From: Acidobacteriota bacterium
Lineage (GTDB): Bacteria > Acidobacteriota > UBA890 > WLXD01
Reading direction: 5' to 3'
Length of the DNA: 64,000 bases
Assembly (NCBI GenBank): GCA_963666055.2
Contig: CAXWPH010000006.1
Coordinates: 96,001-160,000, forward strand
The notes beneath the pieces were generated by a model. It had not been told where the DNA came from. It made no database searches and saw nothing but the letters and a program-made list of their open reading frames with translations. Shown here piece by piece: positions 1 to 64,000 of this stretch. Made by a program: the position numbers and the translations under genes. Numbering within the stretch: position 1 is the first letter of the stretch; the number at the start of each line of letters is the position of its first letter.

Positions 1-965
1 TGCGCCAGCATGGGCGTGGCGACAATGTCGCCGATCGCATAAACACCAGGCACTCCGGTGCGCATGCCGTGGTCGACCATGATGAAACCACGATCGTCGG
101 TTTCAAGCCCGATCGCGTCGAGCCCGAGCCCGTCGGTGGCCGGCAGCCGACCGATCGAGACCAGCACGCGGGCCGCGTCGACGGTCGCCTCGTCGTCCTC
201 GACGCTGTAGCGTACCTGCGCGGAATCGCCCTCGACCTGAACGGCAGTAACCCTTGCACCGAGGCGGATGTCGAGCCCCTGCTCCGCGAGGAGCGTGTGG
301 GCCGTTGCGGCCACCTCGGCATCCATTTCTGGCAGGATGCGATCCATCATCTCCAGCACGACGACCTCGGCACCGAGTCGCGAGTACACGCTCCCGAGCT
401 CCAGCCCGATGTAACCCGCACCTACGATGACCAGGCGGTCGGGCACCATCTCGAGGTCCAATGCGCCGCGCGATGAGATCACCACGTCGTCGTCAAATGG
501 AACCCTGGGCAACTCAGCCTCAACGGACCCGGTAGCGACAATGACGTTGTCCGCAAGCACGGTCACACCAGTCCCGTCCGCCGACTCCACGCCAAGCACG
601 CCCGGCGCCTTGAAGCGCGCCGTCCCCCTCAGTTGCTCGACTCCGTGCCGCTTGAGCAAGCCGCGCACGCCGGTAGTCAGCGCCTTGACCACCTTCGCCT
701 TGTGTCGCTGCATGGCGGCGAAATCAACTCTGGCGCCTTCGACCTGAATCCCGAACACCGACGCCCGGTTGATCTGGCTGAACAGGTGCGTGGCATCGAG
801 CAACGCCTTTGACGGAATGCACCCGACATTGAGGCAGGTGCCGCCGACGAATTCCTTCTCGATCACAGCGACCCGCTGCCCCAGCTGCGCAGCGCGTATT
901 GCTGCCACGTAGCCGCCCGGGCCTGCCCCGATGACGGCGACCTCTACTTGAATGTCGGCGTTCAT
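1..965 (-). CDS. lpdA: Dihydrolipoyl dehydrogenase (E3), 3' part runs off the window
   Basis: Manual translation from ATG at 965: MNADIQVEVAVIGAGPGGYVAAIRAAQLG..., redox motif GGTCLNVGCIPSKAL and NAD motif VGAGYIGLELG; follows the E2 gene. Confidence 0.95.
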   Translation of the reverse strand, partial: MNADIQVEVAVIGAGPGGYVAAIRAAQLGQRVAVIEKEFVGGTCLNVGCIPSKALLDATHLFSQINRASVFGIQVEGARVDFAAMQRHKAKVVKALTTGVRGLLKRHGVEQLRGTARFKAPGVLGVESADGTGVTVLADNVIVATGSVEAELPRVPFDDDVVISSRGALDLEMVPDRLVIVGAGYIGLELGSVYSRLGAEVVVLEMMDRILPEMDAEVAATAHTLLAEQGLDIRLGARVTAVQVEGDSAQVRYSVEDDEATVDAARVLVSIGRLPATDGLGLDAIGLETDDRGFIMVDHGMRTGVPGVYAIGDIVATPMLA

Positions 966-973
966 CGTCAGGC

Positions 974-2452
974 TCAGGGCACGAGCAGCTGCAGCTTGGG
1001 ATCCTCGAGCAACGCCACCAGATCACGTGTGAACTGCGCCGCCGGAGCACCATCGACGACGCGATGGTCGAGGGAAAGGGACAGGTTCACCATGTCGCGA
1101 ATCACGATCTCGTCGCCGCGCACCACCGGGCGCTTGCGAATAGCGGGCACCCCCAGGATCGCCACCTCGGGGTGGTTGATGATCGGCGTGGCGAGGAGTC
1201 CACCGATGCTGCCGGTACTCGTGATCGTAATAGTCCCACCCTGCAGATCATCCGCGGCGCTGCGCCCGGCACGCGCATCCGCGGAAAGACGCGCGATCTC
1301 TTGTGCCAGCGCGAAGATGCTCAACTGGTCGGCGTTCTTCACCACCGGCACCATCAGGCCGCGTTCCGTGTCGGTAGCAATGCCTACGTTGTAGTAGCGC
1401 TTCAGCACGATCTCGCCGCTCTCCTCGTCGAGCGACGAATTGAGGATCGGATGGCGACGGCACGCCTCGATCAACGCCTTGATGAAGAAGGGCAGGTAGG
1501 TAACCCGCAGCCCCTGAGCAGCGGCCATCCCCTTGGCCTCGCGACGCAACGCTACGATCTCGGTCATGTCGCACTCCTCGACGTATGTGAAGTGCGGGAT
1601 ACGACGCTTCGCCTCCACGAGGCGCTCGGCAATCCGTCGCCGAAGCCCGCGCAGCGGAATGCGCTCTTCGAGCGGACCGGCGGAGACCGGCGTCAGCCGA
1701 GGCGCGTTCACGGCGACCGGCGGCACCACATCGACCGGCGGCACCACATCGACCGGCGGCACCACATCGACCGGCGGCACCGCATCGACCGGCGGCACCG
1801 CATCGACCGCCCTGACGGCCTCCGGGGCGGCTCCGGCGATCGCATCGGGCATCGCGGGCGAGTCCGTTGGTGCGGCTCGATCGGCACCACTCAAGAGATC
1901 CGCTTTGGTAACCCGCCCACCCTTGCCGGTCCCTTGTACCCCTTGCAGATCGACGCCGAGCTGCCGCGCAAGGCGGCGGGTGGCCGGAGTCGTAGGCGTC
2001 GGCGTGGCGCCGGACGCGGCCCGGGGAACCTCCCAAGCGACCGTCTCCTCAGCTTCCGAGTCGAGCTCGGCGCGTGCCATTGCCTGCGCCGCCGCCACCG
2101 GGTCGTCGTCGACCTCCTCTGCTGCAATTGATACTACGGGGGCAACATCGGCACGGGGCTGCGAAGCTACGTCGGCCTCCCGAGCGTCGCTCGGCTCGCT
2201 GCTGCCCGCCTCCTCGCCCCTGTCGAGCAGCAAGATCACCGCGCCAACGTCGACGATTTCGCCTTCCTTGACGCGCAGCTCGAGTACGGTGCCCGAAAAT
2301 GGCGCTGGAATCTCCACTGTCGCCTTGTCGGTCATGACCTCGACGAGCGGCGTGTCCTCCTCCACGGCTTGGCCCTCGGTGACGAGCCACTTGATGATCT
2401 CGCCCTCGGCCGTCCCCTCGCCGATCTCCGGTAGCTTGATCTCGCTCGCCAT
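974..2452 (-). CDS. Dihydrolipoamide acyltransferase (E2) of a 2-oxoacid dehydrogenase complex
   Basis: One lipoyl domain (EVMTDKAT), subunit-binding domain (TPATRRLARQLGVDL...GTGKGGRVTKAD), catalytic DHRVVDG. Confidence 0.95.
   Translation of the reverse strand: MASEIKLPEIGEGTAEGEIIKWLVTEGQAVEEDTPLVEVMTDKATVEIPAPFSGTVLELRVKEGEIVDVGAVILLLDRGEEAGSSEPSDAREADVASQPRADVAPVVSIAAEEVDDDPVAAAQAMARAELDSEAEETVAWEVPRAASGATPTPTTPATRRLARQLGVDLQGVQGTGKGGRVTKADLLSGADRAAPTDSPAMPDAIAGAAPEAVRAVDAVPPVDAVPPVDVVPPVDVVPPVDVVPPVAVNAPRLTPVSAGPLEERIPLRGLRRRIAERLVEAKRRIPHFTYVEECDMTEIVALRREAKGMAAAQGLRVTYLPFFIKALIEACRRHPILNSSLDEESGEIVLKRYYNVGIATDTERGLMVPVVKNADQLSIFALAQEIARLSADARAGRSAADDLQGGTITITSTGSIGGLLATPIINHPEVAILGVPAIRKRPVVRGDEIVIRDMVNLSLSLDHRVVDGAPAAQFTRDLVALLEDPKLQLLVP
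1714..1809. repeat. In-frame 18-bp tandem repeat (about 5.3 copies) in the E2 linker
   Basis: Unit cgaccggcggcacc(a/g)cat repeated; encodes PPVD(V/A)V on the minus strand. Confidence 0.95.
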
Positions 2453-2457
2453 GGGCC

Positions 2458-3435
2458 TCAGAAGTTTGCTACTCGCTCGATGGCGGCGACAACCCGTCGC
2501 TTGCTCGGCAAGTAGTCGTCCTCGTGAACGTGGGGAAACGGTACGTCAAAGCCGGCGACACGCTCGACCGGCGCCTCCAGATGCAACAGGGCGCGCTCCG
2601 AGAGCGTCGCCGAGAGCTCGGCGCCAAAGCCACAGTAGGTTGGCGACTCGGCCACGATCACCGCCCGCCCGGTCTTGGCAATCGAGCTCAGAACGGTGGC
2701 GATGTCGAGCGGAAGCAGCGTGCGCAGATCGACAACGTCGGTTTGGATGCCCGACCCGGCGGCGGCGTCGGCCGCCGCCAGGGCCACCGGCACGGTCGAC
2801 CCATATGCGAACACCGAGACATCGGTACCCTGCCGCCGGACTCGAGCCTCGCCAAGCGGCACGATGTGGTCGTCGTCGACGCTGGCTCGGCAATCCTGAT
2901 AGAGGCTCTTGGGCTCCAGGAACACGACCGGGTCATCTCCGCGCAGTGCCGCACGGAGCATGCCGGCGGCGTCCGTCGGATCCGAGGGTGCTGCCACGAC
3001 GAGCCCGGGCGTATGGCAGAAGTACGCTTCTGGACTCTGCGATTGGTACATCCCGCCACCGACGCCACCGCCATAGGGAAGGCGCAAGACGAGCGGACAA
3101 GCGTACTGACCCCCGGAGCGATATCGGATCCGGGCCATCTCCGACACGATGTGCTCGAAGCCGGGCCAGACGAAATCAGCGAACTGAAGCTCGGTTACCG
3201 GGCGGAGCCCGTAAAGCGCCATGCCCACGGCGGTGCCGATCACACCACCCTCCCCGGTAGGAGCGTCGATGACGCGCAGCTCGCCGAATTCGTCGAGCAA
3301 CCCTTCAGTGGTGCCGAACAGGCCACCGAGTGCTCCGACATCCTCACCTAGCAGCACAATCGAGTCGTCGCGGCGCATCTCGGCGCTCAGCGTCCGGTTG
3401 ATCGCTTGCGCCATGTTGAGATCGGGCATCTTCAT
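2458..3435 (-). CDS. 2-oxoacid dehydrogenase E1 beta-like subunit (catalytic His replaced by Gln)
   Basis: GEDVG, ELQFADF, RYRSGG, DPVVFLEPK, VDLRTL motifs; canonical HSQS reads QSQS. Confidence 0.9.
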   Translation of the reverse strand: MKMPDLNMAQAINRTLSAEMRRDDSIVLLGEDVGALGGLFGTTEGLLDEFGELRVIDAPTGEGGVIGTAVGMALYGLRPVTELQFADFVWPGFEHIVSEMARIRYRSGGQYACPLVLRLPYGGGVGGGMYQSQSPEAYFCHTPGLVVAAPSDPTDAAGMLRAALRGDDPVVFLEPKSLYQDCRASVDDDHIVPLGEARVRRQGTDVSVFAYGSTVPVALAAADAAAGSGIQTDVVDLRTLLPLDIATVLSSIAKTGRAVIVAESPTYCGFGAELSATLSERALLHLEAPVERVAGFDVPFPHVHEDDYLPSKRRVVAAIERVANF

Positions 3436-3455
3436 CTCGCCAGGTCGCCGGCCAG

Positions 3456-3479
3456 CTAGTGTCCCGCGCGGGACACTAG
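3456..3479. repeat. 24-bp perfect palindrome bounded by CTAG
   Basis: ctagtgtcccgcgcgggacactag; the right CTAG supplies the E1alpha stop codon. Confidence 0.85.
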
Positions 3480-4453
3480 GATTCGTCCTTCAGACGACGT
3501 AGCTTGCGCGACTGCTCTTGCAGCATCCAGGGCCGCTGCGCCCATACGTCGTCGAACATCGTGTCGGCTGCTGGTGGCCCGGCACTCTCCGCCGCGGCGA
3601 CGGCGGCTGCCACGCGCTCCTCGCAGCGGCGACTGAACTCGTCCTCTCGGCCGGCGTCCCAGACGCCGCGGTGCTCGAGATAGGGGCGCAGTCTGACCGC
3701 CGGCTCCAGCGCCGCCGTGCCGGCCGGCACAACAGCCTCGATCAGCGTCGGGCCGGCCCCAGCGAGCGCCGCTTCCCGGGCGCTGCGTGCCGCCGTGTAC
3801 ACGGCCAACATGTCGGTACCGTCGACGCTCACCGGGTTGACGCCATGCGCCATGGCGAGCGACGCCAGTGAGGTGCTCGGGCAGCGACATACGAAGACCA
3901 CGGGGGCGGCATGTCGCGCGGCAGTTGAGAGGCCGATCTGAAAGGAAGCCTGGTCGGTGGCTGCAGCTCCGAACAGGGCGAGAACGGCGTGCGGGTCATG
4001 TCGCAGCTTCATCGCCAGCGCGGTTCCTGCGGCGTGTTGAATCTGTGTCGCCAGCGGCCCCGAAACCGATACGAAGCGCCCCGCCGGCAGCGTGGCGTGG
4101 CCGGGTAACTGGCGCCCGCGCGCCAGGTCGTCTCGCGACGAAAGCACCTGCGCAAACAGCTGCTCGATGCTTCCGCCGCGCACCAGAAACGCCCCCACAT
4201 CGCGATAGGACGGATATAGCCAGTCACCGTCTTCGAAGGCCCGCGCGGCACCCGCCGATACCGCTGCGCTTGTTCCCGACGGAATCCAAAACCCGATTCG
4301 CCCTGACTGCTGCAGACGCGCGCATCGCTCATCGACGACCCGCGTCACGACCAGTGACTCGTACAGCGCCGTCAGGTCGGCATCCGACAGGTCGCCGACG
4401 TTGCGCTCGATCGCTTCAACGTCGTCCGCGAGGACGGTCAGCAGTTCGCCCAT
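3476..4453 (-). CDS. 2-oxoacid dehydrogenase E1 alpha-like subunit (ThDP-binding motif degenerate)
   Basis: Start MGELLTVL at 4453; LQQSGRIGF, DWLYPSYRD, GRQLPGH, VDGTD, GPTLIEA, MFDDVW recognisable; GDG...NN and YR..GH loops absent. Confidence 0.88.
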   Translation of the reverse strand: MGELLTVLADDVEAIERNVGDLSDADLTALYESLVVTRVVDERCARLQQSGRIGFWIPSGTSAAVSAGAARAFEDGDWLYPSYRDVGAFLVRGGSIEQLFAQVLSSRDDLARGRQLPGHATLPAGRFVSVSGPLATQIQHAAGTALAMKLRHDPHAVLALFGAAATDQASFQIGLSTAARHAAPVVFVCRCPSTSLASLAMAHGVNPVSVDGTDMLAVYTAARSAREAALAGAGPTLIEAVVPAGTAALEPAVRLRPYLEHRGVWDAGREDEFSRRCEERVAAAVAAAESAGPPAADTMFDDVWAQRPWMLQEQSRKLRRLKDES

Positions 4454-5448
4454 GCCCCCTCCCCCGAGGAAGCGCGAATCGCGGACGTCGTGCGGATAGT
4501 TGCCGACGCGGCGACACGGCGCGTCTCGACCAGGTTGGCGACGAAGAACTCGCCGGCCCGATAAGAGCTGCGCACCAGCGGGCCCGACGCTACATAGGCG
4601 AAGCCGAGTCGCTCGCCGAGCTGCCGTAGCTGCGCGAAGCGCTCCGGCGTCACCCACTCAACGACGTCAAGGTGCTTGGACGTGGGCTGCAGGTACTGGC
4701 CGAGGGTCAGGAAATCGACGCCCACGGAGCGGAGCTCCTGCATCGAGCGACGCAGCTGTGCATCGCTTTCGCCCAGGCCGAGCATCAGCGATGACTTGGT
4801 GAACGGCTGCCGAGGATGGCGCTTGGCGCGCTCGAGAATGGCGAGCGACTTGTCGTAACCACACCGGGCGTCACGCACCGTGCGTTGCATCTCCTCAACC
4901 GTCTCGAGGTTGTGGGCGAAAACCTCCAGACCGGTATCGCACAGGGTATCGACAGCCTCGACGTCGCCGTTGAAGTCACCGACCAGTGCTTCGAGGATCA
5001 ACTCCGGTTGACGACGCTTCAACTGCTCGATGCAGGCAGCAACGTGGCCTGCCCCACCGTCGCTGAGATCGTCGCGATCGACCATGGTCAACACGACATA
5101 GCGAAGCTTGAGCAACGCCACCGACTCGGCGAGCTTGCGAGGCTCCTGGCTATCCACGCGGCCACCAGGGTTGCCGGTGGTCACCGCGCAGAAGCGGCAG
5201 CCACGTGTGCAAATCTCCCCGAGCAGCATGAAGGTAGCCGTGCCGCCCGCCCAGCACTCGCCGATGTTCGGGCAGCGTGCCTCCTCGCAAACCGTGAACA
5301 GGCCGCGGTCACGAAGCGTCTTCTTGATGAAGGTGTAACGCTCGCCGCCGGGAGCGCGAACCCTCAGCCAGTCAGGCTTTGCGCGGCGCGTCAGAGGTCC
5401 CGGAGCGCACCCCTCAGGTTCGCCTTGAAGCACGGGAAGGTCCACCAT
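4438..5448 (-). CDS. lipA: Lipoyl synthase
   Basis: KPDWLR, CEEARCPNIGEC, CTRGCRFC, HNLETV, GPLVRSSY motifs. Confidence 0.97.
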   Translation of the reverse strand: MVDLPVLQGEPEGCAPGPLTRRAKPDWLRVRAPGGERYTFIKKTLRDRGLFTVCEEARCPNIGECWAGGTATFMLLGEICTRGCRFCAVTTGNPGGRVDSQEPRKLAESVALLKLRYVVLTMVDRDDLSDGGAGHVAACIEQLKRRQPELILEALVGDFNGDVEAVDTLCDTGLEVFAHNLETVEEMQRTVRDARCGYDKSLAILERAKRHPRQPFTKSSLMLGLGESDAQLRRSMQELRSVGVDFLTLGQYLQPTSKHLDVVEWVTPERFAQLRQLGERLGFAYVASGPLVRSSYRAGEFFVANLVETRRVAASATIRTTSAIRASSGEGAWANC

Positions 5449-5466
5449 AGCGGCGATTATCCCACA

Positions 5467-6240
5467 TCACATCACCATCCGACGGCGCAGGTTCACGACT
5501 CCCAGCGCCATCCCGAAAGCTGCCGCGAGGAGCAGCCAGAGGATCTCGAGCGCCCATCCAGGCGGCGCGTGACCAGTGCTCAACGGGCGAATCAGGTGGA
5601 CGGCATGGGTGAGCGGATTCAGCTGCGCGGCAGCGCTTAGCGGGGCCGGCATGCCGTCGAGCGGAAAGAACACGCCAGAAAGGAAGAGCACCGGCATGAT
5701 GAACAGCGCGTAGAAGTGGTTGAGCGCGTCGAGCGCCGGCACGCGCGACGCCACCGCCAGCGCGACGCCACCGAAGAACAGCCCTTGCAGCAGCACCACT
5801 CCCAGTGCCGCAACCAGCCACACACCCGGCTCGAGTAACCCGAACGCCAAGCCGATGACCATCGTGGCCGTCGCGGAGATCATTCCCTTGGTCGCGGCCC
5901 AAAGAACCTCGCCCGCCGCCAGATCGGAAACTGACAATGGAGTGGCCAGGATAGCGTCGAACGTCCCCTGCACCCTCATGCGCAAGAAGGAGCCGTAGCT
6001 GGTCTCGAAGCAGGCAGCCGACATCGCCGCTCCGGCGACCACGCCGGCCACCACAAAACTGATGTACGGCACGCCGTCGATCGGAGGCATGTAGGAACCG
6101 AGACCGAACCCCACCACCGCAACGTAGAACAGCGGATCAGCCAGATGGCCGAAGAGGTTCCCCACCCACACCCGGCGATAGGTGGTGGCGTTTCGTTGCC
6201 AAACGCGCCCGGCGCGCCAAGTCGGAAACAGGTCGCTCAT
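5467..6240 (-). CDS. ABC-2 transporter permease (NodJ-like)
   Basis: About 6 hydrophobic segments, SGVFFPL and NPLTHAV motifs; 4-bp overlap with the ATPase gene. Confidence 0.85.
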
Positions 6241-7157
6241 TGCCGCATCTCACGGCCGGTAAGCCTCAAGAAAAGGTCTTCCAGCGTGGCGCTTCGCTGC
6301 AGCAACCGCTCGTTGGGGATAGCGTGCAACGCCGACCAGTCGATCTCGCCTCGTGGATACATGTAAATCGTGTCGCCGACCTGTTGCCGGTGACTCGCGC
6401 CCACCGCATCGAGGCGCGCCTCGATCAGGCCGCGCTCGGCGGGCAACGGCCGAATCTCGATACACTGCTCGCCGACGTGCTCCCGAACCAGTTCTGCCGG
6501 CTCGCCCTCGGCAAGCAGCGTGCCGGCGTCGATCACTGCTATGCGATCGCAGAGCTGCGCCGCCTCCTCCATATAGTGCGTCGTCAACAACATGGTCACG
6601 CCGGCGGACCGCAAGCTGCGCAGGCGGCTCCATACCCAATGACGCGCCTGCGGATCAAGCCCAGCAGTGGGCTCGTCGAGCAACAACAGCTCGGGCGAGC
6701 TGATCATCGCCCGCGCCAACACGAGTCGCCGCTTCATGCCTCCGGAGAGCGTCGGAATGAGCGCGTCGGCGCGATCGCTGAGCTCAACGAACTCGAGCAA
6801 CTCGTCGGCCCGACGCGCCGCATCTCGCCGGGCGACGTCGAAGTAGCGCGCGTACACCAGCAGGTTGCTACGAACCGTGATGTCGGGGTCGAGGCTGTTT
6901 TCTTGTGGCACCACCCCGAGGCGGGCCTTGATCGCCCGGGGGGCGGTGTGCACGTCGTGCCCGAGCACGGTCAGCGCTCCCGACGACGGCGGCAAGACGC
7001 ACTGGACCATGCGTACGATGGTCGTCTTGCCGGCGCCGTTGACCCCCAGGAAGCCGAAACACTCGGCGCGCCGGACAGCGAAGTCGATACCGGCGACGGC
7101 CTCGAGCTCACCGAATCGTCTCACCAGCTGTTGCGCGACGATGGCGTCGGCGCTCAT
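6237..7157 (-). CDS. ABC transporter ATP-binding protein (NodI/DrrA-like)
   Basis: Walker [37 protein letters not shown]-terminal [10 protein letters not shown]. Confidence 0.92.
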
Positions 7158-7238
7158 GTTGTTCCACCCCTAGGCATTCGCTCCGATCGACTGGCCGACG
7201 CGTGCGACAATACCGTGCCGATCGGGAGAGGAATCCGC

Positions 7239-8030
7239 ATGAAACCATACCTGGACCTGATGCGCACGGTGCTGGAATCAGGGGCTCCGAAGGACGACCG
7301 TACCGGTACGGGGACGCGCAGCATCTTCGGCCATCAAATGCGTTTCGACCTGAGCGCTGGCTTCCCGTTAGTCACCACCAAGAAGCTCCACCTGAAGTCT
7401 GTCATCCATGAGCTGTTGTGGTTCCTGCGCGGCGAGTCCAACGTTCGCTACCTACGGGAACACGACATCAGCATTTGGGACGAGTGGGCGGACGATCAGG
7501 GCGAGCTCGGGCCGGTGTACGGAGTGCAATGGCGCTCGTGGCCCAAGGCCGACGGTGGGAGTGTCGACCAGATCGCCTGGGTGGTGAACGAGATCCGCAC
7601 AAATCCCACATCGCGACGGCTGGTGGTGTCGGCGTGGAATGTGGGCGAGATCGACAACATGGCCCTGCCGCCATGCCACACGCTGTTCCAGTTCTACGTA
7701 CGGGACGGTGTGCTGTCTTGCCAGCTGTACCAGCGCAGCGCCGATATCTTCCTGGGTCTGCCGTTCAACATCGCCTCGTATGCGCTTCTCCTGCAGATGG
7801 TGGCGCAAGTTACCGACATGCATCCCGGTCATTTGGTTGTGACGCTCGGCGATGCACACTTGTACGCCAACCACCTGGAGCAGGCTCGCCTGCAGCTGAG
7901 CCGTTCGCCGCGTCCGCTGCCCACCCTGCGCCTGGCCGCGGCGCGCAACATCGACGCCTTCCGTTTCGAGGACTTCGAGCTCTTGAGCTACGATCCGCAT
8001 CCGCACATCAGAGCACCGGTGGCCGTGTGA
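7239..8030 (+). CDS. thyA: Thymidylate synthase
   Basis: MKPYLDL start after gagagga; DRTGTGT, MALPPCH, LYQRSAD, PFNIASY, ends APVAV. Confidence 0.97.
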
Positions 8031-8851
8031 CCACCCATGCGGACACTTCGACACGGGGCGCTCACCGACTGAGTCTGATCGTCGCGGCCGCCGACGACGG
8101 CGTCATCGGCCGCGACGGGCAGTTGCCCTGGCACCTACCGGACGAGCTGAGGCACTTCAAGGCAATTACCCTGGGGCACGCGATCATCATGGGCCGCGTC
8201 ACCTACGAATCGATCGGCAAGCCGCTGCCCGGCCGACGCAACATCGTGCTCAGCCGCGACCCCGAGTATCGAGCCGAGGGCGCTGAAGTGGTGAAATCTC
8301 TCGACCAGGCCATAACGGCCGCCACCGACGGCGAGCGGCTCTTCGTCATCGGCGGCGCAGCTCTGTTCGCCGAGGCGCTACCGATCGCTGATCGAATCTA
8401 CCTCACCCGCGTTCACGCCGCCGTTGCTGGGGACGTGTCGTTTCCACGCCTCGACGAGCAGCGCTGGCGCCTGGTTTCGGAGGAGCATCACCCGGCGGAC
8501 TCTGAGCACCGTTTCGCGTTCAGCTTCCGCGTGTACGAGCGCATCGATCAGCGGGTCGACGCCTTCAGTCGCGATCTAGCCGCTTGTTCACGCGCCGCGC
8601 CGGCCGCGTGTTGTATTCGGCCTGCCAGGCGCGATGCAGCGGCGAGTCCGGGAAGTGCTCGCCAAGACCGTACGGGTAACCGCTCATGGCGTGGAAGGGC
8701 AGCGGCTCTACACGATCACCATGCAAGGTGTTCGGATCGCCGTCCTTCACCCATCCGTTCAGATACACGAGCCAGTCGCGCCGCCAGCCGTCATGGACTG
8801 GAGGCAGGGTATCGGCGAAACGCAGCACCACCTCGTCGCCGGCCGCGATGA
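8027..8851 (+). CDS. folA: Dihydrofolate reductase; domain ends near 8545 and the ORF reads on for about 100 more codons
   Basis: GTG overlapping the thyA stop; [49 protein letters not shown]. Confidence 0.9.
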
Positions 8852-11800
8852 TGACGTAGCGATCGTCCGCTTGCCGCACTAGCTCGCCCACCGCACCGTA
8901 GCGCGTGTAACTCCCCCGATGCGGATCCCAGTTCGAGCTCGAGCTGACATTCTCGTAGTCGAAGGTCTCATAGCCATCCACGGTCCGGCGCAGCGCCGAG
9001 AACCCGCGCCAACGGATCTCCGCACTTGCCGGCTCCAACACGTGGATGCTCACCTCCGGGATCGTCCCGGTCGCGGCATCCCGCATCACCAGGTCACCGC
9101 CGCGAGGCACCTCCCACTCGCCTTTCCAGTTCCCCGTAGGCAGCAAGCCGCGTGGATGACGGCCGCCGACGGTGTAGAACACCGCGTCCCAGTAGAGTCG
9201 CATCGTGGTGGTCACCCGAATGCGCGGATCCTGGGGATCGATGATCTCTGTTACATCAACGCTAATGGTGGAGTTCTTGCCATTGGGCAGCCCGATGTCA
9301 GCGATTGCCGTGCGCCAACCCCCACGACCATCAGGAACCTCGAGCGCAACCGGCGCGAACGCCACGCGCGGGTCCTCGTCGACAACCAAGTTGACGCTGG
9401 CGGTAGCCCAGTACACCCACCCGGTGAGATACAAGCGCACCTGTCCACCCGCGGCGGCGTCCGGAAGCGATAGATCGAGAGCGTGGGGCGTGGCGAGCCC
9501 CTCATACAGAGCCGGCTCGAAGGGCGCCGGCCAAACGCCGTCGATCGAGGCTAGCGCAGCGCTCCAATCGCGACCGTGCTGATCAACGGCGGCCACCGGG
9601 CGGGGCTCATCGACGACAAACAGCCGCAGCTCGGGATGCGGCGGCGCAACGAACTTCTCGTCCGGAATCACCAGCGTCCCTTCGGGATGGTCCACGGCCA
9701 GCAGCCGTACCGCGTCGAGGTACCCGGCTTCGCGCAGCTCCTCGCTAAGTCGCAACTCCAGCACGCCATCCCGAGGCTGGAGCGCCTCGCCCGGCACCGG
9801 TACATACTCGTCGAAATCAGCCGGGTGGATTACACCGGTGGCAAGTGGCATTCCTAGCGGAGCTACACCGAGCACCTCGTTGATGAAGCGCCAAGTCTTT
9901 CCGTCCCAGGTGTACAGCAGCGGACACGACCCCTCGAGCCGCTCCACTTCGGTAACCGGACCGAGCGTCGCGCGCGCCGCTACGGCGGTCTCGTTCTGCA
10001 GGATGCCGTTCGGCCATGTGATCCTCACCACCTCGACCTCGTCGAGATCTCCGAGGCCAAAGTGCACCGCGTCGCGCCGCATGCGGCGACGCTGGTACAG
10101 GCCTCCGCTCTTGACCTCGACCGACGCACCGATGCCGCGGACGTTGTTCTTGATGCCCCGTAGCCGCACACTCAGCCAGGCCCCCAGCGGCGCCGGCTGT
10201 TCGTACCAGACGGCCGTGCTGCCGGTGCTCACGAGGATATCGACGCTGCCGTCGCCGTTGCCGTCGAACGCATCGACCAGCTCACCGCCGCCGCTGTCAA
10301 GCACCGGCCCGGCAACGAATCGCCACTCGCCAATGTTCAGCAAGGTGTGCACCCCGTCGGCGGTCTCGACGATCAGATCGAGCCAGCCGTCGTTGTCGAG
10401 ATCACCAGCAACGATGCGCCGTACGGCGGCGGACATGTCGATATCACGATCGTCGAAGGTGCCGTCGCCGTCGTTGCGGAGCCCGCGTAGGCCGTTGGCG
10501 CCCCCGAGCACCAGATCGACGGCGCCGTCGTTGTCGAAGTCCTCGGCAACCGCGTCGACCGTGGCGGCGTCCCCGCCGGCGCCCACGGCGTCAGCGATCT
10601 CCTCGAAGCGCCCGCCTCGTGAGTTGGTGTACAAGGTCGCGGGTGCACGATCGCCGACGACGTAGAGATCGATATCGTTGTCGTCGTCGAAGTCGGCCCA
10701 CGTCACACCGATGGCTGCGGGCTGTGCCCCTAGCCCGGCGGCGAGGGTGGCGTCGGCAAACTCGTCGCCCCCATGGTTGAGCACCAGTCGCAGACCTGGC
10801 CCACTACCGGCGGCAGCGATCAGCAAGTCGAGATCGCCGTCGTGGTCGGCATCGACCCAGGTCACCTCGGTCGCATCGGGCGTGACCGGCAGCCCTGCCG
10901 ACTCGACGAGCTCGAATCGTGCCGTCAGTGGGTCGCTCCCCAGGTTGCGGAACAATTGACCGGCGGACGCCGCGGCGACGTACACATCAAGACTCCCATT
11001 CCGATCGGCGTCGCCGAGCGCCACCGGGCCCGCTACGGCATCAAGGACAACGGCGGTACTGCCGCCGGATGCGCCTTCCGTCGATCCGACCTGCAGCAGC
11101 TCGACGCGCCCGGCTCCAAGGTCGGCGGCAAGCAGCCGCCCCGCGAGGGCAACCGGCAGCGCCACTTCGCGTCGCGTGAACACCAGCCGTTCCGCCGAAT
11201 CCGTCGACGGCCGTGCGTAGTTAACGCGCGGCACCTCCACGCGCTTGTAATGACCTACCTCCAACGCCACCGGGGCCCGCTGCGCCTGAGAAAGCTGGCG
11301 CTGGTACATCTGGTAGCGCTCGAGGAGCGGCGTCGCCGCCTGGCGATCACCACCACGCAGCAACAGGAAGGCGGAACGGTACGTCGCTGAGACGAAATGC
11401 TGCAGTCCGATATCGAAGCCCATCGCCATGACCGCGCCGTAGTGGCGTTGCGCCGACGCCAAGTCTTGTAGTGTTTCGTAACTCGCCCCGAGGTTATAGC
11501 GGATGGCCGGGTCGGCCGGATCGAGCTCGGCGGCGAGAGCGAGCGCCGCCTGTGCCTGGGCTGTCTGGCCCCGCTTGGCGTGCAACAAGCCGCGCAGGTA
11601 GGCGGCACCGGCATGTTGCGGATCGAGTTGCGCAGCAGTATCGAGAGCAGCGAGCACCGCGTCGTCGTCTGCTGGCGCGGCGGCGGTCTCGTACAACGCC
11701 AACGCCAAATTGATCCAATCGCGCGCCGTGGCTCCGGACTGCTGCACGACGCGGTGGAACGCCGCCGCGGCGGCCACGTGCTGCTTCTCCTCGTACAGGG

Positions 11801-11957
11801 CCTGCCCGCGGTTTCGTAGCGACTGCTGGGCGGCATCCTGCGGCACTGCGAGGCCAACAAACGGACCGCAAACGAGGGCTAGAGCCGCTACCAGGATGGG
11901 CAGCGCCGAGCGGCGTCGGCCACTTCGCGAGCCGAGCTGCTGACCCTCAGGCGACAC
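8565..11957 (-). CDS. Large secreted TPR + FG-GAP/VCBS repeat + ASPIC/UnbV protein with additional C-terminal domain
   Basis: GTG at 11957 after GGAGG; signal peptide; N-terminal TPR-like helices; repeated DxDxDGxxD motifs; RGIGASVEV...HFGLG...ITWPNG (UnbV); GSCPLLYTWDG domain follows. Confidence 0.8.
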   Translation of the reverse strand: MSPEGQQLGSRSGRRRSALPILVAALALVCGPFVGLAVPQDAAQQSLRNRGQALYEEKQHVAAAAAFHRVVQQSGATARDWINLALALYETAAAPADDDAVLAALDTAAQLDPQHAGAAYLRGLLHAKRGQTAQAQAALALAAELDPADPAIRYNLGASYETLQDLASAQRHYGAVMAMGFDIGLQHFVSATYRSAFLLLRGGDRQAATPLLERYQMYQRQLSQAQRAPVALEVGHYKRVEVPRVNYARPSTDSAERLVFTRREVALPVALAGRLLAADLGAGRVELLQVGSTEGASGGSTAVVLDAVAGPVALGDADRNGSLDVYVAAASAGQLFRNLGSDPLTARFELVESAGLPVTPDATEVTWVDADHDGDLDLLIAAAGSGPGLRLVLNHGGDEFADATLAAGLGAQPAAIGVTWADFDDDNDIDLYVVGDRAPATLYTNSRGGRFEEIADAVGAGGDAATVDAVAEDFDNDGAVDLVLGGANGLRGLRNDGDGTFDDRDIDMSAAVRRIVAGDLDNDGWLDLIVETADGVHTLLNIGEWRFVAGPVLDSGGGELVDAFDGNGDGSVDILVSTGSTAVWYEQPAPLGAWLSVRLRGIKNNVRGIGASVEVKSGGLYQRRRMRRDAVHFGLGDLDEVEVVRITWPNGILQNETAVAARATLGPVTEVERLEGSCPLLYTWDGKTWRFINEVLGVAPLGMPLATGVIHPADFDEYVPVPGEALQPRDGVLELRLSEELREAGYLDAVRLLAVDHPEGTLVIPDEKFVAPPHPELRLFVVDEPRPVAAVDQHGRDWSAALASIDGVWPAPFEPALYEGLATPHALDLSLPDAAAGGQVRLYLTGWVYWATASVNLVVDEDPRVAFAPVALEVPDGRGGWRTAIADIGLPNGKNSTISVDVTEIIDPQDPRIRVTTTMRLYWDAVFYTVGGRHPRGLLPTGNWKGEWEVPRGGDLVMRDAATGTIPEVSIHVLEPASAEIRWRGFSALRRTVDGYETFDYENVSSSSNWDPHRGSYTRYGAVGELVRQADDRYVIIAAGDEVVLRFADTLPPVHDGWRRDWLVYLNGWVKDGDPNTLHGDRVEPLPFHAMSGYPYGLGEHFPDSPLHRAWQAEYNTRPARRVNKRLDRD

Positions 11958-12130
11958 CGTTTTCCTCCATCGACCGACGTGTGGGGACGCTTCTACACAG
12001 TCTAGTGCGTCGCCGCCCAACGGGCCCGCCGGCCCTGGCCAGCCCAGGTCCGCCACTTGATACCGACGGGGCACTCCTTTCCCGGGGTCGTCGGCGTTGT
12101 AGATTAGGTACGTTCAAATGGGGGGAAGCC

Positions 12131-12505
12131 ATGCGGCGAAACATACTCGTCTTTCTGTTCGGGTTCTTGGCTGGGGTGACGGTGATCCATTTCCTGGAGG
12201 GCCCATTCGATCTGGGGCTGCTGCGCAACGAAGCCTCAGAAGCGCTCGACTCGGCCGGGCGTGGGGCGCGTAACCTGCGCCTGTCGACCAAGGTGCGCGC
12301 CGCGCTGGCGCTGCACAAGGACTTCAGTCTCTTCGACATCGACGTCCAGGCCGATGCAGAAGAAGGCAACGTCACCCTCGGCGGTCAGGTGGGCACCGCA
12401 GACCAGCAAGCTCTTGCCGAGCTCATCACCCGCGGCGTAGATGGGGTCGAAAACGTCGACAATCGTCTGGAGGTGCACCGCGCCCCCGAGCCGACACAGA
12501 ACTAG
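12131..12505 (+). CDS. BON-domain membrane-anchored protein
   Basis: N-terminal hydrophobic helix; KVRAAL...IDVQ...GNVTLGGQV...VDGVENVDNRL. Confidence 0.8.
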   Translation: MRRNILVFLFGFLAGVTVIHFLEGPFDLGLLRNEASEALDSAGRGARNLRLSTKVRAALALHKDFSLFDIDVQADAEEGNVTLGGQVGTADQQALAELITRGVDGVENVDNRLEVHRAPEPTQN

Positions 12506-12551
12506 TGCTCCGCGCGGGCGCTAGGTTGGGACGCGCCGCAGAGCAAGCGAA

Positions 12552-12578
12552 GGGCCGACGATATTCGATCGTCGGCCC
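12552..12578. terminator. Hairpin between convergent genes, probable terminator
   Basis: 11-bp perfect stem gggccgacgat/atcgtcggccc with 5-nt loop, followed by attt. Confidence 0.6.
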
Positions 12579-12650
12579 ATTTCTCGTCTATCGCGCTAGC
12601 AGGCCGTGGACTAGGGACGCCTGCTCCTGGAACTCAGCTATGGCGCCAAG

Positions 12651-12947
12651 CTACTCGTCGTAGGGGACGTCGGAGAGCACGTAGTTGAGCGGCGTGTACT
12701 CGGTCCACTTGGCGGGCACTTCCTCGTCCAAGAAGATGGCGTCGACCGGACAGACGGGCTCGCAGGCGCCACAATCGATGCACTCCTCAGGGTGAATATA
12801 GAGAATCTCCTCTTTGCCCTCAGGAGCCTTCACACCGTGCACGCTCATCCCGTCGTCGTCGATCTCGTAGATACAGTCGACTGGGCATACTTCGACGCAG
12901 GCTCGATCGCGAACGTTCACGCACGGTTCAGCGATGATGTAGGTCAT
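12651..12947 (-). CDS. FdxA-type dicluster (7Fe/8Fe) ferredoxin
   Basis: MTYIIAEPC...[12 protein letters not shown]...[21 protein letters not shown]; upstream ggagagg RBS. Confidence 0.93.
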
Positions 12948-13139
12948 CCTGACATCCTCTCCTACTGTGACCCGCTTCCCAGTGTGACCCGACCTGATGG
13001 TAGGCGAGACTTGCTTTCTTGGCGTCATGGCGAGCCTTGATGCGCCCGCGCGGTCACAGTAACACACGCGATTCGAGCCAGCAAAACACCATTTCAGCGC
13101 CTCGATCCGGTGGGAAAACGAAAAAAAAACTTCGGGTTG

Positions 13140-13260
13140 TTTTGCACACCCCGATCGCCGCACTTTCGCCCCCCGGCGCTGGCATCGCGGTAACCGGTGA
13201 ACGCTGTACACACTGAACATACGGATGCGCGGCAGCAGCGCGGCAATATCGTTTTCCACA
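13140..13260 (+). promoter_or_regulatory. Two DnaA-box consensus matches upstream of nrdJ
   Basis: TTTTGCACA (13140-13148) and TTTTCCACA (13252-13260) fit TTWTNCACA; a near match ATTTCCACA at 13263. Confidence 0.45.
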
Positions 13261-13266
13261 CGATTT

Positions 13267-13314
13267 CCACAATACCTTGCGGGGTTGTTGACGTTGACCC
13301 CCCACATGCTGTGG
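13267..13314. promoter_or_regulatory. Tandem NrdR boxes
   Basis: CCACAATACCTTGCGG (13267-13282) and CCCCCACATGCTGTGG (13299-13314), 32 bp apart, upstream of an RNR gene and next to TTGACA at 13323. Confidence 0.7.
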
Positions 13315-13436
13315 TCAACGTCTTGACAACCGCGAAAGCTGCAAGGTAGAACTTGGAGCCTTGGCAGGGCCGTCAGCAGTCGCGGCAACGGGCCAAACCG
13401 CCTCCCAAACGTCCCAAAGATCGGAGCACCAGTACT

Positions 13437-16235
13437 ATGTCCCCTGACAAGAACGCACCTCCCGGCTCCGGTGCTTCACAGACTGTGGATCCCGCTCCAC
13501 GCGGGGCCGAGGCAACCAGGAAGCAGCCAACGACAACGAAGCGCAAAGCTGCAAAGAATCGCACCGGCTTGAGCTTCACCCGCTACTACAGCACCGAGGG
13601 CGTGCACCCCTTCGACGCGGTCGAGTGGGAACGCCGCGATGCGGTCATCGAGAGCCATACGGGAGGTTTGGTTTTCGAGCAGGCCGACGTCGAGTTTCCG
13701 GCCTTCTGGAGCCAGCTAGCGACCAACATCGTGGCGTCGAAATACTTCCACGGACAGCTCGGCACCTCGAGACGCGAGTCGAGCCTCAAGCAGCTGATCG
13801 GCCGCGTCGTCGGGGCCATGACGCAGTGGGGAATAGACAGCAGCTACTTCGCCAGTGACGAGGACGCCGAGATTTTCTCCGACGAGCTCACCCACCTACT
13901 ACTGCACCAGATGGTGGCCTTCAATTCTCCCGTTTGGTTCAACATCGGGATCGCCGGAGAGCGCCAGCAAGCCTCGGCCTGCTACATCAACCACGTCGAG
14001 GACAAGATGGAGTCGATCCTCGACCTGGCGAAGACCGAAGGGTTGATCTTCAAGTTCGGTTCTGGTGCTGGAGTAAACCTGTCGCGCCTGCGCGGCTCGA
14101 CAGAGCATCTGTCCGGCGGCGGCATCGCATCCGGGCCGGTCTCTTTCATGAGGGGCTTCGATGCCTTTGCCGGTGTGATCAAGAGCGGAGGCAAGACGCG
14201 ACGCGCCGCCAAGATGATCATCCTCGACGTCGACCACCCGGATATCGTGGAGTTCATCGAGTGCAAGGGAGTTGAGGAGCGCAAGGCCTGGGCCTTGATC
14301 GGCGCCGGCTATGACCCGTCGCTGGATGGCGAGGCCTATGGGTCGGTCTTCTTCCAGAACGCCAACCACAGCGTGCGGGTATCGGACACGTTCATGGAGG
14401 CGGTCGAGAACAACGCCGACTGGATCACCACCGGCCGCGTCGAGGGGCAGCCCGTCGGCACGCACAACGCCAGAGAGCTGCTTGGCAAGATCGCCCAGGA
14501 GACCTGGCAATGCGGCGACCCCGGGATGCAATACGACGACACCATCAACCGGTGGCACACCTGCAAGGCCACCGATCGGATATACGGCTCCAACCCTTGC
14601 TCCGAGTACATGTTCCTGGACGAGACCGCCTGCAACCTGGCGTCGCTCAACCTCCTGCGATTTCAGCAGGAGGACGGCACGTTCGACGTGCAGAGCTTCC
14701 GGAAGGCGGTCGATATCGTGTTCACGGCGATGGAGATCGTCGTCGGCTACGCCGACTACCCGACCGAAAAGATCACCCAGAACTCACTCGACTACCGACC
14801 GCTGGGACTGGGCTACGCCAACCTGGGAGCCTTGCTGATGCACCAGGGGCTGCCTTACGACTCCGATGAGGGGCGCGCCTACGCCGCCGCCATCACCGCC
14901 ATCATGACCGGCGAGGCCTACGCTCAGTCGGCGCGCTGCGCCGAGGTGCAGGGCCCCTTTGCAGGCTACGCCCCGAACGAAGAAGCGATGCTCGGAGTGA
15001 TGCGTATGCACCGCGATGCCGCGTACGACATCGACGATGCGACGCACCCGAACTCATTGTCGCGTGCCGCCCGACATGTCTGGGACCGAGCGGTGGACCT
15101 GGGAGAGGAACATGGCTACCGCAACTCCCAGGCATCCGTGCTCGCACCAACCGGAACGATCGGTTTCATGATGGACTGCGACACCACCGGAGTGGAGCCT
15201 GACCTGGCGCTGGTGAAACACAAGCGCCTGGTCGGTGGCGGGACGATCAAGATCGTCAACGCGTCCGTCCCCGCCGCCCTGCGCAAGCTCGGGCACAACC
15301 GCGATCAGGTCAACAGGATCGTCGATCACATCAACACGAAGAACACCATCGAGGGCGCCCCGGATCTCAACGAGTCACACTTGCCGGTGTTCGATTGCGC
15401 GTTCCGGCCACCGAACGGTGAGCGATCGATCCATCACTCGGGCCATCTGAAGATGCTGGCAGCGACGCAGCCGTTCATCTCCGGCGCCATCTCGAAGACG
15501 ATCAACATGCCGGCAGAGTCGAACGTCGAGGAGATCGCCGACGCCTACAAGCAGGCCTGGAAGCTGGGCCTGAAGGCGGTCGCGATCTACCGCGACGGCA
15601 GCAAGCGCTCTCAGCCGCTCGCGACGACAGCCGGGCAGGCGGAAGGCGAGACGGTAGTAACTCGGCCGCCCGTGCGACGCCGGCTGGCCGATGAGCGTGC
15701 CTCGGTGACCCACAAGTTCTCGATCGCCGGCCACAAGGGCTATATCACCGTGGGTCTATACGAGGACGGGACCCCTGGCGAAGTGTTCATCACGATGGCC
15801 AAACAAGGCTCGACCATCTCGGGTCTCATGGACTCGTTCGCCAGCATGACATCGTTCGCGCTGCAATACGGCGTACCCCTGAGGTTCCTGGTGCAGAAGT
15901 GCATCAATGCGCGGTTCGAGCCCAGCGGCTACACGGGCAACCCCAAGATACGGTTCGCCAAATCGATCACCGATTACATCTTCCGTTGGATGGCGAGCCG
16001 GTTCCTCACCAAAGAGGAGCAACGGGAGCTCGGGCTCGACAGCAACGACGCGACCGTGACGCCGACGGTGGTTTCGGCACAACCCGACGCGAGCCCCGTA
16101 GCGGCGGAACGCGCTGGGTACGGCTTCGTTCCGCCGACGGACGCGCCGGTGTGTCCCGAGTGCGGGTCGCTCATGGTTGCCAACGGAAACTGTCACAAAT
16201 GCATGAACTGCGGATCGACTTCGGGGTGCTCCTGA
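13437..16235 (+). CDS. nrdJ: Class II (adenosylcobalamin-dependent) ribonucleotide reductase
   Basis: [51 protein letters not shown]; C-terminal TSCPD-like domain and CPECG...[14 protein letters not shown] zinc ribbon. Confidence 0.95.
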
Positions 16236-16446
16236 GTTAGTCGATCCGCGGGTTTTCTCGCGCAGCGCGGTGGGCGGACCGCACTGGGGTGGGCGGCGGC
16301 CCGGCTCACCGCGTTGCCGAGTATTCGCCTTCCGACGGGTCGGCCGGGGCCGGGGGCTGCCTCCCGCCGTCGGTCGAGGGCTGCGCCGGCCGACCCGTCT
16401 GATCGTGCTGACGGCTATGCCGGAGGCGATCGATGCCATCCTCGAC

Positions 16447-16543
16447 CTAGTGGCCGCGTAACCATCGCCTCCTCCTCTCTCCTTGCCTCGACCTCGCAAG
16501 ACCCTGTCGCCAGACCCATCACACTTTCACCACGGCCTGCTAG
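16447..16543 (-). mobile_element. Partial copy of the CTAG-bounded MITE (see 57267-57545)
   Basis: 16458-16543 is a near-identical reverse complement of 57267-57352; CTAG at both ends; right CTAG is the ggt stop. Confidence 0.8.
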
Positions 16544-18276
16544 TAGGCAGCCGCAGCTCCGGATCGGCGACCGTCGGCGACCGCCATGCGCGCACCGTCA
16601 GGATAGATGTAGATGCAGTGCGCATCGCCTTGCAACCGCGACGTTCCGAGCGAGTGCCCCATCTTTTTCAGCGCGGCGATCGTCTCGGCCGGAAAGTTAC
16701 CCTCGAGTCGAAGGGAGTCTGGCATCCACTGGTGGTGCACTCGAGGACTGTCGACGGCATCCGGCAGAGCGAGGCCAAAATCAATCAAGTTCGTCACCAC
16801 CCGGAGCACGGTGTTGATGATCGTCTTGCCGCCGGGCGAGCCAATCAGCGCCAACGGTACTCCGTCGCTAGCGACGATCGTCGGCGTCATCGACGACAGC
16901 GGCCGCTTTCCGGGAGCGATGAGGTTCGGCTCGGTACCAACATAACCGCGAGAGTCGGTGACGCCAGGCCACTCGTTGAAATCACCCATCTCGTTATTGA
17001 GCAGGAATCCGGTACCCGCCGCTACGACCTTGGCACCGAAGCCTGCCTCGATGGTGTAGGTAATCGATACGGCGTTGCCGGCGGCGTCCACGACGGAATA
17101 ATGGGTGGTCTCTGGTGACTCCGCAGTGGTCAGCACGCCGGCCCCGAGCTCGGAGCTGGCGCGCGCGCGCTGCCGCGGAATCTCGGCTGCCAACTGGCGC
17201 GCATATGCCTTCGATGTGAGCCTCTCGACAGGAACCGGAGAATGGTCCGCATCGCCGAGGTACAAGGCGCGATCGAGATACGCCTGGCGCATCGACTCGG
17301 CCAGCAGATGCACGAGCTCCGGCGAGGTAGGCTCCATGTCACTGAGATCGAACTGCTCGAGAATATTGAGCATCTGCACGAGGATCGTGCCGCCGGACGA
17401 CGGCGGCCCCATCGACACGACCTCGTAACCGCGATAGGTACCGCGAATGGGCTCGCGCTCGATGGCTTCGTATGCGGCCAGATCCGCAGCCGTGATGAGG
17501 CCGCCATTGGCGGTCATGGCCGCGGCAACGCGCTCCGCGATGGGGCCACGGTAGAACGCATCGGCGCCACCGCTGGCGATTTGCCGGAGCGACCACGCCA
17601 AGTCCGGCTGACGGAAGCGCTCCCCCGCCATGTAGGGGGTGCCATTCGGGTGCAGGAAGGCCGCTGCAGACGCGTCGTGCTGGCGGAAGATCCGCGCTAC
17701 CCGAGCGAATGATCGCGCCAGGTACGGGCTGACGTAGAACCCATCCGATGCCAGCCGCACGGCCGGCTCGACGAGACGCGACCAGGGCAGATGCCCCCAG
17801 CGCGCGTGCGCTGTGCCGAAACCGGCGACTGTTCCGGGCACACCCACCGCCTTCCAGCCGACGTAGTTCAACCCGCGCACTGGCCTGCCGTCTTCACCCA
17901 GGTACATAGTGCGGGTGGCGGCTGCAGGCGCCTTCTCTCGGAAGTCCAGCGTCGTATAGCGGCCCTCTTCGGCCAGGTAGATCACCATGAAGCCGCCACC
18001 ACCCAGATTGCCGGCCTGGGGGTGCGTCACCGCCAACGCCATGCCCACCGCAACGGCGGCATCAATCGCGGTGCCGCCGACCCGCAACACCTCGATACCG
18101 ATGCTCGTGGCGTGACCGTCGACGCTGACCACAGCGCCGTGTGCTCCCATGGCCAGGCGGCCAAAGTCGATCGGCGCCTGTGAAGCCAGCACCGAGGGCA
18201 CGGCTATCAGCGCCACCGACACGCTCAGCGCAACTGTCACCCTGAACCGCACTCGCCCCATCCCGTGCACCCCCAT
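16540..18276 (-). CDS. ggt: Gamma-glutamyltransferase, exported
   Basis: Signal peptide; GNLGGGGF, DFREKAP, GVPGTVAG, ETTHYSVVD (Thr nucleophile), NNEMGDF, RPLSSM, GSPGG. Confidence 0.95.
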   Translation of the reverse strand: MGVHGMGRVRFRVTVALSVSVALIAVPSVLASQAPIDFGRLAMGAHGAVVSVDGHATSIGIEVLRVGGTAIDAAVAVGMALAVTHPQAGNLGGGGFMVIYLAEEGRYTTLDFREKAPAAATRTMYLGEDGRPVRGLNYVGWKAVGVPGTVAGFGTAHARWGHLPWSRLVEPAVRLASDGFYVSPYLARSFARVARIFRQHDASAAAFLHPNGTPYMAGERFRQPDLAWSLRQIASGGADAFYRGPIAERVAAAMTANGGLITAADLAAYEAIEREPIRGTYRGYEVVSMGPPSSGGTILVQMLNILEQFDLSDMEPTSPELVHLLAESMRQAYLDRALYLGDADHSPVPVERLTSKAYARQLAAEIPRQRARASSELGAGVLTTAESPETTHYSVVDAAGNAVSITYTIEAGFGAKVVAAGTGFLLNNEMGDFNEWPGVTDSRGYVGTEPNLIAPGKRPLSSMTPTIVASDGVPLALIGSPGGKTIINTVLRVVTNLIDFGLALPDAVDSPRVHHQWMPDSLRLEGNFPAETIAALKKMGHSLGTSRLQGDAHCIYIYPDGARMAVADGRRSGAAAAY

Positions 18277-18422
18277 GCTGCTCTATCCCTCAACAAAGCC
18301 TTGGTCGTTGCACGCCATCGTACCGCCTCGTGGTTGCTGCTGCCGTATGAGGTCGGCCGGATCGTGACGCTGCCCGAACGGGCACGAGCTACTCGCCGCA
18401 GTAGCGTCGCCGAACAGATGCA

Positions 18423-19592
18423 CTACAGGCGGCTCGCCGAAGCGTCGTCGCCCCGCGTCAACCGGGCGCGGCCAAAGGACACCGCGGTTGCCGGAATACC
18501 GCGCGTGAGCCACATCGCGCGGTGCGCTTCGCCGATCTCGGATACCAGCAGATGGCGCAGTGCCAGCCAGGTCGGGTCGCCGGCTGAAACTCGCTTCGTC
18601 GTACACAGACCGATCAAGAACACGCGCAGGCTGCACATTTCACCGCCGTCGAATCCGAGCGCGTGCGCCACTCGCCGCAGGTTTCCGAAATCGACCTGGG
18701 CGGTGATGTCATCTGCCCCCGGGCGCAGCAACGGATCGTCGTGCAACGTGAAACGACGGTGACAGACGAGCGTGCCGCTGGGTCGGGACTCGTTGTACAA
18801 CGTGGCGGTCTCATGCCCGTAGTCGATCGTCAACCATCCGCCCTTGGCCAGCCGGGAGCTAACCTGTGCTCCCCACGACGCGACCTCGAGACAGAGCTCG
18901 GCGATCTGTCCCTCGCGCAGGCACACCCCGTTGTACTCCAGATGCTCCTGGAGGCGCGCCGTGCTCGGCGCCAGGAAGCGCTCTTTGAGGCGCCCCTCGA
19001 TAACATCGACGTGGCCCTCCAACAGCAGCCCATCATGAAGCATCACCCGGTGTACCGGAAAAGCATCGAGGAGCTCGTTCGAATACACCAGGCCGCTGAA
19101 CTCGTCGGATACGTCCTCGAGGCTGGCAACGACGCGCAGGCCGCCGGGAACGCTTCGCTGCTCTGCCTGCTGGAGGCGGCGACCCGATGCACCGCGCTCG
19201 ACGCTCCAAGCGCGCAGACGCGGCCACACGGTCGGATACTGATGCTGCAGCGCCGTCAGCGTCGACATGAGCAAGCGGCCGTCGCCGCTGCCAAGCTCGA
19301 CGAGGTCAAGGCGGGCCGGTCGACCGAGCGCCCCATCCACGGCGTCGGCGAGCTTGGCCACGGCCTCACCCAGCGCCGGGCCCGTCTGTGGTGCGGTAAG
19401 GAAGTCCGGGGTCGCCGTCCAGGGACCCGGCACGGACGTATAGTAGCCATGCTCTGGGTGGTAGAGCGCATCCGTCATGAACGACGCGAACGGCGTGGGT
19501 CCCGCGGTGGCGATCCGCTCGGAAAGGTAGCGGATCAGAGCTCGGGAACGGCGGCCAGCATTGTCAACTTCGAGTTGCACGCCTTCAATCAA
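18423..19592 (-). CDS. SAM-dependent methyltransferase, MidA/NDUFAF7 family (start uncertain)
   Basis: ALYHPEHGYY, DFLTAP, VELGSGDG, SNELLDAFPVH, IDYG, DITAQVDF. Confidence 0.85.
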   Translation of the reverse strand: MIEGVQLEVDNAGRRSRALIRYLSERIATAGPTPFASFMTDALYHPEHGYYTSVPGPWTATPDFLTAPQTGPALGEAVAKLADAVDGALGRPARLDLVELGSGDGRLLMSTLTALQHQYPTVWPRLRAWSVERGASGRRLQQAEQRSVPGGLRVVASLEDVSDEFSGLVYSNELLDAFPVHRVMLHDGLLLEGHVDVIEGRLKERFLAPSTARLQEHLEYNGVCLREGQIAELCLEVASWGAQVSSRLAKGGWLTIDYGHETATLYNESRPSGTLVCHRRFTLHDDPLLRPGADDITAQVDFGNLRRVAHALGFDGGEMCSLRVFLIGLCTTKRVSAGDPTWLALRHLLVSEIGEAHRAMWLTRGIPATAVSFGRARLTRGDDASASRL

Positions 19593-19696
19593 TCAGCTAA
19601 CTTGACAACTGTAGGATGGGCGGAGTTTGTCTTCCGACCTATGTCTCCCCATTTCCGCTGCTGCGGCCCCCGAATTCTAGGTAAAGACACACCGGT

Positions 19697-21271
19697 ATGG
19701 CAAACGAAAAGGTCGAGGAGATCCAGGCCCTAATCGAGAAGGGCAAGAAGCGAGGCTTTCTGACGTTCGCTGAGGTCGAAGAGCTCCTGCCCGAGGGCGC
19801 GGACCCCGAGCTCAACCGCCGTCATCTCACCTCGATGTTCGAGAGTATGGAGATCGAGGTCGTCGAGGAAAGCCCTGAAGATGCCGACGCGGAATTCGAG
19901 GAAGATGACGAAGAAGACGAGAAGGAAGGCTACGAGCCCGGCGCCGGTGACCTCGACGATCCGATCAAGATCTACTTCCGGGAGATGGGAGAAAAAGCCC
20001 TACTCGACCGAGAGGGCGAGATTCGGCTGGCGCGCGCCATCGAGGAAGGGCTGGAGGGCCGAGTAACAGCGGTTCTCAACTGCCCGATGGCCAGCGAGTA
20101 CCTGGTGGAGCTCGCATCACATGTCTACGTCGAGCCGGCTGACATGGATCGCCTGTCGGACAAGTACGACGAGGTCGATCCGCCGCGCGCGATCAGGGAA
20201 GTCCGCAAGATAGTCAACGCCGTCGAGAAGCACCGCAAGGCCCTCCGCAAGGTGCGCTCGAAGCTGAAGCGCAAGCTACGCGAGGAAACGGCGCTGCGCG
20301 TGCGACTCGATATGATTCAGGTTCAGTCGAAGATCGCGAGCAAGATGGCCGAGTTGGTTCCGAGCGAGCGTTTCATTGACGAGAGCATCGTCCGCATGCG
20401 GCGGTTGGTAGCTCACTACGCGATCGCGGCTCACGCCAAGGACGCGGAACGCACCCGCGAGCTCGAAGGCGGGCACCGCCTTACCCGTGACGAGCTGCGC
20501 CGCTACCTTCGCGCTATCGAAGAGGCGGAGCAACAGGTCGAGTGGGCGAAGAGCGAGCTCACGCAGGCGAACCTGCGCCTGGTGGTCTCGATCGCCAAGA
20601 AGTACGTCAACTATGGGCTGCCGTTCTCGGACTTGATCCAGGAAGGCAACATCGGCCTCATGAAGGCAGTCGAGAAGTTCGACTACAAGAAGGGCTACAA
20701 GTTCTCGACTTACGCCACCTGGTGGATCCGGCAGGCGATCACCCGCGCCATCGCCGACAAGGGCAAGACGATCCGCGTGCCGGTGCACATGATCGAGACC
20801 ATCCGCAAGGTTTCGCAAACGTCGCGGCGGCTGTTCAAGAACCTCGGTCGCAAACCGACCCCGAAAGAGATCGGCGACGAGATGGACATGTCGGTCGAGA
20901 AGGTCAAGGAGGTTCTGCGCGCCGCCAAGAAGACCCTGTCGCTGGAGACGCCGATAGGCGACGGCGAGGATTCCTCGCTTTCTGATTTCATCGAAAACGA
21001 GCAGGTCGTCTCACCGCTGGACATCGTCCTTTCCAAGAACCTATCCGACCAGACGCGCAAGGTGCTGGCGACGCTGACGCCCCGCGAGGAGAAGGTGCTG
21101 CGCATGCGCTTTGGCATCGGCGAGGAGCGCGAGTACACGCTAGAAGAGGTCGGCGAGTACTTCAGCGTCACACGCGAGCGTATCCGCCAGATCGAAGGCA
21201 AGGCGCTCCGCAAGCTGCGCCACCCGTTGCGCTCGAAGAATCTGAAGGAATTGCTCGACGAGGCCAGCTAG
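19697..21271 (+). CDS. rpoD: Primary sigma-70 factor
   Basis: Region 1.1 (GKKRGFLT), [53 protein letters not shown]. Confidence 0.95.
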
Positions 21272-21273
21272 CC

Positions 21274-21298
21274 TTCGGGCTATCCTCGGGAGCCCGAA
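21274..21298. terminator. Hairpin between convergent rpoD and envC
   Basis: Stem ttcgggct/agcccgaa directly after the rpoD stop. Confidence 0.5.
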
Positions 21299-21322
21299 CC
21301 GGCGATCTCTGCGGCCTCTAAT

Positions 21323-22570
21323 CTACCGCCTTCGCAACCAGTTGAGCGGGTTCAGAGCATCGGTCCGCTCACGTACCTCGAAGTACAGGTTCGACCCGAT
21401 CAACGAAGCAGTGTCGCCCACCTCGCCGACGATGTCGCCTGCGGTGACGCTCTCGTTGACTCGCATCTGGATGGCGTTGAGATGCCCGTAGAGGCTGAAG
21501 TAACCACCCCCATGGTCGACGATGACCATCAAGCCATAGCCGCTATACCAGTCGGCGAAGACGACCCTCCCGTCGAATACGGCGACGACAGGGTCGCCCT
21601 GGTCCCCCTCGATCTCGATTCCGCGCGACACGGTATAGGTGTCGTAGATTGGATGTCGACGCCGTCCGAACTCACCGACGACGGCGCCGTTGACCGGCCA
21701 CTCGAGCTGCCCGCGTGCGGCGGCGAACGCCACGGGAGCGCTGGCGGCGGTCGCCCGCGCAAGCGCCGCCATGGTGGACACCAGCCGGCTTTCGGAGCGC
21801 TGCGCCGCAGCCAGGGCAACGCGCTGCGTCTCGGCCTCGCGATCGATAGCCACAAGCAACCGACGCCGCTCCTCTTGCTGCTGCGCCAGAGCGGTTGCCG
21901 TCGCCTCCGTATCGGCGGCAACCGCCGCAAGCTGCCGTTCGGTCTCGGCCAATGCGGCTCGGGTCTGGTCAATCTCCGCCACCGTGGTGCGCACCGATAG
22001 GAGCAAGTCGCGATCGCGAGCCGCCAGGTACGTAATGATCTGGTAAGCAGTCAGGGCGTCGGACGCCGAGTCAGCCGCCAGCAGCAGACGATTGTAGGAC
22101 AGGGGCCCGGCACGATAGAGCGATCCCACTCGTGCTCGCAGCGCTGCACGAATCTCCACGAAGGCCGCCTCGAGACGCTCCAGTTCAGTCTCGCGCTCGG
22201 CCCGCTCCCTTGCCAGCACGCCGTCCCGCTGTACCAAGATTGATAGCTGCTGACGCCGAAGCGCTAGCTCCACGTCGGCAGTCTCGAAGCTGTTGACGAC
22301 GGATTCGCGTTCGGAAGCGAGGCGCTCGAGCTCTCCCTCCAGCGTCACCGCGCGGGCGCGCAGGGAAACGAGCTCATCCTGGACTGTCCCCTTGGGCCCG
22401 TCCTGTGCCGATCCCGGCAGCGGCCCGGCTACCAGCAACATCAACAACAGCATCAGGCAACGCCGTCCGCGGCGTTGGCGTCGCCGGCGCAGCGGCTCAG
22501 GCGCGCAGACCCGGGCGGTACTGGCGCCCGCGGTCGCGGCGCCCAGCACACCGATGCGTTCGATGCCCAT
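21323..22570 (-). CDS. envC: EnvC-like murein hydrolase activator (coiled coil + degenerate M23 domain); start uncertain
   Basis: Hydrophobic signal, long coiled coil, WPVNG...GIEI...VDHGGGYFSLYGH...LYFEVR without the full Zn ligand set. Confidence 0.8.
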   Translation of the reverse strand: MGIERIGVLGAATAGASTARVCAPEPLRRRRQRRGRRCLMLLLMLLVAGPLPGSAQDGPKGTVQDELVSLRARAVTLEGELERLASERESVVNSFETADVELALRRQQLSILVQRDGVLARERAERETELERLEAAFVEIRAALRARVGSLYRAGPLSYNRLLLAADSASDALTAYQIITYLAARDRDLLLSVRTTVAEIDQTRAALAETERQLAAVAADTEATATALAQQQEERRRLLVAIDREAETQRVALAAAQRSESRLVSTMAALARATAASAPVAFAAARGQLEWPVNGAVVGEFGRRRHPIYDTYTVSRGIEIEGDQGDPVVAVFDGRVVFADWYSGYGLMVIVDHGGGYFSLYGHLNAIQMRVNESVTAGDIVGEVGDTASLIGSNLYFEVRERTDALNPLNWLRRR

Positions 22571-22591
22571 GTTCACTCGCCCCCCGGAGAG

Positions 22592-23776
22592 CTACTCGTC
22601 GCGTTCGACTGCTAGCGCCACCGCGTTGCCCCCACCCAGGCACATGGCCGCGATGCCGCGTTTTTCGCCGCGGTCACGAAGAGCGTACAGCAGCGTGGTC
22701 AGGATCCGCGCCCCCGACGCACCGATCGGGTGGCCGAGCGCGATCGCACCGCCGCGAACGTTGACACGCTCCGCGACCAAACCGAGCTCCCGTACGAGCG
22801 CCACAGATTGCACCGCGAACGCCTCGTTGAGCTCATACAGGTCGACATCGGCGCGATCCCATCCGGTCTTGTCGAGAACCTTCTCGATGGCCCGCACCGG
22901 CGCCATCATCACCAGCTCGGGCTCGGTACCGCTGGTCGCATAGGCGGCTACGCGGGCCAATACATCGAGCCCTCGCTCCTCAGCCTGAGCCTGCGACGTC
23001 ACACAAACTGCCGCTGCCCCGTCGTTCACCCCCGGGGCGTTGCCGGCGGTGACCGTGCCGTCCGATTGGAAGGCCGGCTCGAGGCGACCAAGCGCGTCGA
23101 TGGAAGTATCCGCGCGGATAGTCTCATCGCGATCAACGAGGATGGAGTCGCCCTTTCGCTGCGGCACCTCCAGCGGCAGCATCTCGGCGTCGAACATACC
23201 GGCCGTGTCCGCCGCCGCCGCACGTTGATGCGACTGCACGCTCCAGGCGTCTTGATCCCCGCGGCTCACACCCCAGCGCTCGGCAACTACCTCGCCCGTA
23301 CGGCCCATGTGGTAGTCGTTGTATGCGTCCCAGAGGCCATCGTGGACCGTGGCATCGAGCAGCTTCCCGTGCCCCAGGCGATAGCCGGCCCGGGCCCGGG
23401 TGAGCAAGAACGGGCCGTTGCTCATGCTTTCCTGCCCGCCAGCCACAATGTGCTCCATATCGCCCAGCCGTATCGCCTGCGTCGCCAACACCACAGCCTT
23501 GAGCGACGATCCACAGACCTTGTTGATGGTCAGGGCGCCAGCGCTAGCCGGCAGCCCCGCCCCCAGCGCGCTCTGTCGGGCTGGATTCTGCCCGCAGCCC
23601 GCCTGCACCACGTGGCCCATGATGACCTCGTCGATGTCGGCAGGGTCGAGTCCGGCCCGCTTTACCGCCGCGCCAACCACTTGCGCCCCAAGTTCCGTCG
23701 CCTTGAAGCTACTGAGGGCCCCCATCAAGCGACCGATCGGAGTGCGCACGGCAGAGACAATCACGGCTTCGCGCAT
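22592..23776 (-). CDS. Acetyl-CoA C-acetyltransferase (thiolase)
   Basis: [34 protein letters not shown]. Confidence 0.95.
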
Positions 23777-23921
23777 CCAACCAGATTAGCGGCGTCCTAA
23801 AGCGCCCACAAGCCACACCGAGAGATCCGTTTGTGGGGTCCCGAGGTGCACCGTACACTGCAGCAATTCCACTCCGATCCACGGTGCGCGTGGTGGCTGA
23901 CCCGCCGCCGCGACGAGCGCC

Positions 23922-25847
23922 GTGGCCTACGTGGACACCGTGTCTTCAGACACCATCGACCGCTACCGAATCGTCGGTACCGCCGGCCACATCGATCACG
24001 GCAAGAGCGCCCTGGTACGCGCTCTGACGGGAGTCGATCCAGACCGCCTTCCGGAGGAGAAAGAACGCGGAATTACCATTGATCTGGGCTTCGCCGATGC
24101 TCGTCTCGGCGATCTCCATATCGGCTTCGTCGATGTGCCCGGACACGAGCGTTTCGTCAAGAACATGCTCGCCGGCGTTGGCGGAATCGACGCGGTGCTG
24201 ATGGTGGTGGCCGCTGACGAGTCGATCATGCCGCAGACGCGCGAGCACCTCGCCATCATTCGATTGCTGGGTATCAAGGCCGGTGTGGTGGCGCTCAGCA
24301 AGTGCGATCTGGTAGACGACGAGATGGCCGAGCTCGTCGGCCTCGAGGTAGAGGACTTACTCGCCGGTACTGACCTGGAAAGCGCGCCGATCGTGCGCAC
24401 CAGCGCCGCCAGCGGTGCCGGAATAGATGCGCTTCGAGATGAGCTACAGCGAGTGCTGTCGTCCACCGCCACGCGACCAACGGAGGGCGTTCTGCGACTA
24501 CCGATCGACCGGATCTTCACAATGAAGGGCTTCGGGACGGTGGTCACCGGAACGCTGATTGCGGGCAGCGTGGCGATCGGCGATCAGGTCGAAGCACTGC
24601 CGTCTGGGCGTACGATCACAGTTCGAGGCGTTCAGGTGCACGGTCTCGCCCAGGACCGTGCCGTCGCCGGACAGCGCACAGCGTTGAACCTTCAGGGTGT
24701 CCAGGTCGAGGAGTTGGCTCGAGGAATGGTGCTTGCCAGGCCGGGCGCGCTGCAGCCTTCCCACATGATCGATGCACGGCTGAGAGTTCTTGACGGTTTC
24801 GAGGTCAAGCACCTGCAACGTCTGCGTTTCCACCACGGTGCTGCAGAAGTCCTCTGTCGAGCCGCCGTGCTCGAGACCGATCGTATAAGGGGGGCCGAGG
24901 GCTATGTGCAGTTGCGCCTTGAATCCCCATATCCGGTTGCCCCGGGCGACCGGTTCATCGTCCGGCGCTACTCGCCGGTGGTGACGATTGGTGGGGGCGT
25001 CGTGCTCGATACGATGGCGCCGAAACGACGGCGCGGGCGGGCCGCGATCGAGGCCATGCGTCAACTCGACGGCGCGAACGACGAGACCAGGCTGACGGTT
25101 TGGGTCGACCAAGCCGGCGAGTCGGGCTTGGAACGCGGCACCCTTAGGCGGCGGCTAGCGTGTACCGACGACACCCTCGGCGCCGTAATTACCGCGGCCG
25201 TCGCCGGCAATCGCATCATGGAGATCGCCGGCCACGAGCCCCGGCTGGTTCCCCGTGTGGCGATCGAGCGCCTGTGTGCGCGGACCCTCGAAAGCCTGCG
25301 CCGCTATCACCAACGTTACCCGCTACGCCCCGGTCTACCCAAGCAGGATCTGCGGAGCGCTGTGGCGGCGGGCATGCCGGAGCCGGTGTTCGATGCGGGG
25401 CTCGCGTACCTACTGGAGCAGGGCGCCATTCGTGTCGCAAGTGACGGCTTCGCGCTTCACGCCCACGAGGTGTCGGTAGACGACACGGACCGAGCGCTCC
25501 TCGACAATCTGCTCAGCCGTTTCACCGCGCAGGGTGTCGCCGCTGCGTCGCCATCAGAGGTTCTAGCGACCGTCCCCGGGGATCCCGAAGTAGTGCGCGA
25601 GCTGTTTCATCACCTGGTGCGCGACGGGCACCTGGTACGCATTCGCGAGGGGCTGGTAGTCGACGCTGCCGCGCTGCAAGAACTGATAGCCGACATACAG
25701 GCGCGGCGACAAGCCGGCGAGCGTTTCTCGGTGGGCGACTTCAAGGCGTGGACCGGGCTGACGCGTAAGCACTCGATCCCGCTGTTAGAGTACCTCGACA
25801 GCGCTCGAGTCACGCGTCGTGTCGGCGATGAGCGTGAGCGCATCTGA
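23922..25847 (+). CDS. selB: Selenocysteine-specific elongation factor
   Basis: [35 protein letters not shown]; C-terminal winged helix [15 protein letters not shown]. Confidence 0.95.
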
Positions 25848-25972
25848 CCGCGCCATCGACAATCGCTCCGCGGCGCGTTTCGCATACCATAGAGAGTGCG
25901 CTCCGCGTCATTGACCGACGCTCCGCAACGCGCCTATCATGGATACACGGAATCTCACGGAGGAAACTCACG

Positions 25973-26134
25973 ATGTTTGGATCGCTTGGACCTACGGAAC
26001 TGCTGCTGATCTTCTTGATCGTAATGCTAATTTTCGGCGCCAGGAAGCTGCCCGAGATCGGTAAGGGTCTGGGGAACGGCATCCAGAACTTCAAGGCCGC
26101 CATGCGCGGCATTAGCGACGACGACGCCAGCTGA
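25973..26134 (+). CDS. tatA: Twin-arginine translocase TatA/E (53 aa; not in ORF track)
   Basis: GGAGGA RBS; [44 protein letters not shown]. Confidence 0.93.
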
Positions 26135-26181
26135 GTTCTAGTTCCGACAGTAATCACCGCCCCTGACTAGCGAGGGCTTCG

Positions 26182-26688
26182 ATGCCTAAGTGGCGACTCG
26201 TGCGGGCTGGTGCCTTGCTCGTCTTGTTTGCTTTGCCCGCCTGCCAGATCACCTGGCGCGAGCCTGTCCTGCAGCCGCTCAACAGCAACCGCTATTACGA
26301 CTCCAGTTTGGAGATCACCTGTGCAGCTGCCCGCGAGGTCGTAACGCGCCTAGGCTTGAGCGTAAAGGAGTCGCAAGAGGAAGAGCGCGCATGTCTGCTC
26401 GAGACCGTCTTCAAAGTGCTGTCCGACTCCGGGGACGACCCCACCGAATATCTCGATAAGGTGGCTTTCGTCGGTGTCGGCCCGTTCATCGGGGGCCGCT
26501 ACACGCTGACCGTCACGACGCGGGACGTGCGCAACAGCGGCACGCGCGTGAAGGTAACGACGCGCGTCGAGGGATACGTCGGCGAGGAGTTCGGCTATCA
26601 GGTACTGCGCTCCAAGGGTCTTATCGAAGAGCGGGTGTTCGCCGCCATTGGCGAGTCCATTGGCGCCACCCCCGTCGAGGCCAACTGA
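26182..26688 (+). CDS. Hypothetical lipoprotein
   Basis: Basic N-terminus, hydrophobic stretch, lipobox-like LPAC. Confidence 0.65.
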   Translation: MPKWRLVRAGALLVLFALPACQITWREPVLQPLNSNRYYDSSLEITCAAAREVVTRLGLSVKESQEEERACLLETVFKVLSDSGDDPTEYLDKVAFVGVGPFIGGRYTLTVTTRDVRNSGTRVKVTTRVEGYVGEEFGYQVLRSKGLIEERVFAAIGESIGATPVEAN

Positions 26689-26779
26689 GGCTCATCGCGG
26701 TGGCACTCGCGGCGGCGGCGGCGCTGGCGTGTTCGGTCACCTGGCGTGCTGAGCTCGGCCCGCAGCGATCCGGCTCAGC

Positions 26780-27496
26780 TCAGAAACGAAACTCGAAGCC
26801 AGCCGTCCAGTACAAGTTCGAGGCGTTGAAGTCGCCCAGGAAGATGCTCGGCAGCTGACCGTCCTGCTGCTTGGGGCCGAAGCCGGTCCTGAGCCCACGT
26901 ACGTCAGCACGCACGCCGAAGTTGTCGATCACGCGAATATGCAGCCCCGCCCCGAAGACCAGCCCCATCTGTCTGCTGTCGGCGATCTCCGAAGCCGTGG
27001 AGGTCATGCTCACGGTTCCGTAACCAAGGGATAGAACCGGCACGATGCGCCGCGAGCGCTCCAGCAAGGCGCAGCTCACCACGCCCATGAGATAACTGAG
27101 ATGGAGATCCGCAAACGAAAACTCAGTCCTCCCCTGGCCGGCAAGATCGGTGAGGATGACGTTCACTCCCGGCGATGACCTCCCGTACTCGATCTCGACC
27201 TCGAACCGGGGTGCGAACACGAACCCGACCCGCAAGCCCCACATCGAGTCCGTATCCATGTCGTACGACGAGCGGAAGAAGACGTTCTCGATGCTGCCCA
27301 GCGGCGTGCCGCCGGTCATCTGTCCGGAGAACCCGCCGACGCGGAAGCGTCGTTCCTTCCAACCCTCGTCCAGGTCCATGTAGGTCGACTCCTGCGGCAG
27401 CTCCAACTCATAGTCGTCTTGCTGTGCGGCGGCAGTGGCCGGGAGGAGTGCGAGTGCCGTGAGCACCGCGAGGCATCTCCACATGTGCCGCATCAC
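26780..27496 (-). CDS. Outer-membrane beta-barrel protein
   Basis: Signal peptide AAA-QQ, alternating beta-strand pattern, C-terminal AGFEFRF. Confidence 0.75.
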   Translation of the reverse strand: MMRHMWRCLAVLTALALLPATAAAQQDDYELELPQESTYMDLDEGWKERRFRVGGFSGQMTGGTPLGSIENVFFRSSYDMDTDSMWGLRVGFVFAPRFEVEIEYGRSSPGVNVILTDLAGQGRTEFSFADLHLSYLMGVVSCALLERSRRIVPVLSLGYGTVSMTSTASEIADSRQMGLVFGAGLHIRVIDNFGVRADVRGLRTGFGPKQQDGQLPSIFLGDFNASNLYWTAGFEFRF

Positions 27497-28494
27497 CGCA
27501 CCTCCACGACGATGCCCGAGGCCGACTGACCGGCGCCAACGCGGATCGTCTGGCCAACCGAGGTAGCGCGGAAGGTCGTATCTACACTGTCGCGCAGGAA
27601 GATGCCGCCGAGCGCCGCCGGCGACACCACGCCGCTCAGCGGAAACGCCCCCAGCAGGTAGGTACCGGGAGGTAGCCCGCCGATTCGGAACGTGCCGTCG
27701 GGTAGGCTGACCGCGCCGACGAGGATGTCCTGGAACGGTTCATGCGCGACGACGTGGGCACCAAACACCACTGCCCCGGCCCTGATCACCTGCCCGCTGA
27801 TCGTCGCACGTACCGAGCCAGGGGCCGGATACAGTGCCGCCAGCGCCGCAATATCGTCATCGCGCAACGTGCGCGCCGATTCGCCGACGCCCCGGCCGAG
27901 CGGAAACATGACCGAAGTGTCATCGGCAAGCTCGCCGTCGGCGGCGAACCCTCCCAACGGCGAGCTCGCGAGGCCGAGAAATCGGCCGATCTCCTGCAGC
28001 ATCGTGGTCTCGAGATCGAGGCCGACGCTGTTACCTGCCGTCGTCGTGAAGCCGATGACCCGATCGTTTACCAGCAGATCGGATTCGACGATGCTGCCAT
28101 CGGCGTTCATCAGCGTAAACGACAGCGTCAGAAACTGGGCGTTGTCGAGCGACGCGTCGTTGGAGAACTCGATGGCGTTGATTCCGTCGAGAACATCCGC
28201 CTCCAGTCCCCTCTGCTCGGCCTCGACGAAGATCTCGACGATGGAATCGGGCGACGCGCTCCATGTGGCCATCGCCGCGTCGAGAGCAGCCCGCCCCGCC
28301 GCAGCCGGCACGTCGCTGGTTAGCCCGCGCGTCACCCGAGTCGCAATCGGAAAGGCGCTCGCAGGCCAGTGCGCGACAACCGCGGAGCCGCCTACGAAGT
28401 CGATCGTATTCGGAACGTAGGCGGGCACCGGGGACGCCGGCACCGCCACCAAGGCGACGAGCGCCCCCAGGGTGGCCGCCCTAGCGACCTTCAT
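27493..28494 (-). CDS. Secreted matrixin (M10)-like protein + carboxypeptidase-regulatory-like domain; Zn ligands lost
   Basis: AAMATWS, DGINAI, IVESDLLVN, DLETTMLQEIGRFLGLASS, SVMFP, LRDDDIAALAALYP, then ISGQV...GAHVVA...DGTFRIGGLPPGTY. Confidence 0.75.
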   Translation of the reverse strand: MKVARAATLGALVALVAVPASPVPAYVPNTIDFVGGSAVVAHWPASAFPIATRVTRGLTSDVPAAAGRAALDAAMATWSASPDSIVEIFVEAEQRGLEADVLDGINAIEFSNDASLDNAQFLTLSFTLMNADGSIVESDLLVNDRVIGFTTTAGNSVGLDLETTMLQEIGRFLGLASSPLGGFAADGELADDTSVMFPLGRGVGESARTLRDDDIAALAALYPAPGSVRATISGQVIRAGAVVFGAHVVAHEPFQDILVGAVSLPDGTFRIGGLPPGTYLLGAFPLSGVVSPAALGGIFLRDSVDTTFRATSVGQTIRVGAGQSASGIVVEVR

Positions 28495-29084
28495 CGTGTC
28501 ACCCCGGCGTCGCCGACCAGCTGCGAAACCGTCCGCTGGCGCAAGTCGACCGCGGCACGACCGGCCTTCGGTGCAAGCACCACAGCACCGCCGGAGCCGC
28601 TAGCGCGAGCCATCTTCAGGTCATCGCGATCAAGTCGCCAGACGCCCTGGAACATCCCCACCGGCCGCCAGCTGTCGACGTCGCGGTACAGGAACAGCAG
28701 CACGCTCTCGCCTTGGATGAGCTCGGGCGACCCTGGCACCACCAGGCGACGCCCCTTGTAGAGGCCGCCGGGAGCTCGCACTGTCAGCAAGCGGGAGTCG
28801 GCGCCCTTGAAGGCGCGATCGACCCGCACGCGCGCCACAGTCTCGATGCTTCTTGGTGTCCGCACCGTTCGGACTGCCACGACCGTGCCCGCCACGATCG
28901 ATTCCGCGCGCCCGCGAAGATCCTTGAGAGTCAGTCCCCGGATGACCGACGCGTCGGCTGCGGTTGCTAGTACCAGCAGCGACGCTAGCGCTGTCGCCGC
29001 GAACCGTCCTCGGTGAGGCAGTGGGTGTCCCGACTCAGGACGGACCGCCGTAGTAGCCCGGCTTTGTACGTACCTCCTTGGCAC
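28491..29084 (-). CDS. Secreted hypothetical protein (start uncertain)
   Basis: Hydrophobic signal ending AADA, then LTLKDLRGRAESIVAGTV...PGG...VPGSPELIQGESVLLFL; 4-bp overlap with the next gene. Confidence 0.6.
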   Translation of the reverse strand: MPRRYVQSRATTAVRPESGHPLPHRGRFAATALASLLVLATAADASVIRGLTLKDLRGRAESIVAGTVVAVRTVRTPRSIETVARVRVDRAFKGADSRLLTVRAPGGLYKGRRLVVPGSPELIQGESVLLFLYRDVDSWRPVGMFQGVWRLDRDDLKMARASGSGGAVVLAPKAGRAAVDLRQRTVSQLVGDAGVTR

Positions 29085-30225
29085 CGTCGGCACGCACCTC
29101 GATCTCTCTCCACTCGCCAGCCGATGCCAGATCGGACGGCCGATAGGCGAGGGCATACTGGCTCTTGAGCTCGTTGGCGATGTCTTCATAGGCGGAAAGC
29201 AACTCTCCAAGGGAATCGAGAATGATCGAGCGGCCGCCAGTACCGTCGGCAAACGAGCGCAGCGCATCTTCTCCCGGGCTGATCATGTCAAAGGAGCGCC
29301 GGCCTCGTATGTCGCCGCGAAGCGCGCCGAAAATACCGATCGTATAGACGCGGACATCGAGGCGGCGAGCATAGTCGACCGCCTGGTCGACGGAAACTGT
29401 CTGGGTCGTGTCGTAACCGTCTGAGAGCACGATCAACGCCCGGCGCTCCGGTCGATCTAGAAGGACATCGGCCCCCTCCACGACTGCCAAATTCATCGAC
29501 GTCGCGCCGCCCGGTACCAGATCGCTGAGCGCCTCGCGAAGCATCGCTTGGTTGCCCGTCAGGTCCTGCTGGAGCATCGGAAACGAGTCGAACGTCATTA
29601 CAAACGCCTCGTCCCCCCCTCCGATCTGATCCAGGAACGCCAACGCACCCTGGCGCGCGCGCTCGAGCTTTGCTCCCTCCTGCATGCTCCCCGACGTATC
29701 CAGCAGCAGCCCCACGACCATGGGTCGGGGCTCGGAGGAGAAGCTGGCGATCGTCTGTCGCTTGCCGTTCTCGTAGACCTCGAAGTCGTCGACTTCCAGG
29801 CCGGAAACGTAGCGCCCACGACCGTCGAGAGCACTCACATACAGCAGGACGGCGTTGACCTCAGCTCTGAAAACAGCAGTTTCCAGATCGCGGGTGAGGA
29901 CCGTGTCGGTAGCTTCTCGTCCGGTGACGTCCACCACCTCCGCGTCGACTACATGCTGATCAAAATCGTCGCCAGCGTTCCATTCGGCTTCCCACGGCGG
30001 CTCCTCGAGCACCGCGAGCACCGATCCGTCGACCCTGATCGTGACGCGGGAGATGGCCGTGTCCCCGACCTGGTCCACCTCGACACGGATCGTCGTCGTC
30101 CCGGAGACGTAGGTGTCGTTCTGCGGCGAGACGACACGAATCTGAAGATCACCTTGCTGCGAAGCGACCGGCGTAGCGGCAACCAACAGCACGAGGATGA
30201 CTATTGCAATGCGTTGGCTTTTCAC
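29035..30225 (-). CDS. Secreted Ig-like + VWA domain protein (acidobacterial VWFA-related type)
   Basis: Signal peptide; Ig-like ~100 aa; FEVYENG, MIDAS LLDTSGSM, LSDGYD, TGG, QYALAY, KPGYY. Confidence 0.85.
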   Translation of the reverse strand: MKSQRIAIVILVLLVAATPVASQQGDLQIRVVSPQNDTYVSGTTTIRVEVDQVGDTAISRVTIRVDGSVLAVLEEPPWEAEWNAGDDFDQHVVDAEVVDVTGREATDTVLTRDLETAVFRAEVNAVLLYVSALDGRGRYVSGLEVDDFEVYENGKRQTIASFSSEPRPMVVGLLLDTSGSMQEGAKLERARQGALAFLDQIGGGDEAFVMTFDSFPMLQQDLTGNQAMLREALSDLVPGGATSMNLAVVEGADVLLDRPERRALIVLSDGYDTTQTVSVDQAVDYARRLDVRVYTIGIFGALRGDIRGRRSFDMISPGEDALRSFADGTGGRSIILDSLGELLSAYEDIANELKSQYALAYRPSDLASAGEWREIEVRADGAKEVRTKPGYYGGPS

Positions 30226-30490
30226 GACTCACCTTATCGCCGTCGATGCACGCACGGCCGCAACGGCATCGGCTCGAGGAGATCCAGGGGAGATATTTCC
30301 AAGGCTAGCACAGCTTTTGTCGGGCGCTCAAACTGCCGCAGCAGCGGGTTATCCTATCTTTTCGACACCGGCCCCCGAGCGTCCTCTGGTGTGCCGCGCG
30401 CCGTCCGGCTCACCGCACGGGCGGGCAGCCTGCTACCAGGCCGTGGTAGAAGTGTGGCGGGCCTGGTTACGGCGAATAGGCGAGAGCGTA

Positions 30491-31795
30491 GTGCGCTTTG
30501 TCGATCTGATCGAATGCAAGAAGGCCGGCGGTTCTCTGACCTCCGACGAGCTCCGCTGGGCCATCGGAGCCTACCTCGACGACGAGGTAGCCGACTACCA
30601 GATGGCGGCCTTGCTGATGGCAATCCGCTGGCGTGGATTGGTCGACAGCGAGACGGTGGCGTTGACCGAGGCCATGGTGACGTCGGGTGAGACATACGAT
30701 CTCGACAACCTCGGCGGGGCGCTGGTCGACAAGCACAGCACCGGTGGCGTTGGCGACAAGGTGAGCCTGATCCTGGCACCGCTGGCGGCAGCCGCTGGGT
30801 GCACGGTGCCGATGGTGTCCGGGCGTGGGCTGGGGCACACGGGCGGCACGCTCGACAAGCTCGAGAGCATACCGGGGCTCCGAACCGACCTGTCGGCGGC
30901 GGCCTTCCGCGACCAGCTACAGCACATAGGCGTGGCGATGGGCGCACAGACGGCAACGTTCGTGCCGGCCGACAAGCGGCTGTATGCGCTCCGTGATGTG
31001 ACCGGGACTGTGGACGACCCCGGCCTCATTACCGCCAGTATCCTCAGCAAGAAGATCGCCGAGGGTACACGCGCTCTGGTGCTCGATGTGAAGGTCGGGC
31101 GTGGCGCCTTCTTCGCCGACATCGAAGATGCGCGGAGCCTGGCCGATCGCATCATAGCCGTGGCCGGCGCGTCGGGGCTGCGCTGCAGCGCGATGATCAC
31201 TGCCATGGAGCAGCCGTTGGGGAACACCGTGGGCAACGCCCTCGAGATGGCAGAATCGATCGATGTGCTGCGCGGCGGCGGTCCCGCCGATGTGCGTGCT
31301 CTGACGCTGGAGCTGGGGGCGGAGATGTTGCAGCTTGGCGGCATCGCCGCCGACCACGACGCCGCCCGGCGAAGAGTCGCCGACTGCCTCGACAGCGGCG
31401 CCGCTGCGGAGCGGTTCGAAGCTCTGGTCCAGGCGCAAGGCGGTGACCCGCGGGTGCTGTCCGATACCGCATTGCTCCCCACCGCAGCCCACCGCAGCCG
31501 GCTGTACCCGCCACAGTCCGGTTACGTTGCCGAGCTCGACGCTCGCGCCATCGGCCTGGCCAGCATATGGCTACGCGCCGGAAGAAATACCCAGGACGAC
31601 AAGCTCGACCTCGGCGCCGGCATCGAGCTACATGCCAAGTGCGGCGATGAAGTCAACGTCCGCACCCCATGGGCAACACTGCACCATGGCCCCGCGGCCG
31701 ACATAGACCGTGCCACCGAGTTAGTGCAAGCTGCGCTTACCGTATCGGCTGCCTCACTCGACCCACGACCCCTGATCCGCGAGAAGCGCCCATGA
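30491..31795 (+). CDS. pdp: Pyrimidine-nucleoside (thymidine) phosphorylase
   Basis: DYQMAALLMA, DKHSTGGVGDK, SGRGLGHTGGTLDKLESIPG, SILSKK, LDVKVG. Confidence 0.95.
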   Translation: MRFVDLIECKKAGGSLTSDELRWAIGAYLDDEVADYQMAALLMAIRWRGLVDSETVALTEAMVTSGETYDLDNLGGALVDKHSTGGVGDKVSLILAPLAAAAGCTVPMVSGRGLGHTGGTLDKLESIPGLRTDLSAAAFRDQLQHIGVAMGAQTATFVPADKRLYALRDVTGTVDDPGLITASILSKKIAEGTRALVLDVKVGRGAFFADIEDARSLADRIIAVAGASGLRCSAMITAMEQPLGNTVGNALEMAESIDVLRGGGPADVRALTLELGAEMLQLGGIAADHDAARRRVADCLDSGAAAERFEALVQAQGGDPRVLSDTALLPTAAHRSRLYPPQSGYVAELDARAIGLASIWLRAGRNTQDDKLDLGAGIELHAKCGDEVNVRTPWATLHHGPAADIDRATELVQAALTVSAASLDPRPLIREKRP

Positions 31796-33171
31796 TCGGC
31801 ATCGTCGGACTCGTTGTGCTGTATGGCATCGCTTACGGTCTCTCGCGCAACCGCGCCGCGGTGAACCTGCGCACGGTGCTGTGGGGCCTGGGCCTGCAGC
31901 TAACGTTTGCACTGATCATCATAAAGACCACGCCGGGCCAGGCTGTGTTCGCGGCGCTGGCCGCCGGGGTGACACGCCTACTGACCTTCGCTGATGCCGG
32001 TTCCGAGTTCGTCTTCGGTTCGCTAGCGCACAGCGATCAAGCGGGTTTCATCCTGGCGTTTCAGGTGCTTCCGGTCGTCGTGTTCATCGCCTCGTTCTTT
32101 TCTGTGCTCTACTTCATCGGCTTGATGCAGCGGGTCGTGCTGATCATGGCTCGTGGAATGCACCGCACGATGAAGGTATCCGGGTCAGAGTCGCTGGCGG
32201 CGGCGGCCAACGTGTTCATGGGTCAGACGGAGGCTCCGATCATCATTGCCCCCTTCATCCCGTCGATGACAACCTCGGAGCTCATGGCGCTGATGACCGG
32301 CGGTTTCGCCACCGTCTCAGGCGCAGTGCTGGCCGCCTACATCGGCCTCGGCGTGCGCGCTGAGTATCTGCTGTCGGCGAGCGTCATGGCGGCCCCGGCT
32401 TCGTTGGTCATGGCGAAGCTGCTGTTTCCCGAAACCGAGACATCCAAGACCGGCGGAGCTATCAACATCGACGTCGAGGCGACCGACGCCAACATCCTCG
32501 ATGCGGCAGCGCGCGGAGCCAGCCAGGGCGTCACGTTGGCGCTCAACATCGCCGGCATGCTCATCGCCTTCCTCGGGTTGATCGCGCTGGTGAACGGCGC
32601 CCTGGGGCTGGCGGGAAGCGCTTTCGCCCACACCGGCGGCGTAGTTCGGCTAAGCGGCGCGATGCTGGGGCTGCTGATCGCATACGTGCTGCTGTGGAAA
32701 CCGCCTCGCCAGCATGCGATCCGAGCCAGCGTCGCAGTGGCCGGACTGCTCGTGTTGAGCTGGGCGATCTTCTTCCTCCGCGGTCCTGGAGAGCTACCGC
32801 TGCGGCTCGAGAGCCTGCTCGGCATGGTGTTCGCTCCGCTCGCCTGGGTGATGGGTATCCCCTGGGCTGAGGCGAGCTTCGTGGGCGAGTTGTTCGGCAC
32901 CAAGCTCGTGCTGACCGAGATCGTTGGCTTTCGGCGCATGGTGGAGATGACCCAGGCTGGCTTGCTATCCCCCAGGTCCGAGCTCATCGCCTCGTATGCG
33001 CTGTGCGGGTTCGCCAACTTTGCCTCCATCGCCATCCAGATCGGTGGCATCGGTGGACTGGCGCCGAGCCGTAAGGCCGAGCTGGCGCGCATCGGACCCT
33101 GGGCGATGCTCGCCGGCACGATGTCGTCGTTCTCCACCGCGACGCTTGCCGGGATGCTATCGGGGCTTTGA
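31792..33171 (+). CDS. nupC: Concentrative nucleoside transporter (CNT family)
   Basis: FVFG, FMGQTEAP, MTGGFATVSG, MAAP, YALCGFANF, IQIGGIG. Confidence 0.93.
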   Translation: MIGIVGLVVLYGIAYGLSRNRAAVNLRTVLWGLGLQLTFALIIIKTTPGQAVFAALAAGVTRLLTFADAGSEFVFGSLAHSDQAGFILAFQVLPVVVFIASFFSVLYFIGLMQRVVLIMARGMHRTMKVSGSESLAAAANVFMGQTEAPIIIAPFIPSMTTSELMALMTGGFATVSGAVLAAYIGLGVRAEYLLSASVMAAPASLVMAKLLFPETETSKTGGAINIDVEATDANILDAAARGASQGVTLALNIAGMLIAFLGLIALVNGALGLAGSAFAHTGGVVRLSGAMLGLLIAYVLLWKPPRQHAIRASVAVAGLLVLSWAIFFLRGPGELPLRLESLLGMVFAPLAWVMGIPWAEASFVGELFGTKLVLTEIVGFRRMVEMTQAGLLSPRSELIASYALCGFANFASIAIQIGGIGGLAPSRKAELARIGPWAMLAGTMSSFSTATLAGMLSGL

Positions 33172-33202
33172 TGCGCAACGCAGCGACGGTTGGAGCCGCC
33201 GG

Positions 33203-34072
33203 ATGAGCGGTGACGCACCAGCGGATCTTGTCGGCAGGCTCGACACGGCGCGCGACTCGATCGCAGCGCGAGTGCGTATGCAGCCCCGTATCGGACTCGT
33301 ACTCGGATCGGGCCTCGGCGCCATGGCCGAAACCCTCGATGACGCCGCCGTAATCCCCTACGGCGACATACCGGGCTGGCCGATCTCGACCGTAGCCGGA
33401 CACTCCGGGCGCTTGGTGATCGGAAGGAGCCACGGGGTAACGCTGGCGGTGATGCAAGGACGCGTGCATCTGTACGAAGGATATGCGCCGTGGGAGGTGT
33501 CCTTTCCTACCCGAGTGTTGGCGTTGCTGGGATGCAAGGCGCTGCTGTTGACCAACGCGGCAGGTGCCGTCAATACCGATTTCTCGCCGGGCGACCTGAT
33601 GCTGATCACCGATCACATCAACCTGCAGGGGTCGAACCCCTGCGTCGGCCCAAACCTGCACTCTCTCGGCAAGCGCTTTTTCGATATGAGCCAGATCTAC
33701 GATCCCGAGTACATCGAGGCGGCCCGGATGGCGGCCCTCGGGCGCGGACAGCGCCTACGCGAGGGCGTCTACGCCGCGATGCTCGGACCATCCTTCGAAA
33801 CCCCCGCGGAGATTCGAATGCTGCGCGCCCTGGGCGCCGACGCCGTCGGCATGTCGACGGTGCCCGAAGTCATCGCCGCCGCCCACGCCGGGCTCAAGGT
33901 AGCCGGACTCTCATGCATCACCAACATGGCGGCCGGAATCCTCGACCAGCCACTCAACCACACCGAAGTGATGGAGGTCGCCGAGCGCGTGCGCAATGAC
34001 TTCATTGGCTTGCTGCGCAGCATTATTCACGGAATCGCCGAGCTCGAGAACTGGACCGACGCCGATGGATGA
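33203..34072 (+). CDS. punA: Purine-nucleoside phosphorylase (trimeric type)
   Basis: LGSGLG, STVAGHSG, GRVHLYEGY, TNAAG, GPSFETPAE, GMSTVPE, ITNMAAG. Confidence 0.93.
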   Translation: MSGDAPADLVGRLDTARDSIAARVRMQPRIGLVLGSGLGAMAETLDDAAVIPYGDIPGWPISTVAGHSGRLVIGRSHGVTLAVMQGRVHLYEGYAPWEVSFPTRVLALLGCKALLLTNAAGAVNTDFSPGDLMLITDHINLQGSNPCVGPNLHSLGKRFFDMSQIYDPEYIEAARMAALGRGQRLREGVYAAMLGPSFETPAEIRMLRALGADAVGMSTVPEVIAAAHAGLKVAGLSCITNMAAGILDQPLNHTEVMEVAERVRNDFIGLLRSIIHGIAELENWTDADG

Positions 34073-34550
34073 AGCCGACAACACCAACTCACGGCCGCCG
34101 CTGGTGCCGATCGCGGATCTGGAGCCCGATCAACGCAAGCTCGTCGAGGCGGCCATCCGAGCCCGATCGCGCGCCCACGCACCCTACTCGCAGTTCAAGG
34201 TGGGGGCCGCCGTCCTGGACGCCGAGCTTCGGCAGCATCGCGGCTGCAACGTCGAGATCTCGTCGTACGGGCTGACGCTGTGCGCCGAGCGCGTGGCGTT
34301 GTTCGCGGCTCGCGCCGCCGGCAGCGCCCCAGTAACCGCCCTCGCGGTGGTCGGGCCGGGGCGCGGGTCGCAGCCGACACCCCCTTGTGGGGCCTGCCGA
34401 CAGGTTATCTGGGATCTCGCCGGCGACATTCCTGTGCTCATGGCAACCCTCGACGGCCACGTCGAGATCTGGCGTGCCTCGGAGCTCTTACCGGCGGCTT
34501 TCGGACCCGACCATCTGGATTGCTCGCCCGTACCAGCGGACAAGCCATGA
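34065..34550 (+). CDS. cdd: Cytidine deaminase (tetrameric type)
   Basis: APYSQFKVGAA, GCNVE, CAER, PCGACRQ. Confidence 0.93.
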   Translation: MDEADNTNSRPPLVPIADLEPDQRKLVEAAIRARSRAHAPYSQFKVGAAVLDAELRQHRGCNVEISSYGLTLCAERVALFAARAAGSAPVTALAVVGPGRGSQPTPPCGACRQVIWDLAGDIPVLMATLDGHVEIWRASELLPAAFGPDHLDCSPVPADKP

Positions 34551-35983
34551 GCGCCCGCCTCGCGACGCTGCGCTCAGTCGTCGCGTTGGCGGCGATCAGC
34601 GCGACTGGATGCGCCGGTCCCGGCAATACTCCGGCAACCGGAGAGGGGCGCACCGCGGCCGACCTGCTCGTGCTGGGGGGCACCTTCGTGACCATGGACC
34701 CCGACCGTACGGTCATTGCCGACGGCGGCATCGCGGTAGTCGACGGTGCCATCGCGGCGATCGGTACGGCGGCCGAGATCGAAGCAGCCTGGGATGCCGA
34801 CGAGGTGATCGCCGCGGGCCAGCGCGACATGGTCATTCCCGGGCTCATCAACGGCCATGGTCACGCCGCCATGGTGCTGCTACGCGGTATCGCCGACGAC
34901 CTGGCGTTGATGGACTGGCTGGAGAACTACATCTTTCCAGCCGAGGCGGCGACGGTGACCGCCGAGTTCGTGCGCGTCGGCACGCAGCTGGCGGCGTTGG
35001 AGATGATTCGCACCGGAACGACAACGTTCGTCGACATGTACTACTTCGAGGACGAGGTCGCCAAGGTCGTCGACGAGTCCGGTATGCGAGCGATCGTCGG
35101 CGAGACGGTGCTCGAATTCCCGGTGCCCGACGCGGCCTCGGCGAACGAGGCCCTCGCCCATACACGCGCGCTGATCAACAAGTGGAAGGACCACCCGAGG
35201 GTCACCGCCACCGCCGCGCCGCATGCGCCGTACACGCTCCAGCCCGAGACGCTGCAGCGCACGGTGGCGCTGACACGCGAGCACGGGGTCCCGGTGCTGA
35301 TCCACCTGGCAGAGACCAGCGACGAAGTGCGCCAGATTGGCGAGCGCTACGACCGCACCCCGACTGAGCATCTCGAAGCTATCGGGTTTCTTGGCCCCGA
35401 TGTGATCGCGGCGCACGCCGTATGGCTCGATGACACCGACATCGAGATCCTGGCGCGTCACGGGGTGGGCGTCATCCACAACCCCGAGAGCAACATGAAG
35501 CTCGCCTCCGGCACCATGCGCGTGGAGGATCTGCTGCGTGCCGGGGTGGCGGTAGGGATCGGCACCGACGGGGCCGCTTCGAATAACGACCTCGACATGT
35601 TCGGTGCCACGTTCCTGGCACCGCTGCTACAGAAGCACATGCGCAATGACCCCACCGCCCTGCCGGCGACCGAGGCGTTGGCGATGGCGACGATCTCGGG
35701 GGCACGCGCTCTCGGGCTTGAGGCAGAGATCGGCTCGCTGGAGATCGGCAAACGCGCCGACCTGGCTATCGTCTCGGGTAACCTGCCTAACCTGGTGCCG
35801 CGCTACGACCCCTATTCGCACCTGGTCTATGCCACCCGGGGGAGCAACGTACGCGTCACCATCGTCGACGGCCGAGTTTTGTACAAGGACGGTGTCTTCT
35901 CGACCATCGACCACGACGCGGTCCTGGCGGCCGCCTGGGTGCTACGCGATCAGATCGAGGCCGCGGTCGCAGACGCCCGATAG
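34547..35983 (+). CDS. MtaD/SsnA-like nucleoside deaminase (amidohydrolase) with lipoprotein-type signal
   Basis: PGLINGHGH, APHAPY, IHLAET, AHAVW, HNPESNMKL, GTDGAASN; N-terminal VVALAAISATGC. Confidence 0.85.
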   Translation: MSARLATLRSVVALAAISATGCAGPGNTPATGEGRTAADLLVLGGTFVTMDPDRTVIADGGIAVVDGAIAAIGTAAEIEAAWDADEVIAAGQRDMVIPGLINGHGHAAMVLLRGIADDLALMDWLENYIFPAEAATVTAEFVRVGTQLAALEMIRTGTTTFVDMYYFEDEVAKVVDESGMRAIVGETVLEFPVPDAASANEALAHTRALINKWKDHPRVTATAAPHAPYTLQPETLQRTVALTREHGVPVLIHLAETSDEVRQIGERYDRTPTEHLEAIGFLGPDVIAAHAVWLDDTDIEILARHGVGVIHNPESNMKLASGTMRVEDLLRAGVAVGIGTDGAASNNDLDMFGATFLAPLLQKHMRNDPTALPATEALAMATISGARALGLEAEIGSLEIGKRADLAIVSGNLPNLVPRYDPYSHLVYATRGSNVRVTIVDGRVLYKDGVFSTIDHDAVLAAAWVLRDQIEAAVADAR

Positions 35984-36064
35984 CGGGCAACACCAACCGC
36001 CAAGACAACACCCCGTCCGAACCGGCGGGTAGTGGCTTGAGCCACTACCAACCGGCGCTTTGCC

Positions 36065-36092
36065 TTGACACCGGAGCGTACGCGCATAGCAT
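36065..36092 (+). promoter_or_regulatory. Sigma-70-type promoter upstream of the TonB-dependent receptor
   Basis: TTGACA-16 bp-TAGCAT. Confidence 0.6.
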
Positions 36093-36297
36093 GAGACGCT
36101 GACGGGTAGGGGCTATCCCGTCGTAATGTGAAGGAATCCTTTCCCCGGGAACGCAAGCTTGTGGGTTCCAGGTCACGGGCTTCGAACAATGGTTTCGAGA
36201 GTGGTTTCGAGGGTCAGCGAAGGGCCGACTCGCGCGGGGGTAAGCATGATCAGGTGGACGCTTAGGCGTTCGCCGCTCTTCCGACTGGGAGGCAGAT

Positions 36298-39126
36298 GTG
36301 AGGCCAGCGCGTTCTGTGCTGATCTTCGCCTTGGCAACTCTTCTGGCAGTGTCGTTTACGTCCAGCGCATGGGCGCAAACACAGGCAACGTCAGGAAACC
36401 TCCAGGGCGTCGTAACCGACCCTGACGGCAACCCGCTTCCGGGCGTCAGCATCACGGTCACCGGGCAGGACACGGGCCGTGTTCGCTCCACCGTAACCTC
36501 GACGACGGGGAACTACCGCGTGCCGCTCCTGCCGACGGGGCTGTATTCCGTCAGAGCCGAGCTGACCGGGTTCCAGTCGATCGAGCGAACCAATATCCGC
36601 ATCCGCCTGGGCGGAGCGCAGGAAGTCGGCATCCAGATGTCGCTGGCGTCGATACAGGAGGTACTGATCGTCACCGGTCAGGCGCCTGTGATCGAGACCT
36701 CGAAGACACAGGTATCCACCAGCATCGATGAGATCGCTATCGACTCGCTGCCGATTCTGGGCCGCAACTTCACCGACTTCACCCTGTTGACACCCGGCGC
36801 CCAAATCGAGTCATCGCGCAACACGATTTCGCTCTCCGGCCAACGTGGTGTGAACACCTCTGTGAACATCGACGGCGCCTCCGACAACAGCGCGTTCTTC
36901 GGCTACCAGCGCGGCGGCACCGACTCGCCGTTCACGGTGAGCCAGGAGTCGGTACAGGAGTTCCAGGTGATTACCTCCGGCATCATGCCGGAATTCGGCC
37001 GCTCCGGCGGTGGCCTGGTAAACGTGGTCACCAAGTCGGGCACCAACCAGTGGCGCGGCGGCGCGCACCTGTTCTGGCGCGATGAGTCGCTCACCGCCAA
37101 CGACCCGTTCGATCGCGAGCAGGCCGAGTTCTCGGTAAAGCAGTTCGGCGGCAACATCGGTGGCCCGCTACAGCGCAACGAGCACTTCATCTTCGCCTCG
37201 GTGGACTTCCAGAACTTCAGCACCCCGTACTTCGTCGACTACGATATCTCCGACGCGGAGTTCGCGCAGCTGCAGGCCTACGTAAGCCAGTTTCGTCCCA
37301 ACTGGGACATCTCGCAGTCGCAGTTCAGCCGTACCAACGACGTCGTGGTGCCGTTCCTGAAGACCGACTTCACGATCAGCGACAACACCCAGCTGACGTT
37401 GCGACTGAACTACTCGAAGCACGAGACGATTGGTGGCGGTACCGACACCAACCTGCAGGGCACGACGACGGCGTCGAACTCGAGCCTGGGTGACCAGAAG
37501 GAGAAGACCCTGTCGGCGATCGCCCAAATCACCTCGGTGCTTGGCGACCGGGCCTTCAACGAGTTCCGCGTACAGTACGCATACGACGATCTCGACCGGC
37601 TGTCGAACGATCTGGATGGTCCGGACACGGACATCCGCAGCCCGTTTGTGCAGCTGGGTCGCCGGTTCTTCATGCCGATCTTTGTCGACGAGAAGAAGTT
37701 CCAGGTACAGGACAACTTCTCGTACCTGTTCGACACCCACGACATCAAGGCCGGCTTCGATTACGAGACCGACAAGACGGGTGAGTTCTTCGCCGGTTTC
37801 CCGCAAGGTGAGTTCCGCTTCAGCGGCCTGGATGCATTCATGGCCAACGAGCCGGACTTCATGTTGCAGAGCTTCGGCGTAGCAACGGAGAACTTCGCCA
37901 ACAACTTCGACGTTCGCCAATCGATCCTCGCGTTCTACGTGCAGGACTCCTGGCGGGCCAGCAACACGGTGACGGTCAACTACGGCCTGCGCTGGGAAGG
38001 GACGATGAACCCGACCCCGCCTGGCAACGCAGCGTTCCCGGGCACTCTGTCGATTCCCGACGACATGAAAGGCTGGCAGCCTCGCGCCGGCATCGCCTAT
38101 GCTCCGGACCCGAAGATGGTCTTCCGCGCTTCGGCCGGGCGATTCGTCTCACGCACCCCGACCCTGCTGTTCTTCAACCCGTTCACCTCGATCGGCACGC
38201 CGGGTGTGGGGATCTTCTTCATCCCGGGCTTCGGCGGCGAGCTCGATGGGCTGTGGCCGAACGGTTTCGACGGCCTGCCCGAGGGGATCACGGCCGACCA
38301 GGAGGTCTACTGGTTCGACGACAACTTCGTCAACCCCCGCACCTGGCGCTTCAACGTCGGGGCCGAGCGTGAGGTGATCGACAACCTGTCGCTCGGGGTG
38401 TCGATCGTCCATGCTCGATCCGACACGCTACAGACGTTGTGGGACATGAACTTCACCGGCGGCAACCGCGACGCCGATGGCCGCTTTATCTACGACGGAC
38501 GCATCGTCGATGGACAAGAGTGGCACATCAGTCAATCGAACGGCCGCTCCCGTTACACTGCCGGGATCTTCGAGTTCAAGAAGCGCTTCAGCAATGGCTG
38601 GGGCGCCTTCGGCTCGTATACGGCCGGCTGGGACCGGGACGACGACTCCAACGAGCGATCCGCCGGTGGCACACAGACCAGCAACATTTTCAACCCGGCC
38701 GACGACTACGGGTTCTCGGATCGGTCGATTCGCCACCGGATCGTCGTAAGCGCCTTCGGTGACTTGCCGGCCGGCCTCAAACTGGCGGGCACGTTCGTCT
38801 GGCGCACGGGCACTCCCTACAGCGCTGTGGCGACGAGCGACCTCAACGGCGACGGCGAGGACGACAACGATCTCGCCTTGGTTGACGGCACGATCTCAGA
38901 ACGTAACGCGTTCCGTCAGCCGAACTTCAAGAACGTCGACATCCGGTTGACCAAGGAGTTCACTACTGGGGTTGGTCGCTTCCAAGCCTTCCTCGAGGTG
39001 TTCAACCTCTTGAACTCCGAGAACCTGTTCACCAGCCGGACGGATTTCAACTCCCGTTTCGGCGACCTGAACACGTTCATCGGCAACGTCCGCCAGTTGC
39101 AGCTCGGCTTCAAGTACGTTTACTAG
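36298..39126 (+). CDS. TonB-dependent receptor with N-terminal carboxypeptidase-like domain (Oar-like)
   Basis: Signal peptide; GVVTDPDGNPLPGVSI; LPILGRNF; VQEFQV; GGLVNVVTKSGTN; YVQDSW; C-terminal RQLQLGFKYVY. Confidence 0.92.
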   Translation: MRPARSVLIFALATLLAVSFTSSAWAQTQATSGNLQGVVTDPDGNPLPGVSITVTGQDTGRVRSTVTSTTGNYRVPLLPTGLYSVRAELTGFQSIERTNIRIRLGGAQEVGIQMSLASIQEVLIVTGQAPVIETSKTQVSTSIDEIAIDSLPILGRNFTDFTLLTPGAQIESSRNTISLSGQRGVNTSVNIDGASDNSAFFGYQRGGTDSPFTVSQESVQEFQVITSGIMPEFGRSGGGLVNVVTKSGTNQWRGGAHLFWRDESLTANDPFDREQAEFSVKQFGGNIGGPLQRNEHFIFASVDFQNFSTPYFVDYDISDAEFAQLQAYVSQFRPNWDISQSQFSRTNDVVVPFLKTDFTISDNTQLTLRLNYSKHETIGGGTDTNLQGTTTASNSSLGDQKEKTLSAIAQITSVLGDRAFNEFRVQYAYDDLDRLSNDLDGPDTDIRSPFVQLGRRFFMPIFVDEKKFQVQDNFSYLFDTHDIKAGFDYETDKTGEFFAGFPQGEFRFSGLDAFMANEPDFMLQSFGVATENFANNFDVRQSILAFYVQDSWRASNTVTVNYGLRWEGTMNPTPPGNAAFPGTLSIPDDMKGWQPRAGIAYAPDPKMVFRASAGRFVSRTPTLLFFNPFTSIGTPGVGIFFIPGFGGELDGLWPNGFDGLPEGITADQEVYWFDDNFVNPRTWRFNVGAEREVIDNLSLGVSIVHARSDTLQTLWDMNFTGGNRDADGRFIYDGRIVDGQEWHISQSNGRSRYTAGIFEFKKRFSNGWGAFGSYTAGWDRDDDSNERSAGGTQTSNIFNPADDYGFSDRSIRHRIVVSAFGDLPAGLKLAGTFVWRTGTPYSAVATSDLNGDGEDDNDLALVDGTISERNAFRQPNFKNVDIRLTKEFTTGVGRFQAFLEVFNLLNSENLFTSRTDFNSRFGDLNTFIGNVRQLQLGFKYVY

Positions 39127-39151
39127 AGCCGACCTGAACAGCAACTCGCGA

Positions 39152-39180
39152 GGGCCCCTCCCCACCACGGGGAGGGGCCC
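39152..39180 (+). terminator. Hairpin after the TonB receptor gene
   Basis: 12-bp perfect stem gggcccctcccc/ggggaggggccc. Confidence 0.6.
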
Positions 39181-39232
39181 CCGTGCTTTAGTAGGTATCC
39201 ACGAGACCGCTCTCGCCCAGCGGAACCCAGGC

Positions 39233-40690
39233 ATGGTCCGTCCACTCCGGCCCGCAACTCTGCTGACACTCGTCGTCTTGACCGCCGTTGCCACTGCCCG
39301 CGGAGCGACGCAGAGCGTCGAGACCACCGTGGAGGAAATCCGCGCCGCGCTCGATGCCGGTCAGGTCGTCGCGGCGATCGAGGCAGCAGAGGAGGCTACG
39401 AGCCGCTATCCCGAGTCGTCTCGAGTCGCGGTCTGGGTGGGGCACACCTATCGCCGCGCTGGCGATCTGGCCGCCGCCGCCAGCGCCTATGCGCGTGCGG
39501 ACGCATTGTCGCCCGATGACCCGGAGGTCGCAATGGGTCGCGGGGCGATGTACGAGACGGTGGGAGACCTGGCGGCGGCGATCGCCGCCTACGATCGCGC
39601 CATCGAGCTGGTGCACGAAAGCACTGCTCCATGGAGAGCAGCCGGCTCGGTGCACATGCGGCTTGGGAACCACACGCGGGCGGCGGAGTACTTTCGCGGC
39701 TTCCTCGAGCGCCAAGCCGATGATCTCGAGGTTCGCTACCTGCTCGGTGTGGCGTTGTATTTGACGGGCGACTATGACGCGGCCCTCGAGGTGTTGGAAG
39801 CGGGCCTGCAGCAGGAACCGGGCAACGTGCCTGCCGGATACGCACTTGGAGTGATCCTGGCCGATCGACCGCCGGACCACGGTCGCGCGCTTGAGCTGTT
39901 GCAACGGGCCGCAGCGACAGGCTTCGAGGAGACCGAGGCTAGCTACCTGGTCGGCAGGATCTTCTCGGACGGTGGTGACTTCGAGAACTCCATTGTGCAC
40001 CTTCGCCGAGCGCTCGAGCTTCAGCCACACCACCTCGAGGCCACCTATCGATTGGCTCAGACACTGTCGCGGACTGGCGCAACGGACGAAGGCCAGCGGT
40101 TGATGGAGCGCTTCCGCGAGCTACAGCAAGAGTTCAACACGCGAGAGGCAAGCGACAAGGAGCTCAAGACGCTGAGTAATGCGCTGGTTGCCGCCACCCG
40201 CGATGGCGACCGAGAGGCGATCGATGGTGTGCTCGCAGCCATGCTCGCGGCGGCCCCTGACGACCCGGAGGTGCTGCTGAGGGCTGCCAAGATTTGGTTG
40301 TCATCGAACAACACAACCGCTGCGATCAACGCCGCAACTGCCGCCGCGCAGATCGATCCCGACAACTGGGAGGCACTCTACCTGCAGGGCTTGAGCCTTG
40401 AGCGCGCCGGACGCGTCGCAGAGGCAGCGCAAGCGCTGCGGGCTTCGTTGGTCAAGAACCCGCTGTTCGCGGATACCTATGCGGTACTGGGCAACACACT
40501 GCTTGCGGCCGGGCAAACGAAGGCCGCGGTGAGCGCCTACCTTGCGGCAGTCGACCTCGATGCGGACAATCCCGTGTACTGGATCAATCTCGCAACCACG
40601 TATCAGGACCTCGAGCAGACGGACCTCGCCGAGCGGGCGATGCAGGAATATCGCCGGACGAGCAGCCGCCGAAGCAGCGAATGGCGATGA
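39233..40690 (+). CDS. Secreted TPR-repeat protein
   Basis: Signal peptide; many ~34-aa A/L/G/Y-patterned repeats. Confidence 0.85.
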   Translation: MVRPLRPATLLTLVVLTAVATARGATQSVETTVEEIRAALDAGQVVAAIEAAEEATSRYPESSRVAVWVGHTYRRAGDLAAAASAYARADALSPDDPEVAMGRGAMYETVGDLAAAIAAYDRAIELVHESTAPWRAAGSVHMRLGNHTRAAEYFRGFLERQADDLEVRYLLGVALYLTGDYDAALEVLEAGLQQEPGNVPAGYALGVILADRPPDHGRALELLQRAAATGFEETEASYLVGRIFSDGGDFENSIVHLRRALELQPHHLEATYRLAQTLSRTGATDEGQRLMERFRELQQEFNTREASDKELKTLSNALVAATRDGDREAIDGVLAAMLAAAPDDPEVLLRAAKIWLSSNNTTAAINAATAAAQIDPDNWEALYLQGLSLERAGRVAEAAQALRASLVKNPLFADTYAVLGNTLLAAGQTKAAVSAYLAAVDLDADNPVYWINLATTYQDLEQTDLAERAMQEYRRTSSRRSSEWR

Positions 40691-42375
40691 ACACTAACGA
40701 TCGACGATTGGCGCATTCACTCCCGCTGGCGGCGACGCTCAGCGCGCTGTTGACGTTGGCGCCGCTCGTTCCGGTGCAGCCTGCGACCGCGCAGCAGAAG
40801 CAAGGGGACGACGCGCGACCCTCTTTCGAGGTCATGTTGGGGGCCAGCGGATGGGCTCCTACGAGCGAGGAGCTCGAGGAGACGCTCGACCGCTGGAAGG
40901 AGCGGTTCGTCAACTACCTCATCACCGATGAGGAACGCCGCATCTTCGAGGCGCTTCCCACCTTGGAGCAGAAACTGGCGTTCACCGAGCGTTTCTGGGA
41001 CGTGCGTGATCCGACGCCCGGCACCCGATTGAACGAATACCGTCAGGAACACTTCGAGCGCTGGGTTATTGCCAACCGACGGTTCAGCGCCGGCAAGCCC
41101 GGCTGGGCAACCGATCGGGGGCGCACGTACATCATCCTCGGACCACCGAACAATCTGCAGCGCAACCCGATGGGACGCGGGGGTTCGGAGCGCGCCTCCG
41201 AAGTGTGGTCGTACAACATGCCCGACAATCCGCTCCTTCCCGGCGTGCTCGACCTCAGCTTCGTCGACTTCCACGGCACCGGCGAGTTCGAGCTCGTCAG
41301 CAACCTCGACGCCGCGGCCCCGATCGTCTCGGCGCAGTTCGGCTATGTCAACAACCCGCTCGATGTGCTCGCCTTGCGGCGCCATGCAGATTCGATCTAC
41401 GACGAGCGGTTCCTGCAATACCGTTTCGCCGATCCCACCGCGGTGGCCCGAGAGTTCCTGGACTTCCAAGGTAACCTGCGGGAGATCTTGCGAATTCCGG
41501 AGATCCACAAGGAGCGGCTCGCCAGGCTACGCCGAGCCACCGTCGAGACGGATGTGGCGTTCGACGCCTCCCCGGTTAATCGCAGCCTGGATTTCTACGA
41601 GGCGGTCGCCGGCAACACCGCCGTTCAGCTAACCCTGGCGTTGGAGTACGACAGGCTGGTGGCCGCTCCGTTCGGGCTCAACCAGCACTTCTCCGCCGAC
41701 ATGTACGTTGCCCTGGAACAGGACGGCCAGATCATCGCCGAGTCGGAGAAACGCCTCAACTTCACCCTCACCAACGAGGAACTGAGTCGACTCGGCGGCA
41801 CCCAGATCCTGCAAAGCTTTCAGCTCATGGTGCCAGCCGGCCAGTACGATCTGGTGGTGCTAGCTCGCGACAACACATCGGACCGGTTGACGCGTCAAAT
41901 CAACGAGATCGACGTGCCCGATCTGTCGGGTGACGGGCTGCGGCTATCGAGCCTGACGCTGGCCAGCCATATCGAACCGGTGCAGCGGAGCACCGACTCC
42001 ACGCCGCTCGATTTTCAGCACGGCGACATGCGCGTCGTGCCGAACGTCAACCGGATCTACTTCCTCGATCAGCAGCTGCTGCTATACGTTCAGGCCTACG
42101 GTCTACAAATCGACGCTACCACGCGTGCCAACCGGATCACGCTGCGCGGCGAGATTCTCCATAACGGCGAACGGATACGCCGCATTCCTGAGCAGCATCC
42201 GTTCCCGGCGCCGATGAACCGTCAGTCGTTCTCGTTCGCGATGCCGCTGACCGGCTACCGTCCGGGCGTCTATGAGGTCGTGGTGGAGATCGTTGACGAG
42301 ATCGCCGAGACAAGCGCGCAGGCGACGACCGACTTTGCCATTCTGGCGACAGCGACGTCGACCGATCGACGCTGA
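40681..42375 (+). CDS. GWxTD-domain protein
   Basis: [20 protein letters not shown]...[17 protein letters not shown]; signal peptide; C-terminal beta-rich domains. Confidence 0.9.
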
Positions 42376-42377
42376 GG

Positions 42378-43493
42378 ATGAGTCGCTCGTTGGGCGCTGA
42401 CCAGCTCGAGGAGCTCATCTGCGATGCCGTACGCCATCTAGTCGACGCCGGGCTGTGGCCAGGCGCCCCGGCCCAAAGCGAGCGTGATCGAGCTTGGCGG
42501 GCCGTCATCACGGCGCGCGAGGTCGAGCAGGCGCCAGACGGAAAGCTGGTGGTTCCCGACGGGGCTCTGATTACACCGGAGGCACGCGATCGCGCCCGCG
42601 AGCGCGGCGTTCGACTGGTCGGGCCGTCAACCACGTCCCACGCCGCGGATCTGTCGGACCCCCAACGTGCTCTCGTGGGCAAGCTCGCCAGCCTACTGGC
42701 TGCCGAGCTCTCTGCACCCCAGATCGAGCAGCTCGCCTACTGGTGCTTGAACGAAGGCTCGTGTACAGACCCGAACGGCGTCGCCCGCATCGTCGACGCC
42801 GGCGCCGATCGGGTGGGCCTATCGGCCTGCGCGCCACCCCTGGACGATGCGATCGTGCCGTTGATCGATCACACGTTGCTGAAGCCGGAGGCGACCGAGG
42901 AGCAGGTACGACAGCTCTGCGCCGAGGCTCTGGAGTACGGCTTCGCCACCGTGTGCATAAACCCGTACTACGTGTCGCTGGTCGCAGATCTGCTCAAGGG
43001 TAGCCGGGTAAAGGCCTGTACGGTGGTCGGATTCCCGCTTGGCGCCGCCAACCCGGAAGTAAAGGCACACGAGGCCAAGCTGGCGGTGGAACAGGGCGCA
43101 CGCGAGATCGACATGGTGATCAACATCGGGGCGCTCAAGTCTGGTCGCGAAGACTGGGTCCGGAACGATATCGAGCGGGTCGTTCGCGCCGCGCATCCGG
43201 AGGCCCTCGTGAAGGTCATTTTGGAGTCGGCGCTATTGTCGGACGACGAGATCGTCCGCGCCTGCCAACTTGCTCGTGCGGCCGGGGCAGACTTCGTCAA
43301 GACCTCGACCGGTTTCGGGCCGGGCGGAGCGACGGCGGAAGACGTTGCATTGATGCGAGCCACGGTCGGCCGAGGCATGGGAGTAAAGGCGTCCGGCGGG
43401 ATCAGCACGCGGGCCGATGCGGCTGCCATGATCGCCGCGGGTGCTACGCGCATCGGTGCCAGCGCCGGGGTCCGAATCGCGGCTGGAGAGTAG
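42378..43493 (+). CDS. deoC: Deoxyribose-phosphate aldolase with ~155-aa N-terminal extension
   Basis: [41 protein letters not shown]. Confidence 0.93.
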
Positions 43494-43600
43494 GCCGACG
43501 GGGGGCGACGGGGGCCTGACGTGTCGCGAGCTTGCACGGGTCGAGAGAGCGCACGATGATTGCTCCAGCAGAGCAAGAGAACATCGACAAGGAGCACCCG

Positions 43601-43939
43601 ATGAGTGGCGAGATCGACTGTCAGGCCTGTGAGCCACGAGCCAAGCGCGATGGGACCGAAGTTCCGGACCCGCCTACCGGGGGACCGATCACTGGCCGCG
43701 TTCCGTTTCGCGGCGATCTTCGGCAGCAGGTGCAGGAGAATGTGTGTGCGGTGTGCTGGGCGGCTTGGCTGGAGATGCAGATCAAGGTGATCAATGAGCT
43801 CGCTCTGAACCTGGGTGACGCACGCAGCCATGACCTCATCGAGGCGCACGCGAGCGACTTCCTCGGGTTGTCTGACGGGTCTGCGACAAGTGCGGACTTC
43901 TCGAAGATCGGCAAGGAACCTCTCGACAACGCGCCCTGA
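43601..43939 (+). CDS. YggX-like Fe(II)-trafficking / oxidative damage protection protein
   Basis: PFRGDL...VCAVCWAAWLEMQIKVINELALNL. Confidence 0.75.
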   Translation: MSGEIDCQACEPRAKRDGTEVPDPPTGGPITGRVPFRGDLRQQVQENVCAVCWAAWLEMQIKVINELALNLGDARSHDLIEAHASDFLGLSDGSATSADFSKIGKEPLDNAP

Positions 43940-43998
43940 GAACCGTTAGCAGGCCTCCTCACAGAGCGTGCTCCGTAGCCTTTCAGCCGCGCCGACGG

Positions 43999-44601
43999 TC
44001 AGCCCGTTCCGGTGAGTCGCCGATGGTCCTCCGGAGTGTCGGCGTCGCGAACTACCCACGGGTCGTCGACGTCGACCTCGAGCAGATCGACGCGATGGGC
44101 GTCGACCACGGCTCGAGCACCATCATCAGCGGGCGCCTGCAAGAGCTCTTCGAACAGCGCGCGCGCGAAGAGGACGGGGTGCCCATGTTCGCCCGCGTAG
44201 GTCGGCACCGTTAGCAGCGGCCGCGTTCGCGCGAACTGCTCGACAAGCCGCTCGACGGTGGCAACGCGGAATCGCGGCACGTCCACCAGGACCAGCAGCA
44301 TCGCGTCGACCTGTCCGCGGTCGAGCAGCGAACGAACGCCAAGCTGGACACTGCTCAGCATCCCCTGTGCCCAATCCTCGTTGACCAACACGCGCGAGCC
44401 TTCCAGATCGACGGCGTCCAGAATATCCGCCGCCGCGTGCCCGACCACGACTATCGGCGCTGTGACCGGTGCGCCAGCCAGCGTTTGCAGGATCGTACCC
44501 AGATAGGTGTCCTCACCGAGTGGCAGCAGTGGCTTCGGGCTGCCCATTCGCGAGGACGCTCCGGCGGCCAGGACTAATGGGGCGACTACCGGCAGGCTCA
44601 T
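43999..44601 (-). CDS. MocA-like molybdenum cofactor nucleotidyltransferase
   Basis: LAAGASSRMG, GMLSS, DVP, GHPVLF, DADTPED; coupled to xdhC. Confidence 0.85.
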   Translation of the reverse strand: MSLPVVAPLVLAAGASSRMGSPKPLLPLGEDTYLGTILQTLAGAPVTAPIVVVGHAAADILDAVDLEGSRVLVNEDWAQGMLSSVQLGVRSLLDRGQVDAMLLVLVDVPRFRVATVERLVEQFARTRPLLTVPTYAGEHGHPVLFARALFEELLQAPADDGARAVVDAHRVDLLEVDVDDPWVVRDADTPEDHRRLTGTG

Positions 44602-45713
44602 GCACCCGCGGCACGGCGGCGCGACGACTTGCCCGATCGCGACGTTGCCGTAGCAGCGGCACCGCGGCGTACGGCAATCATCTCGGCGACCACCGCAACG
44701 GCGATCTCCTCCGGCGTGTCGGCCCCGATCGCCAGGCCCATCGGCGACCGCAGGCGACCGAGCTCTTCCTCCGTCACACCCTCGCTGCGGAGCGTCTTGG
44801 CAAACAAGTGCCGCTTGCGCTCGCTGCCGATCATGCCGAGATAGGCACTCGCGCCCCGCACGACCTGCCGAAGAATCGTCAGGTCGTGCTCGTGCCCTCG
44901 GGTGACGATCACCAGGTAAGCGCCGGGCTCAACCGGCGGCAGGGCGGCGTAGTCGACGTGGTGCAGGCCGGCCGCCCAAGTCATCGGCCTGCCCTCCAGG
45001 AAAGCCGGACGGTCCTCCAGCACATGCACACAAAACCCGGCACTGGTGGCAAGCTCCCCGATGGCTCGACCACAATGGCCCGCGCCGAACACCACCACCC
45101 TAGGTGCCTGCTGCAACGGCTCGACGAAATACGCTGGTGCGTCGTCCGTGGCATCGGCGGAGACCAGCTCGGCCAGGCCTTCGGCCGCAAGCGCCTTGGC
45201 CAACTCGGGCAGCGACGTCGGCAGCAACGCATCGGCGGTAACCGAGCCGTCGGCGCGAACCACCGCATGCATCGCCAGGTTCGGCTTGGGGCGCGACGTC
45301 GGCGAACCGTTTTCGCCTGGCACCCAGCTCAGGAAAGCGGCTGTTTCGCCGCGTTCAAGCGCTTCTTGCGCCTGCCGGATGATGCCGCGGGTGGAATCTG
45401 TCGGCAGCAAGGGTCGGGTGAGAATGGTAACGGAACCGCCACACACGTGGCCCTGGAGGCCGTCCTCGACCTCGGTCAGATCGAAGCTCTCCAACGACAC
45501 ACCGCCCTCACGCAGGAGGGTCCGGGCGGTGGCGTAAACCTCAGCTTCCAGGCACCCTCCGCCAACCGTACCCTCCGCGGTGCCATCCGCGCGCACCAGC
45601 ATCTTGGCAGTGGTGCTCATCGGCAACGATCCGCGGCGTCTGACCACAGTGGCCAGCGCCACCGGCTCGCCGGCATCGAGCGCCGCGGCGATGCGCGGCA
45701 GCAGCTCATGCAT
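44598..45713 (-). CDS. XdhC/CoxI family molybdenum hydroxylase maturation factor
   Basis: GTVGGGCLE, CGG, FGAGH, VTRGHEHD, YLGMIGS, PMGLAIGADTPEEIA; ATG overlaps the ccdA stop. Confidence 0.9.
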   Translation of the reverse strand: MHELLPRIAAALDAGEPVALATVVRRRGSLPMSTTAKMLVRADGTAEGTVGGGCLEAEVYATARTLLREGGVSLESFDLTEVEDGLQGHVCGGSVTILTRPLLPTDSTRGIIRQAQEALERGETAAFLSWVPGENGSPTSRPKPNLAMHAVVRADGSVTADALLPTSLPELAKALAAEGLAELVSADATDDAPAYFVEPLQQAPRVVVFGAGHCGRAIGELATSAGFCVHVLEDRPAFLEGRPMTWAAGLHHVDYAALPPVEPGAYLVIVTRGHEHDLTILRQVVRGASAYLGMIGSERKRHLFAKTLRSEGVTEEELGRLRSPMGLAIGADTPEEIAVAVVAEMIAVRRGAAATATSRSGKSSRRRAAGA

Positions 45714-46441
45714 CAGATCGCGAAGCGATTGAGGAACGACAACCAGCGCTGGAACAGGAAGAAGTTGTTCGTGAAGATCATCACGCCAACAGCAATCAGC
45801 AGCACCCCACCGACCATTTCGACGATCCAGAGCGACTCCCTGAACCGTTCGAACGCTCCCATGAAGCGCTGCGTCGCCCAGCCGGTCAGCAAGAACGGGA
45901 TCCCCAGCCCGGCGGAGTAGATCGCCAGCAGCGCCACGCCGTACCAGAGGCTGGTCTTGGTGGCGGCAAGCGCCAGGATGCCGGCGAGAATCGGACCGAT
46001 GCACGGGGTCCAGCCGGCAGCAAACGCCAGGCCCAGGAGCAAGGCGCCCACCGGTCCTCGCGGCTTGCTCGGCCCGTGAAACCGTTTTTCACGGTACAAC
46101 CATCCGATCTTCAGCAGCCCGACCATGTGGAGTCCGAACAGCACGACGATCACTCCGGCGACGCGTTGCAACCACAGAAGGTTGCCCAGCAGAAGTCCAC
46201 CGATGGCGCTCGCCGAGGCCCCCAGCGCAACAAACACGATGGTGAAGCCGGTGACGAAGAACAACGTGTTCACCATCACCGCTTGGCTGGCAGCAATTTG
46301 GCGGTCTTTGGCTCGCATCTCCTCCAGAGAAACGCCCGATATGAACGACAGATAGCCCGGCACAAGGGGCAGGACACAGGGCGATAAGAAGGAGACGACG
46401 CCGGCCGCAAACGCCGCCAAGAAAGAGACTTGGTCGGTCAT
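45713..46441 (-). CDS. ccdA: Cytochrome c biogenesis protein CcdA (DsbD transmembrane domain)
   Basis: SFLSPCVLPLVPGY and GWTPCIGPIL; about 6 TM segments. Confidence 0.92.
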   Translation of the reverse strand: MTDQVSFLAAFAAGVVSFLSPCVLPLVPGYLSFISGVSLEEMRAKDRQIAASQAVMVNTLFFVTGFTIVFVALGASASAIGGLLLGNLLWLQRVAGVIVVLFGLHMVGLLKIGWLYREKRFHGPSKPRGPVGALLLGLAFAAGWTPCIGPILAGILALAATKTSLWYGVALLAIYSAGLGIPFLLTGWATQRFMGAFERFRESLWIVEMVGGVLLIAVGVMIFTNNFFLFQRWLSFLNRFAI

Positions 46442-46552
46442 CGTGGTGGAATTCTAGCATGCAGTCGGGCGCTTGACCGCTTGCCGAGAGCGCCCTTACC
46501 ATGGCGCCTGTGATAGGGCTCATGCCTTTTTCATCTGGGAATAGGTTTGACT

Positions 46553-46954
46553 ATGCAGGGCCATCGGCAGACCTCGGGCGGCGGCGTGTTGAGCCAGCTA
46601 ACCCTGCCGGAGCTCATCGACCTGTGGGTCGAAGACGAGATCGAGAAGCGGCTCAAACAGGTCGAGTTCTTCTACGAGGATATCGTTGCCGGCGCCCGGC
46701 ACCTCGAGCACCTTCAGGTCATGCCGATGCGAGGTGGCTTTCGAGACAAGCCTCGGAGCATCGAGGTTCTGGTCGAGATTCGAGACAACGAGCGACGTTA
46801 TAGTCGAATCGGCGCTGGCGTGGCGCGCAAGCGCGCCCGCGACGATCCCGAGGCGTTCCAGCGCGCTTACGACAAGGCCATGGCGCACGCCATCGTCCAG
46901 CTGCTCCCCGCCGACGTATGGCGCCGGTGGATCGGCGCATCGGCCTACTACTAG
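46553..46954 (+). CDS. Hypothetical protein
   Basis: Fills the gap between ccdA and tRNA-Leu; charged, protein-like composition; no recognised motif. Confidence 0.6.
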   Translation: MQGHRQTSGGGVLSQLTLPELIDLWVEDEIEKRLKQVEFFYEDIVAGARHLEHLQVMPMRGGFRDKPRSIEVLVEIRDNERRYSRIGAGVARKRARDDPEAFQRAYDKAMAHAIVQLLPADVWRRWIGASAYY

Positions 46955-46987
46955 AGCACAACCCCACCCCAAGGACGGGGTCGTGAG

Positions 46988-47072
46988 TGCCGAGGGGGGG
47001 ACTCGAACCCCCACGGGCTTTCGCCCACATGGCCCTCAACCATGCGCGTCTGCCAGATTCCGCCACCTCGGC
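46988..47072 (-). tRNA. tRNA-Leu (anticodon GAG), long variable arm, CCA not encoded
   Basis: Reverse complement GCCGAGGTGGCGGAATCTGGCAGACGCGCATGGTTGAGGGCCATGTGGGCGAAAGCCCGTGGGGGTTCGAGTCCCCCC...CTCGGCA folds as a cloverleaf. Confidence 0.95.
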
Positions 47073-47143
47073 CGCAGAACGTCCAACGTTAGATCACGGC
47101 CGCGGCGATGCATAGCCAGCAGGCGGTGCCCGCTCGGCGCCTG

Positions 47144-47566
47144 TTATTGCTCGCCCGCGTCGCCTTGTTCGGGCCCCGACTCATCACCGGTGCCCTCGGT
47201 GGCTGCTTCGGTTTGGGCGCCGGCCTCGCTGCCCTGCTCGGGACTGTCACCGGTCTCGGTCTGCCCGGCGGAATCACCCGACGGCTGCACTGGAGCCGTC
47301 GCCGCCGGGTTGTCCAAACCCTCAATAAGTGAGACCGAGCGCTTCCCGGTCATGCCCAATACCAGAGACGTGAGCATGAAGACAACCGCTGCCGTTGTCG
47401 TCGCCTTCTGGAGCAGGGTCGTCGAGCCGCGCATTCCGAGCGCCGTCTGACTGCCGCCGCCACCGAACGCACCAGCAAGATCAGCTGCCTGCGCAGATTG
47501 CAGCAACACGACGAAGATCAGGAACACGCAGGCCACCACGTGAATGGTAACGAGAATGGTTGTCAT
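47144..47566 (-). CDS. secG: Preprotein translocase subunit SecG with acidic tail
   Basis: LIFVVLLQ...LAGAFGGGGSQTALG...LQKAT; lies between tpiA and tRNA-Leu. Confidence 0.92.
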   Translation of the reverse strand: MTTILVTIHVVACVFLIFVVLLQSAQAADLAGAFGGGGSQTALGMRGSTTLLQKATTTAAVVFMLTSLVLGMTGKRSVSLIEGLDNPAATAPVQPSGDSAGQTETGDSPEQGSEAGAQTEAATEGTGDESGPEQGDAGEQ

Positions 47567-47776
47567 TCCGACAATCCTGGAGCGGATCTTGGGTAGAGAT
47601 GGGCGGTACCTGCCCTCGCCGGCAAACGACGCAAGGCACGGAAAACTGCCTGTCTCATGGCTTGAAGCGCAGCCGCGCGCGGTGGCCACACGAGAAACCA
47701 ACTGTAGCATCGGGGAGCGAAGCCGGCCAGCAAGGCTCGGGCAGTGCCACTAGCAAACCGTGGTGGAAGTGGTGGC

Positions 47777-48541
47777 CTACTGGCAGACCGCCTGTGCGAT
47801 CCCGGCGAACGACGCGGCATCGAGGCTAGCGCCCCCAACGAGGGCACCGTCGATATCCGGCTGTGACAGCAGTTCGACGGCGTTACCCGCCTTTACGCTG
47901 CCACCGTACAGGATGCGGACAGTTTCGGCCACGTCGGTGCCAAACAGCTTGCGCAGCAAGCCACGAATGGCCGCGTGCACCGCCTGTGCCTGCTCGGGTG
48001 TCGCGGTCAGCCCAGTGCCAATGGCCCAGACCGGCTCGTAGGCGATCACCAGCTGAGCAGCCTGCTGGGCGGGCAGCCCCTCGAGAGCAGTGCGCAGTTG
48101 AGAGTTCACCACCAGCTCTGTCTCCCCTGATTCACGCTGCTGTTGGGTCTCGCCGCAACATAAGTAGGGAGTCAGGTCATGCGCCAGCGCGGCTCGCAGT
48201 TTGCGTGATACGCACTGATCGGTCTCGCCGAACAACGCCCGACGCTCGGAGTGTCCCAGGATCACGAAGCTGGCTCCGAGATCGGTGAGCATGATCGGCG
48301 AGATCTCACCGGTGTAGGCTCCCTCCTCGGCATGGTGCATGTTCTGTCCACCGAAGCCGATTCGGCTCCCGGTGAGCGACTCGGCAGCTGCCGCTAGCGC
48401 AGTGAAAGGCGGCGCCACGGTGACTTCGACTCCGGCCAGGCCGTCGACGCTCTTACGCAGCTCCGTCAGCAGCGTTCGTGTGGCGGCGAGCGTCTTGTGC
48501 ATCTTCCAATTGCCGGTAATCAACGGGGTTCGGGAGCTCAT
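47777..48541 (-). CDS. tpiA: Triosephosphate isomerase
   Basis: GNWKM, GHSERR, AYEPVWAIGTG, YGGSV, LVGGASL. Confidence 0.97.
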   Translation of the reverse strand: MSSRTPLITGNWKMHKTLAATRTLLTELRKSVDGLAGVEVTVAPPFTALAAAAESLTGSRIGFGGQNMHHAEEGAYTGEISPIMLTDLGASFVILGHSERRALFGETDQCVSRKLRAALAHDLTPYLCCGETQQQRESGETELVVNSQLRTALEGLPAQQAAQLVIAYEPVWAIGTGLTATPEQAQAVHAAIRGLLRKLFGTDVAETVRILYGGSVKAGNAVELLSQPDIDGALVGGASLDAASFAGIAQAVCQ

Positions 48542-49833
48542 CCGACATCGCCTCCGTACAATTCGCGGTCCGTCAGGGCCGAGACACCCGGAAGAATGCG
48601 CCCCGCAAGGAGATCCAACGAGGCGCCACCACCGGTCGACACATGCGAGACGCGGCTCGAGATCGAGAATTTTTCCGCCGCCGCAGCGGTATCACCACCG
48701 CCGATCACGGTGAAGGCGGGGGGGGAGAGCGCGGCGATGCTCTCGGCCATCGAGCGCGTCCCTGCTGCGAACTCTGGCGTCTCGAATACTCCCATGGGGC
48801 CGTTCCAGACCACCGTGCGCGCACCAGCCAGCGCGGCGGCAAACCGCCCCCGGGTCTCGGGCCCCAGGTCGAGCGCCATCTCATCGGCCGGGATCTCGAT
48901 GACCACGTGCGCTCGATCGGGTCGGTCGATTGCCGGAGCCGCCACCAGATCGTCCGGCAGCACCACCTCCACGTCGGCCGCCGCGGCCGCCGCAAGCAGC
49001 TCGGCAGCTTGCGAGATGGCGTCCTGTGGGGCCAACGACCGGCCGATCTCCCTGCCCTGAGCTGCCAGGAAGGCGTTGGCCATGGCACCACCGATCAACA
49101 TGCGATCAATGAGCGGCAGCAGGTTGCCAATGACCGCTACCTTGTCGCTTACCTTCGCCCCCCCGAGGACCAGGGCGAACGGGGCCTCCGGCTGCACCAG
49201 CACTCGGCTCAGCATGCTCACCTCGCGTTGCAGCAGATCTCCCGCAGCCGCCCTGGGTGCCACCAATGGGACGCTCGCGATGGAGGCGTGATCACGGTGC
49301 GAGGCACCGAAGGCATCGTTGACGTAGGCGTCGGCGAGATCAGCCAGAGCAGCCGCAAAGGTCGCGTCGTTCGCCCTCTCGCCGGCGTGGAAGCGGAGGT
49401 TTTCCAGCATCAGAACTCCGCCCGGCTTCAGGTCGTCCACCGCCGCCTGCACAGAGGGGCCAACACAATCGGAGACGAACTCGACGTGCGTACCAAGCCG
49501 CTCGGCCAGCACGCCGGCAATCGGATACAACGACAGCTCGGCGATTCGCTGTCCTTTGGGGCGACCGAGGTGCGACATGACGACGACACGCGCCCCGGCG
49601 CGCTGTAGATAGCGCAGCGTCGGCACGGTTCCGATGATGCGGGTGTCGTCGGTGACGACCCCGCCCGCCACCGGCACGTTGAAATCGGCGCGCACCAACA
49701 CCGCGCGACCATCGTGATCCAGGTCCTGGAGGCGTAGCTTGGTGCGCAGCACCGCCGCGGTCGGCGCCGCACGCCCCTCGGCACCGCTCCGTCTGCCGTG
49801 ACGCTCTCTTGCGCCGTCGCCCGCCGACACCAC
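48538..49833 (-). CDS. pgk: Phosphoglycerate kinase (true start may be GTG at 49752)
   Basis: DFNVP, SHLGRP, ENLRF, NDAFG, GGAKVSDK, WNGPMGVFE, STGGGASL. Confidence 0.95.
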   Translation of the reverse strand: MVSAGDGARERHGRRSGAEGRAAPTAAVLRTKLRLQDLDHDGRAVLVRADFNVPVAGGVVTDDTRIIGTVPTLRYLQRAGARVVVMSHLGRPKGQRIAELSLYPIAGVLAERLGTHVEFVSDCVGPSVQAAVDDLKPGGVLMLENLRFHAGERANDATFAAALADLADAYVNDAFGASHRDHASIASVPLVAPRAAAGDLLQREVSMLSRVLVQPEAPFALVLGGAKVSDKVAVIGNLLPLIDRMLIGGAMANAFLAAQGREIGRSLAPQDAISQAAELLAAAAAADVEVVLPDDLVAAPAIDRPDRAHVVIEIPADEMALDLGPETRGRFAAALAGARTVVWNGPMGVFETPEFAAGTRSMAESIAALSPPAFTVIGGGDTAAAAEKFSISSRVSHVSTGGGASLDLLAGRILPGVSALTDRELYGGDVG

Positions 49834-49839
49834 CGTCTA

Positions 49840-49877
49840 CTAGTGGCCTGTAACGATCATCTGGAACAGGCCACTAG
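49840..49877. repeat. 38-bp CTAG-bounded palindromic element, copy 1
   Basis: ctagtggcctgtaacgatcatctggaacaggccactag; 3 mismatches to the reverse complement of 57542-57579; supplies the gap stop. Confidence 0.85.
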
Positions 49878-50884
49878 AGCCGCGCCCCAACGAACTCGGC
49901 CAGATCCTTCACTCGTGTCGAGTAGCCGGTCTCGTTGTCGTACCAGGAAACTACCTGCACCAAGTTATTCTCGATCACACGCGTGAAGGGTGCATCAACC
50001 GTCGACGACATCGTGTTGCCGACGTAATCGATCGACACTAGCGGCTCGTCGGTCACCGCCAGGATGCCGGCCATGGGTCCTTCCGCCGCAGCTCGCAGGA
50101 AACTGTTGACCTCCTCAATGCTGGTGTCGCGGTCAACATGCGCGACCAGGTCGATCATCGATACGTTTGGCGTGGGAACGCGAATCGCGAAACCATCGAG
50201 CTTCCCCGCCAGCGCCGGCAACACCAAGCCCACGGCCTTGGCGGCTCCGGTGGTTGTCGGGATCATCGACACTGCGGCCGCACGCGCCCGACGTAGGTCC
50301 TTGTGTGGGAGGTCGAGAATACGTTGCCCGTTGGTATAAGCGTGCACCGTCGTCATCCAACCCTTCTTTATGTTCAACGATTCGTGTAGCACCTTCGCTA
50401 CCGGCGCCAAGCAGTTCGTGGTGCACGAGGCGTTCGAGATGATGTGGTGCTCTCCCGGATCGTACTCGTCCTGGTTAACGCCCAGGCAGACGGTGAAATC
50501 GGGATCGCCGGCGGCCGGCGCCGAGATAATCACCTTCTTGGCTCCGGCTTCCAAGTGCTTGCCGGCGAGCTCGCGACTGCGGAAGAATCCCGTCGACTCC
50601 ACCACCACGTCGACGCCGATATCCTCCCAAGGAAGGGCCGCCGGGTCGCGCTCCGAGAGTACTTGAACAGCGTCGCCGTCGATCCGCAGGGCACCCGCCT
50701 CGGCCTCGACGGTGCCGTCATACCGACCGTGCACAGAATCGTATTGCAGCAGGTGTGCCAGCGTTTCGGCGTCGGTCAAATCGTTGATCGCGACGAAATC
50801 GATGTCGGACTGATCGCGCTTGGCGGCGCGCAGGACATTGCGGCCGATACGTCCGAAACCATTAATCGCAACGCGGACGGGCAT
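49874..50884 (-). CDS. gap: Glyceraldehyde-3-phosphate dehydrogenase type I
   Basis: [24 protein letters not shown]. Confidence 0.97.
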
Positions 50885-51135
50885 GGAGTGCCTCCTTGGG
50901 AGATCGGCAAAGCGAAGAAGTAGCGCGGGTGCCCAGGCGGATTATCGGAGCGACTCGCTGGCCTGTCAAACTCCATTATCCGGGGGTCGAACACGCTGTG
51001 GGTTGCGGCCCCCTACCCTCTCCCAGTTCGGCCGATACTCGATCACCGTAGGATATCACAACTTTTAATTAATCATTATTGAATAGTATTGGATATTAAA
51101 AGACAGGAAGTAATCACTCAAGCGAATTTTTGCCC

Positions 51136-51163
51136 TTGACTGGCCTCTGCCGTCCTCTAAACT
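51136..51163 (+). promoter_or_regulatory. Sigma-70-type promoter downstream of an AT-rich tract
   Basis: TTGACT-16 bp-TAAACT; AT-rich stretch at about 51055-51130. Confidence 0.5.
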
Positions 51164-51366
51164 CGGACGGGATGCAACTGATTCCCGGCTCAGGGGGCTG
51201 ACGCCGGGACTCCTTCCGACCCCCAAAGTTCTACTGGTCCCCCATCACGGGTCGGAAACACATCGGAGGAATTTGGGGGATCTTCGCAACGTAGGCCCAC
51301 CGCCCACAAACCCGGGTGGAAAGTGCGCGACTTCGTGCACCAGCGCTACGCGCGAACAACGGAGTT

Positions 51367-51423
51367 AGTGACGATGTCGAGCAAAGTGACGATGTCGAGC
51401 AAAGTGACGATGTCGAACAAAGT
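51367..51423 (+). repeat. 18-bp tandem repeat x3 over the SLT translation start
   Basis: Unit agtgacgatgtcga(g/a)caa, encoding VTMS(S/N)K. Confidence 0.9.
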
Positions 51424-52051
51424 ACGGTGGGTCGCAGCTGCCTCCTTGGCGGTGAACCTGCTTCTGTTGCAGGCCTTCAGCCAGCAGAGCAGCGAGCTCA
51501 CCGATCTGCGCGATGAATCGGCAAGCTATGGCGGAACAATCGCTCGCCTCGAGGCCGAGAACGAGGCGGCATCCGTAGAGTTGGCGGTACTAAAGGTCCT
51601 CGAGCGCCACCGTCTGCGGGTGTCCCCGGCGAAGCGACACGACGTGGCCAGCACGATCATCGAGGTCGCTCAGCGATACAAGCTGGCTCCTGAGCTGATT
51701 CTGGCGGTGATCTTCACCGAGAGCAGCTTCGACCCGGATGCCGAATCAGAGGTAGGCGCGGTCGGCCTGATGCAGTTGATGCCAGCCACGGCTACGCAGC
51801 TGGCTTTGGAGCTAGAGCTCGAATGGAAGGGCCGGCGACTGCTGACTGACCCGCAGATGAACATCCTGCTCGGTAGCTTCTACCTGCAGAAGCTCATCCA
51901 CCGATTCGACGATCTGAACGCCGGCCTTGCCGCCTACAATGTCGGCCCCAACCGACTGCATTATCTGATTACGGAGCAGGGTCACGTGCCTCGCACATAC
52001 GCTCGCAAGGTGCAACGGGTCACCGCCGAGCTTCGCGCGGAGTTTTTCTGA
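51374..52051 (+). CDS. Membrane-anchored lytic transglycosylase (SLT domain)
   Basis: TM helix, coiled coil, AVIFTESSF (catalytic Glu), GAVGLMQLMPATA, LAAYNVGP; GGAG RBS before ATG 51374. Confidence 0.88.
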   Translation: MSSKVTMSSKVTMSNKVRWVAAASLAVNLLLLQAFSQQSSELTDLRDESASYGGTIARLEAENEAASVELAVLKVLERHRLRVSPAKRHDVASTIIEVAQRYKLAPELILAVIFTESSFDPDAESEVGAVGLMQLMPATATQLALELELEWKGRRLLTDPQMNILLGSFYLQKLIHRFDDLNAGLAAYNVGPNRLHYLITEQGHVPRTYARKVQRVTAELRAEFF

Positions 52052-52060
52052 GTCCGGGCC

Positions 52061-53815
52061 GTGGATCTCGTCGTCCTTCGCCACCTCGTGGCGGAACTCG
52101 CCCCCATCCTCCGCGGAGCGCGGATAGATCAAGTTTACGCCCTGCCGCGGCAAGACCTGGCGCTTGTCTTGAGCCTGCCCGGCTCACCCAGGTTGTGGTT
52201 CTCCTCCGAGCCCGACGAGCCCCACCTCTATCTGCGTCCCGGCGGACAGCCGGCGCCGAAACGGCCGCCGGGGTTCGCCATGGCACTACGGAAGCGCGCG
52301 CGCGGCCGCAGTATCAACGACTTACGCTTGATCAACGATGACCGAGTAGTCGAGCTGTCTTGGCGTGGGGACGGCTCTCGCCTGGTCATGGAACTCGTCG
52401 CACGACGGGCCTCAGCGTTCGTCATCGACCCTGACGATCGGATCGTCGCCGTCTGGAGCCCGCGCCGCGGCAGACCCGATCCTGGCGAGACCTACCGGCC
52501 GCCGACACCCAGGTCGCAGCGCACCCAGCTCACCGATCTCGACTACCCGCGGTTCGCGGAGCTGCCGGAGCCTGAGCTCCGACGCACGCTGTTGCATGAG
52601 GCCGATGGCATGACGCCGCTGCTCGCCCGCGAGATCAGCGCGCGCCGGGCTGGCGGCCAGAATCTGATCGAGGCCGCGCGCCTGGAATTCGATCGATCCG
52701 GCATAGGGCCCGCGGCCGGCTACCTCTACAGCGCCACCCCGCTCGAGCAACTTCGTTCGCTGCCACCACCCGACACGCTTGTGCTCGCTCCCTACGACCT
52801 CGTCTCGGCGAGTCAGAAGAAGATGTGCGTGAGGCGCTTCCCGACGCTCAGCGACGCCGCCGCCGAGTACTACACGCTGCGCGCTCGCCTGCGGCTGCTC
52901 GACAGGGCTCGTCGTGCAGTCGACCAACCGCTCCGGGCACAGTCTCGGCGCCTCGAGCGAGCTGTGGGCCGGCTCGAAGCCGAGCTACCGGACGAAGAAG
53001 CCTCCACAACCCTGCGGCGCGAGGGTGACTTGCTACTGGCCCACCCCGAAGCAGAGATCGCCGGAGGAATCGTGCGTGTGCCCGACGACTACGCGGATGG
53101 CAGTCTGATCACCATTCGGGTAGACCCCGAGCTCGACCTGATTGCTAACGCCCAGCGGCGCTATCAACGCGCCAAGCGAATCTCTCGCAAGCGCGAGTAC
53201 GACGCCAGGCGTTTGACACAGTTGCGCCGGCAGCTGGTGGCCCTCGCCGAGCTCGCCAAGCTCATACGGGCGATGCGCGAGCCACGCGCCTGCGACGATG
53301 CAATCGATCGCCTACGCCGACTGGTTCCGCGCGCCCGGATCGACCGCCCGATAGAGCCCGAGGCGGGTACCCTTGCATCACCGAGCGCCGCACCGGAGAT
53401 CGCCCGTCGCACGGCCGGAGCGCGCCCCGGCCCCGGCATCCTCAGGCTAACGACACCGGAGGGCGACGTGATCTTGGTAGGGCGAAACGCCAGCGCCAAC
53501 GACCGGCTCACACACCAGGTTGCCGCCCGCGATGACTGGTGGCTGCACGCCGAGGGACCCGGCTCACACGTGCTGCTGCGCAATCCGCAGCGATTGCGGA
53601 AACCGCCGGCAAAAGCCCTCGAGCACGCCGCGAGCGTCGCTGCATGGTTCAGCAAAGCGCGCTCCGCCGCGACCGTAGAGGTCCACTGGACGCGCGCCCG
53701 CAGCGTCCGGCGGCCCAAGGGCGGCGCACCCGGACAGGCTCTCCTCGAGGGACACCGGAGTATTCGGGTGCAGCCGCGACGTCCGAAACCAGCAGGCGGT
53801 GCGCACCGGGATTGA
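52061..53815 (+). CDS. NFACT family protein (RqcH/FbpA-like)
   Basis: FAMALRK, DRVVEL, NAQRRYQRAK, ILVGRNASANDRLT, WWLHAEGPGSHV, AAWFSKAR. Confidence 0.85.
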   Translation: MDLVVLRHLVAELAPILRGARIDQVYALPRQDLALVLSLPGSPRLWFSSEPDEPHLYLRPGGQPAPKRPPGFAMALRKRARGRSINDLRLINDDRVVELSWRGDGSRLVMELVARRASAFVIDPDDRIVAVWSPRRGRPDPGETYRPPTPRSQRTQLTDLDYPRFAELPEPELRRTLLHEADGMTPLLAREISARRAGGQNLIEAARLEFDRSGIGPAAGYLYSATPLEQLRSLPPPDTLVLAPYDLVSASQKKMCVRRFPTLSDAAAEYYTLRARLRLLDRARRAVDQPLRAQSRRLERAVGRLEAELPDEEASTTLRREGDLLLAHPEAEIAGGIVRVPDDYADGSLITIRVDPELDLIANAQRRYQRAKRISRKREYDARRLTQLRRQLVALAELAKLIRAMREPRACDDAIDRLRRLVPRARIDRPIEPEAGTLASPSAAPEIARRTAGARPGPGILRLTTPEGDVILVGRNASANDRLTHQVAARDDWWLHAEGPGSHVLLRNPQRLRKPPAKALEHAASVAAWFSKARSAATVEVHWTRARSVRRPKGGAPGQALLEGHRSIRVQPRRPKPAGGAHRD

Positions 53816-53899
53816 GCGCCGATGCCAGGTTCCCGTGCGGGAAGTCAGCCCGCCGGACGATGTCTAGCAGGCCCTGTCGCCAGGCCCGCTACCCTTCCA

Positions 53900-54901
53900 C
53901 TAGTCTCCCGGCTCCGGTACCGGAGCCACCGGCTCCGACCTCGACATCCAGGGCCGGTTCGTGCCGAAGCGGGTGGCGAACACCGCCCCGAGGCCCAGGA
54001 ACGCAGCGACCGTCCAGATCAACGAGCCGACAAAGGGGAAATAGTGCAGGACCCCCAAGGCGGCTCCTCCCGCCACCACCAGGCCCAGCTGGGCCGCGTC
54101 GGTCTTGCCCAGCACAGCCAGCAACTTCTGTCCAAGCAGCTGGAATACGGCCACCATGCCGAAGATATAAGCGAGCCACCAACCAAGCAGTGCGGCAATC
54201 AAGAACGGGATGCCGATGAGCAAGAACGACAATACGAAGAACAGGCACGTCAACAACGTCAGCGCCAAGAACCCGACGAGGCCGATCGCACCGAGGCGGA
54301 TCGGCTCGTGCTCGATCGAGCGCGATGCCGAGGAGACACGATCGCCTACCAACGCGACGGTTAGCACAGCCAACAGTATCCAGTAGATGAACTGCGTGGT
54401 GCGCGCCGCAACGTGGAACGGGGTCAGCCCCCACCACTGGCCCATCGACCATCCGCCCCAACCAGAGAGCCAGGGAACCGAGTCGAATCCGCTGATGCTC
54501 ACGTTCACTATTTCGCCATCCACTTCAGCCCCCGGAGACCGGCTCAGCGAGCCACCTACACTCACTACGTCGCCGCGGATATGGGCGTCCGGTCCGAGCC
54601 TCATGGAACCGGCAACGCTCACCACATCGCGGGCCGTGCCATTGACCGTCAGCTGGCCGCCCACAACAACCACGTCCCGCCGGGCTTCGCCGTTGATCGT
54701 CACCGCGCCGCCCATCATGACGATCTCGTCGCGGGCGACTTCGCCCTCCGCGATGTCGATACGGCCACCGACGACAAACCCGCCGTCACCGGCACGGACG
54801 GTAACGCATCCGGCCAACACGCCGCCAAGGATCACCGCTGCCCCGAGCGCCGACCATCGGCGTACGCAACCCTCAGTACGACCGTTCGCGGTGGGTTTCA
54901 T
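53900..54901 (-). CDS. Membrane protein with beta-helical (polymer-forming/bactofilin-like) N-terminal repeats
   Basis: Possible lipobox LAGC; repeated DVVxxGGxxxxxG motifs; multiple C-terminal TM helices. Confidence 0.7.
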   Translation of the reverse strand: MKPTANGRTEGCVRRWSALGAAVILGGVLAGCVTVRAGDGGFVVGGRIDIAEGEVARDEIVMMGGAVTINGEARRDVVVVGGQLTVNGTARDVVSVAGSMRLGPDAHIRGDVVSVGGSLSRSPGAEVDGEIVNVSISGFDSVPWLSGWGGWSMGQWWGLTPFHVAARTTQFIYWILLAVLTVALVGDRVSSASRSIEHEPIRLGAIGLVGFLALTLLTCLFFVLSFLLIGIPFLIAALLGWWLAYIFGMVAVFQLLGQKLLAVLGKTDAAQLGLVVAGGAALGVLHYFPFVGSLIWTVAAFLGLGAVFATRFGTNRPWMSRSEPVAPVPEPGD

Positions 54902-54920
54902 GTCGTCCCCCTGTCTCGTC

Positions 54921-55526
54921 TCAGTGCCGTCGCTGGTAGTTCAATACCAGGCGGGTAAATGCGTAGTTCAGTGAAACCGTCAACAACAGCAGCGTCCCTT
55001 GTATGAGCCAACCACTGCTTATCGCCAGGTTCGAGATCCGCCACATGATCTGCCCGGCCTCTTCGAGCAACACGCGGCCTTGGGTAACCACGGTACGGGC
55101 AGCGGAGATGCTGGACGTCGTGACATCGGCGATGCCGCCGACCCCCGCAGCCAGCACGGCCCCCGTCTGAATGCCATCGAGCGCTCCACTACCGATCAAC
55201 CAGGCGACTCCGCCCGCAAACAGGGCCAGCAGGGTCACGCTGGCCGCCACGCTCCAACGCATCGCCTCGCGCCACGGTATGCCAGAGCCCGGGCGATGAG
55301 CTGGATACTGGGCGACTCGCCCCATCACCGCGCTGACGAAATCCGCCGGCGGCGCCACTTCAGACAGGCGGTCGAGGCGACCCAGGTAGCGGCGCTCCTG
55401 CCGCTCCGCATCCGCGCAGACCTGGCAGCGCTTCAGATGCTGCTCCATCGACCGATGCGCGTCCGGAGACAGCACACCGTCGATGTACGCTGACAGCATG
55501 TCCAGGTTGGGCTCGTGCGAACTCAT
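54921..55526 (-). CDS. Zinc-binding (zf-HC2) transmembrane anti-sigma factor
   Basis: LSAYIDG...HLKRCQVC, PPADFVSAVM, TM helices; directly follows the ECF sigma gene. Confidence 0.85.
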   Translation of the reverse strand: MSSHEPNLDMLSAYIDGVLSPDAHRSMEQHLKRCQVCADAERQERRYLGRLDRLSEVAPPADFVSAVMGRVAQYPAHRPGSGIPWREAMRWSVAASVTLLALFAGGVAWLIGSGALDGIQTGAVLAAGVGGIADVTTSSISAARTVVTQGRVLLEEAGQIMWRISNLAISSGWLIQGTLLLLTVSLNYAFTRLVLNYQRRH

Positions 55527-55527
55527 C

Positions 55528-56118
55528 TCATGCCTCTGCCGAGGCCAATGGCTCGAGTAGATCGCTGAGACCGGTACGCAGCGCCTCACGGGCGCGGAAG
55601 ATCCGCGTCTTCACCGTTCCCAGCGGCAATTCTAGTGCCTCGGCAATCTCGTCATAAGACATTTCGGCGGCGTGCCGCAACACTAGCGGCTCCCGGTACT
55701 TCTCAGGCAACTGGGCGATGGCGCCCTCCAGCTGATTGCGAAACTCGTCGTCCATGAACAGCTGCTCTGGGCCGGCTCCACCAGCTGCTACCTCGCGCCC
55801 CAACGTGCCTTCTTCGGTCTCGACTGGCTCGTCGAGCGGCACCAGCGTCAGTCGGCGGCGCCGAATCTCGTCGATCGTCGCATTGCGGGCGATGCGGAAC
55901 AGCCAGGCGGTGAACGGATACTGGGGCCGATAGCTCGCGAGTGCCGAGTACGACTTGAGAAAGACGTCCTGCGACAGGTCGACAGCGTCGTCGTAGTTTC
56001 CAAGCATCCGATACACGTAGTTCACAATCGGCCCCTGATAGCGACCGACCAGCTCGGCGAAGCGATGTTGCTCGCCCGCCAGAACCGCCTCCACGATCTC
56101 TTGGTCGGTTGCGCTCAT
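55528..56118 (-). CDS. ECF sigma factor (SigW/RpoE-like)
   Basis: DLSQDVFLK, FTAWLFRIARN, MSYDEIAEAL, GTVKTRIFRAR. Confidence 0.92.
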   Translation of the reverse strand: MSATDQEIVEAVLAGEQHRFAELVGRYQGPIVNYVYRMLGNYDDAVDLSQDVFLKSYSALASYRPQYPFTAWLFRIARNATIDEIRRRRLTLVPLDEPVETEEGTLGREVAAGGAGPEQLFMDDEFRNQLEGAIAQLPEKYREPLVLRHAAEMSYDEIAEALELPLGTVKTRIFRAREALRTGLSDLLEPLASAEA

Positions 56119-56141
56119 ACGATTCCGGGTTCGTCCTAAGC

Positions 56142-56167
56142 TACGCTCAGGCGAGCGGAAAGTTTCG
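56142..56167 (-). promoter_or_regulatory. Putative autoregulatory ECF promoter
   Basis: Minus strand CGAAAC-N16-CGTA, matching the SigW-type TGAAAC-N16-CGTA pattern, 23 nt upstream of the sigma ATG. Confidence 0.65.
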
Positions 56168-56259
56168 CTTTCGCTCATACGGAAACCGCCCGCTACTACG
56201 GCCCTGGGCGCCAAGACACACACGGCGTCGGCGGCGCTGCGATGCTACCATCCGGCCCC

Positions 56260-56943
56260 ATGCAGAACACCGAGCGTGCAGTCAAAGCGGTGCGTGATCG
56301 AATCCGCGCCGCGGCGATACGAGCCCGTCGCGACTCAGCTAGCGTCGAGTTGCTCGCGGTGAGCAAGACTCGGTCCGTGTCACAGCTTCTGGAGGCCGTC
56401 AACGCAGGTCTCGCCGACCTCGGTGAGAGCCGGGTACAGGAGGCCGAGAACAAGATCCCACAGGTACAGGATGGCGTGCGTTGGCACTTGATCGGCAAGT
56501 TGCAAACCAACAAGGCGCGATTGGCAGCAGCGCTGTTCGATGTAGTCCACTCGGTCGACCGAGCCGCCCTCGTCGACCGCCTGGGTACCGCCGCGTCGAA
56601 GCTCGGGAGGCGAATCGACGTCTATGTACAGGTCGACTTCGTGCGTACAGAACAGCCGGAACAAGCGATCCAGGCAGATGCGATCGAACTGTGCCGCCGG
56701 GTCGACGCCACGCCTGGTTTACAACTCGTCGGCCTCATGACCCTTCCACCTTTCGGTCCAACACCGGAGTCGGCGCGCCCGTACTTCCGTCGCCTATCGG
56801 ACCTGCGTGATCAGATCGCTGCCGAAACCGGGCTGCGGCTGCAGGGGCTCTCCATGGGCATGACGAACGACTTCGAAGTGGCGATCGAGGAAGGCGCTAC
56901 CATTGTGCGTGTCGGCACCGCCATCTTCGGCCCTCGCATCTAG
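56260..56943 (+). CDS. yggS: PLP homeostasis protein
   Basis: LLAVSKT, GESRVQE, WHLIGKLQTNK, GLMT, LSMGM, VRVGTAIFG. Confidence 0.95.
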   Translation: MQNTERAVKAVRDRIRAAAIRARRDSASVELLAVSKTRSVSQLLEAVNAGLADLGESRVQEAENKIPQVQDGVRWHLIGKLQTNKARLAAALFDVVHSVDRAALVDRLGTAASKLGRRIDVYVQVDFVRTEQPEQAIQADAIELCRRVDATPGLQLVGLMTLPPFGPTPESARPYFRRLSDLRDQIAAETGLRLQGLSMGMTNDFEVAIEEGATIVRVGTAIFGPRI

Positions 56944-56956
56944 AACCGGGAGAGAG

Positions 56957-57250
56957 ATGTTCCTCATCCGCAATCTGGTAAGCGCATCCGCCACCATCCT
57001 CGATATGGTGCTCGGTTTTTACATGCTGCTGATCTTTGGCCGCGTCATCATTTCTTGGGTCAACGCCGACCCCTACAACCCGATCGTGCAGTTTCTCCAC
57101 CAGGCCACCGAGCCGCCACTCCGACTCATCCGGCGACGAGTAGGAATGTACGGTGGCGTCGATTTTTCGCCGATGATCCTCTTGCTCGTCGTGGTCTTCT
57201 TACGAGGCTTTCTGGTGGCCTCGCTGTTCGATCTCGCAAGTCGGCTCTGA
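56957..57250 (+). CDS. yggT: YggT family membrane protein
   Basis: ISWVNADPYNPIVQFL...TEP...DFSP. Confidence 0.92.
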   Translation: MFLIRNLVSASATILDMVLGFYMLLIFGRVIISWVNADPYNPIVQFLHQATEPPLRLIRRRVGMYGGVDFSPMILLLVVVFLRGFLVASLFDLASRL

Positions 57251-57266
57251 GCCGCGGTCGAACTGT

Positions 57267-57545
57267 CTAGCAGGCCGTGGTGAAAGTGTGGTGGGTCTGG
57301 CGACAGGGTCTTGCGAAGTGGAGGCAAGGAGAGAGGAGGAGGCGATGGTTACCGCATCGTTGACGAGGAACGACGCAGCTTACGCGCGCAACCCCCTGTC
57401 GCCCGAAGGGTTACGGCGATTTGGGGCCATTTGCGGCGTTGGCCTTCCTGGACGATGGCTAGGGCATCGCCTGTGTCAGGCCGCCTTGCATCTGGCCCCA
57501 ACTCGCCGTAACCAGACCCACCACACTTTCACCACGGCCTGCTAG
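57267..57545. mobile_element. Non-autonomous MITE-like element with perfect 34-bp terminal inverted repeats (including CTAG)
   Basis: 57267-57300 ctagcaggccgtggtgaaagtgtggtgggtctgg is the exact reverse complement of 57512-57545; no transposase inside. Confidence 0.85.
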
Positions 57546-57579
57546 TGGCCTGTAACAGATAATCGTTACAGGCCACTAG
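57542..57579. repeat. 38-bp CTAG-bounded palindromic element, copy 2
   Basis: 15-bp perfect arms ctagtggcctgtaac/gttacaggccactag with 8-nt loop; shares a CTAG with the MITE; supplies the stop of 57576-57998. Confidence 0.88.
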
Positions 57580-57998
57580 AAGGAAGGTCCATCGTGGTCG
57601 ATCTCGAACCGCCACGCGTACGTATAGTCGAACAGCAGTTCGATCGGCACGGTGTACACGACGCGGATTCGTATCGAGCCGCGGGGGCGCACGATGGCGA
57701 TGTTGCGGCGGTTGATAGGAAGCCCGAGCTCTTCGGCGCGCTCCATGATGTTCCGCAGGATCTCGTCGTCGCCCATGCGACGACGACGGGCACCAGCGTA
57801 GACGACCTGCTCGCGCACCGTATCGTCAAGCTGGAATCCCGCCGCGTGCACCGGAACGAACTTCATACCCGCATAGATGGCAGCCACGACGACGGCGAGG
57901 CCGAGCAACGCCCCCAGTCTGCCGCGGCCCGCTTCGCCGGTCCAGCGGAGGCGCGCTGAAGCTCTGCGGCTCTGGTCGCGACCTGCTCGCATATGCAC
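57576..57998 (-). CDS. Small membrane-anchored hypothetical protein downstream of lepB (DUF4845-like; start uncertain)
   Basis: GRG followed by a hydrophobic helix and KFVP; IRVVYTVPIELL; position after lepB. Confidence 0.6.
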   Translation of the reverse strand: MHMRAGRDQSRRASARLRWTGEAGRGRLGALLGLAVVVAAIYAGMKFVPVHAAGFQLDDTVREQVVYAGARRRRMGDDEILRNIMERAEELGLPINRRNIAIVRPRGSIRIRVVYTVPIELLFDYTYAWRFEIDHDGPSF

Positions 57999-58048
57999 GT
58001 CTCACTTCGCTGCCCGATGTGACAGCCGCGGCCGGTCAGAGCCGAAGG

Positions 58049-58699
58049 CTAGCGGATCATCTGGAAGGTCCGTTCCCAACGCGTCCGCGTAAAGAAGCTC
58101 GGCAACAGCTTACCGAGCTGAACAAGACGGTCGACAAACCCGGTGGCAAAATAGGTTTGCGACGGCGCGTCGAATGACCAGTACACCGCCACCGCACGCC
58201 CTTTCACCAATCGGCGTGGGACGGTCCCCCAGTAGCGCGAGTCGCGGCTATTGTCGCGATTGTCGCCCATGCAGAAATACTCGCCATCGGGAACCTGGAT
58301 CGGACCGTAGTCGCGATGGCTGCCGAAGCTTGACATATGGTGCGCAAACGGCTCGTCGACGATCTCGTCGTTCACCCGGACAACCCCGTCCTGAATTTCG
58401 ATCTTGTCGCCGCCGATTCCCACGACGCGTTTTATGAAGTCCTTGTCGGGTTCCTGGGGAGCGCGGAAGACAATGACATCACCGCGCTTGATCTCCGCTG
58501 TGGGCAGGAGGAAAGATCCCTGGCCGCCCGGACCGTACACGAACTTGTTGACCACGATGTGGTCACCGACCAGCAGGTTCGGCTCCATCGACCCCGTCGG
58601 GATCTTGAATGCTTGGAAGACGAACGTACGGATGAAAAGCGCCAGGATGGCTGCTATCAGGATTGATTCCAAATACTCGCGTAAGGTCGACTTTTGCAT
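58049..58699 (-). CDS. lepB: Signal peptidase I
   Basis: IPTGSMEP, RGDVIVF, DFIKRVVG, MGDNRDNSRDSRYWG. Confidence 0.95.
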   Translation of the reverse strand: MQKSTLREYLESILIAAILALFIRTFVFQAFKIPTGSMEPNLLVGDHIVVNKFVYGPGGQGSFLLPTAEIKRGDVIVFRAPQEPDKDFIKRVVGIGGDKIEIQDGVVRVNDEIVDEPFAHHMSSFGSHRDYGPIQVPDGEYFCMGDNRDNSRDSRYWGTVPRRLVKGRAVAVYWSFDAPSQTYFATGFVDRLVQLGKLLPSFFTRTRWERTFQMIR

Positions 58700-58747
58700 C
58701 GGCGGCTCGCGGTAATCAGCTTACGGTACAGGTCGTCTGACCCGCCT

Positions 58748-59821
58748 CTACGGAGCAACGTGATTCTGTCGAATTGTACCAGGGTCGGGCTTTGGAGCAG
58801 GGGTTGGGTCGCCCAGCAGCCAACTGGCCTGCGCCGGAAGATCGAGCGCGTCGCTGTCGCCGCGCCGCAGCCGACCGTAGCCGGCACCGGCCACCATCGC
58901 GGCGTTGTCGGTCGAAAGCTCGCGCGAGGATACGTATAGCGGCAGGTCTAGGTCGTCTGCGAGCGCCGCGAATCTCCTTCGAAGATCCCGGTTCGCCGCC
59001 ACGCCGCCCGCAAGCACGAGTCCGCTTGCGGGATGGACCCGCGCGGCGCGGCGCATGGTATCGACCAGCATGTCGACAGCTGCGCATTGGAAGCTCGCGG
59101 CAAGGTCGCGTACGCGCTGATCCTCGGGAGAGGCTGGCGGCAGGGCGTGCGCCAATGCCAGGCGGCGCGCCGCCGTCTTCAGCCCCGAAAAGGAGAATTC
59201 CAGGCCCAGCTCGGCACGCGGCAATGCGAATCGTTGCGGATCACCGTCGGCGGCAAGCCGCTCGATGATCGGCCCGCCAGGGAAACCCAGTTCGAGGAGC
59301 TTGGCGAGCTTGTCGAATGCTTCGCCAGCGGCATCATCGCGAGTACTGCCCAGCCCTTCGTATACTGGCCCTCTCTGTACTCGATAGAGCGCCGTGTGCC
59401 CGCCGGAGACAATCAGCGCCAGGAGTGGATACCGAATATCGATGCCGGCCGTCAGCGTCGGCATCAGGGCGCCATGTACGTGCGCTGCGAGGTGATGAAT
59501 ACCGACATAGGGCAATCGACAAGATCGCGCCAACCCTCGCCCGAAGCACCAGCCGGCCAGCAACGCCCCGATCAATCCCGGTCCGCGCGTCACCGCAATA
59601 GCATCGATACCGTCAAGTTCCAGATCGGCGGACCCGAGCACCGCCTCGAGCATGCCGGGAAGCGCCTCGACGTGCTTGCGCGCGGCGATCTCGGGGACCA
59701 CCCCTCCGAACGGTTGGTGCTCCGGCTGCGACGATACCCGGTTTGCGAGTACGCGATGCCCGTCCTCCACGATCGCCACCCCGGTGTCATCGCACGACGT
59801 TTCGATGCCCAGGATCACCAT
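58748..59821 (-). CDS. tsaD: tRNA N6-adenosine threonylcarbamoyltransferase
   Basis: LGIETSCDDT, GGVVPE, HHLAAH, VSGGHT, DDAAGEAFDK, FSFSGLKT, DNAAM. Confidence 0.96.
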   Translation of the reverse strand: MVILGIETSCDDTGVAIVEDGHRVLANRVSSQPEHQPFGGVVPEIAARKHVEALPGMLEAVLGSADLELDGIDAIAVTRGPGLIGALLAGWCFGRGLARSCRLPYVGIHHLAAHVHGALMPTLTAGIDIRYPLLALIVSGGHTALYRVQRGPVYEGLGSTRDDAAGEAFDKLAKLLELGFPGGPIIERLAADGDPQRFALPRAELGLEFSFSGLKTAARRLALAHALPPASPEDQRVRDLAASFQCAAVDMLVDTMRRAARVHPASGLVLAGGVAANRDLRRRFAALADDLDLPLYVSSRELSTDNAAMVAGAGYGRLRRGDSDALDLPAQASWLLGDPTPAPKPDPGTIRQNHVAP

Positions 59822-60868
59822 CTACGCATCCTCGACGCGGCGACAGCAGGCCCGTAGGGACTCCGTGTACGGTGGACGCACGATGCCGCTTTCGGTGATG
59901 ACTGCGGTCACCAGACGGGCGGGGGTGATATCGAAGGCTGGATACACGGCTGAAACTCCCTCCGGCGCGATGCGCACCGAGTTCAGAATCACGACTTCCT
60001 CGCCGTCGCGCTCCTCGATCGGAATCTCCGCCCCGGAGGTCACGTCCAGATCGATCGTGCTTGTAGGTGCCGCAACGTAGAAGGGAATGCCGTGCTCGTA
60101 AGCCAGCACTGCGATCGTGTACGTGCCGATCTTGTTGGCCACATCACCGTTGGCGGCGATGCGGTCGGCGCCGACCACCACGACATCGACCGACCCGCGC
60201 TGCATCATGTGACCCGCCATGCTGTCGGTGATCACCGTGCACGGAATATCGTCGTGCTGCATCTCCCATGCTGTTAGTCGGGAGCCCTGCAGGAATGGCC
60301 GGGTTTCGTTGACCAGCACGTGAACGCGTCGGCCGGACTCGACTGCAGCGCGCACTACGCCCAGGGCAGTACCGTAGCCGGCGGTAGCCAGCGCGCCGGC
60401 ATTGCAATGGGTCATCACCCGGGCGCCATCCGCTATCAGGTCGGCGCCGTGTCTTCCCATCCGACGATTGATCTCTACGTCCTGCTCTCGAAGCAGCAGG
60501 GCCGCCTCCAGCAGCTGCCGGCGCGCCGCGTCTACCCCGTCGGACAGCGCCTCTTCGACAATCCGGCCCATCCGTCGAACCGCCCAGGACAGGTTCACGG
60601 CGGTAGGTCGGGCCGCCTCCACCCGCTCGCAAAGCGCCGCGAACTCGACCCGGAAAACCAACGGATCGTCGCTCAGACATCGCGCCTCCATCGCCAGCCC
60701 CAGGGCCGCCGTTACGCCGATAGCCGGCGCCCCACGAACGACCAGGTCACGAATCGCGTCGATCACCTGCTCGGCGGTATGCAACGCCAAATAGGTTTCC
60801 TCACCGGGCAACGCGCGCTGGTCCAGCAGTACGACGGCGCCCCCTTTCCACGCGATCGGCTCGATCAT
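59822..60868 (-). CDS. mtnA: Methylthioribose-1-phosphate isomerase
   Basis: LDQRALP, VRGAPAIG, RPTAVNL, THCNAGALAT, ETRP, GADRI, NKIGTY, FDITP. Confidence 0.95.
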   Translation of the reverse strand: MIEPIAWKGGAVVLLDQRALPGEETYLALHTAEQVIDAIRDLVVRGAPAIGVTAALGLAMEARCLSDDPLVFRVEFAALCERVEAARPTAVNLSWAVRRMGRIVEEALSDGVDAARRQLLEAALLLREQDVEINRRMGRHGADLIADGARVMTHCNAGALATAGYGTALGVVRAAVESGRRVHVLVNETRPFLQGSRLTAWEMQHDDIPCTVITDSMAGHMMQRGSVDVVVVGADRIAANGDVANKIGTYTIAVLAYEHGIPFYVAAPTSTIDLDVTSGAEIPIEERDGEEVVILNSVRIAPEGVSAVYPAFDITPARLVTAVITESGIVRPPYTESLRACCRRVEDA

Positions 60869-60980
60869 CCGTGCTCCATTCGGTTGACGCTGTTCGCCAT
60901 CGATCGTTACGATCTCCGGCAGAGTTACGATCTCGGCGAGCGCTTTCGCGACGCTATCTGCACTTTGTCAAGTTTTCACC

Positions 60981-61880
60981 ATGGCCTGGTTTCGCAAGAA
61001 ACGTACGTCGAAGCGCGCGGTCGGTGACCGACGCTCAGATATGCCGTCGGGCCTTTGGACCCGATGCAACAACTGTCGCGAGATCGTCTATCGCAAGGAG
61101 ATCCTGCGAAACGCCAGCGTCTGCCCCAAATGCAGCTATCACTTTCGCATATCGGCCAGCGACCGGCTGTCGCTACTATGCGATGACGGCCGCTGGACCG
61201 AATTCAACGAGCAGATGGCACCCACGGACTCGCTGCGTTTTCGCGATACCAAACGCTACCGCGATCGCCTCACCGACTACCAGGAGCGCACTGGCCTCAA
61301 AGACGCGGTGATCACCGCCGATGCTCGTCTCGAGGGCATGGCCGTAGTCTTTGCGGCCATGGAATACGGCTTCATGGGCGGTTCCATGGGGTCGGTAGTC
61401 GGCGAGAAGATAACTCGATCGGCAGAGCGCGCGCTCGAGTTGCGCGTGCCGTTGATCGTAGTGTCTTGCTCCGGCGGAGCCCGGATGCAGGAGGGGGCAC
61501 AATCGCTGATGCAGATGGCGAAGATCTCGGCAGCTTTAGCGAGGCTGTCAGCGGCGTCGCTGCCATTCCTCTCCGTGCTTACAGACCCGACAACCGGCGG
61601 AGTAACTGCATCGTTCGCCATGCTCGGGGATCTGAACATTGCCGAGCCGCAGGCGTTGATCGGCTTCGCCGGGCCGCGGGTGATCGAGCAGACCATTCGC
61701 GAGCGGCTACCCGAGGGGTTCCAGCGCAGTGAGTTTCTGCTGGCGCATGGCATGCTCGATTTGGTGGTGGCGCGCAGCGAGCTCAAGCAGACGCTGGCGA
61801 CTGTGCTCCGGCACCTCGGATTCGCTGCGGCCGAGGCGCCAGCTGCGGCCCGGGTAACGGCCGACGAGGTCTCCCCCTGA
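60981..61880 (+). CDS. accD: Acetyl-CoA carboxylase carboxyltransferase beta subunit
   Basis: LWTRCNNC...CPKC zinc finger, FMGGSMG, SGGARMQEG, PTTGGVTASF, GFAGPRVI. Confidence 0.97.
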   Translation: MAWFRKKRTSKRAVGDRRSDMPSGLWTRCNNCREIVYRKEILRNASVCPKCSYHFRISASDRLSLLCDDGRWTEFNEQMAPTDSLRFRDTKRYRDRLTDYQERTGLKDAVITADARLEGMAVVFAAMEYGFMGGSMGSVVGEKITRSAERALELRVPLIVVSCSGGARMQEGAQSLMQMAKISAALARLSAASLPFLSVLTDPTTGGVTASFAMLGDLNIAEPQALIGFAGPRVIEQTIRERLPEGFQRSEFLLAHGMLDLVVARSELKQTLATVLRHLGFAAAEAPAAARVTADEVSP

Positions 61881-61902
61881 GGGCACACCGTCGTACCGGC
61901 CG

Positions 61903-63244
61903 ATGAACGTGTCTGCGGCTCGCCGGCGACTGGAGCAGTTGGGTCCCGAAACCATGACGCCGGGCCTCGAGCGTATCCGTAACCTCCTGGAGGGGCTCGG
62001 GAACCCGCACCAGCGCTATCCGACGTCGATCGTCGCCGGCACCAACGGCAAGGGCTCGACAACGGCGATGTTGGGCGCGATCGGTCTCGCCGCAGGCCTG
62101 CGGGTGGGTGTTTACTCTTCGCCGCACCTGCACGATCTCGGAGAGCGCTTCCAGATCGACGGGCATCCGATCTCACAGAGCAGCCTGGAAGCTCACCTAG
62201 GCGCCGTGTTCGCTGCCGTTGACGAGCTCGTCGATAGCGGCCGAATGGAACAGCCACCCAGTTACTTCGAGATCCTCACCGCGGTGGCGTTCCGTTACTT
62301 CGCCGAAGCGCGGGTCGATCTCGCCGTGCTCGAGGTCGGTCTAGGGGGTCGCCTTGACGCTACCAACGTGACCAAGCCGAGGGTCGCCGTGATCACACCG
62401 ATCGCCCTCGACCACACCGATTGGCTGGGGGACGACATCGCCCAGATCGCCGAGGAGAAGTTCGCTGTTGCGCCGCATGGCGGGGTGGCAGTCGTTGCCC
62501 CGCAGCCGCCCGCGGTCACCGAGGTGATCGAGCGGCGCGCGCAGGAGCGCGAGATCACGCTGTTGCGAGCCACCGATTTCCCGGTCGAGGTCCGTGACGT
62601 CGACTCCCGCTTGCGCCACACTTTCGACTTGGCGGCACGGATGCGCTCGTATAGCGGGCTGCAGCTCGAGCTGGCCGGGTCGCACCAGGTCGAGAACGCA
62701 CGCTGCGCCGTGCTTGCTGCCGAGGCCCTCGATCGCCGTCGCTTGCGCATCAACTCCGACGCCATCTGGGCAGGGCTCCGCCGCGCCTGGATCGCTGGGC
62801 GATGTGAATGGTTCGAGGGTTCGCCGCCAATCTTGCTGGATGGTGCCCACAACCCCGACGCGGCGGTGGCGTTGACCGGCTATCTGGATCGGCTTCGCGA
62901 CGCCAACAGGTTCCCGACGACTCCACCTGGTGTTTGGCGCGCTCGACGACAAGGACATCACCGGAATGGCACAGCTGTTGTACCCGCGGGCCGACACGTT
63001 GATCGTAACGCGGCCACCATCGACGCGCAGTCCCCGGCCCGAGGAGTTGCTCGCTGCTGCGCCGGCCCCGGATACGGCGGTGGCGATTAGTAATCCGGCG
63101 GACGCCTTGGCGCACGCACGCGAGCTCGCCGACAACGACGATCTGATCTGCGTTACCGGCTCCATCTACCTGCTCGGCCAGCTGCGGCCGGCGTTGCTAG
63201 CAGCAACCGACGCGAACCCGCGTCCTAACCCGCCTTTCGTCTAG
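61903..63244 (+). CDS. folC: Folylpolyglutamate/dihydrofolate synthase, split by a one-base frameshift near 62913 (error or recent lesion)
   Basis: AGTNGKGST, SPHL, EVGLGGRLDATN, LDHT, LDGAHN in the first frame; VFGALDDKD...VTGSIYL continues in the ORF 62930-63244 frame. Confidence 0.88.
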
Positions 63245-63329
63245 GCGCTACAATGACCTTGGCTCTGGAATCAGGGTGCCCCAGACCATCGCTACGTCAC
63301 TGCCCGACGCGATCTAATTCGACTCCCGT

Positions 63330-64000
63330 ATGCTCGATCTTCAGCCACAGCGTCCGCCTGGCACATGGACCGTCAGCGTCCTGGCAGTTGCCGCGCTGGC
63401 CGGCCTTGCTAGCCATGTGGAGGCCCAGCAGGCGGGGATCACGCTGGGGCTCGCGGCGTGTTGCGAAGTGCAGTATCGGAACGTTCGCATCGAGGGCAGC
63501 GTCTTCCATCTCACCGGAGACGTCGACATCATCGACAACCAGCGCGGGATTCGGCTGCTAGCTGACTCGATCAGCTTCGATACCGAGGAGCTGAGCTTCG
63601 AGGCCACCGGCAACGTCTCGTTCGGGCAGGGAGCGCTGCTGCTCAACGGCAGCGCCATGCGCGGCGACCTGGACGATGCCACCCTCGAGATGGAAGACGT
63701 GATCGGCGTGGCACCGGGCCCCTTCTATGTGCGTGCGTCGCATCTCGAACAGATCGAGCCAGGCAAGTTCCGCGGCGACAACTTCGTGCTGACACCGTGT
63801 AACCAGAGCACGTCGATCTGGGAGTTCCGCGGCAGCAGCATGACCTTCAAGCCCGGCAAGTACGTGCGTATGTCCTGGCCGCACCTGCGCGTAAAGGGCC
63901 TGCCCTTATTCGGGCTGCCTTTCATGATCTGGCCACTTCAGGATTCAGCGCGGCAAACTGGACTGCTGATTCCGGCGCTCGCAACCTCGAGTCGCAAAGG
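63330..64000 (+). CDS. lptD: LPS-assembly protein LptD, runs off the window
   Basis: Manual translation: signal peptide, TGDVDI, RLLADSI, ATGNV, LTPC...W, GLPLFGLPFMIWP, RQTGLLIP; typical accD-folC-lptD order. Confidence 0.8.
   Translation, partial: MLDLQPQRPPGTWTVSVLAVAALAGLASHVEAQQAGITLGLAACCEVQYRNVRIEGSVFHLTGDVDIIDNQRGIRLLADSISFDTEELSFEATGNVSFGQGALLLNGSAMRGDLDDATLEMEDVIGVAPGPFYVRASHLEQIEPGKFRGDNFVLTPCNQSTSIWEFRGSSMTFKPGKYVRMSWPHLRVKGLPLFGLPFMIWPLQDSARQTGLLIPALATSSRK

Follow-up and report, generated by a model that had tools for sequence, protein, structure and literature searches.

Our analysis of a 64,000-nucleotide stretch of DNA from a member of the Acidobacteriota (the window) indicates that an E1α/E1β pair encoded in a lipoate-linked operon is very probably a selected, non-catalytic E1, that is, a pseudoenzyme. 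The pair has the marks of one: it is homologous to an active enzyme, it lacks catalytic residues, and it is held under purifying selection. 2-Oxoacid dehydrogenase complexes are textbook three-enzyme machines, and a conserved dead E1, if true, would give bacteria a new layer of regulation or organisation.

Organization of the operon

The genes are arranged in the order lipA, E1α, E1β, E2, E3, and these genes and the features described within them lie on the minus strand. The first gene, lipA (4438..5448), encodes a lipoyl synthase that scored 378 bits against TIGR00510 (NCBIfam cut-off 310); its 3′ end overlaps the start of the E1α gene, and lipA precedes the α gene in relatives too. E1α (3476..4453) is a degenerate, BCKDH-like chain of 325 residues that matches PF00676 and scored 211 bits against TIGR03181 (cut-off 411). 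E1β (2458..3435), also 325 residues long, matches PF02779 and PF02780 and combines a relaxed cofactor face with a conserved C-terminal domain. E2 (974..2452) has lipoyl, subunit-binding, and catalytic domains, and E3, dihydrolipoamide dehydrogenase (1..965), runs past the window edge; the whole E3 gene, present in locus L005, scored 555 bits against TIGR01350 (cut-off 409). The motifs DKA and DHRVVDG in E2 and CLNVGC in E3 are kept and LipA exceeds its family cut-off, in agreement with the original prediction that these three proteins are intact. Contigs from two runs in two studies are identical to window positions 2400-4500, but may themselves be the source of this DNA; assembly error is unlikely because relatives bear the same deletions, which is a stronger check than the matching contigs.

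In L005 (7234-11645), E3 is followed by recD2 and a metallo-β-lactamase-fold gene, an order common to genomes G015, G016, and G023, and beyond these lies a glutaredoxin-thioredoxin reductase fusion on the opposite strand. Elsewhere in the window, positions 8565-12074 (minus strand) encode a TPR/FG-GAP/ASPIC-UnbV protein of 1169 residues, and the 49 frames scanned at 13350-63087 are ordinary housekeeping genes, including those for class II ribonucleotide reductase, rpoD, selB, nucleoside salvage, gap-pgk-tpi, and tsaD.

E1α lacks the cofactor motif and both active-site loops

We aligned E1α to T. thermophilus 1UM9 and human BCKDH. The GDG thiamine-diphosphate/Mg motif is lost at 3941..3973, where FGAAATDQASF replaces the reference FGDGATSEGDW; an in-frame deletion at 3866..3889 removes the closing Asn-Asn and about 13 inner-loop residues; and at a second in-frame deletion site (3701..3733) some 20 residues, including the His271 equivalent, give way to VVPAGTAALEP. 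The GDG..NN motif that binds Mg and diphosphate, with the equivalents of D173 and N202, is thus absent from E1α. The analysis confirmed the motif losses in both chains and the full-length frames from which the original prediction started. According to a study of G. stearothermophilus PDH, the Mg is held by D173 and N202, and the two loops serve to stabilise the cofactor and to engage the lipoyl domain (PMC2663715). Given those data, the α changes, more than the β change described below, predict that the enzyme is dead.

The fold itself appears to be retained, as had been proposed: the predicted E1α structure has a pLDDT of 93.4 and TM scores of 0.87-0.89 to BCKDH E1α, from an alignment of 45 rows of which about half were intact homologues. 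Pfam recognises both the α and the β fold, the latter by sequence only. Across the dead α chains of the order, a core of 42 sites is conserved. F55 and R84 are kept in 19/19 and H119 in 79% of them, residues that make pocket and phosphate contacts in BCKDH structures; S132G and G118 are common to 17/19, and Y83 and M116 are relaxed. Apart from order-wide residues and the two glycines, these chains have fixed nothing new of catalytic type, and the replacement loops vary freely from genus to genus.

E1β has lost His128 and relaxed its cofactor face

At 3043..3045, a CAA codon (Gln131) stands in place of His128-β, so that E1β reads YQSQS. Every His128 loss that we saw was to Gln (in the source genome G000, ten members of its family, and G019), and these changes fall in two branches of the β tree, one comprising the whole family and the other G019. 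E1β retains the equivalents of Glu59 (E62, invariant in 26 rows) and Phe85 (F88), and shares a C-terminal LEAPV and a terminal NF with the G. stearothermophilus β chain (3DUF chain B). The study of the G. stearothermophilus enzyme states that His128-β is conserved in all known E1s and that the His128Gln enzyme keeps DCPIP activity, with complex activity below 5% (PMC2663715). The earlier claim that the lost residues are needed for catalysis calls for one correction: β keeps the Glu59 and Phe85 equivalents, and His128Gln by itself spares decarboxylation (PMC2663715).

Among 49 intact operons, 110 β sites were at least 95% invariant. In 18 dead-pair β chains without a second α gene (α2), 31 of these 110 sites were relaxed, 29/80 in the cofactor domain and 2/30 in the C-terminal domain (Fisher p 0.002, with kin that are not independent). 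Four β chains encoded beside an intact second α keep 27 of the same 31 sites. In E1 enzymes, the C-terminal domain of β is the part that binds E2. Separately, one β gene (L054 5289-6494, in G020) carries a single in-frame TAG, which reflects early decay or a sequence error; G020 belongs to the same genus as G015 and G016, which have lost the α/β pair.

The pair is under purifying selection

An orthologous α was present in 22/26 genomes of the order and was degenerate in 21 of these 22: in G000, in 10/10 members of its family, and in 10/11 of the other family, where G014 has an intact α. G001 and G019 are truncated where their contigs stop, and two unpublished genomes (G047 and G071) count only in denominators, including that of the 351-genome phylum count below. 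Nei-Gojobori comparison of G000 with four congeners gave dN/dS values of 0.08-0.16 for α and 0.10-0.12 for β; neighbouring genes and the fused E1 described below gave 0.08-0.24 (E2, E3, lipA, thyA, an ABC ATPase, fused E1), and four further pairs in the order gave 0.13-0.24 for α. Dead α genes of Myxococcota were more relaxed (0.32-0.54). Between genera, α diverged faster than its neighbours (dN 0.39-0.48 versus 0.20-0.33), so it is less tightly constrained than an active enzyme would be. The same deletions recur in relatives at 50-94% identity, and frames are open in all of them except for the G020 β gene. The dead α chains of the order form one clade (support 96), which stands beside the intact α chains of G014 and P0019 (support 99). 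The low dN/dS values and the relatives with the same losses bear out the proposal of a selected pseudoenzyme rather than a decaying gene.

An intact, unlinked fused E1 is the likely working enzyme

A search for a canonical E1 elsewhere in G000 was suggested at the outset, and it located an intact fused E1α-β of 733 residues (C15:2030817-2033015, L002) that adjoins pntAB and has no E2 gene within 18 kb. The GDG motif, terminal Asn, loop His, Glu, and β His were invariant in 20 aligned orthologues. Fused E1 was present in 24/26 genomes of the order and was not found in G014 (intact α, 90% complete) or G022 (83% complete). The α profile matched only the degenerate α and the fused E1 in G000, and this search detected no intact split α there. 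G000 also carries an aceE-aceF-lpd operon, which encodes a separate E2 and E3, together with two ferredoxin-oxidoreductase matches; SucA was not found in this genome, and AceE was above cut-off in 8/26 genomes of the order. In G011, G012, and G013 (95-96% complete), a single E2 gene was detected and AceE and SucA were not, so the operon E2 is most likely to be served by the fused E1. Long but weak matches (26-33%) to this enzyme turn up in several genomes, these three among them, and could be other E1s. Thus, judged from gene content, the unlinked fused E1 is likely to be the working E1 for the operon E2 and E3, and its BCKDH-like matches suggest that its substrate is probably a branched-chain keto acid.

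LEAPV and the terminal Phe, which the split β keeps, are missing from the C-terminal part of the fused E1. The predicted model of the fused E1 was poor (pLDDT 62, pTM 0.60), and no solved structure is close to it; the protein has a W.PRRYYEG tail conserved at the C terminus and carries an insert in its β part. A split Labilithrix pair resembles it (28% and 36%) and is probably of the esg type.

Loss began in α

Operons of the form α1-β-E2-α2(-E3), often behind lipA and with both α genes intact, occur in G014, G030, G048, other Acidobacteriota, and two Planctomycetota. In G018, G021, and G045, α1 is dead and both β and α2 are intact, which rules out simultaneous loss in the two chains. In G015 and G016 (2.5 Mb, 86-88% complete), the pair has been cleanly deleted: a single contig carries lipA-E2-E3-recD2, and the fused E1 is kept. 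With direction read from intact sisters and outgroups on quick trees, loss was stepwise: α degenerated first, in the presence of an intact α2, and the cofactor face of β later, once α2 was gone. The coordinated loss in both subunits that was initially envisaged is at odds with this order of events.

A linker motif in E2 accompanies the dead pair

In the E2 linker element at 2024..2113, WEVP comes after a helix (AR..ARAE) and precedes the PATRR of the subunit-binding domain by 12 residues. The helix, between the lipoyl and subunit-binding domains, was found in all 23 aligned E2s of the order. A WE[AVI] sequence follows it in 18/18 E2s that accompany a dead α and no α2, with W140 and E141 invariant; it is absent from G014, G018, and G021, and also from G015 and G016, although their congener G020 has both motif and pair. 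WE[AVI] was also absent from E2s of five Acidobacteriota outside the order and from the Myxococcota linkers compared, some of them truncated. A pattern search of metagenomes gave 58 matches, 45 of them by chance and 13 in E2s of this type, some of which probably repeat genomes already counted; α was in view at seven of the 13 loci and was dead in 7/7. On the tree, this pattern corresponds to one gain and one loss, and it is a lead for direct contact with the dead pair, not proof.

Two other features of these E2 genes deserve mention. An 18-bp tandem repeat in the linker (window 1714-1809; 5.3 copies, 98% matches) is absent from the 91%-identical E2 of G002, indicating a recent expansion, and the E2 gene of G005 (L042) has a tandem duplication at the start of the catalytic domain.

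Dead α genes recur outside the order

With a profile built from 21 dead α chains, 841 cluster representatives were retrieved at E ≤ 1e-30. An alignment-based rule sorted the 147 new ones listed into 63 dead, 20 partial, and 64 intact, so many annotated 2-oxoisovalerate or pyruvate dehydrogenase α chains are probably inactive (63 + 20 of those listed). A tree of 72 hand-picked α chains, computed without the motif columns, required 12 changes, a number to be read with caution because some branches are long. A scan covering 9/64 parts of a genome collection returned mostly intact α chains.

Fused E1 was present in 15/351 Acidobacteriota (14 in this order plus G027, which has a dead α), in G045 and G363, and in 46/251 Myxococcota. 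Of these 46, 34 have no split β of the operon type and 12 do. An α1 was in view in 11 of the 12; both loops were missing in 11/11 and G[DE]G in 10/11, the β His was kept in 11/11, and in 9/11 the dead α stands beside an intact β and an intact second α. All 28 α1 genes from Myxococcota without fused E1 were intact, but had been chosen by likeness to an α. In a 77-row β tree, 30 operons were dead with fused E1, 45 intact without it, none intact with it, and two degenerate without it, namely G022 and Labilithrix luteola (loop-less only). This link yields three independent (starred) pairs, which is not significant (sign test p 0.5), and two Planctomycetota with intact α chains carry E1_dh frames of 780-803 residues that could be counter-examples if of the fused type. 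Degenerate α genes recur in other Acidobacteriota and in Myxococcota, nearly always with fused E1, but have few independent origins; the association is strong, yet its cases are not independent in the statistical sense.

We also searched 80 of the 147 remaining Myxococcota and found eight with β and a dead α in none; six of these β genes have no α within 1.5 kb upstream, and two have an intact α of another type. Seven Myxococcota loci (L367-L372 and L350) have β-E2 with no α detected just upstream, and in three others (L359, L360, and L361, from G447, G562, and G399) the intact second α is found outside the E2 operon, within a few kb of the gene for fused E1. In the cultured strain Labilithrix luteola DSM 27648, the α at L128 6908-8050 has GDG and NN and lacks the His outer loop, and two intact α chains elsewhere in the genome score higher; a cultured strain thus bears the loop-less stage.

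Possible roles of the dead pair

We hold, with a confidence just short of even, that the dead pair is a non-essential regulator that docks on E2 and competes for its binding sites, a reading drawn from the comparisons above. Fused E1 would have taken over the α1 reaction, probably branched-chain keto-acid oxidation, and so freed the α1 catalytic residues; the second α would then have left the operon, and β would have lost its cofactor face. The dead α2β2 would bind the E2 subunit-binding domain, with WE[AVI] helping, and by filling E2 sites would set the load of active E1 and E3 on the core, so that flux is damped or tuned. Displacement by fused E1 explains why α1 could die, but not why the pair persists without an active split α. 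That docking regulates rather than merely stabilises is a predicted role. A scaffold or regulator on E2, one of the functions first suggested, thus remains the best reading.

A less probable but still appreciable alternative is that the pair joins the fused E1 as a facultative adaptor or half of a hybrid, tethering it to E2 and raising its activity. The presence of fused E1 in 30/32 operons with degenerate α and 0/45 intact ones, the conserved α core, and the absence from fused E1 of the C-terminal features kept by β are consistent with such a partnership, but displacement alone accounts for the co-occurrence. Because G015 and G016 keep fused E1, E2, E3, and lipA without the pair, an obligate adaptor is ruled out, and the 34/46 fused-E1 Myxococcota without a split β of this type likewise indicate that any such role is not obligate.

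It is rather unlikely that the emptied pocket instead senses a ligand, binding a keto acid, acyl-CoA, or nucleotide to gate the complex, although retention of F55, R84, and mostly H119, the shared S132G and G118, and the exclusive replacement of His128 by Gln in two branches would fit a re-used pocket. The conserved pocket residues may be structural, and Y83 and M116 are relaxed.

Slightly less probable again is a purely structural part that stabilises or assembles the E2 core or shields the linker, without regulation, or, in two-α operons, a dead α that stabilises the shared β or competes for it. The kept fold and C-terminal domain and the dispensability of the pair in small genomes fit this idea, as does the dead α beside intact β and α2 in most of the Myxococcota in view and in G018, G021, and G045; most E2 cores, however, need no such part, and G000 has no intact split α to serve.

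We consider it very improbable that the pair carries out a new reaction independent of thiamine diphosphate, or that it feeds a redox relay made up of E2 and E3. A laboratory His128Gln mutant keeps the first half-reaction (PMC2663715), β keeps E62, and the reductase fusion lies a few genes downstream; against this, no new catalytic-type residue is fixed, the replacement loops vary, and E2 and E3 persist where the pair is gone. The idea, raised initially, of a relay diverted from 2-oxoacid oxidation finds no support, given the intact fused E1 and the persistence of lipA alongside E2 and E3 after deletion of the pair. Simple decay or assembly error, for which the missing catalytic residues and the deletion of the pair in two genomes might speak, is extremely unlikely given open frames and shared deletions, and simple decay is ruled out by dN/dS far below 1.

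Comparison with known systems

In a search of titles and the beginnings of abstracts, whose coverage excluded most subscription journals, no account of a dead E1 that is conserved came to light. We tentatively suggest, as a possibility rather than an expectation, that pseudo-E1 constitutes a fifth type of subunit in the 2-oxoacid dehydrogenase complexes of bacteria, a recurrent and undescribed type that arises repeatedly on displacement by fused E1 and, in this order, forms a fully dead α2β2 with its own E2 docking motif and a re-used ligand pocket, a protein-level switch in place of the eukaryotic kinase. If true, the genomes described here would preserve stages on the way from enzyme to pseudoenzyme: loop loss, cofactor-motif loss, partner decay, and deletion.

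The closest sequence and fold matches are the heterotetrameric BCKDH E1 enzymes (T. thermophilus 1UM9, human 1DTW, P. putida 1QS0), and the operon with E2, E3, and lipA is alike; in contrast to these enzymes, the dead pair lacks GDG..NN, the inner loop, the His outer loop, and the β His, and scores far below the family cut-offs. Two mutants of G. stearothermophilus PDH E1 (PMC2663715) have natural counterparts: β carries the same His-to-Gln change as His128Gln-β, and α lacks the whole loop that is altered at one position in His271Ala-α. Those mutants keep the Mg/diphosphate motif, whereas the dead pair has lost it and its state is fixed by selection. The BCKDH of M. xanthus, with E1 encoded by MXAN4564/4565 and E2 by MXAN4217, at distant locus numbers, provides a precedent for E1 and E2 genes that lie apart, as inferred here for fused E1 and the unlinked E2; the available sections of that paper make no mention of a dead E1 (PMC4048283). 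On these comparisons, the dead pair is built like an E1 while failing the catalytic criteria for one, so classifying it among active E1 enzymes would be wrong. The E3-binding protein (protein X) of eukaryotic PDH is a largely non-catalytic paralogue of a core subunit and organises its complex, as the dead pair may do. Protein X is E2-derived and eukaryotic, whereas pseudo-E1 is derived from E1.
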